Shown: positions 1 to 64,000 of the stretch, one piece after another | Position numbering within the stretch: the first letter of the stretch is position 1 | Layout: every line of letters starts with the position of its first letter | Virus record (IMG/VR): IMGVR_UViG_3300021387_000463 | Location: 171,001-235,000 of that record | Strand: one strand, 5' to 3' | From: a virus | Taxonomy: Duplodnaviria; Heunggongvirae; Uroviricota; Caudoviricetes | DNA length: 64,000 nucleotides | Program-made: the position numbers and the translations under genes | The notes under the pieces: generated by a model | Told to the model about the DNA's origin: nothing | The model's database searches: none | What the model saw: the letters and a program-made list of their open reading frames with translations, nothing else

Positions 1-269
1 TTATATGTTCTCCAAAGGTAGATATTGATACGGAAAACCTAACGGAATTTGCTTACATACCACATAGAGAAAAATATACTAATTTCGATTGTCATTTTAT
101 TGTATGCTTTGATGGAGGGATTGATGCTGGTGGCAATGACTGTAGAAGTGGGTTTTTCGAAAGTTGTAAAGTTATACCTTTAAACGACAAAGACCTTGAG
201 GAAATTAAAGAAGCAGTTACCAAATTAGGTGTGAAATATAACAGAAAATTAAATAAAGTGATATTATGA
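1..269 (+). CDS. Partial hypothetical protein (3' end) with shared C-terminal ..GxxYNxxLNK motif
   Basis: Frame from position 3 is open to TGA 267-269 and overlaps the next ATG (ATGA); ends PLNDKDLEEIKEAVTKLGVKYNRKLNKVIL. Confidence 0.75.
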   Translation, partial: ICSPKVDIDTENLTEFAYIPHREKYTNFDCHFIVCFDGGIDAGGNDCRSGFFESCKVIPLNDKDLEEIKEAVTKLGVKYNRKLNKVIL

Positions 270-778
270 GAGTTACAGATAAACACATTTTCTTTTGGGG
301 TGAATTCCCTTCAAATTGGTATAAGTGTCACTTCAAAGTAAAGCATGAGGGTAAGGAATATGATTTCTTTAACTCTGAACAGTATTTCATGTGGATGAAA
401 GCCATTACATTTGGTGACGAAACAACTGCATTGAGAATTTTGATGGAGGGTAAGAATCCTAAGATGGCAAAGACCCTTGGTAGATTGGTTAAGAACTATG
501 ACGATAAGAAGTGGAACGAGGTTCGCTATAAAATCATGGTTGATGCCAACTACTACAAGTATTCTCAGAGCGAGGAACTGAAGGAGTTGCTCTTGAATCC
601 AGAGTTTGATGGTAAGCACTTTTGTGAAGCTAGTCCCAAGGACCGTATATGGGGTGTCGGATTAAGTGAAAATGACCCATTGATTGACGATGAAAAGAAT
701 TGGTTAGGTACGAATTTGCTTGGAAAAGCATTAGACGAGGTAAGAGAAATGATTTTGAATGAGAACAATAAAAGTTGA
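266..778 (+). CDS. NADAR (DUF1768/YbiA-like) family protein
   Basis: Motifs SNWY, EQYFM..KA..FGD, AKTLGR.V.N.D...W, EASPKDRIWG.G. Confidence 0.92.
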   Translation: MRVTDKHIFFWGEFPSNWYKCHFKVKHEGKEYDFFNSEQYFMWMKAITFGDETTALRILMEGKNPKMAKTLGRLVKNYDDKKWNEVRYKIMVDANYYKYSQSEELKELLLNPEFDGKHFCEASPKDRIWGVGLSENDPLIDDEKNWLGTNLLGKALDEVREMILNENNKS

Positions 779-1091
779 TATTAGTACGAGTACAAGAGGT
801 GTAATCGTGCTTGCAAAAGGAATAAATGGTTATAGTGATTGGTTAGTGATGGTCACAAGGGTAGATGATATAGGCTCAGGAGTTTTAAAAATCTATGGAC
901 ATATCTTCTACAACATTTCTGAGAATCTATGGTATTTTTCTGAAGGTGACGAAAACTATGCTTGGGGGAGCACAAACCATTGGGAATTCTTTGAGCCAAC
1001 TAAGGAACAAAAACAACTACTTGTAGATGAACTTAGAAAAAGAGGGTACAAATATATTTCGGTGCTTAATAGAATAATACGCAAAAGATAA
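759..1091 (+). CDS. Hypothetical protein, paralog of 1599-1943
   Basis: Shares NGYSDWLV and C-terminal PT.EQKQ.L..EL.K.GYKYI.VLN. Confidence 0.8.
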   Translation: MRTIKVDISTSTRGVIVLAKGINGYSDWLVMVTRVDDIGSGVLKIYGHIFYNISENLWYFSEGDENYAWGSTNHWEFFEPTKEQKQLLVDELRKRGYKYISVLNRIIRKR

Positions 1092-1621
1092 TGTACAAGA
1101 GAGGACTTTATGAGAGTATAGGTTCATATAAGTATCAATTGGCAATATGTCGTTACTCATATGAGTGTTTCCAATCCATGAAGTATTACGTTGTTATACG
1201 TTATTGCGATATTTTTGAAAATGATAGGCTTGTTGGATATGGGGATGGATATTTCATCAAATATGAAAACCATTACGATTTCTTGTCAATTGATGAATTT
1301 ACCCAATATTTCACCATAGTGGATAACTGTGAGGAAAATAAAAGGATAAGCAGTCTTCTTAAATGGCTCAGAGAGGAAAGGAAAATCAAGATAACAATAA
1401 TTCCAGACATTCTAGATGATGGATATTGGTTCAATTATTATTTCTTTACCGCCTATCCATTCTACACCAAGAACATTGAGGAAAAGGGATTTGAGAACTT
1501 TGAAACGGCAGCAAAGAAAGCTATCGAACTAGCAAAGAAAGCTTGTGTTCAAGTTCATGGTAAAAGTGGTGGAGAATGGCTAAAATACGTATTACTGAAT
1601 GAAAGAGATTATTATATATGA
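1091..1621 (+). CDS. Hypothetical protein
   Basis: Intact ORF coupled to neighbours. Confidence 0.7.
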   Translation: MYKRGLYESIGSYKYQLAICRYSYECFQSMKYYVVIRYCDIFENDRLVGYGDGYFIKYENHYDFLSIDEFTQYFTIVDNCEENKRISSLLKWLREERKIKITIIPDILDDGYWFNYYFFTAYPFYTKNIEEKGFENFETAAKKAIELAKKACVQVHGKSGGEWLKYVLLNERDYYI

Positions 1622-1943
1622 GAATATGAAGCCATGTATTGTATATGCCAAAGCAAAATCAATAGTAAATGGCTATTCTGATTGGTTAGTTTTTATATCT
1701 AAGGTTGAAAAAGAAGATTATCGTTCTTATCTTCATATAAAACATTTCATTTGTATGACGTTAGGTAAGGATAAACACGAAGTTTATTTTCATGAGAATG
1801 GAGAAAGAGGATGGGGACATGCAAATTTAAATTGGAATTTCTATATTCCATCTGAAAAACAAAAACAAACACTAATTAAGGAATTAGCTAAAAAGGGATA
1901 TAAATATATATGTGTTTTAAATAAGTTGGTTAAAAAAACTTAA
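1599..1943 (+). CDS. Hypothetical protein, paralog of 759-1091
   Basis: Same N- and C-terminal motifs as 759-1091. Confidence 0.8.
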   Translation: MKEIIIYENMKPCIVYAKAKSIVNGYSDWLVFISKVEKEDYRSYLHIKHFICMTLGKDKHEVYFHENGERGWGHANLNWNFYIPSEKQKQTLIKELAKKGYKYICVLNKLVKKT

Positions 1944-2002
1944 TTAATTTTGTAACCTCAGTTTTTTTTAGTATCTTTGCATCGTAAGTAAAGAGTAATA
2001 TT

Positions 2003-2434
2003 ATGCGTACATTAGAAGAAAAAAAGATATTAGTCAATGCCATTTGTGAGTATGCACCATATAACCCACTTATTGCAAATGAGGATATTGACAGTGGTTT
2101 CCCAACAAGAATTCATCCTGGACATTTAGGCTTGTCTAGGTTCATTGAGGGATATGGGTTGGATAGCGAGATTTATGGAGAGTATAAAGCTGATAAAACT
2201 GTCATTTATCTCCGTCCAATGGACTCAATTACTGACAAGGAAAAGGAATTCATTTGCAATAAGTGTTGTATTCAAACTGTTAATCTTATTGGCGGTAATG
2301 CTGGTTCAATGATGCCTCTGTTGGCAGTAGAATGGCTTATTGACTGGTATCGAGAGAATCTCATTGACTATCGTGGTCTTATTAAGAAGGGTATTGCGAA
2401 GCCAATTGGAACTGAGAAAAAATTCGAGGGATAA
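2003..2434 (+). CDS. Hypothetical protein, paralog of 21306-21728
   Basis: YLRPM.S.T..EK and DYRGLI..G.A motifs; own promoter. Confidence 0.8.
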   Translation: MRTLEEKKILVNAICEYAPYNPLIANEDIDSGFPTRIHPGHLGLSRFIEGYGLDSEIYGEYKADKTVIYLRPMDSITDKEKEFICNKCCIQTVNLIGGNAGSMMPLLAVEWLIDWYRENLIDYRGLIKKGIAKPIGTEKKFEG

Positions 2435-2435
2435 T

Positions 2436-2651
2436 ATGGATAAGAAAAGAATAGAGGGTCTTAGAGGTGATATAAACACCTTGCTTGGTGATGCAGTAGC
2501 ATTGCTTAAGGATATGGAGACCAAGGCTTATGAGGAGCGTGAGATTGACCTCATGAAACCAATCTCCAAGGTGAGAAACATCATTCAAGACTACAAGGTT
2601 AAGATAGTTAAGGAACTTGACAAACTCTCAAAGATGAAATCGACTTGGTAA
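2436..2651 (+). CDS. Hypothetical helical protein
   Basis: ATG 2436 just after the upstream stop; start trimmed from the ORF track. Confidence 0.7.
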   Translation: MDKKRIEGLRGDINTLLGDAVALLKDMETKAYEEREIDLMKPISKVRNIIQDYKVKIVKELDKLSKMKSTW

Positions 2652-2652
2652 T

Positions 2653-3102
2653 ATGAAGTATCGCATTGTTCAAACTGGGGAAGGATTTATTATTCAGCAC
2701 AAGTGCTTGGGTTTGTTTTGGAAGAACCATAGGACTCCTAGCTATATGCAGTACAGCGTTACTCAAAGGGCTATCTACAATGGCAATGAAACAATTAAGT
2801 ATGATTCGATTGAACGTGCTACCAAGGCTTTGCAACTTATAAAGAGTTCTCCAATAAAGTATAAGGGACACAAGATTGAATGTTCATTCCAGTTAGGATA
2901 TGTGCCTTTCTATGTTGATATGAATTCATATTGTGGACACGATGACATTATTGACAGACCATGTTTTTGTAGGTATTCAACTGACCTAGACCTTGTTAAA
3001 AAGGCTATTGATGACTACATAACAACTCAGAAGAGACTCAAAGAAGAGAAACTTAAGGAAAAGCAAGATAAGAAGATAATAAATGTCTGGTATGAAGATT
3101 AA
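2653..3102 (+). CDS. Hypothetical protein
   Basis: Intact coupled ORF. Confidence 0.7.
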   Translation: MKYRIVQTGEGFIIQHKCLGLFWKNHRTPSYMQYSVTQRAIYNGNETIKYDSIERATKALQLIKSSPIKYKGHKIECSFQLGYVPFYVDMNSYCGHDDIIDRPCFCRYSTDLDLVKKAIDDYITTQKRLKEEKLKEKQDKKIINVWYED

Positions 3103-3208
3103 GAAACGTTATGTCTTTGCCGTTGTCTTTGGATGCTTGCTGATGTGCAAGAGATTCAGACAAGGCTTGAGAGAAGACTTGCAAGAGATTTTCGGAGAAG
3201 AGAAGTAA
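3092..3208 (+). CDS. Small hypothetical peptide (38 aa)
   Basis: MKIKKRYVFAVVFGCLLMCKRF...; fills the gap between neighbours. Confidence 0.5.
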   Translation: MKIKKRYVFAVVFGCLLMCKRFRQGLREDLQEIFGEEK

Positions 3209-3245
3209 AATAGCAGAATATTATAACCCTTAAAAATTAAATGGG

Positions 3246-3689
3246 ATGAAAAAGATTATTTTTTTACTGCTTGCTGTTATCAGTTTTGTATCATGCGAGT
3301 GTCCTTATGCTGATTGGGACGATAACGGTTTTCGTGAGAATGGTGGCAAACAAGCCAAGCTCACGTATGTTGGGGATTACTTCTGTGCCGACAAGCTGTT
3401 AGGTACATGGCAGATGGACTACGGATGCATTGTTGGTAATGTTGAGTTGAAGCAAATCAAGTTCTTCGATGGATGGTATTGCGATATTACAATGGCTCAA
3501 GTGAGAAATACTGATTGGTTCACTGAGACATGGACATATACCTATTATGGGAATACCATTAAGTTTGCTAGAAATGATGGAAGAACAACTTTCTCGTTTA
3601 TCCTGAAAGGGTACACATTCCCAGAACTTTATTTACAAGATTCATTTGGTAAATATACATGGAGAAAAGTTAGGGCTTATGGATGTTGA
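3246..3689 (+). CDS. Putative lipoprotein, lipocalin-like beta-barrel
   Basis: Signal MKKIIFLLLAVISFVSC with lipobox Cys; LLGTW motif. Confidence 0.65.
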   Translation: MKKIIFLLLAVISFVSCECPYADWDDNGFRENGGKQAKLTYVGDYFCADKLLGTWQMDYGCIVGNVELKQIKFFDGWYCDITMAQVRNTDWFTETWTYTYYGNTIKFARNDGRTTFSFILKGYTFPELYLQDSFGKYTWRKVRAYGC

Positions 3690-4047
3690 ATACATATCTG
3701 ATGGATACAAAATAATTGTTCGTTTCTTCAAAGAGATTGGACTTTATCGAGAATTTAAAGAGTATTGCCATTGGTGCAACAAGTGCAAAATGGACACATA
3801 TAACTTTAAAACCTACAAACAGGCCCCACTTTCAAATTTTGGTAGCACTAAAATAACACGTTGGCTTAAAAATGAAAGAAATATTGAACTAAAAGATAAA
3901 AACTTAAACCTTTATGAGTATTTTAAAGCTTGGATATTTACGTTTTATCCAAATTATTATGATGTTAATGTCCAGCCATATAAAAATGCACTAAAAACGA
4001 TAAACAAAGAAAAAAGAACAATAAAAATAGAATTTATAAAAAAGTAA
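3679..4047 (+). CDS. Hypothetical protein, F.K..xLY..F family
   Basis: RFFKEIGLYREF; paralog of 4581-4922. Confidence 0.7.
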   Translation: MDVEYISDGYKIIVRFFKEIGLYREFKEYCHWCNKCKMDTYNFKTYKQAPLSNFGSTKITRWLKNERNIELKDKNLNLYEYFKAWIFTFYPNYYDVNVQPYKNALKTINKEKRTIKIEFIKK

Positions 4048-4051
4048 AAAA

Positions 4052-4597
4052 ATGAATAGTGGAGTAAAAACAATTGTAGTTATTGCAGTGATTATCATCG
4101 TGGCATTGGGTGTAATCACAACAGTGGGTAGTTATTTCAACTACAACAACCAAGAGGTTGCTCTTCGTGAGCAAGCTGAAGCACAGCGTGGTAAGGTAGA
4201 GGGTGTCCATGATGCAATGTGGAAGATTATCTCTCAGAAAGCGCAAGTCTCTCAAGATTATCGCACATCATTCGATTCAATCTACACCCACATCATCGGT
4301 GGACGTTACTCACAAGGTGATGGCACTCTCATGAAGTGGATTAAGGAGGCTAACCCTAACTTTGATACAAGTCTCTATAAGGACTTGATGGATGCTATCG
4401 AGGTACAGCGTACACTCTTCAAGAAAGAGCAAGAGCGAATGCTCGACATCAAGAGACAGCATAGTACTCTGTGTAAGACATATCCAGGACGTTGGTTCAT
4501 AACCAATCAGTCTGAGATTGAATACACGATTGTATCGTCAAGTCAGAGTAAGCAAGCAATGGAAACTGGAGTAGACGATAATGTCAAACTTTACTGA
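4052..4597 (+). CDS. N-terminally anchored conserved phage protein (LemA-like, tentative)
   Basis: One N-terminal TM helix, then a helical domain (LMKWIKE.NPNFD.SLYK.LM..IE). Confidence 0.55.
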   Translation: MNSGVKTIVVIAVIIIVALGVITTVGSYFNYNNQEVALREQAEAQRGKVEGVHDAMWKIISQKAQVSQDYRTSFDSIYTHIIGGRYSQGDGTLMKWIKEANPNFDTSLYKDLMDAIEVQRTLFKKEQERMLDIKRQHSTLCKTYPGRWFITNQSEIEYTIVSSSQSKQAMETGVDDNVKLY

Positions 4598-4922
4598 TAA
4601 GAAGAAAGACGCATTTCGTATAGCCTCACGTTTCATCAAAGAACTAGGACTATACGATATTTGGCTTAAATATTTGTACGACCCTAATACTAGTAAGAGT
4701 TGGCTCGATAAACCAGATAGTAAGTTTTTCGATTCAGATATTTTAGGTTGTACAAGATTTACTGAATATGTGTATAGATATAAACCAAAGTTCGATACTA
4801 AGGGGCATTTCATGTATGAACTTTTGGAATTTTATCTTGCAGCGTTAAAAGACCCAAAAGGAACTTGTTATCCACTAATAATTGATAACGAAAAGAAAAA
4901 GATAGTATTACGCACACATTAA
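4581..4922 (+). CDS. Hypothetical protein, F.K..xLY family
   Basis: RFIKELGLYDIW; paralog of 3679-4047. Confidence 0.7.
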   Translation: MSNFTDKKKDAFRIASRFIKELGLYDIWLKYLYDPNTSKSWLDKPDSKFFDSDILGCTRFTEYVYRYKPKFDTKGHFMYELLEFYLAALKDPKGTCYPLIIDNEKKKIVLRTH

Positions 4923-4934
4923 TAACCATTACAT

Positions 4935-6260
4935 ATGGAAATAATTGTTTATTCATTACCTTTTATCATATCAGTATTTCTTCTTGTTTTCTTTAAGAAG
5001 TATATTGTATGGTGGGAATATATTTGTTTGGTAGGCGTATCAATCCTATTTACATTCTTGCTTAAGTCAGCATTCATTGCTTCACTTGAGTATGATACTG
5101 AATATCTTGGGGGATACATTACCAAGATTACCCATTACGATGAATGGGATGAATGGATACATAAGACGTGTACTAGGCGAGTACCTTGTGGGCGAGATAG
5201 TAAAGGAAATACTATATATCGAACAGAAACATATGACTGCTCATATAGGGAATATCATCCTGAGTGTTGGAAATATACTGACAATTACAACAGAGAAGAG
5301 TATTTCTACAATAAATCATATTTCGATGCTGCAATGAAAGAATTAGGGTATCCTAAAATGGTATTCAGAGACATGCATCGACACTACTATAGAATCGATG
5401 GTGATGCTCAAGATTACTATTATGATGGCACTCCGCAGCATTTGAGGGCATTGGTTTGGGAGAACTCTTATCAGAATAAGATTCTTGCGTCTCACTCTAT
5501 CTTCAAATTCGAGGATATTGATGATGACGATGCAGACTCGCTAGGGTTGTTCAGATACCCTGACGTTAATGATAATGACCAAGATGTGATTCTTGGTTTC
5601 AGAGCTGGAAAAGAGGTACATAAGCAGTTTAAATATATAAACTCTATCTACGGTGCTAGAAAACAGTTTAGAATATATGTGCTTGTGTTTAGAGATAAGC
5701 CATTGGAAATATCTGAAAAACAGAAATCCTATTGGCAAGGTGGTAATAAAAACGAATTTGTTCTTTGTCTTGGCTACAATACCAAGAAGGGTACTATAGA
5801 TTGGTGTAATCCATTCTCGTGGTGTGATAAGCCAGAGTTGGAGGTAGCTACCAAGAGATATTTCAGAGAACATTCAAGAATGGATTTGAGTAAATATCCA
5901 GAATGGCTTCAAAAGAATATCAATCTATGGCAGCGCAAGCAGTTTAGTGATTTCGACTACATCAAGAATGAAATGACAAAGGGACAGAGCATTGCACTCT
6001 TAATTATCATACTCATACTTGACATTTTCGCATCTATATTCCTTATTGGTAACGAGGTAACAAATGAAGGTGTATATGACAACTCGTTTATATATGATTT
6101 CAAGCAATATCAATTTAAGGTTGTTGAGAATACAACCTCATTCTTTAGTGAGTTATGGGAGTTGATATGTGATAGCGTAACTGTTTGGTGGAAATACAGT
6201 CTGATGCCCACTCTAACTAAGATAGAGGATAGTTATAAAAACATTCATACTTGGAAATGA
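4935..6260 (+). CDS. Membrane protein with large extracytoplasmic domain
   Basis: Two N-terminal TM helices and one near residue 355; 441 aa. Confidence 0.75.
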   Translation: MEIIVYSLPFIISVFLLVFFKKYIVWWEYICLVGVSILFTFLLKSAFIASLEYDTEYLGGYITKITHYDEWDEWIHKTCTRRVPCGRDSKGNTIYRTETYDCSYREYHPECWKYTDNYNREEYFYNKSYFDAAMKELGYPKMVFRDMHRHYYRIDGDAQDYYYDGTPQHLRALVWENSYQNKILASHSIFKFEDIDDDDADSLGLFRYPDVNDNDQDVILGFRAGKEVHKQFKYINSIYGARKQFRIYVLVFRDKPLEISEKQKSYWQGGNKNEFVLCLGYNTKKGTIDWCNPFSWCDKPELEVATKRYFREHSRMDLSKYPEWLQKNINLWQRKQFSDFDYIKNEMTKGQSIALLIIILILDIFASIFLIGNEVTNEGVYDNSFIYDFKQYQFKVVENTTSFFSELWELICDSVTVWWKYSLMPTLTKIEDSYKNIHTWK

Positions 6261-6862
6261 AATACTACAGATACCTTAGAGAAATAGAAGAAGTTCAAGA
6301 TAATACTAATATAAATTATTTTATCACATATACATTTGGCGGTAGAACGAATAGATTAAATAATCTTGGTACATATGGAAACAATGATATGTGGCATAAT
6401 ACTGGTGACGTAATCTATTCTCTTGAACCACAATACAAGAAATATAATTTCCATGTTAGCTGGATTTATCAATCTGCTGATGATGGAAAGACCATCATGG
6501 ATGACACCAATAATCTCCATGATTTAGAGCCAATTAGGGACTATTTCTTTGAGGTTAACACTGACCTCGATGCTGCAACTGAGGAACTAATCAAGCTAAA
6601 GAGAGAGAAAGGTGCTAATATTACGATAAAGCCACTTATGATGGATATGAGAAGTTATAAGATTATCTATCATATTGAGTGTAATGTTATGACTAAAAAC
6701 GGTAAGTGCTTCTCTAGTACTTGGGATGAAGACACCGATGTATACAACTCAATTGTTAATTGTTTCAAGAAACTTAGAAAAGGTACTTCTAGTGGCTATC
6801 ACTATAAAATAAAAGAGGTTTTAGAAAAACAGAAAGATGAAAGAATACGGAAGCATACCTAG
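6257..6862 (+). CDS. Hypothetical protein
   Basis: ATG overlaps the upstream stop. Confidence 0.7.
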   Translation: MKYYRYLREIEEVQDNTNINYFITYTFGGRTNRLNNLGTYGNNDMWHNTGDVIYSLEPQYKKYNFHVSWIYQSADDGKTIMDDTNNLHDLEPIRDYFFEVNTDLDAATEELIKLKREKGANITIKPLMMDMRSYKIIYHIECNVMTKNGKCFSSTWDEDTDVYNSIVNCFKKLRKGTSSGYHYKIKEVLEKQKDERIRKHT

Positions 6863-7523
6863 GTTTTTCGATGATGGTACACTTCGTGGTGAGCAAGTCG
6901 TTGCTTTCAATAAGCTAGATGGGCAGAACTTTAGAGTTAAATATACTCCAAAGGGAGCAACAAAAAAGCAATTCACCATGTTTGGTTCACGTCATCAATA
7001 TGTGGATGAAAATACTGAGGGCTTTGGTGATGCAGTTAGATACTTCAAAGAACATTATGAAGATGTATTGAGGGAGATAATTGTGAACAATAGCGGTAAG
7101 AAAGGTATTTTCAATGGTGTTGAGGAAATTACATTGTTCTTTGAATGGTATGGAGATAATTCCTTTGCTGGATTCCATCAAGAGGGAGATACTCTTCGTC
7201 TCGCATTGATTGATGTGTTTCTTAAGAAGAAGGGATATATTGAGCCAAATACGTTTGTTGACCTTTTCTGTAAGGATGATAGGGTGTTGACTCCAGAGGT
7301 GATATATATCGGCAAACTCGATATGGACTTTGTTAACTCTATCGTGAAGAACGATTGGACTAAGGAGGGATGCCAATATCCAAACATCAAAGAAGGAGTG
7401 GTTATTAAGCGTTCTACGCTCATGAAAGGGCAGAGGCTACCAATGTGTAAGGTAAAGACAATTTGGTGGCTTGAGCAACTTCATAATCGTTTTCCAAAGG
7501 AAATGTGGAAGGAACTTGAATAA
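6837..7523 (+). CDS. ATP-dependent RNA ligase-like nucleotidyltransferase
   Basis: Motif I KLDGQN, III FFEWYG, IIIa LIDV, IV EGVVIK, V KVK. Confidence 0.8.
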   Translation: MKEYGSIPRFFDDGTLRGEQVVAFNKLDGQNFRVKYTPKGATKKQFTMFGSRHQYVDENTEGFGDAVRYFKEHYEDVLREIIVNNSGKKGIFNGVEEITLFFEWYGDNSFAGFHQEGDTLRLALIDVFLKKKGYIEPNTFVDLFCKDDRVLTPEVIYIGKLDMDFVNSIVKNDWTKEGCQYPNIKEGVVIKRSTLMKGQRLPMCKVKTIWWLEQLHNRFPKEMWKELE

Positions 7524-7915
7524 TGGAGATAATAGAAAAAAGTGCAGGATATAAGGCTACCAAAATTGCCTTAATGGAAGGTAAAACAGAACTTGGTTTC
7601 CTAATATATGGAGAAAAGAATCCACCTTACGAGGATTATGTAGAGGTTCTTTATCTTCGTGTTAACCCTAGTTACCGTAGGAGGGGATATGGAAGAATCT
7701 TGATGGATAAATTCTTCAGCAATATTTCTTCTTATGTTGGTGATGTGATGTTATATGCAACTGCAAACTATGATGTTGGTAGTTTGTGTCATGTTGATAA
7801 AGTATTACAGATACCGCAAGATAAATTGGAGGAATTCTATAGGAAATATGGATTTAAGAAAGTTGACCTTTGGAAAAACGAGATTTCTCCGAGAATGAGA
7901 ATGACCAAAAGTTAA
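7523..7915 (+). CDS. GNAT family acetyltransferase
   Basis: Acetyl-CoA motif LRVNPSYRRRGYGRILM. Confidence 0.85.
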   Translation: MEIIEKSAGYKATKIALMEGKTELGFLIYGEKNPPYEDYVEVLYLRVNPSYRRRGYGRILMDKFFSNISSYVGDVMLYATANYDVGSLCHVDKVLQIPQDKLEEFYRKYGFKKVDLWKNEISPRMRMTKS

Positions 7916-7965
7916 GATTAGTTAAAAAACTTGTTTTTCTCGTTTTTTATGTATATCTTTGCAAC

Positions 7966-8067
7966 ATGAAAAACGTAAAGGATTTCAAGATTGCATTAAA
8001 CAAGGAATTGAAGAATGTATTGTTTGTTATGGCAATAGCCATTACGATACTTATTTTTCTGATATAA
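7966..8067 (+). CDS. Small membrane peptide (33 aa)
   Basis: ATG directly after promoter 7954; hydrophobic C-terminus. Confidence 0.5.
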   Translation: MKNVKDFKIALNKELKNVLFVMAIAITILIFLI

Positions 8068-8096
8068 AAATAACAATTTTAAATATTTATAAAGAC

Positions 8097-8783
8097 ATGG
8101 CAAATTTAAAAGAAAGACTGTTAGGTCTCATCGACAATGGCACATCTGCTGCATTGAGTCTTGTTGACAAGATGAATGAGACCATCAATTCTATCGACTG
8201 GGATGAGCAGTTCGAGTCTCTTAACACAGTGAAGGACTCTTTACTTCAGAAGGGTAATGAGCTGCTTGGTGAGTTTAACGAGCTGATGAAGCAAGTTAAG
8301 AACAATATCTCTGATTTCGAGGTAACAGTACCTTTTGACGAGTCTCTTGGTGAGAAGTTTGAGTCAAGAATTGAGGACGGTAAACTTATCGTTGAGGTTA
8401 CATTCAAGGACGAGCACACCGAGCGTTCTAACAAGACCGCAGTTACAATTCCTCAGAACTGTGACGTTGAGAAGAAGACCGAGAAGTATAACGCAGTCAC
8501 CAAGACAATGACTGTGATTATTCCGAAGGTCATCAACGAGCCAAAAGAAGAGCCAAAAGAAGAGGCAAAGACCGAGAAGAAAAAGAGCACTCGCTATAAG
8601 GTTTCTCGTGTAGTTACTACAAAGAAAGAAGCAAAGGAGGATACAACCTCTCATGCTCAGGAGGCAGCTAGCAAACTGTTGAAGAAGTTCCGTGAGAACA
8701 GTGCCAAGGCTGCTACCAAGGTTGTACAGCAGTCTCGTGCAGCTAACGGACGATTCGTTAAGAGAACTCCAAGCGAGAACTAA
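8097..8783 (+). CDS. Hsp20/alpha-crystallin-like protein with helical N-terminus and Lys-rich tail
   Basis: Central beta-sandwich pattern ending YNAVTKTMTVIIPK; start trimmed to ATG 8097. Confidence 0.55.
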   Translation: MANLKERLLGLIDNGTSAALSLVDKMNETINSIDWDEQFESLNTVKDSLLQKGNELLGEFNELMKQVKNNISDFEVTVPFDESLGEKFESRIEDGKLIVEVTFKDEHTERSNKTAVTIPQNCDVEKKTEKYNAVTKTMTVIIPKVINEPKEEPKEEAKTEKKKSTRYKVSRVVTTKKEAKEDTTSHAQEAASKLLKKFRENSAKAATKVVQQSRAANGRFVKRTPSEN

Positions 8784-8825
8784 AAGATAACATTGTTATT
8801 TTGTTCATATTGATTGGTAAACATT

Positions 8826-8857
8826 GCCTACTGCCGTTTGTGAAAATAGTGGTAGGC
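8826..8857 (+). terminator. Hairpin with GTGA loop (terminator or processing stem)
   Basis: gcctactgc...gtggtaggc between the Hsp20-like gene and the tRNA. Confidence 0.55.
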
Positions 8858-8868
8858 TTCATTTATAT

Positions 8869-8960
8869 CTCCACGTGGGTGAACTGGTTTAGCCACTAGT
8901 CTGCAAAACTAGCTGAACGGTATCCAATCCGTCATGTCGGTTCGAGTCCGACCGTGGAGT
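8869..8960 (+). tRNA. tRNA-Cys(GCA) with atypical long variable arm
   Basis: Acceptor CTCCACG/CGTGGAG, U73, anticodon stem CTAGT/ACTAG with loop CTGCAAA, T arm GTCGG-TTCGAGT-CCGAC, 23-nt variable arm; CCA not encoded. Confidence 0.85.
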
Positions 8961-8979
8961 CAGGAAAATGTAGAATGTT

Positions 8980-9294
8980 ATGTTTGAAATTATAGACAAG
9001 AACGAATTAACGAAGGGAGAAGTCACTTATCTTGTCATAAAGTTCTTGAGAAGGAAATGTTTGCTTGAAGAGTTTTGTGAAGAATATAGCGACTACCATA
9101 AGCGTTATAGGCGTGATTTAAAAACAACCATTAGAGAAGCTGTTAGAGATTGTTGGTCAATAGCTGATTTCTTTAAGAGTACTGAGTCTTCATTTGTCTG
9201 GAATAAAACAAGAAGAGGCTATTGTTTTTGGTATGAGCTATCAAAAGAATGGAAAGAGTATACAAATGGTAAACATTTTAAAGGTGGTTTATGA
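8980..9294 (+). CDS. Hypothetical protein, FxW..TxxG..YW family
   Basis: KFLRRKCL..F ... FVWNKTRRGYCFWYELSKEW. Confidence 0.8.
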   Translation: MFEIIDKNELTKGEVTYLVIKFLRRKCLLEEFCEEYSDYHKRYRRDLKTTIREAVRDCWSIADFFKSTESSFVWNKTRRGYCFWYELSKEWKEYTNGKHFKGGL

Positions 9295-9644
9295 TTGATA
9301 TTGAAAGAATATTATCCAATGAATTTGGTAAGGATATGATAGTAACCGAAGAACAACTAGCATATCTTTTCACCAAGTTTCTTTTGGCAACTGGAGCTTA
9401 TAGGGATTTCGTTAAAGAATACGTTAAATACCATAAGTCAAATTTAAAACCCAAAGATGTTATTATAGACTCAATCAGGAACCTAAAGTTAGATGGAAGA
9501 ACAATTAATGATATGGTTACAGCATATTGTTCTGCGTTTGACTGGTGGGGTACAGAAAAAGGAAGTCAATATTGGAGCGCTCTAAGTGAACAATGGTATG
9601 GCATGACTAAAAGGCGTTTTTTAGGATATTTTATGGTAAAATGA
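9291..9644 (+). CDS. Hypothetical protein, FxW..TxxG..YW family
   Basis: FDWWGTEKGSQYWSALSEQW. Confidence 0.8.
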   Translation: MIDIERILSNEFGKDMIVTEEQLAYLFTKFLLATGAYRDFVKEYVKYHKSNLKPKDVIIDSIRNLKLDGRTINDMVTAYCSAFDWWGTEKGSQYWSALSEQWYGMTKRRFLGYFMVK

Positions 9645-10003
9645 TTGATATTAAAGAAATATTGTCTCACGAAATTAAATCTGAGATAAGTAAAAAGCAT
9701 CTAGCATATATTTTTACCAAATTCCTTTTAGCAAATGGGTCGTTTAAAGAGTTTGTTAAAGAATTTATTTCGTATCACAATGAATTTAGGCGAGAAAATT
9801 TGATTATAAAAAATCCGAAGGATGCTATTTTTTATTCGATAGAAAAATTGAAGTCAGATAATAGACACATTCGTGCAATACTTCTAGCATATTCTTCAGC
9901 ATTTGATTGGCGAGATACTGAAAATGGAGAGGAATATTGGAGTAGATTAAACGACAAATGGCTTGATATAATCAAAAGCTATCCACAAATATATGTAAAA
10001 TGA
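9641..10003 (+). CDS. Hypothetical protein, FxW..TxxG..YW family
   Basis: FDWRDTENGEEYWSRLNDKW; tandem paralog of 9291. Confidence 0.8.
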   Translation: MIDIKEILSHEIKSEISKKHLAYIFTKFLLANGSFKEFVKEFISYHNEFRRENLIIKNPKDAIFYSIEKLKSDNRHIRAILLAYSSAFDWRDTENGEEYWSRLNDKWLDIIKSYPQIYVK

Positions 10004-10236
10004 AGAATATATATGAACGTGCAAAAGAATACTGTAAGTCTACCTTGGTAGGTAGTAACTACATAAAGGAGAATGCTTATGTGCAAGGTGCAAAGGATGT
10101 CTTGAGAGAACTTTCAATGACATTATCGGTGTCAGATGAAGAACACCTTGAGGAAAACCTCATGTTGTTATATAATCAGCTCATGGGGGATATAAGAGAA
10201 GAACATGAAACAATAGATGATACTCTCGATTTTTAA
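10000..10236 (+). CDS. Hypothetical protein
   Basis: Coupled ORF. Confidence 0.7.
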   Translation: MKNIYERAKEYCKSTLVGSNYIKENAYVQGAKDVLRELSMTLSVSDEEHLEENLMLLYNQLMGDIREEHETIDDTLDF

Positions 10237-10327
10237 AGTTAAAAGTTGTTAGAATGGGGCTATTGAATTTGGTAGTCTCATTATTTTTTTATATATTTGC
10301 AAATATAGGTTAAACTTACCTTTTATT

Positions 10328-10723
10328 ATGATACGTATAATACCTTATGTCGATACTATATTGAATGAACCTGACATAATAACGCATAAACAAGGGAAAT
10401 ATCTATTAGGTAAATTCTTAATGGAGAATAAACTTTTGAACACCTTTATAACTTGTTATAAATACACACGATATAAAGAGTGTAAGAGAATTGAGTATTG
10501 TAAGACAATAGATGCAATGACATACAATGATGTGTTGTATGACTGCATAAACAGAGTTGATTTGTATGGTATGTCATTCCGTGAGGTGTTTAACTTTGCT
10601 TACTTGTCATTTAGTTGGTGGGAACCAGCCACAAACATAGATTGGTTTGTAATTCATAGCAAATGGCAAAACCAAATTGGGTTTACATACTTTAGAAAAC
10701 ATGATACTGATGAATACGTATGA
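10328..10723 (+). CDS. Hypothetical protein, divergent FxW family
   Basis: KFLMENKL..F ... FSWW..W...HSKW; own promoter. Confidence 0.7.
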   Translation: MIRIIPYVDTILNEPDIITHKQGKYLLGKFLMENKLLNTFITCYKYTRYKECKRIEYCKTIDAMTYNDVLYDCINRVDLYGMSFREVFNFAYLSFSWWEPATNIDWFVIHSKWQNQIGFTYFRKHDTDEYV

Positions 10724-11106
10724 AAGCTGAAGCATATAGAGATTATTTACTTAAGAAATATAAGAAAGTGTCAGCAAGGGAAAACTCTATAACAAGAAAG
10801 GAATTAAAGAATCTTGTTTATAGGTTTTTGTGTGAAAGAGGATTATGGTATGCAATGGTGATGGAGGTTAGACACTTCTGTAAAAAACCATTAACAGCAA
10901 GAGAGGTACTGATTCGTATGACTTCAAATTCTGTTACACCTTCTGATTCCCTAATCAATATAAATTGTGTATTTGATTGGGATACAGCGTTATACGGAAA
11001 GGATATGTTTTTTTCATATTCACGATTATGGGAGGGCATATATACAAAATGGATTTTATTTTTGGGTAATTTATCCAATCTGTATATAAATCATTTGGAA
11101 ATTTAA
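10720..11106 (+). CDS. Hypothetical protein, divergent FxW family
   Basis: RFLCERGL ... FDWDT ... W...YTKW. Confidence 0.7.
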   Translation: MKAEAYRDYLLKKYKKVSARENSITRKELKNLVYRFLCERGLWYAMVMEVRHFCKKPLTAREVLIRMTSNSVTPSDSLININCVFDWDTALYGKDMFFSYSRLWEGIYTKWILFLGNLSNLYINHLEI

Positions 11107-11129
11107 TTTTTTTTATATATCTTTGCATT

Positions 11130-11486
11130 ATGGTAAATCTAAAATATCCGTTTGATATACTGAATGATAAAGATACTGTCACTAGGAAAGAAGCAAAGGT
11201 ATTGATTGTCAAGTTTTTAAAACGAGAGCATTGTTTCAAGGAAATGATAACTGAGTGTTTAAGGTATCATACACACTTGAATAGTATAGATGAAATCTTG
11301 GATAATATGACAGATGCTTATTCATTGGATGGATGTTTATACTATTCGGATAGGATATTTCCTTGGGAATGTGCTACAACAATTGATAAAGGCAATGCGA
11401 ATGGGTATTGGAGAAATCTTAGGGATAAATGGTGGAAACAAATAGATTATTCTAGAACGATAAAAATAATAAGAGACGATACATAA
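11130..11486 (+). CDS. Hypothetical protein, FxW family
   Basis: KFLKREHCF ... FPWE ... GYWRNLRDKW; near-leaderless after promoter 11118. Confidence 0.75.
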   Translation: MVNLKYPFDILNDKDTVTRKEAKVLIVKFLKREHCFKEMITECLRYHTHLNSIDEILDNMTDAYSLDGCLYYSDRIFPWECATTIDKGNANGYWRNLRDKWWKQIDYSRTIKIIRDDT

Positions 11487-11496
11487 AACAAAAAAG

Positions 11497-12180
11497 ATGA
11501 GAATATGTGCATTTTCAGATATGCATGGACAACTTGAGTTTAAGGTTGAACCATGTGATATTGTTATGATATGTGGTGATATATTACCACTCAAGATACA
11601 AAATTTCACAAGTCCAAGCGAGGTTTGGCTTAGAGACGTATTCATACCTTGGTGTACTAATCTACCTTGCGAGAAAGTGCTATTTGTTGCAGGTAATCAT
11701 GATTTCTTCTTTATGCGCCACCCAGACAGAGTACGCTTAATGTTGAAAGGTCAAGAGAAGATTACTTACTTGGACTGTGAAACCTTTGAATATAAGGGAA
11801 AGACAATATACGGCACTCCAATGTGTAAGCCATTTGGAAGATGGGCATTTATGCCTACCTATGAAGAGCAAGACGAAAAGTATGCAAGACACTTAAAAGC
11901 AATCGAGCATATCGACATCGTTATGTCTCATGATGCGCCTTATGGAGTGAGTGATATTATATTGCAGAAGGATTGCCCTTGGGCTGATGGTAGTCACATA
12001 GGAAACCAATCACTTAAAAAGTTTCTAGAGGCTTCTAAACCAGCTCTGAATATTCATGGTCATTTACACACCTCTAATAGAGAGAAGGAAATGCTTGGCG
12101 ATACTGCTGTATATAACGTGTCTTTACTGAATGAGGATTATAAAATGGCATTTGACCCTTTATACTTGGATTATGAATAG
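11497..12180 (+). CDS. Calcineurin-like metallophosphoesterase
   Basis: SDMHG, CGD, AGNHD, SHDAP and IHGHLH motifs. Confidence 0.92.
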   Translation: MRICAFSDMHGQLEFKVEPCDIVMICGDILPLKIQNFTSPSEVWLRDVFIPWCTNLPCEKVLFVAGNHDFFFMRHPDRVRLMLKGQEKITYLDCETFEYKGKTIYGTPMCKPFGRWAFMPTYEEQDEKYARHLKAIEHIDIVMSHDAPYGVSDIILQKDCPWADGSHIGNQSLKKFLEASKPALNIHGHLHTSNREKEMLGDTAVYNVSLLNEDYKMAFDPLYLDYE

Positions 12181-12349
12181 TTTTGATAAGAAATTTCTGC
12201 TAAGATGCAAGGATTGTGGATGTGAGTTCTACCCTTGGAAAACGTTGATGGTGACTTCGGATAAGACAAATTGGAAAGAATATTTGTATTGTCCGAATTG
12301 TCATAAGTTCGATGATAAAGACAATTTCAAGATTGTTAACACTAATTAA
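12173..12349 (+). CDS. Small zinc-ribbon protein
   Basis: CKDC...CPNC. Confidence 0.7.
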   Translation: MNSFDKKFLLRCKDCGCEFYPWKTLMVTSDKTNWKEYLYCPNCHKFDDKDNFKIVNTN

Positions 12350-12393
12350 CCTTGAAAATTTGTTTCTAAACTAAAAAACCTATATATTTGCAA

Positions 12394-13116
12394 ATGAAGA
12401 AGAAAAAGAAGGAAACATACGATATAGAGCTATTGATACTTAGGATATTCTTGAAGCATATCAAAAAGTATCATTTATATCATATATTCAGATGCAGCGT
12501 AGGAATACCAAACAGTCACAAAGACCTATTCCACATCATAGCATCAAGAGTATGGAGAAACTACTCCAATATGGTTGGAAGACTTGGTATGATGTGTTCA
12601 TGCTATGCTAGCAGTAAGTCATTAGACGAGTTCCTTATGTGTATGCGTAGCAATGGCGGTGGTAAATTCCAAATTGTAAATGATGTAAACTGTCAGATGG
12701 CTGTAATGAACATCGTCAATGGCTTGATACACTCTTGCATCGAGTGTGGTATTGGTGAAGACTTCAAAGTTCTTGAAAAATTGGGCGAAGGAGTATTCAC
12801 AGAGGTTTGCCAAAACTTGTTCGGTGACGAGTTTGTTGACAAGACAACAGAAATGTTGAAACCAGAGCAAATGGAAATGCTTGAAAAATATGGTAGAATG
12901 ATACCACCGCCTCACATGGATAGAAGACATAGAGGGGATGTGATACCACCACCACAGCAACCAAATCAAGAAGAATTTCAAAGATGGATTGAGGAATATT
13001 TATCTCGTATTCCAACAAGAGAGCAAATGGAAATGACACAACCAACATTTAGAAATGATAATATGAATGTTGGTTATTGGGACGATATTGAAGATGAAAT
13101 TGAACTTTTGAATTAA
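12394..13116 (+). CDS. Hypothetical protein
   Basis: Directly after promoter 12383; Pro/Gln-rich, acidic tail. Confidence 0.75.
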   Translation: MKKKKKETYDIELLILRIFLKHIKKYHLYHIFRCSVGIPNSHKDLFHIIASRVWRNYSNMVGRLGMMCSCYASSKSLDEFLMCMRSNGGGKFQIVNDVNCQMAVMNIVNGLIHSCIECGIGEDFKVLEKLGEGVFTEVCQNLFGDEFVDKTTEMLKPEQMEMLEKYGRMIPPPHMDRRHRGDVIPPPQQPNQEEFQRWIEEYLSRIPTREQMEMTQPTFRNDNMNVGYWDDIEDEIELLN

Positions 13117-13134
13117 GAGATAAAAAAATATATT

Positions 13135-13824
13135 ATGACTGAATTTGGACAAGGACATCCTTGCTCTGGTAAGGATTGCAAAGATTGTGAAACTTGCATA
13201 TTTGACGAGGATTTGTTTATAGATAAAGTGCAACCAAATAAAAGAAAAGATATAATGAGTAGTAATTTATGTAATTTCTGTACTAACTTAGAGAAATCAT
13301 TTGAGCACCGTGAACCAGGACGTTTTGATGCAGCTTGCCGTGCTGTTACCTATGACACATGGAGTTGTTCAAGACCTAGGAGAATTGATTACAATCTCTC
13401 TCAGACACAAGACATTGTTCGTCCTAGTTGGTGCCCATTGAACAACCCTAACAACAAGCACATGGCATTACCAAGTTCTAGTCAGCCATCTACGCCCTTG
13501 ATACCGCCATATACTCCAAAGTCTCAAAACCTTGAGGAGTTACGCAAAAAGCCTGTAGATTCGTTGACTTACAGTGAGAAAAGGGAACTTATGAAAGAAC
13601 TTCCAAAGCATCTTGAATGGGATGAAATAGAGGAAGGTAAAACATACGTTATCCCAAGGATAATGAACCAGTTGAGAAAAGTCGTTAAGGTTTCAAGTAA
13701 GACAAGTGGTGTTTGCGTTTGTCACGAGATTAACGAATCCACTGGGGATGAATATACATTTAGTTGCAACATATATCCATCAGACCTTGATGTGGTATTT
13801 ATTACAGAATTTCGTAAGTTTTAA
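13135..13824 (+). CDS. Cys-rich hypothetical protein
   Basis: CSGKDCKDCETC, CNFC and WCPL clusters. Confidence 0.7.
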   Translation: MTEFGQGHPCSGKDCKDCETCIFDEDLFIDKVQPNKRKDIMSSNLCNFCTNLEKSFEHREPGRFDAACRAVTYDTWSCSRPRRIDYNLSQTQDIVRPSWCPLNNPNNKHMALPSSSQPSTPLIPPYTPKSQNLEELRKKPVDSLTYSEKRELMKELPKHLEWDEIEEGKTYVIPRIMNQLRKVVKVSSKTSGVCVCHEINESTGDEYTFSCNIYPSDLDVVFITEFRKF

Positions 13825-13829
13825 ATAGC

Positions 13830-14093
13830 ATGGCAGAAAAACGTACAATAGAAAGTTGTAAGGATGACCTTAAGAAGATAAAGGCTCACATTCATCCTTC
13901 AAATCTCAAAATTAACAAGATTTATCACATACCTCCAGTGATTACATTGGAAAGAATGGATATTATGGTTCTTGGTGTTGAAGGCGATTTCATTCGCTTC
14001 AAGAGAGTGGATAGTACCACTGATAAGGATGAGAAGAAGATGCACAAAACTAGCATCCTCTCTAGGTTTATTGTTAACAAAAGAAAATATTAA
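13830..14093 (+). CDS. Hypothetical protein
   Basis: Intact ORF; resembles the C-terminal domain of the upstream gene (KIYHIP/KTYVIP). Confidence 0.7.
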   Translation: MAEKRTIESCKDDLKKIKAHIHPSNLKINKIYHIPPVITLERMDIMVLGVEGDFIRFKRVDSTTDKDEKKMHKTSILSRFIVNKRKY

Positions 14094-14160
14094 CTTTTTT
14101 TAAGGTGCAAAATTTAATTTTCTCAAGAAAAATTGATATATTTGCGCAAAAAAAGAAAAC

Positions 14161-14673
14161 ATGTTGTATAATAACTTTATAGTTTGCATTATGACTGTTG
14201 CATTTTTCGCCATGATTCACATGGTTGTTAATGGACAGTGGGCATACATCATTCTTCCAATAGGAATTCTTATTTGGGGAATCTTTAAGTTCTTTGATGA
14301 GAACGATAGGAAGTATCTAGAGGGTATGGGAATAGACCCAGATGAGTTCAACGCATTCTTTCCAGATTATTATAACAACTACAGTTATAATAGGACTCAT
14401 AGAAACGTTAAGTACCCTATAAATAACGATGTAGCTAATGCGCAGAAGAATACTATAGTTTGGAATAGTCCAACAGATGATATAAGGAGAGAGACTACCG
14501 TTAAGACCTATAGTGGTGGATTCAATAGAGGTGGTTTCTTCCCTCAGAGAAGAAGAAATAACCCTGAGTATAAGGGTATGGTGGATAAGTGCAAAAGAAA
14601 TTTTAAAATAACTATAGAAGATGAATCAAAACGAGAACGAGTTCATCACGGCATCAACAGTGTTTTTGGGTGA
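14161..14673 (+). CDS. Hypothetical membrane protein
   Basis: Two N-terminal TM segments; own promoter. Confidence 0.7.
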   Translation: MLYNNFIVCIMTVAFFAMIHMVVNGQWAYIILPIGILIWGIFKFFDENDRKYLEGMGIDPDEFNAFFPDYYNNYSYNRTHRNVKYPINNDVANAQKNTIVWNSPTDDIRRETTVKTYSGGFNRGGFFPQRRRNNPEYKGMVDKCKRNFKITIEDESKRERVHHGINSVFG

Positions 14674-14748
14674 TGCCGAAACAAATGAACAGCCTATGGT
14701 AGAAAATAAGGAGCAAGTAGCTCTACATCCAGAATTGTATTACGGATA

Positions 14749-14967
14749 ATGGCAAATTTTAGCTTGAGTGAACAAGAAGAAAAGAATGCAAAGGCTTTTA
14801 TAGAGAAGCATAAGAAATGTAGGACTAAACCACGTGTGAACAACACGTTTAAACAGTCTGCTCCCTACAAATATATTTTCACTCCAACTAGTATTGGCAA
14901 TGTAGTAATTATCAAATGTCCTTACTGTGGTAAGGAAAAAGATATAACTGATGTGGATTGTTGGTAG
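14749..14967 (+). CDS. Small zinc-finger protein
   Basis: H..C...CPYC motif. Confidence 0.7.
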   Translation: MANFSLSEQEEKNAKAFIEKHKKCRTKPRVNNTFKQSAPYKYIFTPTSIGNVVIIKCPYCGKEKDITDVDCW

Positions 14968-14988
14968 AAACATAAAATTACAATAACG

Positions 14989-15363
14989 ATGAATACTAAT
15001 AAAGAGACAAAAGTAGAAACTCCTACAGAAGAGAAGTGGGAAGGTAACATCAAAGAGTTAGAGAAGTATGGTGACAAGATGGAACACATCATGTCGGTTA
15101 TCCCAGCTCCTCTGTTCATCATTTTCGCTGAGTATCTTGGATACGTCAGTCAGTTCAACAAGAAAGCAGAGGATTGGTGCGATGGCAAGGTTCCTGATGT
15201 TCATGTGCAGAAGGTGATGCTCATTGAGGCTAAGTGTATCTATCGTCAGATGTCTAAGGATTATGACCTAGAGGAGATTCAGTACTACTATGATAGCTAT
15301 TACCCACTCATACTAAAAGAGTTTGATGAAAAACTCGCTAAGATTTGTGAGAACGAAGACTAA
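14989..15363 (+). CDS. Hypothetical protein
   Basis: Intact ORF followed by a hairpin. Confidence 0.75.
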   Translation: MNTNKETKVETPTEEKWEGNIKELEKYGDKMEHIMSVIPAPLFIIFAEYLGYVSQFNKKAEDWCDGKVPDVHVQKVMLIEAKCIYRQMSKDYDLEEIQYYYDSYYPLILKEFDEKLAKICENED

Positions 15364-15371
15364 CATCGATA

Positions 15372-15396
15372 TTGGGCTAGCACATAGCTAGCCCAA
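15372..15396. terminator. Intergenic hairpin
   Basis: ttgggctag-cacatag-ctagcccaa. Confidence 0.55.
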
Positions 15397-15411
15397 AATC
15401 ATTTATGTACT

Positions 15412-15744
15412 ATGGAAAGTGATAGAATAGCTGCATTCGTGAAGAGAAAGAGACCTTCCGCAGCGGTAAAACAAGTGGAGATTAAAGAGGTCGAATTACC
15501 TTGGTATAAAAAGCCTATACTTAAAGAGGATTTCCATACTAGGCAAGGTATGGATGGACTGTATTATGCACAACACAATGGTTGGTCAAAAAGAACATGG
15601 ATTGGACCTTATAGCTCAAGTGCTGAAGCTGAGAAGGTGATTGATTCTTACATAATCGAGTCACTTAAGGGAAGCCTTGAGCATAAATCTATGGATTCAA
15701 TACATTCAGTAATTATTGAAAATGGAAATTTCTTTAGAAGCTAG
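15412..15744 (+). CDS. Hypothetical protein
   Basis: Intact ORF. Confidence 0.7.
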   Translation: MESDRIAAFVKRKRPSAAVKQVEIKEVELPWYKKPILKEDFHTRQGMDGLYYAQHNGWSKRTWIGPYSSSAEAEKVIDSYIIESLKGSLEHKSMDSIHSVIIENGNFFRS

Positions 15745-15991
15745 ATACTTTTATAAATTTCTCAAGAAACACAATTGTTTGAGGGCATTTATGAAGAATA
15801 TTCTCACGGAGAATAATGTGTGTATTTATAAGAATTGGAGTATACTAGAAATACTAACAAAATACCCCACTATTTCTGTAGCATTCATTTGGGCTGGAAC
15901 ACCTGAAGGGCAAGCATATTGGGAAGAACTTAATAATAAATGGATAAATGAAAGAAAGCGAAGAGAGAAAAAAGAAAGCGAGATTGCTTAA
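15722..15991 (+). CDS. Hypothetical protein, FxW..TxEG..YW family
   Basis: YKFLKKHNCL ... FIWAGTPEGQAYWEELNNKW. Confidence 0.8.
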   Translation: MEISLEARYFYKFLKKHNCLRAFMKNILTENNVCIYKNWSILEILTKYPTISVAFIWAGTPEGQAYWEELNNKWINERKRREKKESEIA

Positions 15992-16295
15992 CGCTAGAAT
16001 TTTATATAAATTCTTGAAACGTAACAATTGCATTGCGGATTTTGCCACTAATGTATTGGAGTATGAGCATAGGATGAATAACCCTAGAGTAAAGAACTTG
16101 AGAGAGTTTAGGAAGAGCAATATTTTGGATGTGTTAGATGATATTGGCTCAATATGTAAAGCCTTCTCATGGTATGGAACACATCAAGGGGATGCATATT
16201 GGAGAAGATTGGATGATGAATTTTGGAGATTTAAAATGCCCATTATCTTTTCAATGAGAGTTCTAGACCCTAACTTACCAACTGCATGTCATTGA
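15948..16295 (+). CDS. Hypothetical protein, FxW family
   Basis: YKFLKRNNCI ... FSWYGTHQGDAYWRRL. Confidence 0.8.
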   Translation: MKESEERKKKARLLNARILYKFLKRNNCIADFATNVLEYEHRMNNPRVKNLREFRKSNILDVLDDIGSICKAFSWYGTHQGDAYWRRLDDEFWRFKMPIIFSMRVLDPNLPTACH

Positions 16296-16315
16296 TTTTG
16301 TTAAATTTTAATAAA

Positions 16316-16561
16316 ATGGAAATTTCTTTGAGAACTAGATATTTGTACAAATTCCTCAAGAAAAATAATTGTCTAAGAGAGTTTGTCATCAATGTTAAGA
16401 AAGCCCATCCTGAACGAAAATATTGGGATGTATTAAGGATATTAGAAAGAAGTGGTTGTATTGGAATAGGATTCTTATGGTCTGAATCAGAAGAAGGGCA
16501 TGAATATTGGGAAGAACTAAATAAAAAATGGGGAAGAGAAACAAAAAAAATTGAGGACTGA
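16316..16561 (+). CDS. Hypothetical protein, FxW family
   Basis: MEISLRTRYLYKFLKKNNCL, close paralog of 15722. Confidence 0.8.
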   Translation: MEISLRTRYLYKFLKKNNCLREFVINVKKAHPERKYWDVLRILERSGCIGIGFLWSESEEGHEYWEELNKKWGRETKKIED

Positions 16562-16639
16562 TGGTTTTTTAAACTATTAAAGTTTTTTAAAAAATTTGGT
16601 TATATCATTTTTTTTTCATATATTTGCATTAAAAATAGT

Positions 16640-16927
16640 ATGACTACGATTCTTTGCATAGCAGCAATATATTTTGCGACTGTTTTAGTGATGAGGGATA
16701 TGATTAAAAAAGACATAGACTATTATCTTCATTATTCATTGGGTAGGACTCCATCACATACAGCGTATAACTTTGTATCAAACCATAGAAAGGAAATAAT
16801 TAACACCTTTTCGGTTATATTCCCAATATACTTTGGATATAAATTTGGGTGTCAATACGGAATATCACTATATAATATATTAGTAGACTATAATTATGAA
16901 AATAGGATTATTGCTTGGCTCTTTTAA
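16640..16927 (+). CDS. Hypothetical membrane protein
   Basis: Hydrophobic N-terminus; promoter 16619. Confidence 0.65.
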   Translation: MTTILCIAAIYFATVLVMRDMIKKDIDYYLHYSLGRTPSHTAYNFVSNHRKEIINTFSVIFPIYFGYKFGCQYGISLYNILVDYNYENRIIAWLF

Positions 16928-17519
16928 CCCAATCACGATTGCTCATGTGGCAATGGCATCAAACGTTATAGCAAGCGGACTTTGCGATAAGGTCTTGTTC
17001 GTTGTTGCAAAACATAACCCTTGGAAGAAAGAAGAACCAGCGCCATTTGACTTAAGATGTCAGATGATTGAAGAAGCCATTAAACCATTGGGTAATGCTT
17101 GTGAGGTATGCAGATTTGAAGAGAAATATGAACCTCCAGTTTATTCATATATCCCTATAAATGAAGCTATTGAAGCATATCCAAATGACAAGATAATCCT
17201 CATTGCTGGTACTGACACCATTGACCGTATTCCTCGTTGGAAAAACTTTGAAACCCATATCAAGGATAAAATTGGGTTTATTATGGTTACAAGGTGGGAT
17301 GAGGGACACCAACACAGTAATTTAGTTGGTATTCCGATTCCATTTAGGGTAGGATATGAGGCAGTTAGCACATATATGAAAGCGACCACACTTGAGATAC
17401 AAAGACTAGATGTTTCTTCAACTATGGTTAGAATGATGGTATCAAAGGGCATGAATCCATACCCCTATGTAACTGAAGGGGTTGCCAAGATAATTTCAGA
17501 TAATAAGCTGTACACATAA
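16896..17519 (+). CDS. nadD: Nicotinate/nicotinamide mononucleotide adenylyltransferase
   Basis: GSFNPITIAH (HxGH variant), HNPWK, GTD...RW...E, VSSTMVR. Confidence 0.88.
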   Translation: MKIGLLLGSFNPITIAHVAMASNVIASGLCDKVLFVVAKHNPWKKEEPAPFDLRCQMIEEAIKPLGNACEVCRFEEKYEPPVYSYIPINEAIEAYPNDKIILIAGTDTIDRIPRWKNFETHIKDKIGFIMVTRWDEGHQHSNLVGIPIPFRVGYEAVSTYMKATTLEIQRLDVSSTMVRMMVSKGMNPYPYVTEGVAKIISDNKLYT

Positions 17520-17521
17520 AG

Positions 17522-18055
17522 ATGGGAGAAAAAAGAATTTTAAAGGAAGGCGATTTTATTAAAAGAGATAACCGAAAAGGTAGTTTCATGATATATGAGG
17601 GTAAGAACATATCAGATACTTGTGTTAAGAAACTGACACTGATATGTGCTTATGACCCAGAGAAATACATGCAAACCTCTGCTGGTTATGACCATGTTCC
17701 TTATCTTGATGTCTCTAAAGATGGAAAGACATGCGGTGAGACAATAGATACAGATAAGGAAGACTATTGGATTAGTCTCTGTACACCAACAGAAAAAGCA
17801 GATGCAATCAAAATCCTAGAGCAATATGGCTATGTTTGGGATGAAGAAAATCTTGCATTAGTTGACATGGCTACTGGAGAGATTATCAAGAAGATTGTCA
17901 TTCCAGATAATACATACTACGGTGAGATAGTAAGACCAATTACAGATGATTTCAAGGGAATATTAAAGAAATCTTGTTTGGATAAAAGTAAACCAACACA
18001 TACATCATACCACAATCCAATCTATCAAGAAGATTGGGATAATTATGGTGAGTAA
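17522..18055 (+). CDS. Hypothetical protein with internal T..E...L...GYVWD motif
   Basis: Intact ORF. Confidence 0.75.
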   Translation: MGEKRILKEGDFIKRDNRKGSFMIYEGKNISDTCVKKLTLICAYDPEKYMQTSAGYDHVPYLDVSKDGKTCGETIDTDKEDYWISLCTPTEKADAIKILEQYGYVWDEENLALVDMATGEIIKKIVIPDNTYYGEIVRPITDDFKGILKKSCLDKSKPTHTSYHNPIYQEDWDNYGE

Positions 18056-18069
18056 AATAATTAATAACT

Positions 18070-18237
18070 ATGGAGAAATACCTTAGATGGCGTTTTTTAA
18101 GCGACCCATACGTCAGAAGCAAATTTGGACAATACTGCGAAGAGTGGATTAAAGGTGTCACTGAGGAACAGTTGGCTTATTTTAGAGTTGAAAGAGAACG
18201 TTTAACCCTTATGGGAATATACAAAGAACAACAATGA
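18070..18237 (+). CDS. Small hypothetical protein (55 aa)
   Basis: MEKYLRWRFLSDPY...; stop overlaps the next ATG. Confidence 0.6.
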   Translation: MEKYLRWRFLSDPYVRSKFGQYCEEWIKGVTEEQLAYFRVERERLTLMGIYKEQQ

Positions 18238-18590
18238 TTAGCGCAAGAGATTTAAGAAGATGTATTGACATATTGGCAGAGCTTAACGCTGGTGCTGATT
18301 CCAATTCCAAACGTCTTATCCTAGAAGTTGGATATATCCTTAAGCAAGAACTAGAAACAGTGGAGGCTTGGGATTCACAATTTAAGGATAAAAGGCGCGG
18401 ATATGGTGACATTGACATTAAGAAACTGCTTGAGGACAATACACAGTTGTTTAATGAGAATAAACAGCTACAAGACCTCAATATAAAACTCAAGGAGGTA
18501 ATTGACCAACGCATCCCAAATGTCGAAAAAGGCATCAGTGAGGTCAATCGGAAGTTTAATATAATGTCCGAAACTATTAATAAACTATAA
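18234..18590 (+). CDS. Coiled-coil hypothetical protein
   Basis: Heptad pattern. Confidence 0.7.
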   Translation: MISARDLRRCIDILAELNAGADSNSKRLILEVGYILKQELETVEAWDSQFKDKRRGYGDIDIKKLLEDNTQLFNENKQLQDLNIKLKEVIDQRIPNVEKGISEVNRKFNIMSETINKL

Positions 18591-18677
18591 TTTTTGGTAA
18601 AACCTTATAAAAAATTTGGTTTTACCAATTTTTTTTTGTATCTTTGCATTATTAGGCAAATTATAAACAAATTAAAC

Positions 18678-18860
18678 ATGGCTAAAGAAAGTGTATTAAG
18701 AGAGGCAATCGCTAAACTGAAATATAATAGCGGTGTACTCAAGGACAAAAGAAGTAGATGCTCAACTAACAAAGAAGTGGCTGAGATTGACAAACAGCTT
18801 GCTCAGAATGCTAGCATGATACTCGATTACGAATACAGAATCAAATATAATTTAGGGTAA
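18678..18860 (+). CDS. Small coiled-coil protein
   Basis: ATG 18678 downstream of promoter 18639. Confidence 0.7.
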   Translation: MAKESVLREAIAKLKYNSGVLKDKRSRCSTNKEVAEIDKQLAQNASMILDYEYRIKYNLG

Positions 18861-18861
18861 T

Positions 18862-19284
18862 ATGTACGAACCATTTGTAAAGTGTGCTGAAGAAACTAAT
18901 CGTGAAAAGATTATGAAAGGCGAAAATACAAAAAGCTTGGGAAAAATAGTGTGGAACTATACAATACGACCAATCAAGTGGTGGTTTAATTCTGATTGGG
19001 GTGCTGTTATCACTGGAATCTTGGTAATTGCCCTATTCACATTTGTAGGCATAAAATTCATCCAATACCAAGACGAGAAAAACTATCCCTATGGAGAGTA
19101 TGAAATGACATACCGTGTGTATTACTCTGAAAACAATGTGAAGGAGTATACGATTACCCATAACAGACCAATCTATATGAGGTCAAGCAAGGGTAGTAAC
19201 GAGATACATAAGCATAATTGGGGTGATGTCATTGAGACAAGTGCTCCAATTGAAATAGTTAGATACGTAAATAGAGCTAAATAG
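18862..19284 (+). CDS. Hypothetical single-pass membrane protein
   Basis: TM helix near residues 48-66; TAG stop. Confidence 0.7.
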   Translation: MYEPFVKCAEETNREKIMKGENTKSLGKIVWNYTIRPIKWWFNSDWGAVITGILVIALFTFVGIKFIQYQDEKNYPYGEYEMTYRVYYSENNVKEYTITHNRPIYMRSSKGSNEIHKHNWGDVIETSAPIEIVRYVNRAK

Positions 19285-19286
19285 AT

Positions 19287-19421
19287 ATGGCTAGAATAAT
19301 TAAATGCCCCAAGTGTGGTAAGAATTTACTTGTGAGCAAAAAAATTGAAGAAGAGGGGAAGCATAAGGGTATGCACCATGCATCATGCCTCTCATGTAAT
19401 TATGAAACATATACATTTTGA
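19287..19421 (+). CDS. Small zinc-ribbon protein (44 aa)
   Basis: CPKC...CLSC. Confidence 0.65.
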   Translation: MARIIKCPKCGKNLLVSKKIEEEGKHKGMHHASCLSCNYETYTF

Positions 19422-19423
19422 AT

Positions 19424-20275
19424 ATGAGTAGAGAAGAGAACATCGCAGTATACAACAATACAGTGGCTATTGTTAAGAAAGGTGGCTACATGTCCCCAAT
19501 GGGAAAGGAAGTGAAGCTACCTAATCCAAAGGAAATGGCTGATGGCACTAAGTTCTATGACAAGAGAGTTGTCAATAACTATGATGCTATCCCAAGATAT
19601 GAGACCGAAGTTAAGGTTATCGACATTGATTGCATCTATGCAGCCAAAGACCTTATTGACAGAGGCTTCAACCCTTGTATGCTGAATATGGCATCATTCT
19701 CAACTCCTGGTGGCGGTGTTATTAAGGGTTCATCAGCTCAAGAGGAGAATATATTCAGACGTTCTAATATCTTCATGTCACTCTATCAGTTCCATTCAAT
19801 TGGTGAGAACTATGGGGTTAAACAGAGAGAAGAGCGTTATCCACTTGATTATAACTTTGGCGGTATCTACACTCCACATGTAACGATATTCAAAGGTGGC
19901 TCAGATACACGTTATACGCTCCTAGAAGAGCCTTTTGAGGTGGCTGTGGTATCAGTGTCCGCAGTGAAGAATCCAGCGCTTAAGAACGGCAAATTAGAGC
20001 CTTGGGTAATTGATACTACCAAGTCAAAGATTAGACAGATTTTTGACATCGCTCTTGAGAATGGTCACGATTCACTTGTGCTAAGTGCATTCGGCTGTGG
20101 GGCATACAAGACTCCTCCTACAGAAATGGCAAAGCTGTTTAAAGAAGTCATTGAGAGTAAGAAATACAAGGGAGCATTCAAGGTAATTCACTTTGCCATT
20201 ATTAATCTTGCTTCTACAAATGGTAGTCATAACCCAGAGGGTAATTTCAAGCCATTTAAGGATGTATTAGGATAA
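19424..20275 (+). CDS. TIGR02452 family macrodomain (bacterial PARG-like ADP-ribosylhydrolase)
   Basis: NMAS...PGGG...GSSAQEE.IFRRS and LVLSAFGCGAY. Confidence 0.9.
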   Translation: MSREENIAVYNNTVAIVKKGGYMSPMGKEVKLPNPKEMADGTKFYDKRVVNNYDAIPRYETEVKVIDIDCIYAAKDLIDRGFNPCMLNMASFSTPGGGVIKGSSAQEENIFRRSNIFMSLYQFHSIGENYGVKQREERYPLDYNFGGIYTPHVTIFKGGSDTRYTLLEEPFEVAVVSVSAVKNPALKNGKLEPWVIDTTKSKIRQIFDIALENGHDSLVLSAFGCGAYKTPPTEMAKLFKEVIESKKYKGAFKVIHFAIINLASTNGSHNPEGNFKPFKDVLG

Positions 20276-20973
20276 TGAATAACTCTGCAAAATATAGTAA
20301 ATGGAAAGACGAAAACCCTAATTACTCTAAAGAATGGTATCAAACCAATAAAGAGAAAATTAGGGAAGCAGCCAAGAAGAAATACCAAGAAAAAGTGGCA
20401 GCAAAAATTGAAGAAGCCTCTTCCCTTCTAAGTGATGAAGAGTGGAAACCTATACCTAATTTCGACTCATATAAGGTGAATAGTAATGGTGTGGTTCTTA
20501 ATAAGTTTGGCAAGGAACTAAAACCTGGAAAGATACCTTCAACTGGTTATCTTCATGTTTCACTTTCCAACAAGGAAGTAAAGGGCAAACATTTCTATAT
20601 ACATCAGTTAGTATGGCTTGCATTCAGAGGTGAAGTGCCAGACGGATTGCTAGTATGCCATAGTGATGGTAATACTGAGAATAATTCACTTGATAACCTT
20701 TGCCTATTGACGCATAAAGAGAATTTGAATAAACCAGAAACGATTGAGAGATTTAAGAAAAGTCAAAAGCTTTATCCTAGAACTCGAAACGGAAAAAAGA
20801 AAAAAATTGTATATCAATTTGACCTTGATGGGAACTTTATAAAGGAATGGGAAGGTGTTAAAACAACTGAGGAAGGCGGTTTTTCATCCTCTTGCGTTTC
20901 TTTATGTTGTACTGGAAAATATAAGAAACATAAAGGGTTCATTTGGTCTTACAGTAATACACTAGAAAATTAG
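20275..20973 (+). CDS. NUMOD4-HNH-NUMOD1 homing endonuclease (freestanding)
   Basis: EEWKPIP..Y.VNSNG, HQLV..AF, VCHSDGN..NN..DNL, C-terminal VYQFDLDGNFIKEW. Confidence 0.9.
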   Translation: MNNSAKYSKWKDENPNYSKEWYQTNKEKIREAAKKKYQEKVAAKIEEASSLLSDEEWKPIPNFDSYKVNSNGVVLNKFGKELKPGKIPSTGYLHVSLSNKEVKGKHFYIHQLVWLAFRGEVPDGLLVCHSDGNTENNSLDNLCLLTHKENLNKPETIERFKKSQKLYPRTRNGKKKKIVYQFDLDGNFIKEWEGVKTTEEGGFSSSCVSLCCTGKYKKHKGFIWSYSNTLEN

Positions 20974-20974
20974 C

Positions 20975-21337
20975 ATGAAAAAAGAAATAGGTAATTGCCC
21001 AATACAAATGGTTGATTGTGCTGATGATGTGAACGCAAGATGGGTTACACTTAGGTCACAAATTGATTTAAAAACTAGGCGTTATAAAAATCTAGTTGCA
21101 TTTCATAGAAATGCTATAAGAGACAATAATTATGCACTAACTATGATAAACAATATATTCAAAAACGGTTTGAGTGGTAATATCATTCCAAAAGACATAA
21201 TAAGAAACCCAACATTTACTGAGATAAATGAAATAAAAACCTTCTTGAGAGATTGCAATTGTAGATACAACAGAAAGAAGGATGAATTCATAGAACTTCA
21301 ATCTAATGAAAACAATGAAAGAAAAAGCAGAGGATAA
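20975..21337 (+). CDS. Hypothetical protein
   Basis: Coupled ORF. Confidence 0.6.
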   Translation: MKKEIGNCPIQMVDCADDVNARWVTLRSQIDLKTRRYKNLVAFHRNAIRDNNYALTMINNIFKNGLSGNIIPKDIIRNPTFTEINEIKTFLRDCNCRYNRKKDEFIELQSNENNERKSRG

Positions 21338-21728
21338 GAAAATAGGAATTATGGCACAAGAAGATAAAGATTTATTACTTAAAGACCTTTGCGCAAGATT
21401 GCCATATCATTCAATAGTATATGTAGATGAAAATTTACCACGTCTTAAACTTGGCGCAGCAACAAGAGTTTGGGAATATATTGCTGTAGATAAACCATGT
21501 AAACCTTATCTACGTCCGATGTCTTCCATGACCGAGGAAGAGAAAAAGGAATTCGAGTCATTTGGGTGGATGGTAAACGAGTTTGATGACAACTATCCTT
21601 GGGTGCATATCGGACAAATAGAAAATGTGCTTTTGGGGCTTGATTGGCTCAACAAGCATCATTTTGATTATCGAGGACTGATTGAAAGAGGTTTAGCGTT
21701 GGAAGCACCTGAAGGAATGTATAATTAA
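21306..21728 (+). CDS. Hypothetical protein, paralog of 2003-2434
   Basis: LLLKDLCARLPY, KPYLRPMSSMT, FDYRGLIE.GLA; start may be 21351. Confidence 0.8.
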   Translation: MKTMKEKAEDKKIGIMAQEDKDLLLKDLCARLPYHSIVYVDENLPRLKLGAATRVWEYIAVDKPCKPYLRPMSSMTEEEKKEFESFGWMVNEFDDNYPWVHIGQIENVLLGLDWLNKHHFDYRGLIERGLALEAPEGMYN

Positions 21729-21743
21729 TTATTTTCAATTAAT

Positions 21744-21998
21744 ATGGGATTTTTAATATATATTTGTGCAATAGTAGGTGGTATATGTATCTATTTTTTG
21801 TTATGGATATTCCTAATAGACCCCTTTATAAAATATTTGAAACGACTGTATCTTTTCTATGTATTAAAGAAAATTCGTGTAGCACATTATGATTCTGTTT
21901 ATCATTATTTTTTAGGCCCTAGTCGTATTGAAATTATGACTCGAAAAGAATTTAAAAAACTCCACGGATACGAAGCAAAATTTAAAAATTGTTTTTAA
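21744..21998 (+). CDS. Hypothetical membrane protein
   Basis: Hydrophobic N-terminus. Confidence 0.6.
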   Translation: MGFLIYICAIVGGICIYFLLWIFLIDPFIKYLKRLYLFYVLKKIRVAHYDSVYHYFLGPSRIEIMTRKEFKKLHGYEAKFKNCF

Positions 21999-22153
21999 AT
22001 AAACAAAAATAACTATGGCAACAGTTAAAGATAATGAAGAAATAATTCAGTTATTAGATACTGCAAAATATCTTCTTAGAGGACATAAACAGAATTTGAA
22101 CGTTCAGTGGTCTATTGATAAAATTAACCAAGCAATTAAAATTCTTAAGTAAT

Positions 22154-22552
22154 ATGACAACAATTAGAAATTATACTACTGTGGAGCAAAGCCGCAAGTT
22201 GGCAGAGATACTGCCATTAGAGAGTGCAGATATGTATTATTCTGATGTACCTGTTAGAGAATGGATAGATAAAACAGATACTTCAAAAGGTACTCATGTA
22301 GTGTTTAAAAGTGAAATATTTGCTATCGAAAATCTACGTAATCATGAAGTTGGAGAAGGTGATATTTATGCTTGGAGTCTTACAGCATTGTTTAAACTAC
22401 TTCCAAAGTCTGCACGATTAGAAAAAGGTAATGCCACTGAATTATACAGAGTTACATTACCAGTCGAATTAGAAACTTCTGATTGGTATATAGACCCAAT
22501 TAATGCTTGCTATGAAATGATATTAAAGTTACACGAACTTAATATGTTGTGA
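22154..22552 (+). CDS. Hypothetical protein
   Basis: YTTVEQSRKL..ILP.ESADM, AWSL.AL..LLP; start trimmed. Confidence 0.75.
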   Translation: MTTIRNYTTVEQSRKLAEILPLESADMYYSDVPVREWIDKTDTSKGTHVVFKSEIFAIENLRNHEVGEGDIYAWSLTALFKLLPKSARLEKGNATELYRVTLPVELETSDWYIDPINACYEMILKLHELNML

Positions 22553-22661
22553 TTATGGAAGAAAATGTTATAAACATAAGAGTTTTATTAAGTGCGTTAT
22601 TACCTAAATATGATAATGTTTGGGAGAAACTAAAAGAACTAACGATTAAAAACAAATAATT

Positions 22662-23762
22662 ATGAAAGAACTTAGTATAGAGCAAAAAACCCAAAGATAT
22701 GACGAGGTTGTAAACAAACTCAAAAGATTTATGATGCAAGGTGTTGACCCTTTAATAACAAGGGCTGATGTTCAAGACTTCTTCCCAGAACTCAAAGAGT
22801 CAGAGGATGAGAAGATGCGAGCAATGGCAATAAAAGCAGTATATGCGCCTGAAGCACAAAGTTGTATTAAAAGTTGGGGAATAAATCCAGACGATGTCAT
22901 TGCTTGGCTTGAAAAGCAAGGTGATGCCAACAAAGAGTATTGGACAGGTTACAGGGAGGGTAAACAAGAAATTCTCGATAAATACGCTGAACTTGAAAAG
23001 CAAGATGAGCAGAAGCCTTATGGTCAAAGAGAAGAATGCTCTGATTGTCAATTCAACTATGCTGGAGAATGCAAAGGCTCTTGCTCTATGAAAAGAGGTG
23101 AGCAGAAGGCTGATAAGATTAAACCTAAGTTTCATGGAGGTGATTGGCTTGTAAGCGTTGAACATGGTAATGTAGTAAGGGTTCTTGAAGTCTTAAAAGA
23201 TAATTATAGGCTTGATTTCGATGGAAATACTATTGGAACTCTTTGCACAGAACTTATAGACAAAGATTATCGTTTGTGGAATATTACCAAAGATGCAAAA
23301 CCTGGTGATGTGCTTGCTGGTCATGAATCCTATGTGATATTTAAAGAAATTGATGGATTGAATATTAAATGTCATTGCACATATCATTATATGGGTTTTA
23401 AACCAAGTTTTTATATAAATACCTTACAAAATAAAGATGCTTTTCATCCAGCAACCAAAGAACAGCGCGATGCTCTTATGAAAGCAATGGCTAATGCAGG
23501 ATATACCTTTGACTTTGAAAAGAAAGAATTGAAGAAGATTGAGAAGAAGCCACAACGTATGATATCAGCAGAGGCAAAAGAAGCGATGTATTCAAAGCCT
23601 GCTGAGTGGAGTGAAGAGGATGAACTGCATATTAGAGAACTTGAAAGTCTTGTAAAACGAGTATGGGCAACAGCAGAGCATGAAAATGATAAAGACACTA
23701 TACATAAAATGAGTGGCTTGTCATTTTTTCTAAAGACACTTAAAGCACAGAAAGGAGAATAG
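22662..23762 (+). CDS. Mosaic hypothetical protein
   Basis: Modular motifs ESEDE..R, WLEKQ, PKF..GDW, PATKEQRD.L...GY.FD, WSEEDE. Confidence 0.8.
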   Translation: MKELSIEQKTQRYDEVVNKLKRFMMQGVDPLITRADVQDFFPELKESEDEKMRAMAIKAVYAPEAQSCIKSWGINPDDVIAWLEKQGDANKEYWTGYREGKQEILDKYAELEKQDEQKPYGQREECSDCQFNYAGECKGSCSMKRGEQKADKIKPKFHGGDWLVSVEHGNVVRVLEVLKDNYRLDFDGNTIGTLCTELIDKDYRLWNITKDAKPGDVLAGHESYVIFKEIDGLNIKCHCTYHYMGFKPSFYINTLQNKDAFHPATKEQRDALMKAMANAGYTFDFEKKELKKIEKKPQRMISAEAKEAMYSKPAEWSEEDELHIRELESLVKRVWATAEHENDKDTIHKMSGLSFFLKTLKAQKGE

Positions 23763-23905
23763 TATGAAATTGCAAGAATTAAAAACTATTAACGACTATA
23801 AGAAAGCATTTTTTCAACTTGCGAATGATTGCAAAAATAAGTTCGGTGCAGATGAAATAGAAGTATCTATATTTGGTTCTACTGTTAGAATAGAATTTAA
23901 ATAAT

Positions 23906-24193
23906 ATGGAAAAGGTTGAGCAATACATCAAAGAGCATACAAACAGATACAGTAACCACGTAGAACTTGCACCCTACATAACAGGTTTCACAGAATGGCT
24001 TACTATAGATGATGCAAGAAGGGTGGCTGAGATTGCAAGGGAGGAAACCATCAAGGAGGTGTGCGAGTGGCTAAATAGTCATTATAGGGATTATATGCAC
24101 AATCCAACAAGAAAGCAATTAGAAGCCTTCTTTGGCATGGATATGATTGAGGACTTAAACAATTATTTGGATAACAAGAAAAAGAAACTATGA
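23906..24193 (+). CDS. Hypothetical protein
   Basis: Intact ORF. Confidence 0.7.
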   Translation: MEKVEQYIKEHTNRYSNHVELAPYITGFTEWLTIDDARRVAEIAREETIKEVCEWLNSHYRDYMHNPTRKQLEAFFGMDMIEDLNNYLDNKKKKL

Positions 24194-24420
24194 GCAAAGC
24201 AGAATATAGATATTTAGAACATTTTTTAGATGGCAAGTTAAGAAATTGTAGTAGTAAAGACGCTTTTCTTTACGGCTACCATCAAGCCAAAAAAGATGTA
24301 TTATCTGAATATGGATGGCTTGTGTCAAAGGTAAAAATCCTAAAACTTAAATATTGCCACAACAGAGAGGCCGTAAAAGCAATAGAAGAAGCATGCAATA
24401 TATTAAACGAATTTGGATAA
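24190..24420 (+). CDS. Hypothetical protein
   Basis: Coupled ORF. Confidence 0.6.
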   Translation: MSKAEYRYLEHFLDGKLRNCSSKDAFLYGYHQAKKDVLSEYGWLVSKVKILKLKYCHNREAVKAIEEACNILNEFG

Positions 24421-24434
24421 TAATCAAAAATAAT

Positions 24435-24980
24435 ATGGAAAAAAATGTAAAAGAAGGTACTCTAATGCAAGAAATAGAAACTGCGTTGGAGAAAGCAAAG
24501 GGAGAGAAAGCTAAGATTATATCTGCTAACAAGGAAGCTGAAGTACCTGCTAACCTTAATGAAAGAATTAAGAGCCTTGTGCTTATTAAGTCAGAGCTTA
24601 TCCGTGAGAACAGAAAACACTTTATGAACTATGAACTCACAAGAGAGGCTGAGATTGACGAACTTAATAAGATGGCTAATGCACGTGAGCAGAACATTAA
24701 GGACTATTCAAATAACGGTAGACTTGAGTTGGCAGAGGCTGACGCAAAGGAATTAGCAATCATTAAAGAATTCTTGCCATATGTTCCAGAAGGAGAGGAA
24801 TTGGAGGAATTCATTAACAGAATGATAGATACATACCTTTCTGAACAAGCAGAAGGTTACGCACCTTCAATGAAGGATATGGGTAAAATAAAGGCTTTGG
24901 TTAACGCTACTTATCCTACTGTGAACGGTGGTATTATCAAAGACGTTTTAATGAAGAGAATCAATGGCAACAACAACTAA
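24435..24980 (+). CDS. GatB/YqeY domain protein
   Basis: KM...RE..I..Y...GR.ELAE...KEL.II.EFLP ... MKDMGKI. Confidence 0.85.
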   Translation: MEKNVKEGTLMQEIETALEKAKGEKAKIISANKEAEVPANLNERIKSLVLIKSELIRENRKHFMNYELTREAEIDELNKMANAREQNIKDYSNNGRLELAEADAKELAIIKEFLPYVPEGEELEEFINRMIDTYLSEQAEGYAPSMKDMGKIKALVNATYPTVNGGIIKDVLMKRINGNNN

Positions 24981-25299
24981 TACTAAGAATAGCATTGTGC
25001 TCACAAGGGGAATCACTAGCACAGATTCCCCCTCGTGTGTCAACCAAGAAACAATAGAGAAACTTGCTAAAAATGTATTAACCAATATGTCAAATAAGGA
25101 ACTAGAAAAAGAGGAAAGGGAAGTCCTTTGTAAGATGGTTGTTAAGGGCAAGGCAAGCAACTTGAGTAACATAGTTAGCCAAGTTTTCAGTACCTATTAT
25201 AAAAGCTCAAGCAGCTATAGCAGAGGCTTTGACAAGGAACTAGTGGTTACTTTGATGATTGAAAAAGGAGACGAAGAAGAGGAAGTTAAAAAATCTTAA
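24964..25299 (+). CDS. Hypothetical protein
   Basis: Coupled ORF. Confidence 0.65.
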   Translation: MATTTNTKNSIVLTRGITSTDSPSCVNQETIEKLAKNVLTNMSNKELEKEEREVLCKMVVKGKASNLSNIVSQVFSTYYKSSSSYSRGFDKELVVTLMIEKGDEEEEVKKS

Positions 25300-25338
25300 G
25301 GGCTTTGATAATCCAATTTTTTTTCGTATCTTTGCATT

Positions 25339-25635
25339 ATGAAATATGAAGTAATTGAAAAGATACTTAATAAAAAGGGCTTCCTTGGGCATACTGTAAA
25401 GCGAGAGGATTCTAGATTGACTTATACCTTCAGAAGTATATCCTACTTTTGCGTGGAGATAAAGGTGATGAAGATTAAGGTCAATCCTAAGACCTTTGGC
25501 ACTAATAACATTGTTGGTAGCATAACAATCAATGAGCAGCCAATCAAAGACCTCAAGGAGCTTACACGCATTCTTGATTATGACCTTCGCAAGATACACA
25601 AAGAAGCATTTATAAAAACCTTTAAACAAGTTTAA
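25339..25635 (+). CDS. Hypothetical protein
   Basis: Near-leaderless after promoter 25327. Confidence 0.7.
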   Translation: MKYEVIEKILNKKGFLGHTVKREDSRLTYTFRSISYFCVEIKVMKIKVNPKTFGTNNIVGSITINEQPIKDLKELTRILDYDLRKIHKEAFIKTFKQV

Positions 25636-25809
25636 ATTATGATTTCACTAAAACAGATTAATAGCCTTCTCACAGTGGTTGGGACAGCAGCTACCACTTT
25701 TGAGATTATGATGAAGACATTCAAGTGGTATGAGAAACATCATGGTAAGAAGAAAAAGGAAGAAAAGAAAGAGGATTTATCTAGACCTATCATCAAAGGA
25801 CTATAAAAC

Positions 25810-26178
25810 ATGCCAACTAACGAAAATAAACTCAAAGTAAGAATGGTAAGGACTCCAAGATATGAAGATGAGTCCATATTCATTATTATGGATAGGTTGC
25901 CACCATTTTCCGTTGTAAATCATTCCTATTTCCTTGGCTGCAAACTTTACAACACCAATCTAGGAATTGAACGAAGTACGAGGAATGGAGAGAAGATAGA
26001 TAGCGATTTGATGCTAAGAGGAAATGACCATGACCCTGTTAATAGAAGCCGAGAGGATGTTTACGAGTTACCTACTATTAGGGAGTATTCTAGGTTTATG
26101 GAGTTGCTGAAGAAAAATGGATATGTCTGGAATAAAAAGAAAGATACATTAACAAAAGATGGGAGACTTGTTGGTTAG
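25810..26178 (+). CDS. Hypothetical protein with C-terminal GYVWNKK motif
   Basis: LPTIREYSRFMELLKKNGYVWNKKKDTL. Confidence 0.75.
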   Translation: MPTNENKLKVRMVRTPRYEDESIFIIMDRLPPFSVVNHSYFLGCKLYNTNLGIERSTRNGEKIDSDLMLRGNDHDPVNRSREDVYELPTIREYSRFMELLKKNGYVWNKKKDTLTKDGRLVG

Positions 26179-27320
26179 TCTCCCTTCTTTATTATATTAT
26201 TAATTTCCTCTCTTATTATATTACCTATTTTTTTCTTAGATTCACCATACGGATAACGCATTGCGTGATAAGCTGCTAAGTTACCAGCAGCACGCTCTTG
26301 TGGAGCATATACAGCTCTGTCTCTAGTATTTCTGAAATCCTTATAATAGTCAAATTTCTGTTGTTGATTTGCTAAGTGAGGAACAAAAACAGTTTTTTGT
26401 CCATTATTATATTGTATTGGTTCATCATTGTTTTCATCTTCGTCTTCGTATGATTCTGGACCGTAGTTACCATCAATGTAGTCTTGTACTGTACAAGCTG
26501 TTATAGTTCCATCGTTTCTCCAATCTTCAAACACCATGTGATATTGGAACATGTCACTGACATTTGCAATTCCATTATCTTGCAAAGCATAAAGAATATT
26601 GCACAATGTCTCTGGGTCTGGTTGTTCACTTTGATAGAAACCAATCATTTCCTTCTCTGGCCATATTCTACCCTCGCTGTTACCCATTTCGAAGTATTGA
26701 TAGAAATCCATATCAATTTCTTTCATAGCATTGTCAATACCTTGTTGGTCGCTAAAATCATACCCTTCTGTTAATTGATTATTTAAATATTCATATATTT
26801 CACTACTACTTGGAATGTTTGTATCACCTTGAGTATAATTCTCTACAAAATCATAAGCATAACGATAGCAATTAACTGGTCCACTAACTTGGTCTGTTAT
26901 TTCTGCTGCGAAGTCATCCAAATCCTTTGAGTCATATTCAGATACCCACACATCATTATCTTCGTCATATTGATAGCCATATTCTTGAAAGTTGGATGCA
27001 AACCCTTCAATTGCATCTGAAAGTTGATAAGCCTCATCATCCACTTGTTCGCTCATTGAATCATTGAAATACTGTTTAGCACATTGTCCACAAGCATTTG
27101 CATGAGTTGTCCAAGGCTCTCCAATAACGAATTCCATTTCTCCACTGTTGTCTATAGGCCAAAAACCAAATGGGAAACCATAATCACCGTTCCAATTGGC
27201 TTCATAAACCTCTCCAGTTTTTTCATCTTCGAAATAAGGATGGTCAGTTCCAGCTTCGAAATTCCACCTATCACTGTATATTTCGTTTAATTTACTCTCT
27301 TTTATATGAATTCTCTTCAT
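26175..27320 (-). CDS. Acidic hypothetical protein, possible virion head cargo
   Basis: 381 aa; the only large minus-strand gene in the first 39 kb; termini KESKLNE and IIREEINNII. Confidence 0.8.
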   Translation of the reverse strand: MKRIHIKESKLNEIYSDRWNFEAGTDHPYFEDEKTGEVYEANWNGDYGFPFGFWPIDNSGEMEFVIGEPWTTHANACGQCAKQYFNDSMSEQVDDEAYQLSDAIEGFASNFQEYGYQYDEDNDVWVSEYDSKDLDDFAAEITDQVSGPVNCYRYAYDFVENYTQGDTNIPSSSEIYEYLNNQLTEGYDFSDQQGIDNAMKEIDMDFYQYFEMGNSEGRIWPEKEMIGFYQSEQPDPETLCNILYALQDNGIANVSDMFQYHMVFEDWRNDGTITACTVQDYIDGNYGPESYEDEDENNDEPIQYNNGQKTVFVPHLANQQQKFDYYKDFRNTRDRAVYAPQERAAGNLAAYHAMRYPYGESKKKIGNIIREEINNIIKKGD

Positions 27321-27398
27321 TTTTACATTAACATTTTTTAACTATAAATATTTTGCTATTCCCAATATTTTTCGTATCTTTGCATAAAAAGATAAAAT

Positions 27399-27851
27399 AT
27401 GTGTTGGATAGGTACAGTAGATGATAAGAAGATAGCCACTGAGGACATCAAGACAAGAAAAATTGTCGATAAGTTCAATGGAAGTTATTATGGATATTAC
27501 CAAGAATGGTTCGAATATGAACTAGGTAAGGAATACAGCACTAAAGTAACCCCAAGAGAAGGAAGCAAATATGGGATTGTTATCGAGGCTGGTTTCCATT
27601 CCTATGCTTGGGACATTGAAATGAAACAGATATGCGCTGGAGATATAAAGGTTAGAACCCTTAGACCTCTAGGTGGTCAGACCATATATCAAAATAATGG
27701 CAAGTATGGTGGAAACCATAAAATAGCAGTAATGGAATGCACAATACCCAAGGGCACTGCATATTGGGAAAACCAAGTTGGTGAGATTGTGAGTGAGAAA
27801 CTGATTCTTGAAGAAGAAATATACGTAGAAGATGACTGTAATTTTTGCTAA
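27399..27851 (+). CDS. Hypothetical protein
   Basis: GFHSY and CTIPKGT.YW.N..GEIVS motifs; own promoter. Confidence 0.8.
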   Translation: MCWIGTVDDKKIATEDIKTRKIVDKFNGSYYGYYQEWFEYELGKEYSTKVTPREGSKYGIVIEAGFHSYAWDIEMKQICAGDIKVRTLRPLGGQTIYQNNGKYGGNHKIAVMECTIPKGTAYWENQVGEIVSEKLILEEEIYVEDDCNFC

Positions 27852-28389
27852 TAATAAAGATATAGATTGCGATACTCTGCCAAAGATATGGGAGGGACAG
27901 TCAAATGTCAACCTTATTGAAATTACCAAGGATTCAGAAGATTGGGAGGATAAGGTTGATGAAGCCATTGCAAGCGAGGGAGATACACTTATATTCGCTG
28001 GTCATGGTACAGAGTGTGGATTGCTGTTTCCAGACTTTGATAAGGGAATGTATATTCTCCATGAGAACAACGTGCATCTTATCAAGGCAAAGAACGTCAT
28101 CTGTGTGTGGTGCTATGCCGCAAACTTCTGCGAAAACAATCACCTTAAGGCATTCGCAACATCAATGTTTATCTCAAATGCCCTAGAGTGCTATGATAAT
28201 TGCATCTATGACTATTCTGATGAAGAGATTATGCAAAACAGCAAGAGATTTGACTGTGAACTTGGAAACCTATTGGAAGATAAAGTCCCACTTGATGAGT
28301 GGTGCGGAAAGCTTATAGCCAATATGGATTCAAACAATGCAGTCGATATGTTCAATAGACAAGGACTAATGTATATTCAAGGTGACTAA
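27832..28389 (+). CDS. Hypothetical protein, possible clan CD (caspase-like) fold
   Basis: LIFAGHGTECGL and ICVWCYA. Confidence 0.6.
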   Translation: MTVIFANNKDIDCDTLPKIWEGQSNVNLIEITKDSEDWEDKVDEAIASEGDTLIFAGHGTECGLLFPDFDKGMYILHENNVHLIKAKNVICVWCYAANFCENNHLKAFATSMFISNALECYDNCIYDYSDEEIMQNSKRFDCELGNLLEDKVPLDEWCGKLIANMDSNNAVDMFNRQGLMYIQGD

Positions 28390-28473
28390 TCACTTATAAT
28401 TAATGTTAAATGTTGAGGTAATATTTTGTTATCTCAACTTTTTTTCGTATATTTGCAGCAAAAAGTATATTAT

Positions 28474-28605
28474 ATGATATACGATGACGAATTATACGGC
28501 AATGAAGATATGTGGGACGATGAGTATGACTACGACCCATATACTAACTATTGGTACGAAGAAGATTGGGACTATACTAACTATTTGGACGATTGTTATG
28601 AGTAA
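28474..28605 (+). CDS. Hyper-acidic aromatic peptide (43 aa)
   Basis: MIYDDELYGNEDMWDDEYDYDPYTNYWYEEDWDYTNYLDDCYE, first gene after promoter 28448; missed by the ORF track. Confidence 0.7.
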   Translation: MIYDDELYGNEDMWDDEYDYDPYTNYWYEEDWDYTNYLDDCYE

Positions 28606-28625
28606 TCGAAAATAAAATATTAGAA

Positions 28626-29048
28626 ATGGAAGAAATAAGATACGGAAAGTGGACACCTATTAAGGCAAAGAGAAAGAGGGATGGTAAGGTCATCTTGGCA
28701 ATGATTCAACAGCAGATATACAAATCTTTAATGCTGTGGGATGGTGATAATCAGTGGATGGTAACTCCTGGAGAGGACGAGATTTCAATTCCAACTCCGA
28801 AGGAGATTGCAATCATTGAGGCAAACGTTAACAAGTGGAAAGAGCGTTTGTTCAATACTTCTGCAACCAAAACAGAACTAAAACCAAAGTTCGAGATAAC
28901 TAGGACAAAGATTGGGAAGCCAAATAAGGTGTCAAGTGTTCTCGATACAGCCAAGAATATATTGAACGAAATTAAGGAAACTCCAATAGCAGAACCAAAG
29001 AAACTTACTGACTTTGACTTGCTTACAGCAGACGTAGAATCAATATAG
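28626..29048 (+). CDS. Hypothetical protein
   Basis: Intact ORF. Confidence 0.7.
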   Translation: MEEIRYGKWTPIKAKRKRDGKVILAMIQQQIYKSLMLWDGDNQWMVTPGEDEISIPTPKEIAIIEANVNKWKERLFNTSATKTELKPKFEITRTKIGKPNKVSSVLDTAKNILNEIKETPIAEPKKLTDFDLLTADVESI

Positions 29049-29050
29049 CA

Positions 29051-29581
29051 ATGATTGAAAAAGGAACTATATTTTATTGGGGAACTGATGGATTCCCTGG
29101 ACATTATTTAAAAATCTATGGCAAAAATAACCTCACCTATGAGGAAAGACGTAAGATAGAACTCCTTCTTGAAAGCGTTGATTCCAGAGAGGAAATTGTT
29201 CGTGAAATCTTCTCAAATAAACTTAACACATTTGGAAGATTCTATTTCACTGACATGGGAACTGTCTTCGGAATGTTGTCTTCTCCAGATGATGAGAGAT
29301 ATGGCTGCAAGACACTTTTCATGGTTTGGGGAGAGAATAAGACTGAAACCGAAATGATTGATATTGCTAAGAACAATGATTTCTTTCGCAAACAGTTTAC
29401 CAAACTAGCACAACGCTGGAAAGTAGATGTCCCTTGGCTTGAGAAGACAACTGATTATACAATCGATGACTGTATCTCAGAATTTGAAAAAGCATATCTA
29501 GAGAATAAATATAAGGAATCAGGAGCCAAACTTAAACTCGTAACAAATTGGCTTAAAATTGCAAAAGAACATTTAAAATAA
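29051..29581 (+). CDS. Hypothetical protein
   Basis: YWGTDG.PGHY, SPDD.R.GC.T.F motifs. Confidence 0.75.
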   Translation: MIEKGTIFYWGTDGFPGHYLKIYGKNNLTYEERRKIELLLESVDSREEIVREIFSNKLNTFGRFYFTDMGTVFGMLSSPDDERYGCKTLFMVWGENKTETEMIDIAKNNDFFRKQFTKLAQRWKVDVPWLEKTTDYTIDDCISEFEKAYLENKYKESGAKLKLVTNWLKIAKEHLK

Positions 29582-29588
29582 CAGCAAT

Positions 29589-29813
29589 ATGAAATTATTT
29601 GCATTTATTCGTGAATGGTGGGAAGAGAGGAAATATCCAGAAGAGGTTAAAGAACTCATTCGGATTAAGCGCAAGAAAATCCGTTCCTACAAAAAGAAAA
29701 TCAAGTCTTCGATAAAAAATGGTGGTAGAGACCATACCATTAAGCAATATCGATACTTAGCTAGAAAGGCAAAAAAAGAACTTGAAGGTATTAAAGAACA
29801 TTTTAAGAAATAA
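29589..29813 (+). CDS. Basic small protein
   Basis: Very Lys/Arg-rich. Confidence 0.6.
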   Translation: MKLFAFIREWWEERKYPEEVKELIRIKRKKIRSYKKKIKSSIKNGGRDHTIKQYRYLARKAKKELEGIKEHFKK

Positions 29814-29816
29814 TAT

Positions 29817-30158
29817 ATGGCAAATACTAATTTTACAAAAGGAGACTCCGTAAACGCTAAGAAATGGAATGGTACATCATTCTTGGGAATCTATGAAAAT
29901 ATGTATGATGATGGTTCTCATTGCGTATTAGATGTGACAAGCGGAAAGAGCTTTAACGTCCATCCTACTGACGTTAAGATGGCCACTGAGGAAGAGACCA
30001 AGGAGATTAAGAAACTCTCCAAGGAGAATAACATAAAGCCTCGTGACAATGGTGCTAATACCTATGTGACTGGCAAACCCACCACACCAAAAGAAAAGGA
30101 AGAACCAAAGGTTGACAAGGAACTTGAGGCTGCAATGGAAGCCATTGAAGAAGAATGA
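29817..30158 (+). CDS. Hypothetical protein (SH3/Tudor-like N-terminus)
   Basis: F.KGD.V.A ... G.....V.P.D.. Confidence 0.7.
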   Translation: MANTNFTKGDSVNAKKWNGTSFLGIYENMYDDGSHCVLDVTSGKSFNVHPTDVKMATEEETKEIKKLSKENNIKPRDNGANTYVTGKPTTPKEKEEPKVDKELEAAMEAIEEE

Positions 30159-30463
30159 ATATGGGTAAATTAACATTTGCAGATGTCGTAGATAAGGAGT
30201 TCACCATCTATGAGGTATCAAGAGGTGGCTCTATTTCCAAGAGGGAGAAATGTAAGTTTGGTTTTGACTATGAGTTCAATCGCAAGGATGTCGAAGGACC
30301 AGCCAAATTGACTCAATCAGCCTTGCACATCAATAAGAATGGAAACATTCATATTGGATGGGGATATGGCATTTTCCTTAATAAAGAAGATGCTCAAGCA
30401 TTAGCTTTGAAGATTGCCAAAACCAAATATGAGAATTCTATTAAGAAAATTATGAATATATAA
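30155..30463 (+). CDS. Hypothetical protein
   Basis: Coupled ORF. Confidence 0.7.
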   Translation: MNMGKLTFADVVDKEFTIYEVSRGGSISKREKCKFGFDYEFNRKDVEGPAKLTQSALHINKNGNIHIGWGYGIFLNKEDAQALALKIAKTKYENSIKKIMNI

Positions 30464-30541
30464 TGCAAGTAGGTGACATCATAGAATACAAGGGAAAACT
30501 AAACGCAAATATTAGGCAATTATATAACAATTAGACCCAAT

Positions 30542-30904
30542 ATGATTACAAACCAAGAAAGAATTAATATCATAAGAGAGAAACTGAATAAAACTCCCTT
30601 AATTAAATTTGAAGAACCAATAAGCGTTGGCGTTCAAAGAAGTTGTTTGGAATTACGTGCAATTGTGGATATTCACAAAGAAGGAAAATCTATAATATGC
30701 ACAGAAACAGTAAGTCCATATAACAAAACAGGAGAGGGTACGTTGAACATTAGAGAAATAAAACCTGGTTCTGTAATGTATATTCTATGGGTAATTCTAT
30801 CAGAAGAAGAAAGGAATGAAATTATGAAAGAACATTTTTATAAAGATACTGAATGGGCATATTTGTCTAATGCAACAAAAGAAAATACTGTAAGGGTCAA
30901 ATAA
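30542..30904 (+). CDS. Hypothetical protein
   Basis: Intact ORF. Confidence 0.7.
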   Translation: MITNQERINIIREKLNKTPLIKFEEPISVGVQRSCLELRAIVDIHKEGKSIICTETVSPYNKTGEGTLNIREIKPGSVMYILWVILSEEERNEIMKEHFYKDTEWAYLSNATKENTVRVK

Positions 30905-30946
30905 TATATGATTACCAAATATTATGAATCTAAATATAAATGAGCT

Positions 30947-30982
30947 AAAAAGGGTGAACAAATGAATGTTCATCCTTTTTTA
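30947..30982. terminator. Rho-independent terminator
   Basis: aaaagggtgaaca-aatgaa-tgttcatcctttttt. Confidence 0.7.
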
Positions 30983-31053
30983 CTTTTTTTAACTCTCCAT
31001 TTTTGCATTTCTCCTATTTTTTCCATATCTTTGCTTTATAACGCATAATAAGT

Positions 31054-31392
31054 ATGATACATCAAGATACATTAGAGGAAACACAAGAGATTCTTCTCAA
31101 TGTCTATGAGTCATTGAAGGAACTAACATTGGAGAATCTTAAGGAACGAACTGATTTCATTACCAAGGCATTCAAACACCTTCAAGAGAACGTCATCAAG
31201 GATGAATTCATTAAGGACACTAGCAACAATGTGGATGACTTGCTTAAGAAAATAAAGCGCAACATGTTGATGTTTGAAAGAATCGCCTTGTCGGATGTGA
31301 AACCAGAGAATTACATCAATAAGCAGCCAATGCTTACCCATTGGGTCAAATATTACGTTGAACAAGTTGATAGAATGCTGAAGAATGGGTGA
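31054..31392 (+). CDS. Hypothetical helical protein
   Basis: After promoter 31026. Confidence 0.75.
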   Translation: MIHQDTLEETQEILLNVYESLKELTLENLKERTDFITKAFKHLQENVIKDEFIKDTSNNVDDLLKKIKRNMLMFERIALSDVKPENYINKQPMLTHWVKYYVEQVDRMLKNG

Positions 31393-31618
31393 GGATTTTA
31401 AGCTGTTTGCCTTTGCCTCAAATGAAGATGGGAGCAAAATCTTCTGTAGATTAGCCTATAAGAAGAAAACAATGGCAAAAGGATTCTACGACTTCGACAA
31501 GGAAAAGTTCTTTGTAACAAACTATGTTAAAACCAATTTTGTAAAAGGTATCGGAAAAAATACAGTGAAGAAAAAACTAATTGAACTACTAAGAGAAGAT
31601 TATGATTGGGAATTGTAA
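31385..31618 (+). CDS. Hypothetical protein
   Basis: Coupled ORF. Confidence 0.65.
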   Translation: MGEDFKLFAFASNEDGSKIFCRLAYKKKTMAKGFYDFDKEKFFVTNYVKTNFVKGIGKNTVKKKLIELLREDYDWEL

Positions 31619-31955
31619 CCTTGTTCTGATATATAATAAGAATAATCATGATGAAAAATGGCTTACAAGAGAAGATTATATAGTTGGTAAAAGCCACTAC
31701 AAATATCTTATGCCACTCAGGAAAGATATTGAAAAAGATATGGCCAATCCTTTGAAACTCGCAAGCTTTAAGGATGCCGTGTTGAATCTATTCGCTGATA
31801 ATGTGTCAGATAGATACTTGGGAATCATGACAACTGATAGACAAAGAAAACCTGATATAAACACTTACCGCTTGATTTCAAAAATATTGAAATTAACATC
31901 TTATAAGTTCAATAAAAAGACACAAAAGTTAATCAAAATACATAATAAAAAATGA
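31602..31955 (+). CDS. Hypothetical protein with C-terminal YKFNKK..KL motif
   Basis: Shared C-terminal tag. Confidence 0.7.
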   Translation: MIGNCNLVLIYNKNNHDEKWLTREDYIVGKSHYKYLMPLRKDIEKDMANPLKLASFKDAVLNLFADNVSDRYLGIMTTDRQRKPDINTYRLISKILKLTSYKFNKKTQKLIKIHNKK

Positions 31956-32509
31956 GTATAAGCGTTATACAACAGATAATGTCATTCTTCAACAATGTAT
32001 CTGATTTGACATCAGACTACGTTGATAGAGTCGAATTAAACCCAATAAGATTGTATGGCAATATCTATATCACTGGGTTTAAACGTGGATTCACCTATGG
32101 TTCAACCATTGAGGCGCACATCAAGGAGATAAGAAGAATCCAAATTAAGACAGATGTGGCAATTGGTGATGATGATGGATATTACTTCATGGAACCAGAT
32201 AGCGAAATGTGGCTTCCTTGCACCATGCTCTCAGATGAACTACTTAAGATAGCATTCAAACAGTTTGAAGAAAGCTTCAATAAGGTAAAGGAGTTCCATG
32301 TGCTAGATATTCAGTATAAGGAAAAAGGCGTTGAAAAACACCATTCTGAAACAATCTATTATCAGAATAAACGAACTGGATATAAGGATGTCATTAAGTT
32401 CCGCAAGGACTTTGAACAATGCGGTACAAAGTTCCACATCTTCTCAAACATGAAAGGTAAGGAAGAAAAACCATCTGATTTCGAAATTCTAACAGCAGCA
32501 GTAGAATGA
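31952..32509 (+). CDS. Hypothetical protein
   Basis: Coupled ORF. Confidence 0.7.
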   Translation: MSISVIQQIMSFFNNVSDLTSDYVDRVELNPIRLYGNIYITGFKRGFTYGSTIEAHIKEIRRIQIKTDVAIGDDDGYYFMEPDSEMWLPCTMLSDELLKIAFKQFEESFNKVKEFHVLDIQYKEKGVEKHHSETIYYQNKRTGYKDVIKFRKDFEQCGTKFHIFSNMKGKEEKPSDFEILTAAVE

Positions 32510-32955
32510 TAATCACAAACGATACAACTTGTCTATTACTCTCACTTCGAGAGAATATGTATGAAGAGGTTAAAATATCCGTAGCACAAGTAATACTGAA
32601 GGAAAAGGATAGCACATTCATTTCTAAATACAGTAGAACAATATATCAGTATGCCGCATACTATAATCATGGAAACTTCCTCTATAATACATGTGGTGCT
32701 GCTGGACGAATAGCAGAGCTATGGTTTGATGACCTCGAAAGAGACAGAGAGGAAAAGGTGAAATATTTCTACAATCATATGAATAGAACGCATTACTTCC
32801 TCTCAAGGGACAAACAAGCCATAAAGGAAATAGCACACAATAAACTATTCCAATGGAAACAGAAGAAACTGCTCAAAGACTCAGAGTTCGATTTTTCACA
32901 AATAAACTTTACATATAAACAAATTTTATGTGATTTAAGACACGCTATTATATGA
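32506..32955 (+). CDS. Hypothetical protein
   Basis: Coupled ORF. Confidence 0.7.
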   Translation: MIITNDTTCLLLSLRENMYEEVKISVAQVILKEKDSTFISKYSRTIYQYAAYYNHGNFLYNTCGAAGRIAELWFDDLERDREEKVKYFYNHMNRTHYFLSRDKQAIKEIAHNKLFQWKQKKLLKDSEFDFSQINFTYKQILCDLRHAII

Positions 32956-33323
32956 GCAAGATAACACTCAATAAGGGACAATTCTATAAACTGAAACAGC
33001 ATGTATATGATACTGGATACGTAGTCATATGCCCTTCAAGAAACTTTACATTGAAGGAATATTGCGATTATGATGCAATCCCTTCACTCTTCAAGGTTAC
33101 TGGTTATGGCAAACGTAAGAAACTCCATCCATATTCAACATATAGAATAGAGAAAGGCAAACTTATAAAGTATGGTAGGGTATTCAATGTCATAATATAC
33201 AGACAGAACTATAGAACCATTAAGCCATTGTCTATAAAGGATTGCATACAACTCAATATTTTTCTGAGGGAAAATAGCTTTGTTTTCAATAAAAAGGTGA
33301 ATAAATTAATCCAATTAAGATAA
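32952..33323 (+). CDS. Hypothetical protein with C-terminal FVFNKK..KL motif
   Basis: Shared C-terminal tag. Confidence 0.7.
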   Translation: MSKITLNKGQFYKLKQHVYDTGYVVICPSRNFTLKEYCDYDAIPSLFKVTGYGKRKKLHPYSTYRIEKGKLIKYGRVFNVIIYRQNYRTIKPLSIKDCIQLNIFLRENSFVFNKKVNKLIQLR

Positions 33324-33389
33324 ATTAACGTGAGATATTTGTCTATCTCACGTTTTTTTTATATATTTGCAGATATAATAAGCACCAAA

Positions 33390-33848
33390 ATGGAATTAAA
33401 CGCATACACAGTAAAAAAAGGAATGGAACTCTTCATCTTGCAAGCAACCCATTACAAAGATGAAAAAACATGGTATTTTACCATCAAAAAAGTTAAGGCT
33501 GAATCTTTAGATGCTGAAGACTCATACTTCTATTTCTACGGAAGAAGACAGGTAAATACTAGTGATGAACTGCCATACAATTATCATGACGGTTATCATG
33601 TCTATGGGGATGTACGCAATAATAAAGAACCATTCCTCAAGATAAGGCATGACAATGAAATGTATACCCAAGACATAATCTATCTATGCGATTCCTACAA
33701 GACAACCTTGAAGACACTTAAGCAAGCTGTATTTAACGGCAAGGGAAACGAAACAACTAGGAGAAAAAGATTATCAATGTATAGGGCATTCATGGTAGCA
33801 TATAACAAAGCACCATATAAAGAAAACTTTTATACAACAATAAGATGA
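33390..33848 (+). CDS. Hypothetical protein, paralog of 33845-34327
   Basis: A.T/Y.KKG..LF....YKD..W..T.KK.K; ATG 33390 after promoter. Confidence 0.75.
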   Translation: MELNAYTVKKGMELFILQATHYKDEKTWYFTIKKVKAESLDAEDSYFYFYGRRQVNTSDELPYNYHDGYHVYGDVRNNKEPFLKIRHDNEMYTQDIIYLCDSYKTTLKTLKQAVFNGKGNETTRRKRLSMYRAFMVAYNKAPYKENFYTTIR

Positions 33849-34327
33849 ATGTCATTGATGCGGATTATATAAAAAAAGGAGATAACGTATTCCTATTCAT
33901 GGTGGATATATATAAAGATGGATTCTGGACACTTACCTTTAAGAAAGCAAAAGTGTGCGAATTTAAACTCACAATAATCTACTATGAATTCATACTAGGG
34001 GTACGTAAATATTATGGGGAAAAGTATAAAAATATCTTGAGTAGATATAACTTTAGAATACCAATTGAAACATTGAATGGTAATACAAAACCATCCATAA
34101 AAGCCAAAAGATTTTTTTCAACATATATACATGAATATGGAGCTGAGAGACACTATTATATCTGCTCAAGCATCAAAAGCGCATTGGAAGTATTTAAGAA
34201 AAATCATATCACAGATAAAAAATATAACGAAATAACCACAAGGAAAAGAGAAAGAATATATAGGCAATTTGTCACAGATTGGCTTAAAACCAAAGAACCG
34301 CTTAATTTCGTGGGATGCTTTAAATAA
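33845..34327 (+). CDS. Hypothetical protein, paralog of 33390-33848
   Basis: Shared N-terminal motif. Confidence 0.75.
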   Translation: MNVIDADYIKKGDNVFLFMVDIYKDGFWTLTFKKAKVCEFKLTIIYYEFILGVRKYYGEKYKNILSRYNFRIPIETLNGNTKPSIKAKRFFSTYIHEYGAERHYYICSSIKSALEVFKKNHITDKKYNEITTRKRERIYRQFVTDWLKTKEPLNFVGCFK

Positions 34328-34353
34328 CAATAATTAAAAATAAATTAATAACT

Positions 34354-34728
34354 ATGTCAAAAAGTAGAAAAAACAAGAGCGATATTCGCTCAAACAAGAG
34401 ATTTATTTTCAACTGCATTCTCAGTTTCGGTACAGACTCCTCTAAAGCCGATATAATGGGCGATAATCCACTTGAGGAGAAAGTATACACCAAACGTATC
34501 AACATCGATACGGACTACGAGGGAGGACTACATATCGCCTCTGTGTCACTCACAAGTGATAGTCCTAACTTTACCGATGCAAACAATACAGACATATCCA
34601 TCCGCAAGGTGAGAATCAACACCAAGAACTATAACGGTAAATGGGTAAACATCTTCCTCAACGAAGCACCTACCAAACTGGTAAACGCTATCGCTGAGAA
34701 ACTGTTCATGAAATATGCTGAAGATTGA
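34354..34728 (+). CDS. Hypothetical protein
   Basis: Intact ORF. Confidence 0.75.
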   Translation: MSKSRKNKSDIRSNKRFIFNCILSFGTDSSKADIMGDNPLEEKVYTKRINIDTDYEGGLHIASVSLTSDSPNFTDANNTDISIRKVRINTKNYNGKWVNIFLNEAPTKLVNAIAEKLFMKYAED

Positions 34729-35128
34729 AAAAGGTAAAAGATATGTGATGGTGAGGATTGATAATATGTATGTAGGCATTCATGCAGTCGCTATGACAAA
34801 TACGCCTAATTTCTCCTCTACTAGCACAATAATGAATTATAGGGTAATAGGAGATAATGGACTGTGCTTCGAGGGCAGTCCAATCCACTCCTCTTTCTTG
34901 TTCACAAATATATGCACATTTTTTGAACATTGGGTCGTTCTAGCACATGGATGGGCTTTGGTCGATTCGAGAGAAAATGCACTCAAGTATTGTAGGAAAG
35001 CAATTCTATGGGAATTCTATAGGGATGAAAAACTAGTGCCATTTAAACAGAATATGTCTGTGCATGGATGGATGTGTGGCGCAGCATACCAAAAGGCTCT
35101 AGCACAATTGAAAGCATTAAAACTATAA
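34715..35128 (+). CDS. Hypothetical protein
   Basis: Coupled ORF. Confidence 0.7.
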   Translation: MLKIEKGKRYVMVRIDNMYVGIHAVAMTNTPNFSSTSTIMNYRVIGDNGLCFEGSPIHSSFLFTNICTFFEHWVVLAHGWALVDSRENALKYCRKAILWEFYRDEKLVPFKQNMSVHGWMCGAAYQKALAQLKALKL

Positions 35129-35131
35129 TAT

Positions 35132-35536
35132 ATGTACGAACTCCTTAATATAAAAAATAAATTCAAAGGAAAAAGACTCTATTACTGTGGCTTCCGTGAA
35201 AACATATATTCATCAACCCCAGTCCTAAGAAGAGTATTCATAAGATTGGTCACATACGTTGATGAGGATATGCTGTTAGTCGGAGAAAACTTTAGACTCC
35301 AAATCCCAATGAAAGAACTAGTTACCAATAGGACATTCTCAATGAGGATGGGAAGCAAAGTGATGTATGATATCAAAACACCTTGGAGAATCATAAGCAC
35401 TGAGAAACAAGAGGTCGCTAGATTCATCAAGGATTATTATTGTACCTCCATGCGTGTAGCTTGGGGATATTCATATCATAACACTGCTGTGCAAGATAAG
35501 TATAAAAAACTTATGGAACAGTTAAAGAAGTTATGA
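35132..35536 (+). CDS. Hypothetical protein
   Basis: Coupled ORF. Confidence 0.7.
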   Translation: MYELLNIKNKFKGKRLYYCGFRENIYSSTPVLRRVFIRLVTYVDEDMLLVGENFRLQIPMKELVTNRTFSMRMGSKVMYDIKTPWRIISTEKQEVARFIKDYYCTSMRVAWGYSYHNTAVQDKYKKLMEQLKKL

Positions 35537-35964
35537 AACCTATGGAAACGAAAATTCTTAATTTCGCCACACTGTCCCAAGGACAAATAAATGTCTATAT
35601 CTATGTGGATGGCAAGTACCCAACAAAAGGGACAATAATGGGCTTTATGGGATTAGATGATAGTATTATATACGCAGATGCAATATCAATAGTGGTATAT
35701 GCCTCGCATACATTCCACACAGTACAATTCGATGTCATACAACTCATAGAAAATAATACAGACCATCTAGAGCTTAGATACGATAATAAAAGACCAACCT
35801 TTATAACCACATCAAAGGCAACTCTCATGGAATATATGAGAAAAGAAATACTCACTAGCCCACATATATGGACTGGTAAACTTGGTATCATTAATAACTT
35901 CCATAGAAAAGATGTGGCTAAAGAATTGTATCATGATTTGGTTAAGGTAATTAAAAATCTATAG
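35533..35964 (+). CDS. Hypothetical protein
   Basis: Coupled ORF. Confidence 0.7.
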   Translation: MKPMETKILNFATLSQGQINVYIYVDGKYPTKGTIMGFMGLDDSIIYADAISIVVYASHTFHTVQFDVIQLIENNTDHLELRYDNKRPTFITTSKATLMEYMRKEILTSPHIWTGKLGIINNFHRKDVAKELYHDLVKVIKNL

Positions 35965-35975
35965 TATAACATAAT

Positions 35976-36254
35976 ATGAAAAAAGAAGACAAAAATAGAT
36001 TGTTCTCCATATTACAGAACTATAACAATATCTCAATTCTAATGGGAGACCTTCTAAACCCCATTAAATCCATGATGGAGAAATATTCATGCTCCGAAGA
36101 TGAAGCATGCAATATTAAACTACGTGCCGAAGAATACCTTAAGAACTATGGCTGCATGACACTAGACGCAACAACAAAAGCAGTGAAAAATATTGTCGAA
36201 AGAATAGAAGTGGAAGAAGAAATTGAAACTCTAGTACCAATAGATGCAAGATGA
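35976..36254 (+). CDS. Hypothetical protein
   Basis: Intact ORF. Confidence 0.65.
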   Translation: MKKEDKNRLFSILQNYNNISILMGDLLNPIKSMMEKYSCSEDEACNIKLRAEEYLKNYGCMTLDATTKAVKNIVERIEVEEEIETLVPIDAR

Positions 36255-36314
36255 TAACATATAGAGGAACATACCAAAAAGTAATGAACACACTTAAACA
36301 ATTATAAAATAACT

Positions 36315-36707
36315 ATGTATTATAGCCACTCTACAGTCGAAGGTAAACAAACTTACCAACAACAACCAAAGGAATCACTTGAGGAGAGAACAAGAAAATT
36401 ATATAAACTCCTTAAACAACATAACCTCTTCGGAATATATATTACAACTGTAACAGTTAGACCTAAGAGAATACACGATATTCTAGATGAATGGCTCTGG
36501 ATTACAGAAACCCCAGTAGGAGTAATGATGAAGAAATATCATGACCAATTCATAATGGATGGAACTATAGAAATTAATAAAAGAGAACTATTGAAAAATT
36601 ATAATGATACACTCTCAAGACTCGATGAGAAATACCTAGTAAACCTCATAGAATATATGAGAAGATACTTTGACTCAGAAAGAGGAAGAAATATAAAATT
36701 GATATGA
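36315..36707 (+). CDS. Hypothetical protein, LK..xLY/F family
   Basis: LYKLLKQHNLFGIY. Confidence 0.65.
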   Translation: MYYSHSTVEGKQTYQQQPKESLEERTRKLYKLLKQHNLFGIYITTVTVRPKRIHDILDEWLWITETPVGVMMKKYHDQFIMDGTIEINKRELLKNYNDTLSRLDEKYLVNLIEYMRRYFDSERGRNIKLI

Positions 36708-37018
36708 TAATAAACGAGAAATCAAAGAGAATCATAAAACTCGCAAAAGAAAAAAAACTATATACACAATTCAGAGTGTTACTCCAATGGCTACACTCAG
36801 ATATAGATAAAACTAGAGCACATAATACACATTATATGCTCCCAAAAAATCATATCCTATTTAAGTTCTTTAAAGCCGTACAAAACGAAAATAATACAGA
36901 ACTAATCAACATATTGGAACACTTTAAACAAGTACAACCAAAATCAGAAAAACAAGTAAACAACTTTAAAAAATACTTCCTATATAAACCAAGAAGAAAA
37001 CATAGTAGAACACTATGA
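36704..37018 (+). CDS. Hypothetical protein, LK..xLY..FR family
   Basis: KEKKLYTQFRVLL. Confidence 0.65.
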   Translation: MIINEKSKRIIKLAKEKKLYTQFRVLLQWLHSDIDKTRAHNTHYMLPKNHILFKFFKAVQNENNTELINILEHFKQVQPKSEKQVNNFKKYFLYKPRRKHSRTL

Positions 37019-37287
37019 GCAAAAAAATAAACTATAAACACTTTATACAAACTCTTAAGGCATACGATGTATACGTAACATTCAGAGTGCTAATGCATAA
37101 ACAAATTGAACATCATGGGGGTAATCCACATGACAAATTTGCACTACAACTAAGACAAGCATATACATTACAACACTATAGAGAAAATAACTGGACAACT
37201 AAACGTATCATATCATTCCTTAACGCAGTCAAAAGAGCAATGGATAAAGAGAAATACAAATATTTCACTATCAATAACGCACTATGA
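37015..37287 (+). CDS. Hypothetical protein, LK..xLY..FR family
   Basis: LKAYDVYVTFRVLM. Confidence 0.65.
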   Translation: MSKKINYKHFIQTLKAYDVYVTFRVLMHKQIEHHGGNPHDKFALQLRQAYTLQHYRENNWTTKRIISFLNAVKRAMDKEKYKYFTINNAL

Positions 37288-37757
37288 CACAACAACAATT
37301 AATGCAATTCCAACTAACAGAACAAAAGAGAAAAACAATACTTCTCTTTAAAAAATATAAAATATACCCACAATTTAGAACTATAGTAAACCTTATGGCT
37401 GCTATGGCTGACTATACATGGCATATAGATGATGTCCCAGAATTCTTTCGGACAAACTCTAATCCATACAACACTAGACTAGAACAACGAAAAACACATA
37501 TAGGACAATTTAATAAAGAAGAAATAGAATCACTCATAGAATGGATTACTAAAACATTTAAAAATGTAAGAAACCTAATAATTGATAAAAAACAAAATAA
37601 ATTAACACAACAAGAAATAATTGACAAATATTATAATATGGTCGATAAATATGGCAATATAATAGTAACACCATTACTCAGAACTATAGCCGAAATACCT
37701 TCTAGATTATACCTCATGCAGACATATAAACAACTAGAAAATAAAACTTTTTCATAA
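37284..37757 (+). CDS. Hypothetical protein, LK..xLY..FR family
   Basis: FKKYKIYPQFRTIV. Confidence 0.65.
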   Translation: MTQQQLMQFQLTEQKRKTILLFKKYKIYPQFRTIVNLMAAMADYTWHIDDVPEFFRTNSNPYNTRLEQRKTHIGQFNKEEIESLIEWITKTFKNVRNLIIDKKQNKLTQQEIIDKYYNMVDKYGNIIVTPLLRTIAEIPSRLYLMQTYKQLENKTFS

Positions 37758-38089
37758 AACGCACCGTAAATATAAACTACTACCAAAAATTTTCGTATGA
37801 AACTTTTGTAAATGTCTGAAAATCAAAGAGATACAAAACAATATTTTTACTAATTTTTTTGGTATATTCTAAATATCTTCTTAATAAACGTTTGTACAAA
37901 AAATTTTCGTAGAAAAATATTGGGAAATATATAGAAAAGTAGTTAAAAAAACAGTCGTGTTTATATTCCAGAAAAAAAATTGAAAATTCCTGAGAGGGGA
38001 TTGTTAACAATATATAAAAGTCATTAATAAAATTTGGAAATGCGAATTTTTTTATATATATTTGCATTGATATAATAAAATGTAATTAG
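37758..38089. other. AT-rich intergenic region at a strand-skew switch (candidate replication origin)
   Basis: C-rich/A-rich + strand to the left, G-rich to the right; repeat AAAAATTTTCGTA at 37785 and 37899. Confidence 0.45.
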
Positions 38090-38821
38090 ATGTCAAAGAA
38101 GATAATTATACCTTTGAATAATATGAGGCATGCTCTTCATGATTTATTTCATGAGTATCTTGATGAGCTTTATGAGCTTAAGAGGACATGTCGTAGTAGT
38201 AGGTGTATGAGCAGATATAATTGGGCTGATGATGATGAGGTTCAGTGGTTGATGCAGCAAGGTGTTATATTTCCAGGAATGGAAGATGATATGGCCAATT
38301 TCTACGATGGAGAGTATGAAGATGAGGATGCTGACACCATATGGCCTCCCACATCTAAGAAAGGAAAGAAGCGCAGTCTTGACCCTTATGGTGATTATTG
38401 GAACATGATGGATGCTCTTGAGAAGAAGAGCAAGAAGAAGAAGCACAAGAGGGGTAGCAGAGGAAAGGGAAAGATTATTGACATCACAACTCCTTACAGT
38501 GGCATGGAAGAAGACCCACAAGAGGTTGATGAGTATGACACTAGTGGTATAGAGGATGGAAAGGAGATATGGTTTTACCCAGACTATTCGAACAAGCATG
38601 ATAGATTAGAGTTTAATAATCTGAATGACTTTAGTGAATTTTGTGCGGAGCAAGGCTATCATGTTGATGCTGATGTTGGCATGTCTATTGCATATAGGAG
38701 AATCAGTCACACGTGTTTAAACCCAGAGTTAAGGGACGAGGGGGTATTTAATATTGTTGCAGAGGAATCATATGGTGATATGAGATATGCTGTAACTCCA
38801 GTTCAAGAGTTGAGTCAGTAA
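38090..38821 (+). CDS. Hypothetical protein (acidic with Lys-rich linker)
   Basis: After promoter 38057. Confidence 0.8.
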   Translation: MSKKIIIPLNNMRHALHDLFHEYLDELYELKRTCRSSRCMSRYNWADDDEVQWLMQQGVIFPGMEDDMANFYDGEYEDEDADTIWPPTSKKGKKRSLDPYGDYWNMMDALEKKSKKKKHKRGSRGKGKIIDITTPYSGMEEDPQEVDEYDTSGIEDGKEIWFYPDYSNKHDRLEFNNLNDFSEFCAEQGYHVDADVGMSIAYRRISHTCLNPELRDEGVFNIVAEESYGDMRYAVTPVQELSQ

Positions 38822-38839
38822 TATAAAGTAATAAGGAAT

Positions 38840-39436
38840 ATGGCTAATTTAAATAAAGAATTAAAAAAGATATTTTTTACCACATTAAAGAGAAAGGCTG
38901 AAGAGGCATCGAAACCAAGGGCACCAATGTATTTGGGTGGTACAGTACCTCCAGTTACTCACAGGCCTACTACATATCAGCCTAATTTATTTAGTGGCCA
39001 AACAGACAGTATAGGTTGTATATATTTCTATGAGTGGTCAGACACCACAAGGAATCCTAAGACCTATTACACGTTAAAGGCATTTGAGAATTTCTTGAAT
39101 GATTGCCACATTTACCTAGCTAGTTGGCAGCGCGAGGTTCTTTCTCACATGAAGCATCCATACGTGGCATGCAAGAAGGGCGAGAGGGATATTGTCATCA
39201 AGAACAGCTACATGGAGTTGAGTAAAGCTATTGAGGAGGGTAGCAAAGCAGCTATCACCGTCCCTTTTACCCCAAGTAAATCTCAAGAGTCTAAAGCCCC
39301 TTTTACGGTTGGTGGTGGTAGTGAAGATAGAGAGCCATACAATGTGGCTATTACAAGACCACCAAGTATGAGACATATGGAGCCAGTATTCGAACCAGAT
39401 GGTAGATGGCCAGAGGAAGGACGTTGGTTTGGGTAA
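38840..39436 (+). CDS. Hypothetical protein
   Basis: Intact ORF. Confidence 0.8.
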   Translation: MANLNKELKKIFFTTLKRKAEEASKPRAPMYLGGTVPPVTHRPTTYQPNLFSGQTDSIGCIYFYEWSDTTRNPKTYYTLKAFENFLNDCHIYLASWQREVLSHMKHPYVACKKGERDIVIKNSYMELSKAIEEGSKAAITVPFTPSKSQESKAPFTVGGGSEDREPYNVAITRPPSMRHMEPVFEPDGRWPEEGRWFG

Positions 39437-39657
39437 ATGGACTTAAAAAAGTACAACGGCAACGTTGTTGCCATTGAACGTAAGTGAAATTGCGTACATA
39501 CGGCTAATGTTTTTTTCATAGTAGTTCACTATTTATTAGTGATGCATATTCTTCCTGCAATTGAAGCGGAAATGAGTTTTTCATGGTGAAAAGGACTATC
39601 TGTTGTGAAACACGTAGTCTGCGATTATTACTAAAATTTTGTGTTTTTCATTTTGGT

Positions 39658-39700
39658 AAAAAAAAGGATGGGTATTGTGAAATACTCATCCTTCATTTTT
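39658..39700. terminator. Bidirectional terminator between convergent units
   Basis: aaggatgggtatt-gtga-aatactcatcctt flanked by A and T runs. Confidence 0.75.
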
Positions 39701-39898
39701 TATAGGTTTTACATCTGTGATGCTTTCTTTACCATATTCCATAATTATTTTTTTAATTATGGCTGGTATTTCATTTTCCTTAATTAGCTTTGCGCTATTA
39801 ACATTGGTTGTTACGAGAGGTTTTCCGAAGACATCTACCCTTCTGAAATAGGTATTCTTTCTTCCCTTAAATGTGAACTCAAGCTTTACTTTATCCAT
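39686..39898 (-). CDS. Hypothetical protein
   Basis: ATG immediately after a 19-bp repeat. Confidence 0.7.
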   Translation of the reverse strand: MDKVKLEFTFKGRKNTYFRRVDVFGKPLVTTNVNSAKLIKENEIPAIIKKIIMEYGKESITDVKPIKNEG

Positions 39899-39922
39899 TG
39901 GACTTAAAAAAGTACAAGGGTC

Positions 39923-40141
39923 TTATGTAGGCACAACAACATATTCCATTGTTTTTAACTCATCATGGGTTTTTCCCATGTGATGTTTTAGGAAATCCAA
40001 TTCATTATTGGCTTCCATTGTACCTAGACACCCATAGTTATATGCCTCTTTAACGTCAGTGGTGAATTCCACCTTGTCATTGCTGATGTCGAATGATTTA
40101 ACCATCAGACCATCACTGTTTTTTGCTACTCCCTTTGCCAT
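39923..40141 (-). CDS. Hypothetical protein, related to 40193-40507
   Basis: Shared pattern V..FD...G/D.I.FT...A..Y...E..FLKHH...ELE/K.M. Confidence 0.75.
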   Translation of the reverse strand: MAKGVAKNSDGLMVKSFDISNDKVEFTTDVKEAYNYGCLGTMEANNELDFLKHHMGKTHDELKTMEYVVVPT

Positions 40142-40192
40142 AGTATAATAAGATTAAAGATTGGACTTAAAAAAGTACAACAGCAGTTGCTG

Positions 40193-40507
40193 CTAAGCTT
40201 CTCCATCTTCTTCAGCTAAGTCAGCATCTATTGGTTCATCTACTATCCATTCCATTTGAGCTATTGGTTCATCACCTACATCTTTATAGTTATACCATGA
40301 GCTATCGATATGCATGTATTCAAGCTCTGGATATTTTTCCGTGAAGTGATGTTTGATGTATTCGAATTCTGAATCAGCGAAGAAGCCATCATCCTCATAG
40401 TGTGCTCCTTCTCTCTCATCTTGGAACGTGATTGTTCCATTAGCCCCATCAACCTCTTTAATCCATTTCGATGGTTTGTTAGGCTCAGTAATTTTAAAAT
40501 ATGCCAT
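40193..40507 (-). CDS. Hypothetical acidic protein, related to 39923-40141
   Basis: EFEYIKHHF...PELEYM; acidic tail. Confidence 0.75.
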   Translation of the reverse strand: MAYFKITEPNKPSKWIKEVDGANGTITFQDEREGAHYEDDGFFADSEFEYIKHHFTEKYPELEYMHIDSSWYNYKDVGDEPIAQMEWIVDEPIDADLAEEDGEA

Positions 40508-40564
40508 AATATATCCAAGTTAAGTTATAGTTATTTTATTCCATATTCATTCAAATACGGAATA

Positions 40565-40605
40565 TGCTAATGCAAAGATATAAAAAATATCTTAAATAAC
40601 CAAAT
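40565..40605 (-). promoter_or_regulatory. Bacteroidota sigma70-type promoter (minus strand)
   Basis: TATCTTTG at 40580-40573 with TTTG upstream. Confidence 0.75.
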
Positions 40606-40653
40606 AAATTAAGTATTATTTGGATATATTAGACTTAAAAAAGTACATAACTC

Positions 40654-40992
40654 TCACTTTTGTTGATGAGAGTTATAGTATTCATGTATCTTACCAATGC
40701 GTTGGATAATTCTCCTTATATCGCTAACTTTAAACTTATATACGGAACAATATTTGCCATCTTGAAACCAATGTACCAATACATTTCCAATCTCTTCTGG
40801 GTCTATCTGAACCATATCCACATACAAGCCATCAAGTTTGAATGACGATGAATCAAACCTAATACCATTTGTGACAATATGATTGCCGAAGCACTCCTCA
40901 ATCAAATGCTTCAATTTATTTACAAGTTGAAGTTTTAAGGGTGTAGCCTTATATAACTGCACCCTTATCTCTTTAAGTTCTTTTTCGGTCAT
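40654..40992 (-). CDS. Hypothetical protein
   Basis: Coupled to the upstream gene. Confidence 0.7.
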   Translation of the reverse strand: MTEKELKEIRVQLYKATPLKLQLVNKLKHLIEECFGNHIVTNGIRFDSSSFKLDGLYVDMVQIDPEEIGNVLVHWFQDGKYCSVYKFKVSDIRRIIQRIGKIHEYYNSHQQK

Positions 40993-41222
40993 TATGCCAA
41001 ATCAGTTAGGAAATACCACCAATTACTGAGAAGTTGCTCTTTTGCCAATGGATTGTTGAGCACGACCTCGCTAAACTCTTCCATACTCTCAAAGATTGCT
41101 GTATCTCCGTCTGAAAGAGCAAGTGTGCTCATTTCCTTATCAGAGATTGAATCCATCCATTTCTTGTCATAAGATGAATCCTTTGGCACTCCGATTACTC
41201 TTACATTAAGATGTTTATCCAT
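40992..41222 (-). CDS. Hypothetical protein
   Basis: Start trimmed to ATG 41222 downstream of the minus-strand promoter. Confidence 0.75.
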   Translation of the reverse strand: MDKHLNVRVIGVPKDSSYDKKWMDSISDKEMSTLALSDGDTAIFESMEEFSEVVLNNPLAKEQLLSNWWYFLTDLA

Positions 41223-41243
41223 ATTCTTTTTAAATTTATTGTT

Positions 41244-41285
41244 TGATGGTGCAAAGATACGAAATATTTTTGAAACAGCCAAATA
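41244..41285 (-). promoter_or_regulatory. Bacteroidota sigma70-type promoter, divergent from 41428
   Basis: tttggctgtttcaaaaatatttcgTATCTTTGcacc on the minus strand. Confidence 0.85.
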
Positions 41286-41469
41286 AAAATAGATTTATTT
41301 TAATTTTATTTTTTCCCTATATATTATATAATAAGGTATATATAGTGATTTTGTAAAGAAATCAGAAATATTTTCGATTGAGCGTAATTTTTTTGGTATT
41401 TTTCTTGGTTATGTGCTGGGGATTTCGTATCTTTGCATCGCAAATAAAAAATTAAAGGAGATTTAAGTT

Positions 41470-41898
41470 ATGAAGTTTACGATTGACGGACGTGAATATG
41501 AGGATTATCAGTTGAGCAACGAGCAGATTGCTAGACTGATTGAGGGTGACAATACCTTAGATTTTAATGCCTTGCAATGTCTCACAAATAAGGTATATGA
41601 GCGTTTCAAGTATGCCCTTTGTCCTCGTAAGAATGAGGGCGAGGATAATGACGATGTATTTGCACGTTTCTTTAGCAACTTTGTCAATGGCAAGTGTCAT
41701 AGCAAGAAAAAGGTAGCAGAGAGAATGTGCCGTGAGCATAGATATTTGCAGAACGAAATGTTCAAGGTATGTTTGGAATATATCAAGAAACTCGCTGAGA
41801 ATTGTGAGAATGGCTATTATGACCCAAGGAACAAGTATGCAGCAGAGACCTCAAAGAAGATTATTGATTATTTTAAGGAAATAGATTATCCTTATTAA
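41470..41898 (+). CDS. Hypothetical protein
   Basis: Own promoter and SD; HRYLQNEMFKVC motif. Confidence 0.8.
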   Translation: MKFTIDGREYEDYQLSNEQIARLIEGDNTLDFNALQCLTNKVYERFKYALCPRKNEGEDNDDVFARFFSNFVNGKCHSKKKVAERMCREHRYLQNEMFKVCLEYIKKLAENCENGYYDPRNKYAAETSKKIIDYFKEIDYPY

Positions 41899-42015
41899 AA
41901 ATCATTAATGTATTGAAGATTTCTTCAAAATTTTTTGGTAGATTCAAAAAGATTTCGTATCTTTACATCGTGAAAGAAATTAAATCAGTTATTAACAATT
42001 AAGAAAGAGTTAGTT

Positions 42016-43113
42016 ATGAGCGCAATGATTGAGATTACAAGCAAGGGTGCAAGTTTCGCTGAGAATGGTAAGCGTGAGCGTGCTTGGCATGGACTTGGAC
42101 AAGTGGTAGATGAACCAATGTTCGTGAAGGATGCACTGAAACTTTGTCACGCTGATTACAACGTAGGCTTACAGCCAGTGATAGCCCTCTCTGATGAGTT
42201 ACGCAATGCTATGGACAATGGCGAGTTTATCAACGCTGCAATGTTGAAGAGTCTGCTTGTTGACAACACTATGGCTACAATGCGTCTCGATAGCAACAAG
42301 AGCCTTGGCATCGTATCTGATAAGTATGGTATCGTACAGAACGAGGACGCTTTCAAGTTCGTGGATATGTTCTGTAGCGGTAAGTTTGCCGATAGAGACA
42401 ACACCCCAGTGATTGAAACTTGTGGCGTGCTTGGAAATGGTGAGCGTGTATTTGTTACTGCAAAGTTCCCACAGAGCATTGTGTTGGACGCAAAACGTGA
42501 CGATTTGGTGGATATGTACGTAGTGTTTACCACCTCTCACGATGGCACTGGTTCAGTACGTTGTATGGTAACTCCAGTACGTGTTGTATGTAACAATACC
42601 CTTAATTGGGCAATGAAGAATAACATTGGGCGTATCGCATTTCGTCACTCTTCAAAGGTTATGTCACGTCTTGACCTCTTGAATAAGGAAAACGCTGAGT
42701 TTGCTTATAAGGCTCTGAATGTGGCTGAGACTTACTCTAACTCACTCGCACAGAGTTTTGAGCACTTGCGCAACATCAAGTTGGCTGAAAGAGACCTTGA
42801 TAACATCATTGCACAAGTTGTATTGGCTCCAGATGCTTCAAAGGATTTCTTGGAGAATCATAACATCTACAGCGATGCAATCAAGACACGTGGACGCAAC
42901 ATCTTCTTAGGTGTCAAGGAGTGCTTAGAGACTGGTATAGGTCAAGAGGGTCAAGAGCGAGGTACTGCAATGTGGCTGATGAACGGAATGACCTCTTACT
43001 TTCAGAATGAGGCCACAGAGCGCAGCGAGGAAATCAAGTTCGACAGCATTATGGATGGCAACATCTACAAAAAGGTGCAGAAGACATTTGACCTTTGTCT
43101 CGCAGCAGCCTAA
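42016..43113 (+). CDS. DUF932 / TIGR03299 phage-plasmid protein
   Basis: AWHGLG, LGIVS.KY.IVQN, ET.G.L..G.RVF, SHDG.GS, TP.RVVC.NTL. Confidence 0.9.
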   Translation: MSAMIEITSKGASFAENGKRERAWHGLGQVVDEPMFVKDALKLCHADYNVGLQPVIALSDELRNAMDNGEFINAAMLKSLLVDNTMATMRLDSNKSLGIVSDKYGIVQNEDAFKFVDMFCSGKFADRDNTPVIETCGVLGNGERVFVTAKFPQSIVLDAKRDDLVDMYVVFTTSHDGTGSVRCMVTPVRVVCNNTLNWAMKNNIGRIAFRHSSKVMSRLDLLNKENAEFAYKALNVAETYSNSLAQSFEHLRNIKLAERDLDNIIAQVVLAPDASKDFLENHNIYSDAIKTRGRNIFLGVKECLETGIGQEGQERGTAMWLMNGMTSYFQNEATERSEEIKFDSIMDGNIYKKVQKTFDLCLAAA

Positions 43114-43120
43114 GAAAATT

Positions 43121-43150
43121 AATCCCCACCTTAAAAAAGTGGGGATTTTT
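43121..43150 (+). terminator. Rho-independent terminator
   Basis: aatccccac-cttaaaaaa-gtggggattttt. Confidence 0.8.
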
Positions 43151-43205
43151 CTTGGTTATTTCAAAATAATTTCGTATCTTTGCATCAAGAAACAATTAAA
43201 GATAA

Positions 43206-43511
43206 ATGAATATGGAAAAGATTAGAATTAAAAAGAGAAAACCGAAATTGTGTTATCCAAAATGCAATCATATATATCAGCAGTCAGCACAACCTTATAG
43301 GAATGTGTTTGTTAGGGTTAAATCAGTCAATAAGATTGGAAAAGAAGATGAACTTGGTAATGCTACTTATAAAGTAATTTACACGTTTGATGAAATTGAT
43401 TATTATCACGATGTGTATGGCGATAAGGAGTTTGTAAATATGGTCACATCAAATGGTAAACCTTATGAGGATGGCGAAAGATATGAGTGGGAATTAAGTA
43501 TTGATTGTTAG
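43206..43511 (+). CDS. Hypothetical protein
   Basis: Own promoter. Confidence 0.7.
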   Translation: MNMEKIRIKKRKPKLCYPKCNHIYQQSAQPYRNVFVRVKSVNKIGKEDELGNATYKVIYTFDEIDYYHDVYGDKEFVNMVTSNGKPYEDGERYEWELSIDC

Positions 43512-43565
43512 TATGGAGAAAAAGTATATCATATAAGGGTAGTTAAACAAATAAAGAATAAGATT

Positions 43566-43841
43566 ATGAAGATTAATGAGTTAAAAGATTTTTCGTTTTA
43601 TATTGGTAACACTTCTGATGATTTAGATGTTGTTGCAACCAATGAGGGTATCATGATTGATGATGAACTTGATGGCACGTATGATGATAACGACATTATT
43701 GATAGTCATGACTTATGCAATGCCATTGATGATGCGATACTTAATTGCACTAAATTGTCAAGCGACGATACAGATGAATTGGGCACATATCTTGGTGCTG
43801 ATATTACCATTAAAGATTGGTGGGAAGAAAACTATGGTTAA
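43566..43841 (+). CDS. Small acidic protein
   Basis: Asp-rich, very few basic residues. Confidence 0.75.
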   Translation: MKINELKDFSFYIGNTSDDLDVVATNEGIMIDDELDGTYDDNDIIDSHDLCNAIDDAILNCTKLSSDDTDELGTYLGADITIKDWWEENYG

Positions 43842-44202
43842 ACAATATCATATAAGGGTATATATTCCCACAGAGGAAATTGGACTAATCATGAACGATG
43901 CGGTTGATACCAATGCTTTCAAACTGAATAATAGTTATGACGGCATGAATGGTATGATTGCAATCTATGATGGCTATTGCAATGGCAATGTATTGAAATT
44001 GCTCATTTCCCTTGGTATTATATATTTCCCATTGAATAATTATGAGGATTTCATTATCACTTGTCCAAATTGTGGTGAGAGGATTAATGATGATATGATA
44101 TTAACCATATATGATGAAAATCTATTGAGTGGCTATAATATACTATGTTATAGAAATGATTGTGGGGTACAAATGGCTGATGTGGAATTTCTAAACCAAT
44201 AA
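43834..44202 (+). CDS. Hypothetical protein with zinc ribbon
   Basis: CPNC...C...C; start trimmed. Confidence 0.65.
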   Translation: MVKQYHIRVYIPTEEIGLIMNDAVDTNAFKLNNSYDGMNGMIAIYDGYCNGNVLKLLISLGIIYFPLNNYEDFIITCPNCGERINDDMILTIYDENLLSGYNILCYRNDCGVQMADVEFLNQ

Positions 44203-44206
44203 AAAT

Positions 44207-44320
44207 ATGGATAAGTATCTATTTTATAATTACGCTTATTTAGCGTTATGGGTGATTGTTCCATGCTATCTATACATATTATATAAGGTATGCAAGTGGT
44301 TGGGATTAGATAAGGAATAA
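44207..44320 (+). CDS. Small membrane peptide (37 aa)
   Basis: MDKYLFYNYAYLALWVIVPCYLYILYKV... Confidence 0.5.
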   Translation: MDKYLFYNYAYLALWVIVPCYLYILYKVCKWLGLDKE

Positions 44321-44351
44321 GGTGTAATCTATAGGGGTTACACCTTTTTTT
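44319..44351 (+). terminator. Rho-independent terminator
   Basis: aaggtgtaatc-tatagg-ggttacacctttttt. Confidence 0.75.
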
Positions 44352-44463
44352 GTAAACAATTCAGAAAAATATTATTATAAATTGAAAATAATTTGGTTTT
44401 TGTTTGGCTAATTCAAAATAATTTCGTATCTTTGCATCACGAAACAATTAAGGAGATAAAGAT

Positions 44464-45285
44464 ATGTTAGGTTACAGCAAAGCAAAACAAGAGTTAGGAA
44501 TTTCCTACTTAGGTAATGTGGCACAGAGCATGAAAATGCGCCTTTCTTATGAGCATGGCACAATGACATATTGTTTGTACCTCGCTCCTTGGAATATGAG
44601 TGGCTACAATGTATGCCCCAAAGGTCAGCACTGCAATGAGTTCTGCCTTAATGGTAGTGGACAAAACAAGTGTGATGAACTTGCGAGAGGTATTGAGGGT
44701 TCTAAAATTAATCGCTCACGCATCAAGAAAACCAAATTGTTCTATGAGAACAGAGGTTTGTTCATGGATATCCTCATACATGAGATTGAGAGCAAACGAG
44801 AGAAAGCAAAACGCATGGGATATGGCTTTAGTGTGCGTTTGAATGGTACAAGCGACATTTCCCCACTTGCTTTCAGAGACCCTAAGACTGATAAGAACAT
44901 CTTAGAGTTGTTCAACGATGTGCAGTTTTATGACTACACAAAAGTTTACAACAGAACAAAACTCTTAGAGACCTATACCAACTATGACCTCACTTTCAGT
45001 TATGACGGATATAATTGGGATGAATGTGAAAAGTTCTTACAAAACAATGGCAAAGTTGCTGTAGTGTTCTATTCTGAAAAGGGCATCTTACCAAAGAAAT
45101 TTAAGGGTTATGATGTAATAGATGCAAACGACTACGATATGCGTTATTTAGACCCAAAACGCTCTATTATGGGGTTGCACTACCATAAAACAGCACATGA
45201 TTATAAGAGTGGACATTTTGTAGTGCCAAACACACCATTCGTAATTAATCTTGACAAAGAGAGTGATGTGGATTGGGGATTTTAA
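44464..45285 (+). CDS. GP88 domain protein
   Basis: LYLAP..SG.NVCP..C..CL, VRLNGTSDI, VQFYDYTK, NYDLTFSY. Confidence 0.85.
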   Translation: MLGYSKAKQELGISYLGNVAQSMKMRLSYEHGTMTYCLYLAPWNMSGYNVCPKGQHCNEFCLNGSGQNKCDELARGIEGSKINRSRIKKTKLFYENRGLFMDILIHEIESKREKAKRMGYGFSVRLNGTSDISPLAFRDPKTDKNILELFNDVQFYDYTKVYNRTKLLETYTNYDLTFSYDGYNWDECEKFLQNNGKVAVVFYSEKGILPKKFKGYDVIDANDYDMRYLDPKRSIMGLHYHKTAHDYKSGHFVVPNTPFVINLDKESDVDWGF

Positions 45286-45373
45286 TTCCCCACCACATTT
45301 TTCTACGAAAAAATTTGGTAGATTTAAAATAATTTCGTATATTTACATCAAGAAACAATTAAAGATTAGAGAT

Positions 45374-45541
45374 ATGGCAAGGAAATATGCGTATTACGTA
45401 TCCGTTGTGGACGGAGAGGATTCAGAGACATTTGAGCGTTATAGGGATGCTTTTACCCATTATATGAGAGGTGATGCACCTAAGACCCTTTGGGGAGTGA
45501 GTGAGGATGATGATTATTCAGTAATATTTTCAGAGGAATGA
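45374..45541 (+). CDS. Small hypothetical protein
   Basis: ATG 45374 after promoter 45338. Confidence 0.7.
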   Translation: MARKYAYYVSVVDGEDSETFERYRDAFTHYMRGDAPKTLWGVSEDDDYSVIFSEE

Positions 45542-45930
45542 AGAAGTTATTTAGTTTGCTTATAATGGCATTTGCTTTGTCTCTAACGGCTTGTAATGCC
45601 AAAGGTAATAAGTTAGAGGGTAAGTATCTTACAGAGGAATACAATACACAAGATGGCGATGGAATGACCCAAGTGACTTACACCTTTACTAATGATTCAC
45701 TCTACATTGATGCCTATCCAAGTGGTTGCGGAATCACGGCACTTTCATTGGAGTGGTACTCTGATAAGAGTTGCACGGCAACAGAGACCATAACCGACAT
45801 CAATGGCGATGGCAAAGAGGTGGCATATATAAGGATATACCATATATCTTTTGTACCATGCGAGTGGGGTAAAAATGAGTTTGCAGTATTCCGAGACTAC
45901 AAGGTTGTTGATATAATTAAGAAATTTTAA
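45538..45930 (+). CDS. Putative lipoprotein
   Basis: MKKLFSLLIMAFALSLTAC lipobox. Confidence 0.7.
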   Translation: MKKLFSLLIMAFALSLTACNAKGNKLEGKYLTEEYNTQDGDGMTQVTYTFTNDSLYIDAYPSGCGITALSLEWYSDKSCTATETITDINGDGKEVAYIRIYHISFVPCEWGKNEFAVFRDYKVVDIIKKF

Positions 45931-46004
45931 CGAGGTAACTTTGGTTATCTCGTTTTTTTTTAATATCTTTGCCAAAGTAATAAACTAATAAATTAATAGT
46001 AAAA

Positions 46005-46352
46005 ATGGCAGAGAACGAAAGTAAAGTTTGGGAAAAACTATGCGGTAAAAAGATTGGTACTGAGAAACTTTCGATAGAGGGTTTTAAGAATCAGATACCA
46101 TTTGAGATTTACGATGGCTATGCTTATTGTGAGAACTATAAGGGTCACAGGTATGATATGGAATATCCTACCCTCAAAGCGGTTAGGGAGAGTGAAGAAA
46201 TGGCTAATACCATTTTAAATTATATCAATAAGATTAGTGATAAAAAACTTGAATCAGTTGATGAAATTGGTGTTATCCATTGTTTGATTACATTTAACAC
46301 CTTGAAACGTGATGGCGTTGAGATTGTACCTAAAACAAAAGAGGCTGCATAA
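46005..46352 (+). CDS. Hypothetical protein
   Basis: Own promoter. Confidence 0.75.
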   Translation: MAENESKVWEKLCGKKIGTEKLSIEGFKNQIPFEIYDGYAYCENYKGHRYDMEYPTLKAVRESEEMANTILNYINKISDKKLESVDEIGVIHCLITFNTLKRDGVEIVPKTKEAA

Positions 46353-46354
46353 TT

Positions 46355-46528
46355 ATGGGAAAATTTAAGATACAACTTAACTATAACGCTTCGTATGTCA
46401 CCGAAGTGGATGCGAAGGATGAAGGTGAGGCTTATGATAAGGCTCGTAATAGAGCAGAAGAAGCCGATATTAAAGAGTTCGTGATTTGTGGTGAACGTGA
46501 ATCACTAATACTTAGTAGGGAAGACTAA
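46355..46528 (+). CDS. Small hypothetical protein (57 aa)
   Basis: Y...VDAKDE.EA...A pattern. Confidence 0.65.
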   Translation: MGKFKIQLNYNASYVTEVDAKDEGEAYDKARNRAEEADIKEFVICGERESLILSRED

Positions 46529-46572
46529 CGTTCATATAGTTTTTTTTTATTGTTTTATATTAGTTGTTCCAT

Positions 46573-46605
46573 GTGGGCTGGGAAGTAATTCTCAGCCCAT
46601 TTTTT
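46573..46605 (+). terminator. Rho-independent terminator, GTAA loop
   Basis: tgggctgggaa-gtaa-ttctcagccca-tttttt. Confidence 0.85.
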
Positions 46606-46707
46606 GTTAAAAAGGGTTAATATCCCAGAGATTTTCCACAATTTCCTTTGTCAATTCAAAATAATTTCGTATCTTTGCACCATCAAACAAATAAGGAAGA
46701 TTAAGTT

Positions 46708-47163
46708 ATGGTAGAAGCAAAGTTAAGAGTTGAAATGACCGAAACAAGAAATGGGAGCAAAAACCCTTTCTATGGTAATACTATGGTGAAAAAGGTAGTT
46801 GAGGACATTCTCTACCATGATACCGATAAGAGAGAAGATATTGCTCCTTGTGGAGTTTATGCCACCATTGGTATTAGGGGCAAAATAACATTGGGAGAGG
46901 GTGATACGTCCTTAGAGACGCTGAATGTATTTGACATCAAAATCAATAGGTATTATTTCGATAGAGAGGGTGATGGCGGTTACATTGCATATTTCACCAT
47001 TGAGGAAAAAACCTATGAAGTATGGGTGCGTTTTGAGGATAAACACCTTATGGAAATAACTCTTTCAGAATGGCTGCAAAGTTCATATTTTGAAGATGGT
47101 GACAATGCAGATAACGTTTACCATGTGTGTGATTTCACAACAATATCTGAACTCATCTGTTAA
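46708..47163 (+). CDS. Hypothetical protein
   Basis: Own promoter. Confidence 0.75.
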   Translation: MVEAKLRVEMTETRNGSKNPFYGNTMVKKVVEDILYHDTDKREDIAPCGVYATIGIRGKITLGEGDTSLETLNVFDIKINRYYFDREGDGGYIAYFTIEEKTYEVWVRFEDKHLMEITLSEWLQSSYFEDGDNADNVYHVCDFTTISELIC

Positions 47164-47274
47164 AAAGGGTTAAAAGACCAGATAAAATTTGGCCAGTTCA
47201 AAATAATTTCGTATCTTTGCATCACAAAAGAAAACAACATTATTAATAACATTAATTTATAGGAGATTAAAAAA

Positions 47275-47829
47275 ATGACAAAAGAAGTAAAGAAAGTAAC
47301 AATTGATGCACGTGTTCGTGCAATCGCTAAGAGTGGTAGCGGTAAGGGTGTAGGTATGCCAAATTGGTTTACGCTTCCGCAGAATAAGGAGAAACGTGCG
47401 CTGCATATCGACATCTGCAAAAAACTCGCAGAGTTGTCAGAGAAACACGACAACTATCCTATCACCTACCTTGTGTATTTCGCTGTGGGCAAGAACGCAC
47501 ATCGTCTTTGCACCTTCCTCGGTGGCTACGACAAGATTGACGAGAAGAAGGCCGAGACTATCTTCAAGTGGCTCACTCTCTTCGCAAAGCACCACAAGAA
47601 CGAAAAGTTGTTCAAGAATCCCAACGTGGCTCATGCTCTTTGTCGCTTCTACGACAAGTACAGCACCAAGACCAAGGATTTCAAGGATGCTTTGGAGAAG
47701 ATGGAGAAGAACCCCAAGATTGACGTGAAGAACGCTAAGATGGCAGTCGAAGGGTTGGGCATCGCCAAAAAGGTGGAAGAGACTGCTCCAGCAGAGGAAA
47801 TGGAAATGGCTATGGCTGCTGCCGAGTAA
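47275..47829 (+). CDS. Hypothetical protein, probably highly expressed
   Basis: Own promoter and SD; C-ending codons (TTC, AAC, ATC, TAC) strongly preferred. Confidence 0.85.
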   Translation: MTKEVKKVTIDARVRAIAKSGSGKGVGMPNWFTLPQNKEKRALHIDICKKLAELSEKHDNYPITYLVYFAVGKNAHRLCTFLGGYDKIDEKKAETIFKWLTLFAKHHKNEKLFKNPNVAHALCRFYDKYSTKTKDFKDALEKMEKNPKIDVKNAKMAVEGLGIAKKVEETAPAEEMEMAMAAAE

Positions 47830-47840
47830 GACAAAGGTTA

Positions 47841-47863
47841 GGTGGGGTGAAATAATCCCCACC
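47841..47863 (+). terminator. Hairpin after 47275 gene
   Basis: ggtgggg-tgaaataat-ccccacc. Confidence 0.6.
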
Positions 47864-47949
47864 ATTCCTTAACAAATCTTAAAAAATGCCGAAATATTTG
47901 GTCAATCCAAAATAATTTCGTATCTTTGCACCGTTAAAGCAAAAGAGTT

Positions 47950-48168
47950 ATGGATACATACGAAACAGAAAGTGGTTACATTGTAACTGAGACCCTTGGC
48001 GGTTTGGAAGTCACAGAGGACGATAGAGTTATTTGCACACTCGATGGCAAGACCCTTGAAGACTATTGTGACGAGGACGAAAACATTGACGATGATGCGC
48101 TTGAAGCAGACATCCGTGAGGGTGAAGAAGTAGAAGATTTCTTAGCCTATCAGAATGAATACTGCTAA
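47950..48168 (+). CDS. Small hyper-acidic protein
   Basis: YCDEDENIDDDALEADIREGEEVEDF; own promoter. Confidence 0.8.
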   Translation: MDTYETESGYIVTETLGGLEVTEDDRVICTLDGKTLEDYCDEDENIDDDALEADIREGEEVEDFLAYQNEYC

Positions 48169-48280
48169 CGAATGTTAATGAGTGCAAATTTCTACAAAAA
48201 AAATTGGTAGTTTCAAGAAATTTTCGTATCTTTGCATCGTGAAACAATAACAAAGTATTAATTAATAAAAGTAAAGCAAA

Positions 48281-48460
48281 ATGAGTAGCGCACAGAAACG
48301 TCTGAATAAGGCGATTAAGAACAACCGAGTGGTAGCAATCCCCTCGAAGAAGCGTAAGGACTATATGGTTGACGAGAATGGTCAGCAGATGTATGACCCC
48401 AAGACCAATGAGCCAATGGTCAAGGAAACGCAACTTTATAAGATTAAGAAAATGAACTAA
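48281..48460 (+). CDS. Small basic protein (59 aa)
   Basis: MSSAQKRLNKAIKNNR...; own promoter; missed by the ORF track. Confidence 0.75.
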   Translation: MSSAQKRLNKAIKNNRVVAIPSKKRKDYMVDENGQQMYDPKTNEPMVKETQLYKIKKMN

Positions 48461-48655
48461 CGGCTTCCGATTTGGGGCAAAGGTGGTAAGCGATTTGCGC
48501 TGTGTATAGGTCAGGAGATAGTCCGCACCTCCACCACCCCACTGCCGTTTCTTAGGTAGGGATAAAACAAACTATAGTGAATGGGAATGTGCTACGTGCC
48601 GCTTCGTGCTTGCACCTACAAGCCAACCCAATATTGGGGAAACCCTACCTAATTT
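48460..48655 (+). ncRNA. Structured 3' trailer, two closed stem domains
   Basis: acggc/gccgt, tgggg/cccca, ggtgg/ccacc; ttaggtaggg/ccctacctaa. Confidence 0.5.
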
Positions 48656-48729
48656 TCTCAAAGGTTAAACGAAGTTAAAACACCGAAAAAATTTGGTCAG
48701 TTCAAAAAAATTTCGTACCTTTGCATCAG

Positions 48730-49502
48730 AATTAGTAACGAGGGTTGCGATACCCTCACCTAAAAAGAAAGAAATAATGGAAAGACCTCCGCCCAGTTAA
48801 AGGGCTATAGTTATGTCGTTAATGTAAAGGTTAGAATAATAAGGTTGAGGGAGTGACCTTGAAAAACCCTACAAAGAAGTTATGATTAGAGACCGACCCT
48901 AAGTAAAGAATATATTTACCGCCTCTACCCATGTCAATGTGCATGGCTTGGCAAGGTCATTCGACCAAAAACGAAAACTTTAAGCCCCCTAAACGCTTAT
49001 GTTCCGCCCCCAATCCGCACCAATATGATAGAGTGCCGATGTCATTGGGCGAGTTTATCTGCCGATTATACGCTGCCAAACTGCCAAAAGGCTGCGATTC
49101 ACGGCTGTCCGTTAGAAGCGTTAGGGACTTGTTAGAACGATGGAAGTTAAGCCAGTATAAGCCACTGCCCCCCAAAACGTGCGCACATATCTGAGGGGCG
49201 TGCCAAAAGGTTATAAATCGTTCATTTTATTAACATGATGGGGCATTTGGGACGCGACAACTAAGTGATTATAAGCCGAGCGTTGTTCACGCCACCGTCG
49301 CCCTCAAAAGATAAGTTGTGTAATCAACCCTACTCACAGCGACTATGACGTTAATCGTTTGCGGTGTTGCCATAGTATGCTACTAAAGGTGTGAGAAACA
49401 AGTGAGGTGGATTCGATGCGCCCTAAGTGGGGATGCCGAACTGCGCTGCATTAAGTTGCACTCGCCTTTGCCATCATGGACTTTGGACGTGTCCCACCTC
49501 AC
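48730..49502 (+). ncRNA. Candidate large structured ncRNA (~770 nt)
   Basis: Own promoter (48716), no credible long ORF, raised GC, many stems including 49402-49410/49494-49502; ends at a tRNA-like element. Confidence 0.65.
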
Positions 49503-49510
49503 ATTTTTAA

Positions 49511-49582
49511 GCCTCAGCTAGCTCAGTTGGTAGAGCACTACGTTTGACGTAGGGGTCGTTGGTTCGAGTCCAACAAGGGGCA
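49511..49582 (+). tRNA. Degenerate tRNA-like element (short anticodon loop, broken acceptor base)
   Basis: Canonical D arm and T arm; anticodon arm CTACG-TTTGA-CGTAG; only 5 acceptor pairs. Confidence 0.7.
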
Positions 49583-49653
49583 CAAAAATGCTCGTTTTGC
49601 GTTGTGGTAACGCTCTTTGTTTTCCATAATTTGAATTGTTAGGTTTTTAGTTA

Positions 49654-49695
49654 GATGGGGTGATGTCGTGAGACATTTCCCCATTTGTATTTTTT
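49654..49695 (+). terminator. Rho-independent terminator, GTGA loop
   Basis: atggggtgatgtc-gtga-gacatttccccat-ttgtatttttt. Confidence 0.75.
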
Positions 49696-49769
49696 AACAT
49701 AAAATTTTTGGTAGATTCGTTATTTTTTCGTATCTTTGCATTGTCAAAACAAATAAAGCATTAAAGATT

Positions 49770-50087
49770 ATGAGTACAATTTTAGGAGTTCAGAGAACAA
49801 AGTTGGATAACTGCGAGGTAGTATCTTGTGGTTTGACAAAGGAGCAGCACGACATTGCAGCGGAAATGGTTAAGGATGACCCATTTTGGCTTATGCGGTA
49901 TGACTTTGAAAAGGTTGATACTGAAATGGCAAACGTATGGATTGCTGACGCATTTAGTGAGGGCAATGAGGAATATGCTCATTTCTTGCAGAAAGCCATT
50001 GCTGATGGTGCAGACCTTTACACTATGACTGATGGTTTTGGAGATTTTAAACAACCACTTGGTGAGGTAGCGATTTATTTTGATTAA
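49770..50087 (+). CDS. Hypothetical acidic protein
   Basis: Own promoter. Confidence 0.8.
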   Translation: MSTILGVQRTKLDNCEVVSCGLTKEQHDIAAEMVKDDPFWLMRYDFEKVDTEMANVWIADAFSEGNEEYAHFLQKAIADGADLYTMTDGFGDFKQPLGEVAIYFD

Positions 50088-50102
50088 AAAGGAGGTAGGA
50101 CT

Positions 50103-50393
50103 ATGGAATACGATGCATACGATTTTTTTGAAGCAGTCAAGCACTACGGAGAACTTGGTCACGATGAAATAATGGAGATAACCAATGATGAAGAAATCAT
50201 TATTGACGGAAAAATAGTAGATAGTATTCTCGATGATGATGGATTGAAGTACTCATACATTGGTGATGATGGGTGTGCATATTCAAGACATCTTGATATA
50301 GACAAGATTAACGAAGAAATTTGTGATAAGATTTATGAGTTTCTTTGTGATAATCGTAACGAGAATCTTGATTTCTTCAACGGATTGGGTTAA
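50103..50393 (+). CDS. Hypothetical acidic protein
   Basis: Strong SD AAAGGAGGT at 50088. Confidence 0.8.
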   Translation: MEYDAYDFFEAVKHYGELGHDEIMEITNDEEIIIDGKIVDSILDDDGLKYSYIGDDGCAYSRHLDIDKINEEICDKIYEFLCDNRNENLDFFNGLG

Positions 50394-50466
50394 AAATGTT
50401 AAAAAGTTTGGTGGTGTGAAAATAATTTTGTATCTTTGCACCATCAAACATTAAATAAGGAGAATT

Positions 50467-51273
50467 ATGGCAGAATTAAACTTAGTTGAGAAAGCAAATA
50501 AAGTTATTACGTTCCGTAAGTATATTCGTGAAGAGTGTCGCAAAAAGGGACTTGAATACCCATCAGATGCGAAGATTTCTGAGTATATCAATAAAAAGTA
50601 TGGCATGAATGTGGACGATTTCATGAAAGACTACACCAAACATGAGGGTATCTTCCGTGACCCATTCGAGGATTTCAAGGCTGAGATTATCAACAAGTTT
50701 GAATGGGGTGACAACAAGCCAACAGATGATGAAATACGTGATTTTCTCGTTAGTAGTGGATATGACATTAATGGTTTTGTACGCCAGCACTCAATCAATA
50801 GTCATGCTCCATTGGAGAAAGAAGTTCTCGTTTCCACTATTAATAACTTAGAGCCATTTCAGCTTGTTCAGTTGTGGAACAAGTTCATTGAGGAAAGCGC
50901 AATGTATGGGGCAGATTCCCACATCTATGACCTCAATGATAGAGAGGACTTGAATATGCTCCGCAGAAACATGACCCCAGCAGATTGGGCAAAGGTGGTA
51001 GTCTTAAGGGGTCGTTATGTTCAGTGGTTTAACCTCAACGATGGTAAGATACAGAAAGTCGATGAAGATGACATCAGAGGTGTAATTATTGCCTATTGGT
51101 ACGACATCTTCCCTCGCTTATTGGCATGGAGTGAGTGCTACGAAAAGATTGGAAAAGGTACAGAGGGAGAAATGTTCTATTTTGACTACATTGTACGTCC
51201 TATCTTCTGTAAGTATCTTGGGTATAACTATGACCCATCAAAGGGAACAATCAAAGAAATCAAAAAGGACTAA
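50467..51273 (+). CDS. Hypothetical protein
   Basis: Own promoter and SD; internal repeat P.D..I..Y/F. Confidence 0.85.
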   Translation: MAELNLVEKANKVITFRKYIREECRKKGLEYPSDAKISEYINKKYGMNVDDFMKDYTKHEGIFRDPFEDFKAEIINKFEWGDNKPTDDEIRDFLVSSGYDINGFVRQHSINSHAPLEKEVLVSTINNLEPFQLVQLWNKFIEESAMYGADSHIYDLNDREDLNMLRRNMTPADWAKVVVLRGRYVQWFNLNDGKIQKVDEDDIRGVIIAYWYDIFPRLLAWSECYEKIGKGTEGEMFYFDYIVRPIFCKYLGYNYDPSKGTIKEIKKD

Positions 51274-51542
51274 GTTATGTTTGGATTATTCATTTTATTC
51301 TGCATAGGTGTTATGATGTGGGACATTGCAAGTGACCCACACTACACCACCAAAATGAAAGAATTGGAAGAGGATTAACTATGTTATATGTCATTCCTAA
51401 TTATCGTAATATGTTTATCCCTACGTTCTATGACCCATTTGGCAGTCCTATATTTACTCCAAAGCATAGAAAACTAAAGGGGTATCAGAAAAAACATCGT
51501 TAAAAATTTGGAATTGTCGATATTTATTTATATCTTTGCAAT

Positions 51543-51830
51543 ATGAGTACAATAGGACAGAATTATAAACAAGCAATAAATAACAACTTTAGGCACTGCA
51601 CAATTAAGCGTGATGCGGAAAGTGTTTTCAATGCTCTTAATATCAGTATTAAGGGTAGTGATAATATGTCCATACTTCCAAAGGTCGAAAAGGTTGAATT
51701 AACCACTATTGATGATTTGCATGACAAGTTATCATTATCATGGGACGATTATAAGACCGAGGGGGTAGTTACATGGAGACCATCCGACAACAAGATTTCA
51801 AAGGAAATGGTTTTTTGTGGTATTGAATAA
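51543..51830 (+). CDS. Hypothetical protein
   Basis: Near-leaderless after promoter 51531. Confidence 0.7.
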   Translation: MSTIGQNYKQAINNNFRHCTIKRDAESVFNALNISIKGSDNMSILPKVEKVELTTIDDLHDKLSLSWDDYKTEGVVTWRPSDNKISKEMVFCGIE

Positions 51831-51878
51831 ATTGTGGTATCGTAATTAAATTTAACAAATTTTTCATTTTTAATTTTT

Positions 51879-51918
51879 CCCTTCTCAAGTCGTGAGATTT
51901 CGGAAGGGCTTTTTTTTT
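51879..51918 (+). terminator. Rho-independent terminator, GTGA loop
   Basis: cccttc..gtc-gtga-gat..gaaggg-c-T run. Confidence 0.7.
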
Positions 51919-51923
51919 TATAT

Positions 51924-52017
51924 GGGCGAGTGTTGCAACTAGGTTAGACAAGTTGGTCTTAAAAACCAATGGGCATAAAAGTAAGTCCTATGGAGGGTTC
52001 GAGTCCCCCCTCGCTCA
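51924..52017 (+). tRNA. tRNA-Leu(TAA)
   Basis: Acceptor GGGCGAG/CTCGCTC, A73, D stem TTG/CAA, anticodon loop CTTAAAA, long variable arm, T loop TTCGAGT; CCA not encoded. Confidence 0.9.
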
Positions 52018-52146
52018 CACTTTAATCTCCTTTACCAAGTGGGAAATGTTAAAGATTGTTATAATCCAGACATTTCTCACTAATTTTTTTGGTAGATTCA
52101 TTATTTTTTCGTATCTTTGCATCACAATTAAAAAGGAGATTATATT

Positions 52147-52392
52147 ATGAGAGTTTATCAAGAGGATATTATCAATGCTATCTATAGTAGAAAGACTTGG
52201 GGTGGCAGTAACGTGGTCGTAAGGACAGAGAACAACGTCACAGAGGTTTTCTTCTATGGCAATAGAATTGCAGTTATTGACCACAACACTAAGAACGCAA
52301 CGTTTGACAACTGCGGTTACAACAATGCAGCAACAACGGCACGTATCAACGCTTGTAAGATGTATTGTGACAATTATGGTTACACCTATTAA
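52147..52392 (+). CDS. Hypothetical protein
   Basis: V.FYGNRIA....GY...TT.ARINA; own promoter and SD. Confidence 0.8.
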   Translation: MRVYQEDIINAIYSRKTWGGSNVVVRTENNVTEVFFYGNRIAVIDHNTKNATFDNCGYNNAATTARINACKMYCDNYGYTY

Positions 52393-52405
52393 ATAGATTC
52401 AAGTT

Positions 52406-52852
52406 ATGGTATTTGAAGATAATAAAGAGTTATACGAGAAACAACAGAATTTACTCGCTGAACTGCGTAAGTTGGTAGGTAGGGGATTTGATTTCTCCGA
52501 AGCCTATATGAAGCAGTGTGACAACGATTGCAACCGCATAGGAGAGCAAGAAATCCGATATGGTAGGATTACCAAGAAGTATGTGTATATCGGTTGTAGA
52601 GCGATTTATACGACCAATGACGAGATTACAGAGTATGGCGCAAGGATTCTTAAGTATTCTGTCTGCACAAGGCAAGGAGAGACAAATAAGATAGCCTTAG
52701 AGGACTTGTTTGTCTGTGACCTCGAAAAGATTCTCCATGACATCGAGTTTGCCCTTTGGTGGGAGAAAGATGTGAGAATGAAGAAACTGCAAACGGAAAT
52801 GGCAGATTGCCAGAAATATGTGACTTTATTTGATAAGTTCTTGAAAAAATAA
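52406..52852 (+). CDS. Hypothetical protein
   Basis: Intact ORF. Confidence 0.75.
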   Translation: MVFEDNKELYEKQQNLLAELRKLVGRGFDFSEAYMKQCDNDCNRIGEQEIRYGRITKKYVYIGCRAIYTTNDEITEYGARILKYSVCTRQGETNKIALEDLFVCDLEKILHDIEFALWWEKDVRMKKLQTEMADCQKYVTLFDKFLKK

Positions 52853-52876
52853 ATAGATTCATTATATTTATAATAT

Positions 52877-52912
52877 ATCCAAGGGAAATTGAGGGATTCC
52901 CTTGGATTTTTT
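52877..52912 (+). terminator. Rho-independent terminator
   Basis: atccaagggaa-attgaggga-ttcccttggat-ttttt. Confidence 0.8.
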
Positions 52913-53056
52913 CAAGGAAGAAAAACCTTTTTAAATTGATTGGGTTTGGCTAATTGGGGAGTTAGCCAAACTTTTTTTTAATTTTTTTCTGTTTTTTCTT
53001 GGTTAATTCAAAATAATTTCGTATCTTTGCATCGTAAACAAACAAAGAATAAGATT

Positions 53057-53452
53057 ATGAGTAATTCAAAAGTAAGAAAGCAGTTAGAAGCACAGAGTAA
53101 GAATGAGAAGTTGTTGGAAGCCTACAAGAAAAAGGCTGACCTCATCCTCAACTATCAGATGTGCAAGGCATATTATAAGGATAGTGCCCTTTCTATCCTC
53201 GCCATCGTTGAGAAAATCCTCAAGGCTAAGTATAATCTACCTTGGCAAGAGAAACTCATCCGTAAGGCTCTAAACGAAGCAAGGGGCAAGACAAATGCAA
53301 CAATCGCTATCCCTCAGTTCAAGTATGAGAAGAAAGTGCATGACATTCTCATTGAGTTTGTAGAGAAGCACTTGGACAAGATGGCAAAGGAATCTGCCAC
53401 AAGGGGAGTGTACCCACTTGTATTTGTCGATTTGGTCGAGAAATATTCATAG
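53057..53452 (+). CDS. Hypothetical basic protein
   Basis: ATG 53057 after promoter 53022. Confidence 0.8.
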   Translation: MSNSKVRKQLEAQSKNEKLLEAYKKKADLILNYQMCKAYYKDSALSILAIVEKILKAKYNLPWQEKLIRKALNEARGKTNATIAIPQFKYEKKVHDILIEFVEKHLDKMAKESATRGVYPLVFVDLVEKYS

Positions 53453-53473
53453 TCGTAATCTTTTTGTTTTGAC

Positions 53474-53517
53474 GTGGTGACTAGGTAATCAATCAAAGCC
53501 TAGCCACCACTTTTTTT
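53474..53517 (+). terminator. Rho-independent terminator
   Basis: gtggtgactagg...cctagccaccac-ttttttt. Confidence 0.8.
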
Positions 53518-53597
53518 GTTAAAAACCCTTAAAAAATTTGGCTATGTGCTGGGAATTTCGTATCTTTGCATTGTAAAACAAATAAAGGAGATTAAAT

Positions 53598-54314
53598 ATG
53601 AAATTATCAGAGATTAAAGCAATTGTTACGAATAACTACTCAAAGCAGTATCGTGTTCATGTGATTAATGGTGGCTCTATCGTTGTGCGCCTTTGGAAAA
53701 CAGATGATGGACGTATCGCCATCATGGGTAATAGAAAAAAACGCTACGGACATGAGTTGTCTTTGTGGGACAAGTATGATGAGTGGACAGATTTACGTCT
53801 CGTTGAGCACAAGGAAATTGACTATTACAAGCGTTTCGTTAAACGTGCTAATGATGCACTGAAAATGCTGAATGAGAGTGGTCTTTGGAAAGACATCAAA
53901 GAGAGTATTGAGCATTTCTTCACGCTTTCAGGGGCAGAACAAAGAGAATTGGTAAATGACATCATAACAGATTCTTATGAGTTGTTTTATCACGAAGTTT
54001 ACAAAGAAAATGGAAAGTATTCTTGGGTGCATGGCTATCAAGTGTTTGAAGCCTTTGTGAGAAAGACGTGTTGGAAATCTATTGCTTGGCACAAATGGGA
54101 ACGCAACCGCATGAGTGAAGAAGTTGCTCAGTGCATCAAGAATGGCACAAGTTTTCACAGACGTTGGGAAAATGGCTACGACAATACGGTTGAAGTGGCA
54201 AATCATGATGGTGAGAAATGTGCATGGTATAGTGAGGAGTATAGAAATTGTGGAAATGGCCACTACTACTTAATGTTTGATGCTACTCATGCAATATATT
54301 ATGAGGACGATTAA
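53598..54314 (+). CDS. Hypothetical protein
   Basis: Own promoter and SD; C-terminal AWYSEEYRNCGNGHYYL. Confidence 0.85.
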   Translation: MKLSEIKAIVTNNYSKQYRVHVINGGSIVVRLWKTDDGRIAIMGNRKKRYGHELSLWDKYDEWTDLRLVEHKEIDYYKRFVKRANDALKMLNESGLWKDIKESIEHFFTLSGAEQRELVNDIITDSYELFYHEVYKENGKYSWVHGYQVFEAFVRKTCWKSIAWHKWERNRMSEEVAQCIKNGTSFHRRWENGYDNTVEVANHDGEKCAWYSEEYRNCGNGHYYLMFDATHAIYYEDD

Positions 54315-54397
54315 AAAAAAGGGGAAAAAAAATCCCCTTTTTTCTTTGTAGATTCAAAATAATTTCGTATCTTTGCATCACAAAACAATTAAAGATT

Positions 54398-54796
54398 ATG
54401 GCAGATTTAAAGAGTTTTATTAAGAAGTGGGATGGTCGTACCTTAGAGGATGATGGTTGCTACGTTTCAAAGGAATTTCATTCATTCCAAGTGGCTTTCT
54501 TTAACGCAATGCGTAAGATTGCAGCATCCCTTGGTGGTGAGGTTGTTAACCCTTGCTATGGTCATTATGATATGTGTGGCTTCGTTAAGAGAGGTGACAA
54601 GTATGTGTTCTTTAACTATTCGAATGGTTGTGGTCGTGGTGGCAGAAGTCACGTTGCATTGAAAAACGATGGAAATTGGCTCACTCCAATGTATTGCAGA
54701 ACAGCCAAGCACGATAAGGATTGGACTGGTGGGAGCAATAACAACTGCTACTTTGAAGATTGTGAGAGCGTTATCGAGAGACTATTAAATTCTTGA
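54398..54796 (+). CDS. Hypothetical protein
   Basis: GHYD..GF and YCRTAKH.KDWTGG.N motifs; own promoter. Confidence 0.85.
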   Translation: MADLKSFIKKWDGRTLEDDGCYVSKEFHSFQVAFFNAMRKIAASLGGEVVNPCYGHYDMCGFVKRGDKYVFFNYSNGCGRGGRSHVALKNDGNWLTPMYCRTAKHDKDWTGGSNNNCYFEDCESVIERLLNS

Positions 54797-54979
54797 TTAT
54801 GGCAACATTACATATATATTGGGATGATGATGTAACCGTTGAGTTGCGTTATTTCCCATCAGAAAAGAGTGCAAAGGAATACGCTAAACGCAATGGTGTT
54901 GTAAACTATAACATTGATTGAATTGTTAAAAATGTTAATTGATTTGGTTGAATGAAAAAGATTTCGTATCTTTACATCG

Positions 54980-55515
54980 CTTAAGAGAAATAAACGTGGG
55001 TCAAAATATCATCAAGGTTCTGCGCAGATTGGTGATGGTGGTGTGCGGTTATGCGGAAACCTAAAACTCCATCTTTCCCACATTTTAAGATATAGGGGGA
55101 GAACATTCAGAGGACTTAGGAAATCGGAGTGCCCCAAAGGAGAAATAACCTCGTCTAAGGGTAAGAGTAGGTCGTTTGACATTCCAATGCGCATTTGGAA
55201 GAAGAGGCTGGCTGTGTAGTCAAGTAAGGAAAGTGCAACTCCGCCACTAATTAGTTTCTCCTTTTAAGATATAAGACAAGATTGAGTTGAAAGATGGGGA
55301 TAGGCATCCATCGCAAAGAGGGAATAAGGTTCGCCTACACAAGAAAACAAACCTCCCATGTCTTGCCTTGTTATAGGGTGATTCCCTTGCAAGAGGTGAT
55401 AGATAAGGTAAACAATGGTGTAAAAACCAGAGTAGTTTCACCCTTCAATTTTTATCATTCAAATCTCCTTTCCGACCTCCAAGTGTTAAAAATTGCACTT
55501 GGGGGTTATTTTTTT
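54980..55515 (+). ncRNA. Candidate structured ncRNA (~530 nt)
   Basis: Own promoter (54967) and terminator (55474-55515); no credible ORF; long-range stems; 12-nt direct repeat. Confidence 0.6.
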
Positions 55516-55581
55516 AATAAAAAATTTGGTAGATTCAAAATAATTTCGTATCTTTGCAACACAATTAAAAAAATAAAGATT

Positions 55582-55815
55582 ATGAAGTATTCATTAACAA
55601 TTGAAAAGAGTAATTCAAAGTATTACACTTACAAGAACAACATTCCAACTTGGGATAAGGTTCGTGAGATATTAAGAAGTGGTCTTGACCAGTGGACTAC
55701 TAAGGTTTATATCTATAAGTGGAGTTCAAACGACAGATGTCTTGGGCATGTGTGTGTCACAATGGGCAATCTGTGGAATGTGTTATCATACGGAACTGAT
55801 AAACTGTTAAAATAG
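55582..55815 (+). CDS. Hypothetical protein
   Basis: ATG 55582 after promoter 55549 (the ORF-track start 55294 is over-extended). Confidence 0.75.
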   Translation: MKYSLTIEKSNSKYYTYKNNIPTWDKVREILRSGLDQWTTKVYIYKWSSNDRCLGHVCVTMGNLWNVLSYGTDKLLK

Positions 55816-55893
55816 TGTTAAAGAATCTGGATTGTTTGGTCAATTCAGATTTTTTTCGTATCTTTGCATCAGAAATTAAAAAGATTATAGATT

Positions 55894-56133
55894 ATGGGAA
55901 TATTTTTCAACAATGACAAAAAGAACTACTGCGGAAGATACAAGGGTATTGATGTATGGCAGTATGGTTGCATGATAGGAAATAATTGGTATGGTGATTT
56001 CTACGTTACCATTCCGAGGGGAACAACAAAGCGGAACATGAAAGTTAAGGATAGTGTTTGCCGTTCTCTCGATGCCGTTAAGGGTTATATTGACAGAAAT
56101 TTAGAAACATTGAAAAAGGAGAGCGCAAAATGA
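55894..56133 (+). CDS. Hypothetical protein
   Basis: Own promoter. Confidence 0.75.
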   Translation: MGIFFNNDKKNYCGRYKGIDVWQYGCMIGNNWYGDFYVTIPRGTTKRNMKVKDSVCRSLDAVKGYIDRNLETLKKESAK

Positions 56134-56789
56134 GTATAAGGAGTGGAAAAGAAACAAAGCGTACCCCAATGGAACTTTATAAGGGGTATCGTGTTATCAA
56201 GGTGACGAAAATTGAATATCATCGTTGCCTTTGGGATAATAGCCGATTCGATAAGAATTGGATTGATAGCAAAGAGGTGCATTTCGATTTCTGCAAAGAG
56301 GGTAACGAGAAACTCCCATCGCAAGATTATAACGTGCAAGCAAAGAACGTTGAGGGTTGCAAAGAAGCAATAGATAAGTTCCTCAATGGGGATATATATT
56401 ATACTCATGCGGAATATCAGAAATATGTTAAATCGCCCAATAATAAGTGTGATAATGCCTATGGCTATGATTCTCTTATGAAGTTAATGCGTGAGCACAA
56501 AAAGGCTGATAAGCGTATGAAATGGTTCCTCGAAGAGAGATTGCACGATGCAAATTTCCATTATGACGCTGGATTTCTTTCTGATGGTGATTATGAGGGA
56601 TTTGAGAAGTATGTTACAGAGGAATACCGATTTCATGAGAAGTTTGAGGTATATACCCATACAATGCGCAAAGCTATCAAAGACCCCAAGGCTTTGGAAG
56701 ATGGATTAAATAAGGTGATAAGTGATTACCTTGCAAGTCAAGGAATAAAAGATACATCTGTGGAAGTGAAATTCTGTGAAGAATGGTAA
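56130..56789 (+). CDS. Hypothetical protein
   Basis: Coupled ORF. Confidence 0.8.
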   Translation: MSIRSGKETKRTPMELYKGYRVIKVTKIEYHRCLWDNSRFDKNWIDSKEVHFDFCKEGNEKLPSQDYNVQAKNVEGCKEAIDKFLNGDIYYTHAEYQKYVKSPNNKCDNAYGYDSLMKLMREHKKADKRMKWFLEERLHDANFHYDAGFLSDGDYEGFEKYVTEEYRFHEKFEVYTHTMRKAIKDPKALEDGLNKVISDYLASQGIKDTSVEVKFCEEW

Positions 56790-56833
56790 CTTTAGCACGT
56801 TTCTGTTAAGTTAAGTATGTGAATGTTTGTTTG

Positions 56834-56870
56834 ATTGGGTGGTGTTGAGAAACATCACCCAATTTAGTTT
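56834..56870 (+). terminator. Rho-independent terminator, GAGA loop
   Basis: attgggtggtgtt-gaga-aacatcacccaat. Confidence 0.8.
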
Positions 56871-56952
56871 TATTAACACTTTTTCCTTGGCCAGTTGAAA
56901 ATAATTTCGTATCTTTGCACTAACAAATAACAATTAAAAGGAGATAAAGATT

Positions 56953-57387
56953 ATGGAAGAAATTAAAGTTTGCCCCTATTGTAAAGAGCATGATGTCGTT
57001 AAAAACGGCAAATCATATCATTGCAATTCTTGTGATAGTGATTTTACTGAAAACGATTTTATTCACGAAATCTTACGTCAGAAGATTTCATGCGTTTGCA
57101 GTGGTGAAGAAGCAACAGAAGAAAATCCTATAGACTGCACGATTGGCGGTGAAATGCTCATGATTGAAGACGAAGCACAAGGTCTTTCTACATTGGAAAT
57201 GTCAAGGGTTGTTGGCTTATTCCAAGACTATGAAGGTATTGTATGGGTTAATATTGAAGCGTGTAATGAGCCAATAGAAGTTGATTCATTAGCAACATCT
57301 GATTTACAGACTATTTTTAATTGGCTTGAAGAAAACTATGGTAATGTAGTGGCAACTGACTATTTTTGGGCATATTATAAAAAATAA
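56953..57387 (+). CDS. Hypothetical protein with N-terminal zinc ribbon
   Basis: CPYC...CNSC; own promoter and SD. Confidence 0.8.
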   Translation: MEEIKVCPYCKEHDVVKNGKSYHCNSCDSDFTENDFIHEILRQKISCVCSGEEATEENPIDCTIGGEMLMIEDEAQGLSTLEMSRVVGLFQDYEGIVWVNIEACNEPIEVDSLATSDLQTIFNWLEENYGNVVATDYFWAYYKK

Positions 57388-57391
57388 AATT

Positions 57392-57787
57392 ATGATGTTC
57401 AACAATAAATTTAACAAAGACAACACGATTCACTTTGATGTGGAAGAGTGGGTTTGCACAGATACAGACGAATGCCAGTTCTGCCGTAAGATTAGCGACA
57501 CAGAGTTTGAGTACATTCAGTTAAAGAATGAGGATTTGAAGAAATTCATTGAGACATTCCAGTTGGGCAACAAGCATTTGCTTTCAGTGCTGAATGACCG
57601 CACCACCATTGCTGATTGGTATCAGAGTGAGACAGATGTGAATGATTACGATGCAGATGCAATCGGTGAGTATCTTTCCCCTTATGGTGGTATTCTCGAT
57701 GGTGTGACTGACGAAGCCGAGCGCAATCAGTTAATTGCAGAGTGTATTTTTGAAACTGATGATGTAGCAAACGATTGGTATGAGTAA
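57392..57787 (+). CDS. Hypothetical acidic protein
   Basis: WVCTD.D..QFCR, NQLIAECIFE. Confidence 0.8.
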   Translation: MMFNNKFNKDNTIHFDVEEWVCTDTDECQFCRKISDTEFEYIQLKNEDLKKFIETFQLGNKHLLSVLNDRTTIADWYQSETDVNDYDADAIGEYLSPYGGILDGVTDEAERNQLIAECIFETDDVANDWYE

Positions 57788-58040
57788 GAATGTTAAAGTA
57801 GTCTGTTATGTGGACACTAAGGATAGTACAAAGGGGTGTTTATGCGCTATCCCATCTGATAAGGATGCACGCAAAAGCGATGTTATCCAAAAGGTGGCTG
57901 ATTGCATTGTTGAGAGTGGCATTCTCGCACAATTCTCAAATCATGCCATTGACATTGCAAATGCAGTGTGCCATCATGGTTTTTCCAATATCAATGAATA
58001 TGAGTTTGGTGTTGAGGAAGTTCCATTGATTGAGTGTTAA
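57780..58040 (+). CDS. Hypothetical protein
   Basis: Coupled ORF. Confidence 0.7.
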   Translation: MSKNVKVVCYVDTKDSTKGCLCAIPSDKDARKSDVIQKVADCIVESGILAQFSNHAIDIANAVCHHGFSNINEYEFGVEEVPLIEC

Positions 58041-58112
58041 AAGTGTTAATTCCCTTGGTCAATTCAAGGGAATTTCGTATCTTTGCACCATCAAATAAAA
58101 GGAGATAAAGAT

Positions 58113-58589
58113 ATGGCACATAAGAAGTTTACAAGTAAGAGCATACCTGAGATTGTCTATGAGGTGCAAGATGAATATTGGCTTGGTGATGATACCTACG
58201 TGATTATCTTTCAAGATATGGATGATGCCGATGGTGGCACATTCCGTTTGGAAGTCGAGTACCATAAAGACGAAGAGCGTATCACTTACACAAGGGTGTA
58301 CGATTATAAGAATGTTGAAGCATCCAAGTTAGTTTCTCCGTGCTTTAAAAAGCAGATTGAGGAATATATCTTACAGAAAGTTAGTGTTATCTCTGAGGAC
58401 GAAATGCTCGTTACCAAGGAAATCTCTGTAGAGTTGAAGTTGGTAGTGCCCAAGTCAATGACACTGGGTGAGTTCCAAGAATGGCTAAAGGAGAGTTTCA
58501 TCGAGGTTAATCGCCTTACTCCTACTGATAAGGAGAAATTCTTCAACAAAGTGAAAGTATTAGAAATTAATAATAAAGGTAACAAATAA
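58113..58589 (+). CDS. Hypothetical protein
   Basis: ATG 58113 after promoter and SD. Confidence 0.8.
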   Translation: MAHKKFTSKSIPEIVYEVQDEYWLGDDTYVIIFQDMDDADGGTFRLEVEYHKDEERITYTRVYDYKNVEASKLVSPCFKKQIEEYILQKVSVISEDEMLVTKEISVELKLVVPKSMTLGEFQEWLKESFIEVNRLTPTDKEKFFNKVKVLEINNKGNK

Positions 58590-58590
58590 C

Positions 58591-58869
58591 ATGGCAAAGG
58601 AGTTAGCAAAGATGCGGACAATCCGCACAAAGCAAGTTGAGGTACGCACCTCACTGAAGCATCGAGAGGAAGCAAACAAGTCTCTCCGTGAGAAGATTAC
58701 ACCCATTTGGACTGCTGACAAGGAGAAGAGAACACCTCAGTTGGAAGCACTTACCAAGTTACTCGTTGAGGGTCGTGCAAAGGTGGTTTGCTATCAAATG
58801 GAATTGCATGGCTTGAAGTGTGAACTAAAGGCAACAAATCGTGCTTATGACCTCTCAAAAGGGGAGTAA
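58591..58869 (+). CDS. Coiled-coil hypothetical protein
   Basis: Coupled ORF. Confidence 0.7.
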   Translation: MAKELAKMRTIRTKQVEVRTSLKHREEANKSLREKITPIWTADKEKRTPQLEALTKLLVEGRAKVVCYQMELHGLKCELKATNRAYDLSKGE

Positions 58870-59081
58870 ATGTTAAACATTGTAAATAACTGGAAGAAAT
58901 TGGGTTAATCGTTTGGTTAATCCAATTTTTTTTCGTATCTTTGCATCAACAAATAAAAAGAGATTATGAAGAGATTTAAGATTATCAATGGTAAGAAGCA
59001 CAAGGCAATAGGTTACACCTATGATGGAAAACCAATTGGTTGGATTGCTTGTGGTGAGAACGATTAAAAGAGATTAGAGAT

Positions 59082-59300
59082 ATGGCAAAGTTATTAGATT
59101 TATATGTTGGTGGCGATTGCATAAGTCAGCATCGTAAGTTTGACTGCGCAAAGAAAGCCTTTGATAAAGAGGTTAAGAAGATGCGCAAGAATCCAATTGA
59201 TGAACGCTCAGACATTGACATCATGTTTGAAGACGAGTCTATTTATGCCTATGATGGCGATAACAATGAGGTTTACGATTATACCTATAGATTGAAATAA
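59082..59300 (+). CDS. Hypothetical protein
   Basis: Intact ORF. Confidence 0.7.
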   Translation: MAKLLDLYVGGDCISQHRKFDCAKKAFDKEVKKMRKNPIDERSDIDIMFEDESIYAYDGDNNEVYDYTYRLK

Positions 59301-59301
59301 T

Positions 59302-59526
59302 ATGGCAACAATAGTTAGAATCGGTGAGGGTCGCAGTAAAAGCGGTAAGATACTCGACAGAAATACCAAGTGGTTTACCATCAGTGATAAGGAAGCTTGG
59401 GAAAGATGTGTACATGAGTGGAGTTTAAAGGAGAATAGCGGTAAGCCACTCTTTATCTCTCGCAATGGTCGTGCCTATAAGAAGATTAGTGGCGTAGATT
59501 TAATTAAGCTTAAAGATAAATTATAA
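59302..59526 (+). CDS. Hypothetical protein
   Basis: Coupled ORF. Confidence 0.7.
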   Translation: MATIVRIGEGRSKSGKILDRNTKWFTISDKEAWERCVHEWSLKENSGKPLFISRNGRAYKKISGVDLIKLKDKL

Positions 59527-59527
59527 T

Positions 59528-59818
59528 ATGGAGCAGTGGAGAACTTTATGGTGGAACACTCGTTATGAGGTTTCAAACCTTGGTAGGGTACGCAACAGAA
59601 AGAGTGGTAAGATATTAGCCACAAACCCAACGAAGTCACATAAGAAGCCACAAGTATGGCTTTATACAGACTATTTTAGCACGACATTGCAATATACGCT
59701 TGATAAACTTGTGTATTTCACGTTCAATAATATTTCATCAAGGTCTGAATTAAAACGTGTGTATCATCGTGACGGAGACGTTATGAACTGCAAACTTGAA
59801 AATCTCTATGTAAAATAA
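59528..59818 (+). CDS. NUMOD4 plus degenerate HNH protein
   Basis: EQWR....RYEVSNLGRVR; HRDGDVMNCKLENL; ends right after the HNH-like motif. Confidence 0.75.
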   Translation: MEQWRTLWWNTRYEVSNLGRVRNRKSGKILATNPTKSHKKPQVWLYTDYFSTTLQYTLDKLVYFTFNNISSRSELKRVYHRDGDVMNCKLENLYVK

Positions 59819-59886
59819 TGGAGATTTTTCTTGGCTAATTCAAAAATATTTCGTATCTTTACATTGTTAAAACAAAAAGGGTTAAT

Positions 59887-60153
59887 ATGAAGAAAAAATT
59901 AGAGCAAGAGGTTAAGAAGATTGGCAAGAATCTTAAGCGTGGCGACAGAATAGAGTTGCTATATGATGGCGAGGAAATTGCTCGTTATGACTATTTTGAG
60001 AGGTCTATTGATTGCAAGACACCTTTGCAATGGCTGCGTGGCTGCTTTGTATTTGATATTGACCTTAAGGGTCGTGACATCAGCAAGGTTGCGCTTAAAC
60101 ATAATAAAGCAATCAATCTATCAATTGGTAATTGTGGAATTACTATAATCTAA
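59887..60153 (+). CDS. Hypothetical protein
   Basis: Own promoter. Confidence 0.7.
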   Translation: MKKKLEQEVKKIGKNLKRGDRIELLYDGEEIARYDYFERSIDCKTPLQWLRGCFVFDIDLKGRDISKVALKHNKAINLSIGNCGITII

Positions 60154-60160
60154 AAAGAAT

Positions 60161-60484
60161 ATGGATAAAGAAATTACAATAGGAATTGAGAAACTCATTG
60201 CAATGTTTGTTGTTGCAAAGGGTACTCCGATTGGTGATGGATTCACTTATTTCCCAAAGTTGCCAAAACCATTCAGTAAGAACATAGATTTTCAAAACTC
60301 TTGTGGGTGCAATGCTGATTTATTGTGCCTACGTGTTAACGACCAATTTGATGTTGAGGTATGGTTTGCTGACAAAGATGGTGATACATTCTGTTATGGA
60401 TTGAAAGAAATTCAGAAAAGCCACCCAATGTTGTTTGTGAGTCTGTTCACACATATCTTTGATATGATTGAAAACATTAAATAG
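60161..60484 (+). CDS. Hypothetical protein
   Basis: Intact ORF. Confidence 0.7.
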   Translation: MDKEITIGIEKLIAMFVVAKGTPIGDGFTYFPKLPKPFSKNIDFQNSCGCNADLLCLRVNDQFDVEVWFADKDGDTFCYGLKEIQKSHPMLFVSLFTHIFDMIENIK

Positions 60485-60559
60485 GATTAATTTGTTAAAA
60501 AGTGTAAAAAGTTATGAGAAAATTTTGGATTTAAGAAAAAAGGATATATCTTTGCATTG

Positions 60560-60810
60560 TCAATGAGACGGAAATAAAGTAAGGTTACAAGGTAATCACA
60601 CACCTCCTTTCTGTGATAAAATGGTTTTGCAAATCTAAAGATAACCTTAAAAATTCTCAGCGGAGAATACCTTACTTTCCAAAGATATATTTGAACGATA
60701 CCAGAGGAGAACTATCCGCAAGGGTAGATGTGGACAAATGGGCATTAAGTTCGTGCTTAATGTGTCACTTCGGTGACTTCGGTGATTCAAATTCACCTCG
60801 TTCAACTAAT
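60560..60810 (+). ncRNA. Structured ncRNA with two multi-stem domains and an anti-SD-like loop
   Basis: Own promoter (60547); closing stems 60576-85/60669-78 and 60691-98/60798-805; GCAA and cUUCGg tetraloops. Confidence 0.8.
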
Positions 60811-60890
60811 TAGTAAGTAATTGTAGTAATGGCTTGTACTGCGCTCTGTTCTATAGAGCAACTTGAGCGGTCCGATTCCGTGCTTACTAA
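60811..60890 (+). tRNA. Degenerate tRNA-like element (TCT anticodon, Arg-like)
   Basis: Acceptor TAGTAAG/CTTACTA, anticodon stem GCTCT/AGAGC, T loop TCCGATT, abnormal D arm. Confidence 0.6.
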
Positions 60891-60929
60891 CAATCTAATC
60901 TTTTTAATTGTTACTGATTCTTGTCGCAA

Positions 60930-60970
60930 GGGGTGAAAGCAATTCGGCTTTCACCCCAAAAGTTATTTTT
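60930..60970 (+). terminator. Rho-independent terminator
   Basis: ggggtgaaagc-aattcg-gctttcacccc. Confidence 0.75.
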
Positions 60971-61088
60971 GGCGATAATTGTTGACTTTTTCTTTTATTT
61001 TTGTTAATTTCTACTAATTTTTTTGGTAGATTCAAAATAATTTCGTATCTTTGCACCATCAAACAACAATTAAAAGGAGATTTAGAAT

Positions 61089-61253
61089 ATGGTAGATGAA
61101 TTATTAGACGACGAAAAGGTTTGGGAAAAGTTCACCGAATTTTTCAGATTAGAGAAAGGATATGTCGATTGGACGGACGAAGAAATCGACTTGTCACGTA
61201 ACAACGATGATTTTGTAGAATTTGTCAAGTGGCTTTGTACTGACAACAATTAA
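61089..61253 (+). CDS. Small acidic protein (54 aa)
   Basis: MVDELLDDEKVWEKF...; own promoter and SD. Confidence 0.7.
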   Translation: MVDELLDDEKVWEKFTEFFRLEKGYVDWTDEEIDLSRNNDDFVEFVKWLCTDNN

Positions 61254-61266
61254 TAATAATTAGATT

Positions 61267-61443
61267 ATGGAAAAAGACAAGAAAGAAGAGATTTTGGCTA
61301 AGTTAGAAGAAATGAGTAGCGAAGCATTTAATATTCGTGAAAGTTTGGATGATGAAGACGACCCTGCATGGGGCCTAATTGACAGCATCGTAACCTTCAT
61401 AGAGGAAACGACAGAAAAGATTGAAGAGTCATGGGATGATTAA
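61267..61443 (+). CDS. Small acidic helical protein (58 aa)
   Basis: ...ESLDDEDDPAW...EETTEKIEESWDD. Confidence 0.7.
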   Translation: MEKDKKEEILAKLEEMSSEAFNIRESLDDEDDPAWGLIDSIVTFIEETTEKIEESWDD

Positions 61444-61530
61444 GAAAAATTAACGTGAATTGTTTGGTCAGTTCACGTTTTTTTCGTACCTTTGCATCGT
61501 AAACAAATAACAATTAAAAAGAAAAAGATT

Positions 61531-61818
61531 ATGGAAAAGAAGTTTAAAGTGTTAGTACAAAATTGCACACCGAGTTACTCATCAGAGTCTTTGGCTGTAA
61601 GTAGTGGAAATAAATATAAGATTGTCGCAGAGAACGGCAACTGCTTTTCACACTTGGTAGTATATAAATATACGCATAATGGCATTGACCGAATTGCATG
61701 TGAGTATGACATTCCAGATTATAAGCGTGTAGATTATATGTATAATGAAGCCGTAAGAACGAAGGGTAATGCGGATAATATTCGTGCAGCGGAAAAATAT
61801 ATTTTGAAAATAGATTGA
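61531..61818 (+). CDS. Hypothetical protein
   Basis: ATG 61531 after promoter 61487. Confidence 0.75.
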   Translation: MEKKFKVLVQNCTPSYSSESLAVSSGNKYKIVAENGNCFSHLVVYKYTHNGIDRIACEYDIPDYKRVDYMYNEAVRTKGNADNIRAAEKYILKID

Positions 61819-61884
61819 TTTTATTTTGCCTATCTCAGATTTTTTTCGTATCTTTACACCAACAAAGAAATATGAGCAAAGAAA

Positions 61885-62175
61885 ATGAAGACAACAAAGT
61901 TTTTTAGCGAGATTAAGAAGGTAGCAAAGGACAGCACAATCACAAGCATGTTTGACTATAGCGTTAATCAAGACAAGAATTTCTTCGAGATTCTTCTTCA
62001 CAGCGAGCCGACAAAGAAGGTTCAAGACATGTGCGTGAAGAATGGCTTCAGCATCACTAAAAATATCATGCACGTCAACGAGGGTGGCAAAATGGTGGCA
62101 CATAACGTTTGGGAGGTTCGCCCCATCAACGCAGAGGACATCCAGTTTCTTCGAGATTATATAACAATTAAATAA
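61885..62175 (+). CDS. Hypothetical protein
   Basis: Own promoter. Confidence 0.75.
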   Translation: MKTTKFFSEIKKVAKDSTITSMFDYSVNQDKNFFEILLHSEPTKKVQDMCVKNGFSITKNIMHVNEGGKMVAHNVWEVRPINAEDIQFLRDYITIK

Positions 62176-62183
62176 GTAAGATT

Positions 62184-62480
62184 ATGGCAACATACGAAGT
62201 AGGGTTTGTGTTCTTCATCGCAAATGACGATGATGATGCAGTAGAGAGGAAGGATAATCTCCTTGATGAACTTGACAACATCGACGATATTACAAGTTAT
62301 GATGTGTCAGATGATGGGGAGGATTGGAATATTGAATGTACCGCTCTGATAGAGTGCGAGCCTAATGGTGAACGTGATAATGATGCCGTGGATAAGGTTA
62401 TGATGGATATGCTACCTAATGAGACTTGGGATTACCACTACATCAAGGGTGTCGATAATGAGTTCTATTGGCAACCATAA
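62184..62480 (+). CDS. Hyper-acidic small protein
   Basis: NDDDDAVE...LDELDNIDD...DVSDDGED. Confidence 0.8.
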   Translation: MATYEVGFVFFIANDDDDAVERKDNLLDELDNIDDITSYDVSDDGEDWNIECTALIECEPNGERDNDAVDKVMMDMLPNETWDYHYIKGVDNEFYWQP

Positions 62481-62546
62481 ATTTAACAGAAATTTAACGT
62501 GAAATCTTTGGTGGTTTCACGTTTTTTTCGTATCTTTGCAAACGTT

Positions 62547-64000
62547 ATGTTAAAGAGATTAGAATATTCAGATTATCAGTTGGACATTTTCGATGCAATT
62601 GAGAATGGTAGCGAGAACATTGCCATCAATGCAGTTGCAGGTAGTGGAAAGACCACAACCATTGTTTCTGCTTGTAAGCGTTTAAGAGAGAATGAGCGTA
62701 ATGTTTTATTCCTTGCGTTTAACAAACTCATTGTAGAGGAATTAAAAGGCAAATTAAAAGGCTATGCAGAAGTATCAACATTGCACGCATTTGGCTTTCA
62801 TGTATTGAAGAAATACTATAATTGTCCCCAATACAAGATGTTTGTCAAGGTTGACGATTGGAAGTATCAGAAGTACGTGAAACAGAATGTATATTCATTG
62901 TCAAGGATTATAACACCAAATACAGATGCTGCAAAGGTATTTGGTTTCTGTTGCAACGTAGCAAAGTTGTACTCACTTGCAAGGGTTAATCTTATTAAAC
63001 ATAGTGATAATGATTTGTCAAAGTTGAGAAACCTTTGTGACGAGCATAACCTTATGACATTGTTTGACGAAGTTGAGGTATGCAATATATTGCTTGCTGA
63101 TGCCTACAAGATGCCAAAAGACTTGACTATTGACTATACGGACATGATTGTATTGCCATTGTTCCATAAGGATGCAATACCAACTTATAAATACGTCTTC
63201 ATTGATGAGTGCCAAGACCTTAATAGGGCACAAAGAGAGTTGATGCTTTGCGCTGCAAAGAATGGTAGGTTCATAGCAGTTGGTGATAGAAACCAAGCAA
63301 TCAATGGTTTTGCAGGTGCTGACTGCAATTCATTTGACAAAATTGCAAACCAAGATGATACCATTGAACTGCCTTTGTCAGTCAATTACAGATGTGGCAA
63401 AAACATGATTGCATTGGCACAAGAAATCGTACCTCAAATAAAGCCCCACAATGGTGCAATTAAGGGCGAGATATATCATACAAAGGAACTTAATAAATCT
63501 CTGTTTAGGGACAATGATATGGTGCTTTGTAGGACATCCGCACCACTTGTTGGACTTTGCATGAAACTCATTGAGAGTGGTATTACCGCAGTTGTCAAGG
63601 GCAAGGACATTGCACAAGACCTTAAAAACCTAATTGAAAATGCCAATACGAATAGCATACAAGAGGTATTGAAATATCTTGACAATGAAAAGAACAAGAT
63701 GATTAGTATCATCAAAGAAGAGAGAAAATGCAGTGAAGCAGATGCAAAACACGCCATGAAATATCTCAACCTTGAAGATAGGTGCAAGTGCATTGAAAAC
63801 ATCTGTATGTATTCTGTCAAGGATGCAATGCAGTTGAAATCTTACATCAATAAGATGTTTACTGATGATAGGATTGAAAATGCGGTTATGCTATCCACTG
63901 CACATAAGAGCAAGGGACTTGAAGCAAATAGGGTTATAATATTATTGCCAAACAAGTTGCCATTGGAATACCCAAATCAAAAGGAATGGCAGAAACGGCA
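62547..64000 (+). CDS. UvrD/Rep-family (SF1) helicase, 3' end outside window
   Basis: AVAGSGKT, VFIDECQD, VGD.NQAINGFAGAD, LSVNYRCG, TAHKSKGLE; absent from the ORF track because it is truncated. Confidence 0.93.
   Translation, partial: MLKRLEYSDYQLDIFDAIENGSENIAINAVAGSGKTTTIVSACKRLRENERNVLFLAFNKLIVEELKGKLKGYAEVSTLHAFGFHVLKKYYNCPQYKMFVKVDDWKYQKYVKQNVYSLSRIITPNTDAAKVFGFCCNVAKLYSLARVNLIKHSDNDLSKLRNLCDEHNLMTLFDEVEVCNILLADAYKMPKDLTIDYTDMIVLPLFHKDAIPTYKYVFIDECQDLNRAQRELMLCAAKNGRFIAVGDRNQAINGFAGADCNSFDKIANQDDTIELPLSVNYRCGKNMIALAQEIVPQIKPHNGAIKGEIYHTKELNKSLFRDNDMVLCRTSAPLVGLCMKLIESGITAVVKGKDIAQDLKNLIENANTNSIQEVLKYLDNEKNKMISIIKEERKCSEADAKHAMKYLNLEDRCKCIENICMYSVKDAMQLKSYINKMFTDDRIENAVMLSTAHKSKGLEANRVIILLPNKLPLEYPNQKEWQKR

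Follow-up and report, generated by a model that had tools for sequence, protein, structure and literature searches.

The window analysed here, a stretch of 64,000 nucleotides, lies within a 412,753-nt virus record (G000) from gut or rumen samples that contains a terminase, about 50 tRNAs and a tmRNA. A gene for tRNA-Cys(GCA), the only one found in this phage genome, lies behind a 228-aa gene and a hairpin (Table 1). ARAGORN called Cys(GCA) at 8869-8961, the match to Rfam RF00005 reached 46.8 bits (gathering score 29, E 7.6e-07), and the stems comprise 7 bp (acceptor), 3 bp (D), 5 bp (anticodon) and 5 bp (T). The GCA anticodon, U73 and C1:G72 pair named in a preliminary description of the locus were all present in the parsed tRNA, and the 23-nt variable arm with its ACGG/CCGU stem was located exactly as quoted there; the CCA in the loop of this arm is not conserved. 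The acceptor continues with U2:A71, and the bacterial Ser signature (G1:C72, G2:C71, A3:U70) is absent from it.

Table 1. Features at and around the tRNA-Cys slot (window positions, unless prefixed with G000:C1 for the whole record).
Feature	Position	Strand	Remarks
tRNA-Cys(GCA) gene	8869..8960	+	92 nt, 7/5 cloverleaf, A15:U48, CCA not encoded
Acceptor stem, 5' strand (C1, U2, C3)	8869..8875	+	pairs with 8953-8959, C1:G72
Anticodon arm	8896..8912	+	loop CUGCAAA at 8901-8907
Variable region, 23 nt	8913..8935	+	hairpin, core ACGG/CCGU, 8-nt loop
T arm	8936..8952	+	5-bp T stem
Discriminator U73	8960..8960	+	main CysRS determinant
Hairpin, then U-rich stretch	8826..8857	+	just upstream of the tRNA
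228-aa gene	8097..8783	+	conserved in the phage clade, synteny anchor
GNAT acetyltransferase gene	7523-7915		just upstream of the slot
RNA ligase (PF09414)	6837-7523		1.3 kb upstream of the tRNA
CCA-adding-family enzyme	G000:C1:164271-164678		~15 kb upstream of the slot
Long-arm class I-anticodon tRNAs	G000:C1 22857, 108254, 119982, 147150, 110795		Gln, Glu, Asn, Met, Pro; outside the window

The protein encoded by the 228-aa gene had no match in Pfam or PHROG and is specific to the phage clade (181 homologs), with a Lys/Glu-rich C-terminal half and a conserved basic tail. The hairpin behind it is retained in relatives even where the tRNA slot is empty and so marks the left border of a swappable slot; it may act as a terminator or in processing. 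BLASTN against GenBank phages returned short fragments only. Among metagenome contigs of relatives from four runs over positions 7900-10000, none spans the tRNA body, one RNA contig ends at 8876 (contigs cannot show RNA ends) and in one DNA contig the slot is replaced by 161 other letters.

The window contains 37 Bacteroidota-type promoter matches where 2 would be expected, and Shine-Dalgarno motifs are seldom found in this phage; by its promoter signature, the host is predicted to belong to the Bacteroidota. The promoter matches span 1949-62538, nearly all on the + strand and densest after 40 kb, with none between 1979 and 10268. A private phage synthetase for the long-arm tRNA was considered and rejected: an HMM search of the phage genome covering three families, PF01406 (CysRS), PF00587 (SerRS-type) and PF00133 (Leu/Ile/Val-type), gave no match, and a scan for the KMSKS motif found nothing.

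Long variable arms in bacteria are, according to textbooks, restricted to Ser, Leu, Tyr and Sec tRNAs. A survey of homologous phage tRNAs, as proposed in the preliminary description, was made by two pattern scans of IMG/VR and yielded 85 distinct long-arm GCA tRNAs (counts span related phages and hence are not independent). The gene, which had been treated as a rare oddity, is a member of a widespread phage class that accounts for no more than about 12% of phage tRNA-Cys genes (16 long and at least 120 short ones, for one pattern pair with one T-loop variant). Arms in this class are 11-25 nt long and form simple hairpins of class II geometry with no common sequence (GAAA occurs in 39 of the 85), and the length of the D arm likewise tracks that of class II tRNAs. 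A decoy anticodon inside the arm was considered and discarded, UGCAA being found in just 1/85 arms. In one group of gut phages (L009, L022, L046, L057, L067, L080, L084, L098, L105, L132), a short-arm and a long-arm tRNA-Cys lie ~1.9 kb apart, the long one having the same D arm as the gene described here and A1:U72 or G1:U72 as its first pair.

Two independent metagenome contigs (L263, L266) carry a gene identical to that at 8869-8960. Among the stem cells of 15 related genes with a long arm, 99.3% are paired, against 33-51% when the partners are slid, with changes on both sides at 18 of the 20 stem pairs, and an arm stem of at least 3 bp is formed by 71 of the 85 class members compared with a mean of 37 (maximum 47) after shuffling. 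Because the identical gene recurs in independent contigs, the pairing is compensatory and arm stems exceed those of shuffled sequences, the gene is neither a chance feature nor an assembly error, and we are all but certain that it is a real tRNA.

The identity elements of the class were compared with those of Ser tRNAs from the same loci as the long-arm GCA hits. Position 73 lay outside the search pattern, and U73 was found in 81/85 long-arm GCA tRNAs against 8/45 Ser tRNAs, while G73 was found in 0/85 against 37/45; G2:C71 (9/85 against 43/45) and a GGA/UCC acceptor (3/85 against 38/45) were distributed in the same manner as G73. Arm geometry was calibrated on the data by counting the unpaired bases between arm and T stem, which are mostly 1 in Ser (33/47), 2 in Leu (59/67) and 3 in Tyr tRNAs (27/36); the long-arm Cys tRNAs have mostly 3-4 (58/83), indicating an arm geometry that is mostly non-Ser. 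The description of C1:G72 as untypical holds insofar as G1:C72 is the norm, but the pair is also present in short-arm phage tRNA-Cys (4/65, and 3/85 of the long-arm class) and is better called rare but recurrent.

The preliminary description had raised the question whether host Bacteroidales tRNA-Cys genes commonly have the same arm; their variable loop is 4 nt long, as seen in ~89 short matches from 121 genomes (the order of a Bacteroidales-titled MAG); the long matches in those 121 genomes were the seed contig itself and one candidate, and all seven host tRNA-Cys genes that were checked begin with G1, G2. A scan of 185,579 prokaryote genomes with one pattern gave 116 matches, among them about 44 long-arm tRNAs, some selC*-like, some with Ser, Tyr or Leu bodies and a GCA anticodon, and the rest mostly in tRNA clusters. 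Because Bacteroidales loops are short and only these ~44 long-arm matches were returned across the 185,579 genomes, the long arm is not a host trait. In 4 of 61 sampled Phycisphaerae-class genomes (G133, G153, G143, G177), the sole tRNA-Cys candidate is long-armed, with U73 in the two genes checked (L318, L319; G133, G153), suggesting that a tRNA with an arm of this kind can be used by cellular CysRS enzymes. Five bacterial MAG loci (L165, L170, L210, L228, L236) combine Ser-type bodies (G73, GG acceptor) with a GCA anticodon; these may be better candidates for Ser-at-Cys mischarging than the phage gene, or else point mutants or assembly errors.

At the slot behind the 228-aa gene and hairpin, related phages carry about ten tRNA-Cys alleles, seven with a long arm (the gene described here, L296/L264, L130/L265, L002, L003, L291 and L293) and three with a short arm (L004, L294 and L298), and the slot is empty in two relatives (L005, L289). 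Likeness between alleles is mostly 43-67%, compared with 71-87% for the flanks in the two closest relatives. An allele with 95% identity occurs in a phage in which the neighbouring anchor protein shares no more than 47% identity. The acceptor, the anticodon stem and the arm behave as modules that are shuffled, with compensatory swaps in the anticodon stem between otherwise near-identical alleles, and the anticodon loop and U73 alone are fixed across alleles; the arm sequence is unconserved and its hairpin shape is kept. The genomes G000, G002, G003 and G004 have one tRNA-Cys(GCA) apiece, located at the slot. Because both kinds serve as the single tRNA-Cys at the same site, the long and short versions are interchangeable as the phage's sole tRNA-Cys.

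Long arms were also found in the same genome on tRNAs for Gln(UUG) (V=16), Glu(UUC) (V=17), Asn(GUU) (V=19, with G73) and Met(CAU) (V=14), and short-arm twins with the same anticodon exist for Gln, Asn and Met. The arm of Pro(UGG) in G000 is lengthened too (V=11), and this tRNA also has a twin with a shorter arm. The isotypes that bear a long arm vary among relatives, G003 and G004 having long-arm Thr, Trp and Gln(CUG) tRNAs. Of 69 class I tRNAs with a long arm in the vicinity of the Cys hits, 62 have the N73 of the short-arm tRNA for the same amino acid; across phages, the discriminator follows the anticodon and not the arm.

Our preferred reading is that the gene encodes a working phage cysteine tRNA whose body has been diversified to escape host tRNA nucleases, a composite proposition that we consider evenly poised. 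The sequence gives good support for cysteine identity, and the first part, charging with Cys, is quite probable; given such charging, selection of the arm or body for nuclease escape is somewhat favoured. The tRNA would be transcribed with its neighbours, trimmed and supplied with CCA, possibly by the phage's CCA-adding-family enzyme, after which the host Bacteroidota CysRS would read the conserved GCA and U73, the major Cys determinants (PMC9976931), and load Cys for decoding of UGC/UGU. That CysRS can accept a long arm has been shown experimentally for selC* (PMC5389517). SerRS and LeuRS should largely ignore the arm, since it would be an add-on without Ser acceptor marks and most likely set at a non-Ser angle. 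The main risk for Cys charging is the first pair: the 1:72 pair is contacted by CysRS, G1:C72 is the norm, and selC* tRNAs with A1:U72 are accompanied by a variant CysRS (PMC5389517, PMC7609411). Because CysRS contacts this pair and the phage was found to have no CysRS gene, C1:G72 may lower charging.

Whole tRNA-Cys alleles are exchanged between related phages at the slot, and the likeliest driver of this exchange would be escape from host tRNA-cleaving defences, with shape and stems that no longer fit the nuclease target; the nuclease-resistant branch of the preliminary description fits such swapping. Host tRNases are evaded by phage tRNAs (PMC10264068, PMC12409363), and tRNA-Cys(GCA) is a target of VapC4 (PMC13273310). 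Against escape count the observations that a long arm can itself be cut (VapC52) and that no tRNA-Cys nuclease was identified in Bacteroidota; moreover, the anticodon loop is the same as in Bacteroidales hosts, although the stem differs, and the escape changes that have been published affect the anticodon loop or stem, not the variable arm. A broader proposition, which we regard as tentative and rather doubtful, is that adding a variable arm to class I tRNAs (those for Cys, Gln, Glu, Asn, Met, Thr and further ones) and swapping whole alleles at fixed slots is a general, shape-based way in which phages escape host tRNA nucleases with amino-acid identity preserved, the arm itself being protective.

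The alternative that survives best is an ordinary Cys tRNA in which the arm is merely tolerated, CysRS ignoring the variable region and the hairpins arising through recombination with class II genes or for stability, with no defence purpose. The short-arm and empty slots of close relatives, the unconserved arm sequences with their recurring GAAA and the bacteria that live with a long-arm tRNA-Cys are all compatible with it. We nonetheless think it unlikely, given that long arms are a sizeable minority in phages and nearly absent from host chromosomes, that they predominate among the slot alleles, that long-arm class I tRNAs cluster in the same phages (13.4% compared with 4.0% of neighbours, with kinship not corrected), and that whole-gene replacement between conserved flanks suggests diversifying selection.

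It is considerably less probable that the RNA is a poorly charged decoy, in which C1:G72 would prevent efficient cysteinylation and the molecule would soak up a host tRNA-Cys nuclease rather than decode. The first pair is indeed read by the CP1 of CysRS, and the phage carries many non-decoding tRNA look-alikes, but U73 and GCA are strictly retained, C1:G72 together with U73 recurs in phage genes (about ten unrelated ones with a long arm and four with a short arm), and G1:C72 alleles occupy the same slot.

The preliminary description had also suggested a chimeric tRNA. On this reading, host SerRS (or LeuRS) would read the arm and load Ser (or Leu), with partial mistranslation of Cys codons during infection. 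SerRS depends mainly on the arm and not on the anticodon, G73 is just a moderate determinant in E. coli, U73 is not foreign to the phage Ser tRNAs counted above, and the nematode nev-tRNAs provide a precedent. The arm can be folded in two registers, one with 4 bp and 3 unpaired 3' bases (-26.7 kcal/mol) and a Ser-like one with 6 bp, a bulge and 1 unpaired base (-27.5 kcal/mol); the latter is 0.8 kcal/mol more stable in this allele, a point against the Cys reading, and energy alone leaves the register undecided between what are modelled as near-equal folds. In sister alleles that share this acceptor, the arm is preceded by an unpaired linker of 4 nt and followed by 2 unpaired bases; these alleles and the class as a whole favour 2-4 unpaired bases on the 3' side. 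The A15:U48 pair is of Leu type (67/67 Leu tRNAs), but no pair is more common at these positions in short-arm phage tRNA-Cys (27/65), and the A73 shared by all 67 Leu tRNAs is missing here, as are the Ser acceptor pairs and G73. The Ser-type GCA tRNAs of bacterial MAGs, with their G73, look different.

The meaning of the Cys codons was addressed by comparing the phage with the short-arm relative G003 over 324 protein pairs. Cys was 83% conserved, Cys-to-Ser changes (38/1392) did not exceed those in the opposite direction (29/1417, p=0.27), and Cys usage was 1.61% compared with 1.68% in the relative, so that neither depletion of Cys nor a Cys/Ser excess is apparent. Moreover, UGU/UGC is used for the essential catalytic or metal-binding Cys of thymidylate synthase, radical-SAM, NrdD-like and thioredoxin-like motifs. 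Genetic-code reassignment was likewise rejected: code 11 fits, TAG/TGA read-through barely alters long-ORF coverage, and Cys usage is normal. As judged from these comparisons, reassignment of Cys codons is excluded and low-level mischarging would be compatible with the data. With the discriminator and acceptor counts, the mostly non-Ser geometry, the lack of a Cys-to-Ser excess and the interchange with short-arm tRNA-Cys at the slot all opposing it, the chimeric tRNA is a very improbable reading.

Removal of the extra segment as an intron or insert to leave a normal short-arm tRNA-Cys is scarcely credible: tRNA-like genes with inserts occur in the genome and an RNA ligase gene lies nearby upstream, but the arms vary in length without a common sequence, form simple hairpins with class II geometry and are accompanied by D arms of class II length.

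With canonical bacterial tRNA-Cys (E. coli cysT; Bacteroidales L278-L285), the gene shares GCA, the CUGCAAA loop as in Bacteroidales, U73 and the 7/5 fold, whereas it has a 23-nt arm rather than 4 nt, C1:G72 rather than G1:C72, U2:A71 rather than G2:C71, and A15:U48; identity to a Bacteroidales tRNA-Cys gene is about 54%. The selC* tRNA-Cys (Mukai et al. 2017, PMC5389517), which is cysteinylated by CysRS, likewise combines a long arm with U73 and GCA, but it has a Sec-like body (8/4, long stems), is linked to selB*/cysS* and occurs in anaerobic bacteria, while the present gene is 7/5 with a normal D loop, phage-borne and without a cysS partner. Nematode nev-tRNAs (PMC3333845, PMC4300185) also join a long variable arm to an anticodon that is neither Ser nor Leu; they are leucylated, with A73 in all 115, their discriminator following the arm (PMC3333845) rather than the anticodon as here. 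The nuclease-evading phage tRNAs (van den Berg 2023, PMC10264068; T5 tRNAs facing PARIS/AriB, PMC12409363; those in retron and PrrC evasion, PMC11555353) are likewise phage versions of a host isoacceptor whose body has diverged; in these papers, however, substitutions lie in the anticodon loop or stem with no added variable arm, whereas the loop here is that of the host. Allo-tRNAs (8/4, 9/3; PMC5389517) share the long arm, and their anticodon need not match the amino acid; the present gene differs in its 7/5 branch and in an acceptor without Ser and Ala determinants. On its features, the gene appears to fall outside the selC*, Ser and Leu families and to depart from canonical tRNA-Cys in its arm and first pair. 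Our literature search, with most subscription journals outside its coverage, found long arms described for Ser, Leu, Tyr, Sec, selC*, allo- and nev-tRNAs and not for a 7/5 phage tRNA-Cys.

Phages thus routinely break the textbook rule on variable arms while apparently keeping cognate identity. What this locus contributes is a natural series of alleles at a single site (long, short or absent; C1:G72 or G1:C72), with which it can be tested directly which body features host CysRS and SerRS need and whether the arm protects against tRNA-cutting defences. If the arm protects, it would represent a principle of counter-defence and a rule for designing nuclease-resistant tRNAs; if it is neutral, merely an overlooked shape variant.

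Further tRNAs and tRNA-like elements were seen in this genome. The window holds a degenerate tRNA-Gln-like element (49511-49583) and a tRNA-Leu(UAA) with a 23-nt variable arm (51924-52018). Beside tRNA-Gly(GCC), at G000:C1:115268-115384, lies a tRNA-like element with U73 and a ~31-nt loop replacing the anticodon loop, which ARAGORN at relaxed settings reports as an intron-containing Cys tRNA. A class II amber (CUA) tRNA with A73 is located at G000:C1:134142-134227, although the genome reads as code 11, and G003 and G004 have CUA tRNAs with shorter arms. Two tRNA-Tyr genes (G000:C1 110416 and 110704) have the unusual first pairs C1:G72 and U1:A72.

What the first reader, a model, noticed from the sequence alone, without database searches (positions are those of the whole stretch)
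48730..49502. ~770-nt promoter-driven structured RNA ending at a tRNA-like element (GOLLD/ROOL-scale)
Seen: a full early promoter (48716) is followed by about 770 nt with no credible gene, visibly higher GC than its flanks and many stems. These include 48740-45/48752-57, 48929-33/48942-46, GGTC-ATTC-GACC, long-range 48987-98/49116-26, 49167-71/49195-99, 49342-47/49371-76 and a 9-bp closing stem 49402-10/49494-502. TGCCAAAAGG recurs at 49082 and 49201. Established: the giant ncRNAs GOLLD and ROOL occur in phages beside tRNA genes. Inference: this is a member of those classes or a new class of large phage ncRNA.
Basis: partly seen in the sequence, partly recalled or inferred. Interest (0 to 1): 0.8.

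Follow-up and report, generated by a model that had tools for sequence, protein, structure and literature searches.

The report
Modular phage RNA with stalling minigenes
A giant cattle-rumen phage makes a ~960-base early RNA that is not one big folded molecule but a mix-and-match cassette: two tiny conserved genes of the kind that jam ribosomes, swappable folded RNA blocks, a crippled tRNA and an antisense tail, an arrangement I could not find described and whose job is untested.

Summary
The promoter, stems and tRNA-like element are real, but this is not GOLLD or ROOL and not purely non-coding. The GOLLD model hits elsewhere in this 413-kb Bacteroidota-type phage, not here. About 45 homologous loci in rumen phages show a fixed frame with swappable content. 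The frame is: early promoter; minigene MERPPP(x)-stop (11 synonymous versus 1 non-synonymous change); minigene M-x-RDRP(x)-stop; variable structured modules; a tRNA-shaped element; a near-invariant tail antisense to a translation start; a covarying terminator at ~49690. Length varies 280-1040 nt, with about 26 architectures among 29 complete copies. Two modules show compensatory pairing. A WGCCRA motif is repeated (genome maximum), and a palindrome sits in a variable-stem loop. Gut metatranscriptome contigs from four studies cover this stretch and little of its flanks. Best reading (0.45): a dual-function, processed early RNA whose RxPP and Pro-stop minigenes park ribosomes and whose modules act as decoys or antisense regulators. 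Function is untested. The scan earlier noted the RDRP minigene (e1-5446621) and anti-start trailers (e1-5419583) on other DNA.

The parts
48692..48723 (+). Bacteroidota sigma-70-type early promoter (TTTG ... TACCTTTG); start of transcription inferred near 48730
   Evidence: same motif before most early genes; RNA contigs begin at 48745 and 48768
48740..48757 (+). 5' hairpin, optional and replaced by other alleles in relatives
   Evidence: z -3.5; presence matrix
48777..48800 (+). Minigene 1, MERPPPS-stop; RxPP plus PPP stall-type motif; A-rich leader
   Evidence: 44 of 45 loci encode ERPPP, 12 alleles, 11 synonymous vs 1 non-synonymous change; leader score 6.4, above the median of phage starts
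48801..48881 (+). A/U-rich variable spacer
   Evidence: z +0.3; not conserved in sequence; ORF1-to-ORF2 distance 78-137 nt
48882..48902 (+). Minigene 2, MIRDRP-stop (family M-x(1-2)-RDRP-x(0-3)-stop)
   Evidence: in-frame stop 0-3 codons after Pro in 42 of 42 loci; 5 of 6 loci fetched by an independent 3' pattern keep RDRP in frame with other N-termini; MRTRDRP-stop in a different phage, L198; leader weak in this copy
48915..48966 (+). Module A, two hairpins; swappable slot
   Evidence: z -2.5; G-C to A-U change in L178/L180
48987..49126 (+). Module B, multibranch domain carrying four WGCCRA motifs; swappable slot
   Evidence: z -2.0; alleles
49167..49199 (+). Hairpin with palindrome GTGCGCAC (49179-86) in a ~15-nt loop; candidate self-kissing loop
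   Evidence: loop conserved while the closing stem is rewritten between alleles
49205..49310 (+). Module C, weakly supported variable domain with two WGCCRA motifs
   Evidence: z 0.0
49315..49395 (+). Module D: small hairpin plus constant stem with an exchangeable inner hairpin; possible CCT/AGG pseudoknot
   Evidence: 14 alleles, 100% paired, 3 pairs with compensatory change, 0/500 shuffles; pseudoknot pairs never vary, so unsupported
49402..49502 (+). Module E, long domain closed by a 9-bp stem and followed by a U-run
   Evidence: z -3.6; double-sided changes in the closing stem; several unrelated interiors in relatives
49511..49583 (+). Pseudo-tRNA: intact D and T arms, 5-nt anticodon loop, broken acceptor stem; inferred RNase P/Z processing signal or decoy
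   Evidence: slot holds intact tRNA-Lys(UUU), an 8-nt-loop form containing TGCCAA, or other tRNA-shaped units in relatives
49599..49613 (+). Short conserved hairpin with variable loop
   Evidence: nine loop alleles, constant stem
49615..49651 (+). U-rich tail that is the reverse complement of an A-rich leader plus ATG GAA AAC AAA G; candidate antisense RNA
   Evidence: identical in 25 of 32 loci; best own-genome partner G000:31336
49655..49695 (+). Intrinsic terminator, mostly GNRA-capped
   Evidence: 19 alleles, each folding into the same long hairpin from different sequences
48281..48651 (+). Upstream companion unit: 59-aa basic ORF followed by structured modules; one module type moves into the cassette in L192
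   Evidence: one RNA contig spans 48248-49472

Best explanation
An early-promoter transcript of ~960 nt (48730 to ~49695) works as a modular, dual-function cargo RNA aimed at the host's translation and RNA-handling machinery. Shown: two minigenes under coding selection; independently folding modules in a fixed order but freely lost or exchanged; a tRNA-shaped slot; a conserved antisense-like tail; a terminator; presence in RNA libraries. Inferred step 1: ribosomes start on MERPPP and M..RDRP and pause at RxPP/PPP and Pro-stop. This shields the 5' end and ties up ribosomes, EF-P, tRNA-Pro or release factors. Inferred step 2: RNase P and RNase Z cut at the tRNA-like element, freeing a stable upstream RNA and a ~110-nt terminal small RNA. 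Inferred step 3: the upstream RNA presents repeated WGCCRA sites and a palindromic loop as a multivalent decoy for a host RNA-binding protein or tRNA-cutting defence nuclease (the motif equals positions 33-38 of a tRNA-Gly(GCC) loop, own knowledge). Inferred step 4: the terminal RNA base-pairs over a translation start, best candidate the phage's own gene heading the helicase-NrdD operon, delaying it.
For: Coding selection on ORF1 and frame conservation of ORF2. RxPP with x = G, A, S or P is a known arrest motif (PMC12992588) and minimal RxPP suffices (PMC10951233); Pro-Pro-stop and other Pro-stop ends stall termination (PMC3985003). About 26 architectures among 29 copies, 280-1040 nt. Covariation in modules D and E and the terminator. 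WGCCRA: 7 in 608 nt, the genome maximum; 55 non-redundant sites against 5-14 for nine control motifs. Tail duplex -31.4 kcal/mol with G000:31336 versus mean -12.6 over 348 starts, with five G:U pairs and one mismatch in 29 nt; -23 to -35 with 15 orthologous starts. RNA contigs of four studies sit on this stretch. A second unit in the window has the same order and a 16S-tail copy.
Against: No experiment shows translation, stalling, processing or any binding partner. Peptides of 6-7 residues are shorter than characterised arrest peptides, and upstream residues modulate RxPP arrest. Arg-Pro-stop is not among the favoured dipeptides listed. The ORF2 leader is weak in this copy and L190 has a different peptide there. 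WGCCRA sites are only modestly unpaired in predictions (0.4-0.6). The antisense match is suggestive only: 5 of 146 inverted real starts do as well against some other gene, and sRNA and target do not covary. RNA runs were chosen because they hold this stretch, and contigs cannot give strand, ends or level.
Confidence: 0.45

Rival explanations
1. Leader control: the minigenes are sensors. Ribosome pausing, set by EF-P, Pro-tRNA or release-factor supply, controls read-through, processing or decay of the downstream RNAs; the ribosomes are not themselves the target.
For: Both ORFs sit at the 5' end ahead of unstructured spacers. ORF1 uses several Pro codons in a row. RxPP peptides are known as regulatory leaders.
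Against: No downstream protein gene in the unit. No conserved terminator/antiterminator pair overlaps the ORFs; spacers differ in sequence and length. The RDRP minigene occurs with a different downstream region in L198.
Confidence: 0.2
2. The peptides MERPPP and M..RDRP act in trans, as ligands or decoys of a host protein, and the RNA modules are separate passengers sharing a strong promoter.
For: Residue identity, not codon, is conserved; 0-3 extra C-terminal residues and varied N-termini are tolerated.
Against: Free 6-9-residue peptides are usually short-lived (own knowledge); the conserved residues are exactly those of cis-acting stall motifs.
Confidence: 0.12
3. One giant ornate RNA of a new class that self-assembles like GOLLD, ROOL or OLE, with variable inserts.
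For: Length, tRNA neighbour, expression, and a palindromic loop like the symmetric kissing loops of these RNAs. GOLLD has a variable 5' part.
Against: No universally kept structured core: L147 and L185 retain only the ORFs, one small module, a tRNA-like unit and the tail. No long-range pairing between modules was found. Whole-length z is -0.76. No Rfam match.
Confidence: 0.12
4. A recombination hotspot in the plastic early region that collects decaying tRNA genes and unrelated small RNAs with little joint function.
For: Extreme mosaicism, optional modules and broken tRNAs; promoter-flanked cassettes throughout the region.
Against: Fixed order, coding selection, compensatory changes, a shared motif across unrelated alleles, and pseudo-tRNAs that keep D and T arms while only the anticodon and acceptor arms change.
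Confidence: 0.11

Closest known systems
GOLLD (RF02032) and ROOL (RF03087) giant phage RNAs (10.1101/2024.12.08.627333)
   Same: Phage-borne, long, beside a tRNA-like gene, expressed; possible palindromic kissing loop.
   Different: No model match; no conserved core; carries minigenes; modules swap. A GOLLD-like RNA lies elsewhere in this genome.
RAPP/RxPP arrest peptides (ApdA, ApdP, SecM) and Pro-stop leaders such as TnaC (PMC10951233, PMC12992588, PMC3985003)
   Same: R-P-P-P fits RxPP; RDRP-stop ends in Arg-Pro-stop as TnaC does (TnaC sequence from memory).
   Different: Only 6-9 codons, no sensor domain, no downstream protein gene; phage-encoded.
Lambda bar minigenes (cited in PMC8012679)
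   Same: Phage minigenes whose translation can trap tRNA through peptidyl-tRNA drop-off.
   Different: bar has two codons and is toxic mainly in Pth-deficient hosts; here longer Pro-rich ORFs sit on a structured cargo RNA.
CsrB/RsmZ-type protein-sponge RNAs and dual-function RNAs such as RNAIII and SgrS (own knowledge)
   Same: Repeated short motif on one RNA; small ORF plus antisense tail ahead of a terminator.
   Different: Motif is WGCCRA, not GGA; no partner known; content varies slot by slot.
tRNA-punctuated RNAs: leuZ 3'ETS sponge, MALAT1-mascRNA, MHV68 TMERs, T4 species C/D and T5 stable RNAs (own knowledge)
   Same: A tRNA or tRNA-like fold placed to release neighbouring small RNAs.
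   Different: Processing here is inferred only; none of these has stall-type minigenes or a swappable module array.

Membership tests
GOLLD | Match to the conserved 3' domain model RF02032 | tested here: not met
   No hit at this locus; positive control at G000:130993-131426, 73.6 bits, E 5.7e-20
GOLLD | Universally conserved 3' structured region | tested here: not met
   Modules D and E are absent or replaced in many copies
ROOL | Match to RF03087 | tested here: not met
   No hit; note that no positive control rang
ROOL | Intertwined 5' and 3' regions that co-evolve | tested here: not met
   5' and 3' modules reassort independently
GOLLD/ROOL/OLE | Non-coding | tested here: not met
   Two minigenes under coding selection
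GOLLD/ROOL/OLE | RNA-only homo-oligomer through kissing loops | not testable with these tools
   A palindromic loop is present but invariant, so no covariation test
RxPP arrest peptide | Conserved R-x-P-P with x = G, A, S or P | tested here: met
   RPPP in 44 of 45 loci; motif definition
RxPP arrest peptide | Ribosome arrest, resistant to EF-P | not testable with these tools
   Needs toeprinting or ribosome profiling
RxPP arrest peptide | Controls an adjacent downstream protein gene | tested here: not met
   No conserved ORF before the terminator
Functional tRNA | 7-bp acceptor stem and 7-nt anticodon loop | tested here: not met
   Five acceptor pairs broken, 5-nt loop; intact tRNA-Lys in the same slot of L150, L171, L177, L183
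tmRNA, RNase P RNA, group I/II intron, riboswitch, ribozyme | Rfam match | tested here: not met
   the phage tmRNA lies at G000:129249-129604
trans-acting antisense sRNA | Unpaired seed before an intrinsic terminator with a specific conserved target | tested here: inconclusive
   Layout fits; best target G000:31336, empirical p about 0.03-0.1

The most novel reading that the evidence does not exclude
A phage-encoded, recombination-diversified RNA decoy platform: one early transcript that parks ribosomes on minimal arrest minigenes and displays interchangeable RNA baits (tRNA-loop-like WGCCRA repeats, pseudo-tRNAs, an antisense tail) against host translation-sensing defences; an RNA counterpart of the variable anti-defence protein islands of jumbo phages.
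Probability: 0.3. Interest if true: 0.85.

Novelty: new variant of a known kind. Interest (0 to 1): 0.68.

Why it matters
Jumbo-phage early regions are read as arrays of small proteins; this locus suggests they also carry slot-based RNA cargo that gene callers and Rfam both miss. MERPPP would be among the shortest natural RxPP-type arrest peptides and, to my knowledge, the first in a phage; it is directly testable by toeprinting. The natural allele series (280-1040 nt) is a ready-made deletion panel. Modules D and E are undescribed covarying RNA motifs, and the WGCCRA repeat points to an unknown RNA-binding protein or tRNA-cutting defence in rumen Bacteroidota.

Tried and rejected
Rfam at gathering and E-value thresholds on the window and 20 loci: only tRNA. 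BLAST against cultured phages: only tRNA matches. A 14-mer scan of viral contigs gave mostly chance hits. The 87-aa ORF and the minus-strand MENKER reading: frames not conserved. rRNA mimicry: matches to Prevotellaceae-family 16S/23S are at most 13 nt and about as frequent antisense as sense. Host target of the tail: no match within 3 mismatches over 28 nt in 300 further genomes of that family. Module D model: single copy in this genome, not found in 141 host-family genomes searched, with no positive control there. MERPPP-stop pattern outside this clade: two hits in unrelated contexts, taken as chance. Phage Pth, Pth2 and release factor: not found. No sign of genome-wide stop recoding. Structure of the putative antisense target protein: pLDDT 52, no family match, not pursued. 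Own-genome targets for other pre-terminator trailers: none beyond the control range. Lack of RNA contigs over the pseudo-tRNA and tail is not taken as evidence. The four-gamete count mixes recombination with repeated loss, and one signature (Lys) misfires on T runs, so only the rough architecture count is used. Ten literature searches found no description of this unit.

Full report
Setting. The window is bases 171001-235000 of a 412,753-bp virus record with 36% GC, 59 ARAGORN calls including a tmRNA, and no sign of recoding. Its promoters are of the Bacteroidota type (TTTG ... TAnnTTTG), 33 in the window. Relatives come mostly from metagenome collections, and the RNA holders are animal gut samples. 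The finding lies in a run of short promoter-led early cassettes.

Observation. The span is 46% GC, but neighbours upstream are as GC-rich and the first 175 nt are 39%. The full 781 nt fold no better than shuffles (z -0.76), whereas single domains do. The 87-codon ORF is broken in all ten homologues that share its start region.

Not GOLLD or ROOL. Rfam finds only tRNA at this locus, even at E up to 10, and in 20 homologous loci. The GOLLD model does find a full-length, sub-threshold match at G000:130993-131426 in the tRNA cluster (73.6 bits), so it can see a divergent member in this phage. ROOL gave nothing, without a positive control.

Homologues show a cassette. A flanking protein and conserved words fetched about 50 loci. 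In 29 complete copies the distance from the first ATG to the tail ranges from 280 to 1041 nt, with roughly 26 different module combinations. The window shares module D with L007 but modules A and B with L008. L147 and L185 keep little more than the two ORFs, one small module, a tRNA-like unit and the tail. The constant parts are short.

Two minigenes. At 48777 the sequence reads MERPPPS-stop behind an A-rich leader. An unbiased pick of the best-matching 15-mer in 45 loci gives ERPPP in 44 and ERPPS in one; the 12 alleles hold 11 distinct synonymous changes and one non-synonymous change. Two loci extend it to MNSNERPPP in frame. At 48882 the sequence reads MIRDRP-stop. Most loci were fetched with this word, so its identity there is no evidence. 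The stop codon was not in the pattern, yet it follows within 0-3 codons in all 42. Five of six loci fetched by the independent 3' word read MRQRDRPY, MRTRDRPN or MRSRDRPY in frame; the sixth has another peptide. RxPP with x = G, A, S or P is a known arrest motif (PMC12992588), the minimal motif can suffice but upstream residues modulate it (PMC10951233), and Pro before a stop slows termination (PMC3985003). Stalling here is inferred, not shown.

Structured modules. Module D (49315-49395) is paired in every cell across 14 alleles, with compensatory changes at three pairs and 0 of 500 shuffles as good; its inner hairpin is exchangeable and a possible 3-bp pseudoknot never varies. Related sequences can beat such shuffles, so this is support, not proof. 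Module E keeps its closing stem through double changes while its interior has several unrelated forms. The palindrome GTGCGCAC stays in a ~15-nt loop while the closing stem is rewritten, as a self-kissing loop would; symmetric kissing loops are known in OLE and GOLLD. GCCRA occurs seven times in 608 nt, the highest density in the genome, once on the other strand. After collapsing redundant contexts, WGCCRA has 55 sites against 5-14 for control motifs. It equals U33-GCC-R37-A38 of a tRNA-Gly loop (own knowledge), and seven relatives carry TGCCAA in the loop of their pseudo-tRNA. Its predicted context is mixed, so the decoy reading is a hypothesis.

tRNA slot and tail. The window's element keeps D and T arms but has a 5-nt anticodon loop and a broken acceptor stem. 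Relatives hold an intact tRNA-Lys(UUU), other crippled forms, or two units. After it come a short hairpin, a 37-nt U-rich block identical in 25 of 32 loci, and a terminator rebuilt from many different sequences, which fixes the + strand and a likely end near 49695. The block is the reverse complement of a leader plus ATG GAA AAC AAA G. Its best partner among 348 phage starts is G000:31336 (MENKEK..., unknown function, first gene before a DnaB-like helicase and NrdD), -31.4 kcal/mol against a mean of -12.6, with five G:U pairs and one mismatch. Orthologous starts pair at -23 to -35. But 5 of 146 inverted real starts score as well against some other gene, so this target is a lead.

Expression. 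RNA-library contigs from four studies cover 48248-49472, 48544-49285, 48745-49351 and 48768-49302, with only two short, shallow contigs on 9 kb of flanks. The runs were chosen for holding this stretch, and contigs give no strand, ends or level.

Verdict. A real, conserved and probably expressed unit; a composite rather than one giant RNA; partly coding. Most likely a processed dual-function early RNA that engages ribosomes at its 5' end and carries interchangeable decoy and antisense parts (0.45). Rivals: sensor leader (0.2), trans-acting peptides (0.12), new giant ornate RNA (0.12), neutral hotspot (0.11). Each part has a precedent; I found no description of the whole. Interest 0.68.

Noticed in passing
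G000:C1:130993-131426 (L199), outside the window: Full-length, sub-threshold GOLLD match (73.6 bits, E 5.7e-20) in the tRNA cluster near the tmRNA: a divergent GOLLD-like RNA in a rumen phage.
   Followed up: no
L187 about 2057-2090 (Prevotellaceae MAG): A 34-nt exact copy of the tail's reverse complement lies in frame inside a 2,300-aa BspA-like leucine-rich-repeat surface gene, where the paralogous repeat has a different patch; too long for chance, origin unexplained.
   Followed up: partly
window 48460-48651: Companion structured modules after the 59-aa basic ORF; the GGTAGG...CCTACC-closed module has many alleles, is duplicated in L179 and sits inside the cassette in L192.
   Followed up: partly
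window 60560-60960: Second ORF-poor unit with a copy of the host 16S 3' tail (ACACCTCCTTT matches three 16S genes), a tRNA-shaped part and a terminator.
   Followed up: partly
window 54980-55515: Third ORF-poor promoter-to-terminator unit ending in an anti-Shine-Dalgarno-like TCTCCTTTCC stretch.
   Followed up: no
G000 217573(+), 147403(+), 238956(-), 80403(-), 224474(+): Other terminators are preceded by inverted leader-plus-ATG sequences; no own-genome target stood out from controls.
   Followed up: partly
G000:C1:134142-134227 and 123167-123294: ARAGORN calls a CUA-anticodon tRNA and a TCA-anticodon tRNA although coding density shows no genome-wide recoding.
   Followed up: no
G000:C1:31336-32109 (L200:1837-2610): Conserved 257-aa protein without Pfam, PHROG or Atlas match heading the helicase-NrdD operon; 18 relatives in viral contigs.
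   Followed up: partly
L182 after minigene 2: Both minigenes are followed by protein-coding-looking sequence instead of RNA modules, so the minigene pair can lead a different cargo.
   Followed up: no
L163: Cassette ends in a different inverted start (ATG AAC GAA GAT), suggesting that the tail's target can be changed.
   Followed up: partly

Follow-up and report, generated by a model that had tools for sequence, protein, structure and literature searches.

tRNA-shaped cassettes with altered anticodon arms occupy the last position of a non-coding unit in a jumbo phage and its relatives

The window, by which we mean the whole 64,000-nt stretch of DNA that was analysed (C1:171001-235000), belongs to a 412,753-bp virus record of a jumbo phage (~413 kb). 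The genome contains 52 tRNA genes called by ARAGORN, a tmRNA and a GOLLD-like RNA, and an ordinary full tRNA set is encoded elsewhere in it. By a simple rule, 11 of the 52 tRNA genes have abnormal anticodon loops (6 nt, 8 nt, or a purine at 32/33), including those at G000 C1:22662, 110910, 122052, 137648, 139641 and 239062. A tRNA with a CUA anticodon (amber suppressor type) is present at G000 C1:134142-134227, and the genes of the window read well in code 11. Most tRNA genes of the phage have no encoded CCA, and a PolyA_pol/CCA-adding-type protein of 464 aa is phage-encoded (G000 C1:164187-165581, equal to L023:1417-2811). Searches of the phage genome for a type A RNase P RNA, for Pth and for a T4-type RNA ligase found none of these, the last search being without a positive-control match.

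Far from the main tRNA cluster, amid short genes whose proteins matched no Pfam family, lies a tRNA-like element at 49511-49583. It is the last cassette of a predicted non-coding unit with the following parts:

48692..48723, + strand, predicted Bacteroidetes-type promoter of the unit (TTTG, 20-nt spacer, TAnnTTTG)
48777..48800, + strand, minigene 1, MERPPP(x)-stop, with an A-rich start context (12 of 12 arrays scored)
48882..48902, + strand, minigene 2, M(x)RDRP(Y/N)-stop (10 of 12 arrays; in one of them the Arg codon differs synonymously)
48999..49028, + strand, minigene 3, MFRP..-stop, a weaker candidate (window, L004 and L009)
49333..49395, + strand, hairpin cassette B (only in the arrays of the window, L003 and L009; fold z -0.3 to -2.7)
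49402..49502, + strand, hairpin cassette A, the closing stem of the preliminary description (fold z -3.4 to -5.5 in four genomes)
49511..49583, + strand, tRNA-like cassette of the 5-nt-loop type, with D arm, T arm and variable loop intact and A73 present
49584..49653, + strand, nearly invariant U-rich trailer, found in all arrays, with a small hairpin at 49599-49613
49654..49695, + strand, intrinsic terminator-like hairpin and U tail (z -4.1 for 49570-49690)

The same promoter motif precedes many neighbouring genes and most of the homologous arrays. We take the form TTTG / TAnnTTTG to be of the Bacteroidetes type, and the host is on this basis probably a Bacteroidetes-type bacterium; sample names point to a rumen origin of the phage. 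Upstream of the unit, a variable non-coding stretch (48460-48660) follows a 59-aa gene, and its hairpins reappear inside the array of contig L021.

The element retains the elbow of a canonical tRNA, with G18G19 in a 4-bp D arm (49521-49536) and TTC and A58 in a 5-bp T arm (49558-49574, loop TTCGAGT), and its variable loop is 5 nt. The canonical anticodon arm has a 5-bp stem and a 7-nt loop (PMC7609411); here the arm (49538-49552) has a 5-bp stem and a 5-nt loop (49543-49547), 2 nt short, or alternatively a 4-bp stem and a 7-nt loop. The 5-bp/5-nt form is the more stable by 2.3 kcal/mol. In place of a 7-bp acceptor there are 5 bp (49511-15 with 49577-81) over a 3x2 internal loop that adjoins the T stem and results from one extra base on the 5' strand. 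The 3' end is A73 followed by C, and CCA is not encoded. The element starts 9 nt past the 9-bp stem that closes at 49502. The preliminary description, made from the sequence alone, had textbook D and T arms, the same two forms of the anticodon arm, an acceptor unpaired at its bottom and the 9-nt spacing, and all of these observations hold. The ARAGORN run that it proposed returned tRNA-Gln(TTG) with a 4-bp anticodon stem. Based on the Rfam tRNA model, the element scores 38.8 bits (gathering 29) with an E of 2e-6 in a local scan, and is therefore not a chance resemblance. An independent ENA assembly, L029, is 100% identical across 1,080 nt, so the element is not an assembly error. A recent pseudogene was rejected as well, given that the relative L004 keeps the 5-nt loop and carries a compensatory T-stem change.

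To trace its parentage, we scanned viral contigs for tRNAs that share its D-stem end, anticodon stem and variable loop, with any anticodon loop of 4-9 nt accepted. The same arm occurs in 38 other viral tRNAs (15 Val(GAC), 10 Ile(GAT), 9 Ala(TGC) and 4 others), two of which are ordinary tRNA-Ile of related jumbo phages. The loop is 7 nt in 38 of 38, and the element is therefore a Val/Ile-type arm minus a net 2 nt. The acceptor identity does not match the anticodon: it begins G1-C72, C2-G71, C3-G70, as in the phage tRNA-Thr genes. It is also unlike that of the phage's three other tRNA-Gln genes, which have a TGG start (T1-A72, G2, G3). The acceptor pattern and the Val/Ile/Ala-type arm together rule out a tRNA-Gln identity, and the UUG/Gln loop suggested in the preliminary description is, like the ARAGORN call, an artefact. 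We regard it as very improbable that the element works as an unusual decoder, either as tRNA-Gln(UUG) with a 4-bp stem or as a frameshift suppressor. The ARAGORN call has U33 and A37 in place, and natural phage tRNAs with altered loops exist (PMC10264068), but pairing of G32 with C38 would shrink the loop to 5 nt, and both the acceptor and the descent of the arm argue against decoding. A strain with the same downstream protein is without this cassette, so no essential recoding rests on it.

The upstream part of the unit is a mosaic. Codon changes in minigene 1 are synonymous (Arg AGA/CGA/CGC; Pro CCT/CCA and CCC/CCT), and its stop falls within 0-4 codons. In E. coli the RPPP motif makes ribosomes pause strongly (PMC8129111), and we consider the minigenes candidate ribosome-stalling or EF-P-sensing elements within a phage non-coding RNA. 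RPPP minigenes also stand in tandem in an otherwise unrelated contig (L020:3087-3200). Cassette A, variants of which occur in L030 and L003, consists of a 9-bp terminal helix, a 4-nt 5' bulge and a long irregular helix, followed by an A and a U-rich linker. Most hairpin cassettes end similarly, in a 6-10-bp helix followed by an A and a U- or A-rich linker, resembling an acceptor end. Cassettes A and B of the window and C to G of its relatives assort freely, and where hairpins stand in tandem there is no tRNA between them. The arrays range from 640 to 1120 nt, and cassette content and order differ among homologs. As a whole, the upstream region folds no better than shuffled sequences (z -0.68), and its 5' part is weakly structured. 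The preliminary description had treated this region as a single large RNA in need of a 3' end, and this is not what we find: the minigenes and reassorted hairpins are followed by a terminator of their own.

Other identities for the upstream region were considered and rejected. No single multi-domain fold of the GOLLD or ROOL type is conserved across the homologs, and neither RNA was detected at the locus by cmscan at E 10. The GOLLD model (RF02032) matches the genome only at G000 C1:130993-131426 (L001), a divergent GOLLD-like RNA within the tRNA cluster (73.6 bits, E 5.7e-20, under the family cut-off) that is 89 kb from the array. A genome search with the ROOL model (RF03087) gave no match, its positive control being likewise silent. 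A protein gene was rejected because frames in code 11 or 15 are short or non-conserved; indels in L004 interrupt the one of 87 aa at 48931. An HDV-like (theta) ribozyme was excluded because the hairpin cassettes are nested hairpins, not double pseudoknots, and match no Rfam ribozyme. The motifs GCCGA, GCCG and CCGCY are strand-biased in the window (49034-49440) and in the homologous arrays. Across 12 non-independent arrays GCCGA occurs 29 times in sense and 0 times in antisense orientation, with ~9.5 expected from shuffles. In cassettes A and D it may form a bulged-C helix recalling the Ro60 site of Y RNAs, which is only a lead because the tests for a Y RNA, given below, failed.

Based on searches by pattern, protein and identity, we recovered 13 distinct arrays, including that of the window. 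None was found in an annotated phage collection or in GTDB genomes, and a literature search returned no description of the array. Two pattern matches, L016 and L019, were discarded as chance, and L028 has no array nearby. All arrays share the order MERPPP minigene, variable middle, tRNA-shaped cassette, U-rich trailer and terminator hairpin. A normal 7-nt loop in homologs was what the preliminary description said would count against it. The terminal slot holds a tRNA-shaped cassette in 13 of 13 arrays, and a 5-bp stem with a 7-nt loop in 0 of 13; for contrast, 48 of the 51 other ARAGORN tRNAs of the window genome have a 7-nt loop. The occupants fall into the following types:

5-nt-loop type (window, L004): Val/Ile-type arm
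8-nt-loop type (L008, L011, L014, L022): looks Gly(GCC)-derived
13-nt-loop type (L006, L030): stem matches the phage tRNA-Thr(TGT)
expanded-arm type (L009, L012): on a Lys/Arg-like acceptor
strongly degenerate cassettes (L003, L010, L021, and a second, upstream copy in L009 and L012): acceptor stem and T-like hairpin kept

Judging from arm sequences, the parents of the types other than that of the window were probably Gly-, Thr- and Lys/Arg-like tRNAs, each with a different loop lesion. D or T loops are degenerate in four slot occupants (L003, the first copy in L009/L012, L010 and L021), and the mimics form a tandem pair in L009 and in L012. The slot is always last in the unit. The cassette directly before it is not constant (A, A', D, G or another mimic), and each cassette type is found behind more than one kind of neighbour.

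We aligned eight cassettes and examined pairing. The share of paired cells is 100% for the T stem, 97% for the D stem and 87.5% for the anticodon stem, all 5 pairs of the anticodon stem are changed on both sides, and the invariant columns are core and elbow residues. Five of the 8 cassettes lack pairing at acceptor positions 6:67 and 7:66. Covariation between types is partly inherited from the different parent tRNAs, and within-type comparisons therefore carry more weight. Between the window and L004, whose adjoining arrays are 77% identical, there are 3 differences in a 56-nt core: the first T-stem pair is changed from G-C to A-T, which is compensatory, and G57 is changed to A. The loop is identical, and the acceptor has been wholly replaced yet is mostly paired. 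Four phages with array identities of 78-89% have exactly the same 59-nt core in their 8-nt-loop cassettes; the probability of zero change in 60 nt at 12-20% divergence is 5e-4 to 2e-6 per pair. Acceptor changes in this type preserve pairing, one of them making a tandem G-A/A-G. This within-type identity may reflect recent horizontal exchange instead of long selection.

Exchange is apparent among close relatives. L030 and L033 have an exact copy of the 105-aa protein encoded downstream in the window and share its trailer, yet carry the 13-nt-loop cassette. The L030 cassette is identical at 77 of 78 nt to that of a distant phage, L006, whose copy of the 105-aa protein is only 50% identical. Thus, from the sequences, the slot appears to act like a locus with exchangeable alleles, near-identical strains swapping types. 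The cassettes also have A-U or U-A at pair 51:63 in 8 of 8 cases (15 of 52 among phage tRNAs). We rejected avoidance of EF-Tu as its explanation: the rows are non-independent and ordinary tRNAs share the pair, which leaves only a hint.

These comparisons bear on whether the cassettes are neutral debris, that is, broken tRNA genes that gather in a recombination-prone non-coding spot and are spread by exchange. The array is indeed mosaic, its cassettes move between lineages, other odd tRNAs occur in the genome, and the occupants form a spectrum from near-tRNA to barely recognisable. Drift of this kind is difficult to reconcile with lesions that are concentrated in the anticodon loop across several parents when D and T arms stay perfect, with the compensatory T-stem change and pairing-preserving acceptor changes, and with a location that is always the same, conserved minigenes lying on one side and a conserved trailer on the other. 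We consider the debris reading improbable and already weakened. Conservation through coding on the opposite strand was also rejected. The trailer is the reverse complement of a translation-start-like region, and the minus-strand frame is unconserved past about 5 codons; across the element it differs between homologs after the first few codons.

The loop geometry has been lost repeatedly and independently, at a fixed position, in cassettes that keep the cloverleaf shape and a conserved elbow and are exchanged between strains. That different, independently broken look-alikes occupy one slot suggests working mimics (decoys or cutting signals), not dead tRNA genes. The preliminary description proposed that an elbow kept while decoding is lost marks a processing signal, in the manner of the MALAT1 mascRNA, or a decoy for anticodon nucleases. 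The retention of the elbow without decoding is borne out, and as something under selection, by the 0 of 13 normal arms. The formation of a 3' end for a large RNA is not, and the loop is invariant within types and types are swapped, neither of which a generic RNase P signal needs. Of the two proposals, the decoy is at least as good a fit as the mascRNA-like signal.

Cutting could nevertheless be the sole function. The cassette would then be pure punctuation, recognised by RNase P and a 3' nuclease to give defined ends to the upstream hairpin and the trailer, and the loss of decoding would merely make the by-product harmless. This would agree with the fixed last position in 13 of 13 arrays, with an elbow that is invariant where the loop is broken in many different ways, with the acceptor stem stacked on a T-like hairpin even in degenerate occupants, and with precedents (PMC11693755, PMC1920247). 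It does not account for loop sequences that are invariant within types and show no drift, for tandem copies, or for near-identical strains that swap types. There is no tRNA between tandem upstream hairpins, and the unit ends in its own terminator about 70 nt downstream of the element. The terminator stem changes its letters with pairing kept in L006, L010 and L021, and in the trailer hairpin the stem is kept as the loops vary. In 5 of 8 cassettes the base of the acceptor has purine mismatches, which would be unhelpful for cleavage. We think it rather unlikely that punctuation is the only job.

The opposite possibility is that the cassette, cut poorly by RNase P because of its mismatched acceptor, remains part of the long RNA and serves there as a tRNA-shaped domain for docking or protection, for example for minigene-stalled ribosomes or tRNA-binding proteins. 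RNase P reads the tRNA elbow (PMC11693755), a 7-bp acceptor is a major determinant of its recognition, and it failed on Y RNAs without one (PMC4201824); the short acceptor of the window element (5 bp and an internal loop) may weaken cutting. Mismatches at the acceptor base are kept in the window, L008, L011, L014 and L022, and no CCA is encoded. However, the acceptor bases are paired in the cassettes of L004, L006, L030 and L009, and every cassette is flanked by single-stranded, U-rich leaders like those of ordinary tRNA operons. An uncut domain is, in our judgement, quite improbable.

A related arrangement in the window is informative about end formation. At 60811 the order structured RNA, tRNA-like element, trailer and terminator is repeated, as the preliminary description had noticed, and to that extent the layout recurs. 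The element itself (60811-60890) does not have the collapsed loop or the unpaired acceptor: it is tRNA-Arg(TCT)-like, with a paired acceptor, a 7-nt loop, and non-canonical bases at position 32/33 and in the T loop. Both G001 and G004 retain its TCT triplet, and in G004 the stem has changes on both sides. In two of four relatives (G002 and G003) it is absent and the upstream RNA directly meets the trailer. The element is thus optional, and therefore not a required end-forming signal. A third unit of this kind, encoded on the minus strand around C1:239100, starts with a short minigene; its tRNA (C1:239062-239158) has an 8-nt loop and is followed by a related trailer (C1:238915-238994) and terminator. 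Separately, a tRNA-shaped RNA of ~115 nt is present in three copies (window 60690-60807; G000 C1:130322-130438 and 130504-130610). It has an 8-bp acceptor, a giant D arm and a long variable arm, and is found with compensatory changes in all five related genomes.

Taken together, we favour, tentatively and at something short of an even chance, a selected non-decoding tRNA mimic that is released by host RNase P and acts as decoy or cargo in addition to punctuating the array. Its ancestor would have been an ordinary tRNA of the Val/Ile type whose anticodon loop lost a net 2 nt. The unit would be transcribed from the promoter at 48716 to the terminator, and host RNase P would cut at 49510/49511 by way of the intact elbow, freeing the upstream hairpin with the same cut. 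Trimming of the 3' end and CCA addition, possibly by the phage CCA-adding-type enzyme, would give a small stable RNA. This RNA would presumably be neither charged, because acceptor and loop identities disagree, nor used in decoding. It might then occupy a putative host tRNA-binding factor such as a tRNA-targeting defence nuclease, a toxin or a sensor; the destroyed loop may remove the feature that an anticodon nuclease reads. A role as cargo is favoured because a broken loop does not vary within its type, strains trade these loops, tandem copies exist and the unit has its own terminator. More speculatively, and somewhat unlikely as a whole, the unit could be an exchangeable library of RNA decoys against host translation surveillance. 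Stalling minigenes, motif hairpins and a terminal mimic slot would be combined in one early transcript, with every broken loop matched to its own host sensor or tRNA-targeting defence, and strains would exchange the mimics as anti-defence alleles.

Odd tRNA calls in phages are usually dismissed as pseudogenes or misannotated, as happened here with tRNA-Gln. The slot is a natural experiment in which at least four parent tRNAs independently lost their loop geometry, kept the elbow and were traded as versions. It provides a natural allele panel for asking whether non-decoding phage tRNAs serve as processing signals or as decoys in tRNA-targeting immunity, a question that dates from the T4 stable RNAs. 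The predicted transcript also carries the conserved MERPPP-stop minigene, which offers a testable link to ribosome stalling.

We compared the element and its array with known systems. Bacterial Y RNAs (YrlA, RF02553; PMC4201824) likewise mimic the tRNA elbow without decoding, and the GCCGA bulged helix upstream is reminiscent of them. The phage element has its arms in the order D then T, not permuted. A TROVE/Ro60 gene is absent from the phage genome and present once in the control, a Bacteroides genome. The YrlA model gives 17.7 bits (E 1.2, not significant) and GNCGAA is not enriched. On these four grounds we reject a Y RNA identity. GOLLD (RF02032) and ROOL (RF03087) are also phage non-coding RNAs of several hundred nt beside tRNAs (PMC12990946), whereas the array locus matches neither and has no shared overall fold.

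Phage T4 RNAC and RNAD (PMC3014915) are small phage RNAs from a tRNA region with no assigned role, and the likeness to them is by description, not by sequence match. The element differs in its setting: small early-type genes surround it, away from the main tRNA cluster, and it occupies an exchangeable slot of a unit that carries minigenes. Phage tRNAs resistant to anticodon nucleases (PMC10264068) share altered anticodon loops and the setting of a host defence that targets tRNA. They keep a 7-nt loop and replace host tRNAs, whereas the mimics lose the loop geometry and probably cannot decode. Irregular tRNA polycistrons and inactive allo-tRNAs (Mukai et al., PMC5389517) are strings of irregular tRNA-like RNAs, some of them non-translating, for which a link to toxin-antitoxin systems has been proposed (PMC5389517). 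In these RNAs the acceptor branch is 8/4 or 9/3, the variable arm is long and the loop is 7 nt (PMC5389517); the phage element has a 5-bp T stem, a 5-nt variable loop and a broken anticodon loop, and fits neither the 8/4 nor the 9/3 form.

Plant mitochondrial t-elements (PMC1920247) are degenerate cloverleafs or acceptor-like stem-loops in longer transcripts, possibly guiding RNase P and RNase Z. They flank protein-coding organelle mRNAs, whereas the phage cassettes are in a non-coding array and their loops are conserved within swappable types. The mascRNA and menRNA of MALAT1 and NEAT1 (PMC11693755) have a tRNA shape with the elbow kept and a compact loop in place of the anticodon loop, lie 3' of a longer non-coding RNA and are not expected to be charged. 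In common with these RNAs and with t-elements, the phage element combines a tRNA-like fold and elbow with a non-functional anticodon arm. It differs from mascRNA and menRNA in belonging to a bacterial virus, in its full-size D arm and normal linkers, in an upstream mosaic without a triple helix and in a cleavage that we infer, and the phage cassettes are derived from several ordinary tRNAs and are interchangeable between strains.

What the first reader, a model, noticed from the sequence alone, without database searches (positions are those of the whole stretch)
54980..55515. Third ORF-less transcription unit (~530 nt) with repeated single-stranded linker
Seen: promoter 54967 and terminator 55474-55515 bracket a region without a credible ORF. 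Stems include 54996-55000/55077-81, 55136-45/55255-64 (AAAGGAGAAA/TTTCTCCTTT), 55182-87/55195-200 and 55293-97/55308-12. An exact 12-nt repeat TTTTAAGATATA (55083, 55262) follows two of the domains. The 3' end carries AAATCTCCTTT, complementary to early-gene SD regions. Inference: a modular ncRNA of ROOL-like size, possibly a protein sponge or translation regulator.
Basis: partly seen in the sequence, partly recalled or inferred. Interest (0 to 1): 0.7.

Follow-up and report, generated by a model that had tools for sequence, protein, structure and literature searches.

The report
Shuffled array of small phage RNAs
A giant virus of gut Bacteroidales bacteria carries a gene-free cassette that encodes a string of four or five separately folded small RNAs from undescribed families; relatives gain, lose and reorder them like genes, which suggests a kit of RNA tools used early in infection.

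Summary
The unit is real and non-coding, but it is not one ROOL-like RNA. It is an array of independently folded modules (A 86 nt, a' 41, B 129, C ~98, D 70) in the early-promoter region of a 413-kb Bacteroidales-type phage. Relatives give 33 distinct arrays in 12 layouts; modules occur alone or reordered. A and C covary strongly (13/41 and 11/25 pairs change on both sides), and C has a covarying loop-loop pseudoknot. B is tRNA-ordered, has homologues in Lak megaphage tRNA clusters, and its anticodon-position loop switches between palindromes, which suggests kissing dimers. No Rfam family matches. The 12-nt linker is not conserved exactly, the anti-SD tail is not specific to the array, and the 173-aa frame is an artefact. 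Most likely a polycistronic precursor cut into stable small RNAs that act as decoys for host RNA-binding proteins; processing and function are inferred, and no expression data were obtained. C also shares 20 collinear bases with Bacteroidia Cas9 tracrRNA (rival, ~12%). First readers of this scan noted the same modules in related genomes, without follow-up.

The parts
54943..54975 (+). Bacteroidota-type early promoter (-33 box and -7 box variant)
   Evidence: the same variant precedes four ordinary genes. Promoter type from my own knowledge.
54996..55082 (+). Module A, short form: 5-bp closing stem, covarying P2 arm with an invariant 8-nt palindromic loop (55020-55027), truncated P3 domain; relatives carry an 85-250-nt version
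55083..55094 (+). U/AU-rich linker 1 (first copy of the 12-nt repeat); putative processing site
   Evidence: processing inferred
55095..55135 (+). Module a': bulged hairpin seen only directly 5' of B
   Evidence: three distinct copies
55136..55264 (+). Module B: tRNA-ordered RNA with closing stem, D-like arm, middle arm 55182-55200 with a palindromic loop (55188-55193), and T-loop-like domain 55202-55247
   Evidence: homologues in Lak-A, Lak-B and another phage's tRNA cluster
55262..55273 (+). U/AU-rich linker 2 (second copy of the repeat; its first three bases belong to B's stem)
55273..55369 (+). Module C: three-way junction; P2 55293-55312; loop 55302-55305 pairs with 55333-55336 (kissing pseudoknot); conserved A-rich junctions
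55375..55444 (+). Module D: 70-nt three-way junction, three distinct copies, 4 of 15 pairs changed on both sides
55461..55471 (+). Anti-SD-like tail, complementary to phage early leaders; a separate 3'-end element, not specific to the array
55474..55515 (+). Intrinsic terminator

Best explanation
The unit is a cassette of independent small structured RNAs in the phage's early, host-takeover region. SHOWN: each module is a self-contained, evolutionarily maintained fold; modules are gained, lost and reordered separately; they sit either under their own promoter or behind a small gene, almost always just before a terminator. INFERRED: host RNA polymerase makes a ~535-nt precursor early in infection; host tRNA-processing nucleases cut the U/AU-rich linkers and release stem-closed, stable RNAs, as RNase P does for C4 RNA. 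B is a tRNA-derived shape whose anticodon loop has become a self-complementary loop, so B (and A, which carries the same palindrome) probably forms kissing dimers. C is a compact three-way junction locked by a loop-loop pseudoknot. MOST LIKELY ROLE (inferred, about 45%): abundant decoys that occupy host proteins recognising tRNA-like or structured RNA, such as RNA-targeting defence effectors or RNA-processing factors, a different target for each module.
For: 33 distinct arrays in 12 layouts, including A, B or C alone and reversed orders CA, BA, CAD; 10 of 33 start within 70 nt of their own promoter. Covariation: C 97% of cells paired, 11/25 pairs with double changes, slid controls 1-2; A 98.9%, 13/41, controls 0-2; B and D stems. 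C pseudoknot takes several different pairings across subtypes. B homologues lie between tRNA genes in Lak-B, just before a tRNA-Val in Lak-A and before tRNA-Phe in L428. The B loop is palindromic in four different sequences, the kind of evidence used for intermolecular kissing in OLE and GOLLD (10.1101/2024.12.08.627333). 38/52 phage tRNA/tmRNA genes have AT at -2/-1 versus 9% background; 30/70 module boundaries do too. Neighbours are small genes of no known family under ~28 repeated early promoters.
Against: No RNA data, so transcription and cutting are unproven. No target identified. The sequences are close kin, so covariation cells overcount events. B does not score on the Rfam tRNA model, has 5-6 extra bases between T-like stem and closing stem, and has no CCA. 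Two of the B loops are not palindromic (L088, L117). The AT boundary signal is weak in A (4/19) and inflated by AU-rich linkers. 23 of 33 arrays lie behind a gene, which a cis role would also explain.
Confidence: 0.5

Rival explanations
1. The modules act in cis as folded 3'-UTR blocks that stabilise early mRNAs or tune their decay and termination; the stand-alone units are left over after loss of the gene.
For: 23 of 33 arrays follow a stop codon within the same transcription unit and nearly all end at a terminator.
Against: 10 arrays start directly at a promoter and keep their structure; the upstream gene differs between phages; B homologues lie in tRNA clusters; unpaired bases are conserved far beyond what a stability hairpin needs.
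Confidence: 0.15
2. Module C is an RNA anti-CRISPR that mimics the type II-C tracrRNA core (anti-repeat plus nexus) and ties up host Cas9.
For: Its conserved unpaired words match, in order, the start of real Bacteroidia tracrRNAs: 20 collinear bases with one hairpin inserted. The tracr motif was found in 39 of 401 Bacteroidia genomes (control 1). A Cas9 guide mimic from a phage is known (rAcrIIA1, 10.64898/2026.06.03.729762).
Against: The C model does not score tracr loci. C hardly pairs with the host repeat (ddG -2.4 and 0 versus -19 kcal/mol for tracrRNA). No repeat or spacer part. The nexus-like word is shared with tRNA-like module B. The likeness was spotted after the fact.
Confidence: 0.12
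3. One large modular RNA that folds and multimerises as a whole, like ROOL or GOLLD.
For: Size ~535 nt; kissing-loop and palindromic motifs as in cage-forming RNAs; phage context.
Against: Length and module content vary from one to five modules with changed order; no conserved pairing between modules was seen; no ROOL or other Rfam match.
Confidence: 0.1
4. The transcript is mainly an antisense translation regulator whose 3' tail blocks SD-like leaders of phage early genes, with the modules as a stabilising scaffold.
For: 11-nt complement to leaders at 41454 and 61073; the core of the tail is kept in most arrays.
Against: The same tail follows plain protein genes (L067, L068, L116) and tRNA-Leu at 52026, and is missing in the L087 array. 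Bacteroidia ribosomes largely ignore SD sequences (PMC10798248, abstract).
Confidence: 0.1
5. The region encodes a protein (55294 frame or minus-strand ORFs) or is neutral sequence.
For: A 173-codon frame exists; folding z-scores in the window copy are weak.
Against: Frame not conserved; covariation, stem-respecting insertions and invariant loops.
Confidence: 0.02

Closest known systems
ROOL and GOLLD RNAs (Rfam RF03087, RF02032; 10.1101/2024.12.08.627333)
   Same: Phage-encoded, non-coding, kissing loops, palindrome-switching loops, link to tRNA islands (for B).
   Different: Those are single 600-800-nt folds with fixed domain order; here small modules are shuffled independently and no model matches.
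C4 antisense RNA of P1/P7 (described in PMC5320573)
   Same: Small stem-closed, three-helix phage RNA cut from a longer transcript by host RNase P; the model for the proposed processing.
   Different: C4 has variable loops antisense to a target mRNA; here loops are invariant, palindromic or pair within the module; no Rfam match.
YrlA Y RNA (10.1101/312249)
   Same: tRNA-like D and T loops without a decoding role (module B).
   Different: YrlA is circularly permuted, has a Ro60-binding stem and lies near Ro60; B keeps normal tRNA order and no TROVE gene was found in the genome.
RNA anti-CRISPRs rAcrIIA1 and rAcrVIA1 (10.64898/2026.06.03.729762)
   Same: Promoter-driven ~100-nt phage RNAs among small accessory genes; C shares words with the host group's tracrRNA.
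   Different: rAcrIIA1 copies repeat and tracrRNA as a whole guide; C has no repeat half, has an inserted hairpin and a pseudoknot.

Membership tests
ROOL | Match to the RF03087 covariance model | tested here: not met
   No hit in the window, the region or the genome; the genome search had no positive control.
ROOL | One continuous multi-domain fold of about 600 nt with fixed domain order | tested here: not met
   12 layouts, one to five modules, order changes.
ROOL | Homo-oligomeric nanocage | not testable with these tools
   Needs mass photometry or cryo-EM.
tRNA / tRNA-like (module B) | Scores as tRNA (ARAGORN, RF00005) | tested here: not met
tRNA / tRNA-like (module B) | Order closing stem, D-like arm with GG, middle arm, T-loop-like motif | tested here: met
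   Read from alignments; invariant T-loop-like word. The elbow contact itself is not shown.
YrlA Y RNA | Ro60/Rsr gene nearby | tested here: not met
   PF05731 absent from the genome, control positive in 2 genomes.
YrlA Y RNA | Circularly permuted tRNA order with closed acceptor stem | tested here: not met
   B has D-like before T-like arm.
C4 antisense RNA | Match to Rfam C4 models | tested here: not met
C4 antisense RNA | RNase P cleavage at the base of P1 | not testable with these tools
   Only the weak -2/-1 signal.
Cas9 RNA anti-CRISPR (module C) | Sequence likeness to the host tracrRNA | tested here: inconclusive
   20 collinear bases shared, but the C model does not score tracr loci.
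Cas9 RNA anti-CRISPR (module C) | Repeat half or pairing with the host repeat | tested here: not met
   Cofold gain -2.4 and 0 kcal/mol versus -19.1.
Cas9 RNA anti-CRISPR (module C) | Binds and inhibits Cas9 | not testable with these tools
   Needs binding and interference assays.
Riboswitch or self-cleaving ribozyme families in Rfam 15 | Model match and, for riboswitches, 5'-UTR position | tested here: not met
   No match; modules lie 3' of genes or alone, except one C copy (L067:4074) upstream of a gene.

The most novel reading that the evidence does not exclude
Large Bacteroidales phages keep an interchangeable repertoire of small folded RNAs that is shuffled like accessory anti-defence genes, each RNA neutralising a different host system: B a dimerising tRNA mimic, C a Cas9 tracrRNA-core mimic or other protein decoy. 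That would be an RNA-only counter-defence island.
Probability: 0.2. Interest if true: 0.88.

Novelty: new variant of a known kind. Interest (0 to 1): 0.63.

Why it matters
It yields four covariation-supported RNA families absent from Rfam 15, small enough (70-150 nt) to make, probe and solve directly. Their gene-like gain, loss and reordering in an early region points to selection by the host, and makes the question 'what do phage non-coding RNAs do' testable one module at a time. B reaches the Lak megaphages of human and baboon guts and offers a natural tRNA-shaped RNA that may dimerise through its anticodon position.

Tried and rejected
Rfam at gathering and permissive thresholds on the window and on L107, L113, L121, L394: only chance hits. 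RNase P S-domain likeness of B, recalled from memory: no RF00010 match in the genome; dropped in favour of the tRNA-like reading. BLAST to annotated phages and plasmids: only promoter sequence and the short Lak hit. Loose patterns in IMG/VR gave chance hits only. Each module is single-copy in this genome. Ro60 partner: none. A host-order search with the C model covered only 3 genomes and says nothing. Fremin 2023 candidates (PMC10690425) could not be checked: no supplement held. A pseudoknot between A's loop and its inner domain (lead e1-5642024) is possible in the long form, but I saw no covariation for it. My automatic hairpin parser mis-picked the L113 arm; one search shows the arm used.

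Full report
Setting. The window lies in a 412,753-nt virus record with about 50 tRNAs and a tmRNA and a T4-like capsid protein. From 41 kb on there are about 28 near-identical promoters, each driving a few small genes; the genes flanking the finding match no Pfam or PHROG family. The promoter type points to a Bacteroidota host (my own knowledge); a rumen origin is inferred from the sample sets of the relatives (own knowledge).

Observation. The whole unit folds no better than shuffles (z = -0.4) and matches no Rfam family. The 173-codon frame from 55294 is 16-54 codons in 15 relatives; it is long here because it runs into the real 77-aa gene at 55582.

Relatives show an array. Using neighbouring proteins I collected about 60 related loci. 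The non-coding stretch breaks into modules: A (54996-55082), a' (55095-55135), B (55136-55264), C (55273-55369), D (55375-55444). Among 33 distinct arrays there are 12 layouts: AC 8, C 8, BC 5, AaBC 2, A 2, ABC 2, and one each of AaBCD (this window), ACD, CA, B, BA, CAD; 10 start at their own promoter and 23 follow a small gene. This rules against one large RNA. The linker is a U-run plus an AU-rich word that varies, so the exact 12-mer is not the conserved feature. The anti-SD-like tail also follows protein genes and tRNA-Leu, so it is a separate 3'-end element.

Module C. A three-way junction. On 16 sequences 97% of cells pair and 11 of 25 pairs change on both sides, against 1-2 in slid controls. 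The loop of P2 pairs with the loop of P3, with different base pairs in different subtypes, including the divergent C2 type. A model built from C1 finds C2 at 37-43 bits, with noise below 16. Junction bases are nearly invariant.

Module A. A 5-bp closing stem, a covarying arm with an invariant 8-nt palindromic loop, and an inner domain that tolerates insertions from none to about 100 nt. 13 of 41 pairs change on both sides. The window copy is a short form that still scores 60 bits.

Module B. It reads in tRNA order: closing stem, D-like arm with GG, middle arm, and a T-loop-like domain whose stem and inserted hairpin covary. A short BLAST hit led to homologues in Lak-B, Lak-A and another phage, each beside tRNA genes. 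The middle-arm loop holds the palindrome TGCGCA here and in Lak-A, AGCGCT in Lak-B, TTGCAA in L113 and GTGCAC in L428; two variants are not palindromic. Three of five changed loops staying palindromic has a rough chance of 0.005. Palindrome switching was the evidence for intermolecular kissing in OLE and GOLLD (10.1101/2024.12.08.627333). B does not score as a tRNA.

Module D has three copies, and 4 of 15 pairs change on both sides. a' is seen only in front of B.

Spread. A and C were found only in this phage group: not in six near-complete phages with 56-81% capsid identity nor in GTDB genomes. B is wider.

Mechanism. Shown: independent conserved folds, shuffled as cassettes. Inferred: early transcription by host polymerase, then cutting in the linkers. 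Support for cutting is indirect: terminal stems, tRNA-cluster context of B homologues, AT at -2/-1 in 38/52 phage tRNA/tmRNA genes and 30/70 module boundaries, and the C4 precedent (PMC5320573). I put decoy action on host RNA-binding proteins at about 45%, because conserved unpaired bases imply a partner and patchy presence in an early island is the pattern of counter-defence cargo. No target is identified.

The Cas9 lead. C's unpaired words match, in order, the start of type II-C tracrRNAs that I retrieved from Bacteroidia genomes: 20 bases, with P2 inserted. But C does not pair with the repeat, its model does not score tracr loci, and part of the match is shared with B. It stays a cheap, testable rival at about 12%.

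Verdict. A real cassette of undescribed small structured RNAs; not a member of ROOL, GOLLD, YrlA or C4. It works most plausibly like processed, tRNA-like decoy RNAs. Covariation rests on close kin and no expression data were available. Interest 0.63.

Noticed in passing
window 60547-61046: Another promoter-driven gene-free unit; near 60600 it carries a word like the 3' end of Bacteroidota 16S rRNA. Already followed up by the scan (e1-5427897).
   Followed up: no
window 48716-49700: Long GC-richer non-coding unit ending in an odd tRNA-Gln at 49511; none of modules A-D match it.
   Followed up: no
window 54799-54921: Real 40-aa gene, conserved in L003, L005 and L113, between the 132-aa gene and the array promoter.
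   Followed up: partly
L121:3282-3531: This module A copy holds an ~85-nt insert that looks like a degenerate tRNA, placed in the variable hairpin.
   Followed up: no
L067:4074-4300: A second, divergent C copy directly after a promoter, followed by ~130 nt of further non-coding sequence and then a gene with an SD-like leader; the only 5'-leader position seen.
   Followed up: partly
L067:4837, L068:683, L116:23, window 52026: The anti-SD-like tail plus terminator also follows protein genes and tRNA-Leu; a recurring 3'-end element of its own.
   Followed up: partly
L394:1286-1362 and L437:716-800: In Lak phages a covarying stem-loop unit lies just 5' of the B homologue and shares a 7-nt stem word with a'; possibly homologous.
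   Followed up: partly
L425, L426, L434, L436: Unrelated phages carry a short stand-alone hairpin with the same T-loop-like word as B, in intergenic positions.
   Followed up: no
genome tRNA cluster (G000 108-147 kb): 38 of 52 tRNA/tmRNA genes have AT at -2/-1 and most lack an encoded CCA; one has a CUA anticodon although only 22 of 261 long genes end in TAG.
   Followed up: partly
window 41400-62500: Many early genes have a GGAG word upstream of the start although Bacteroidia largely ignore SD sequences.
   Followed up: no
L122:3200-3430: A scrambled chimera of B and C2 pieces; recombinant, decayed array or assembly error.
   Followed up: no
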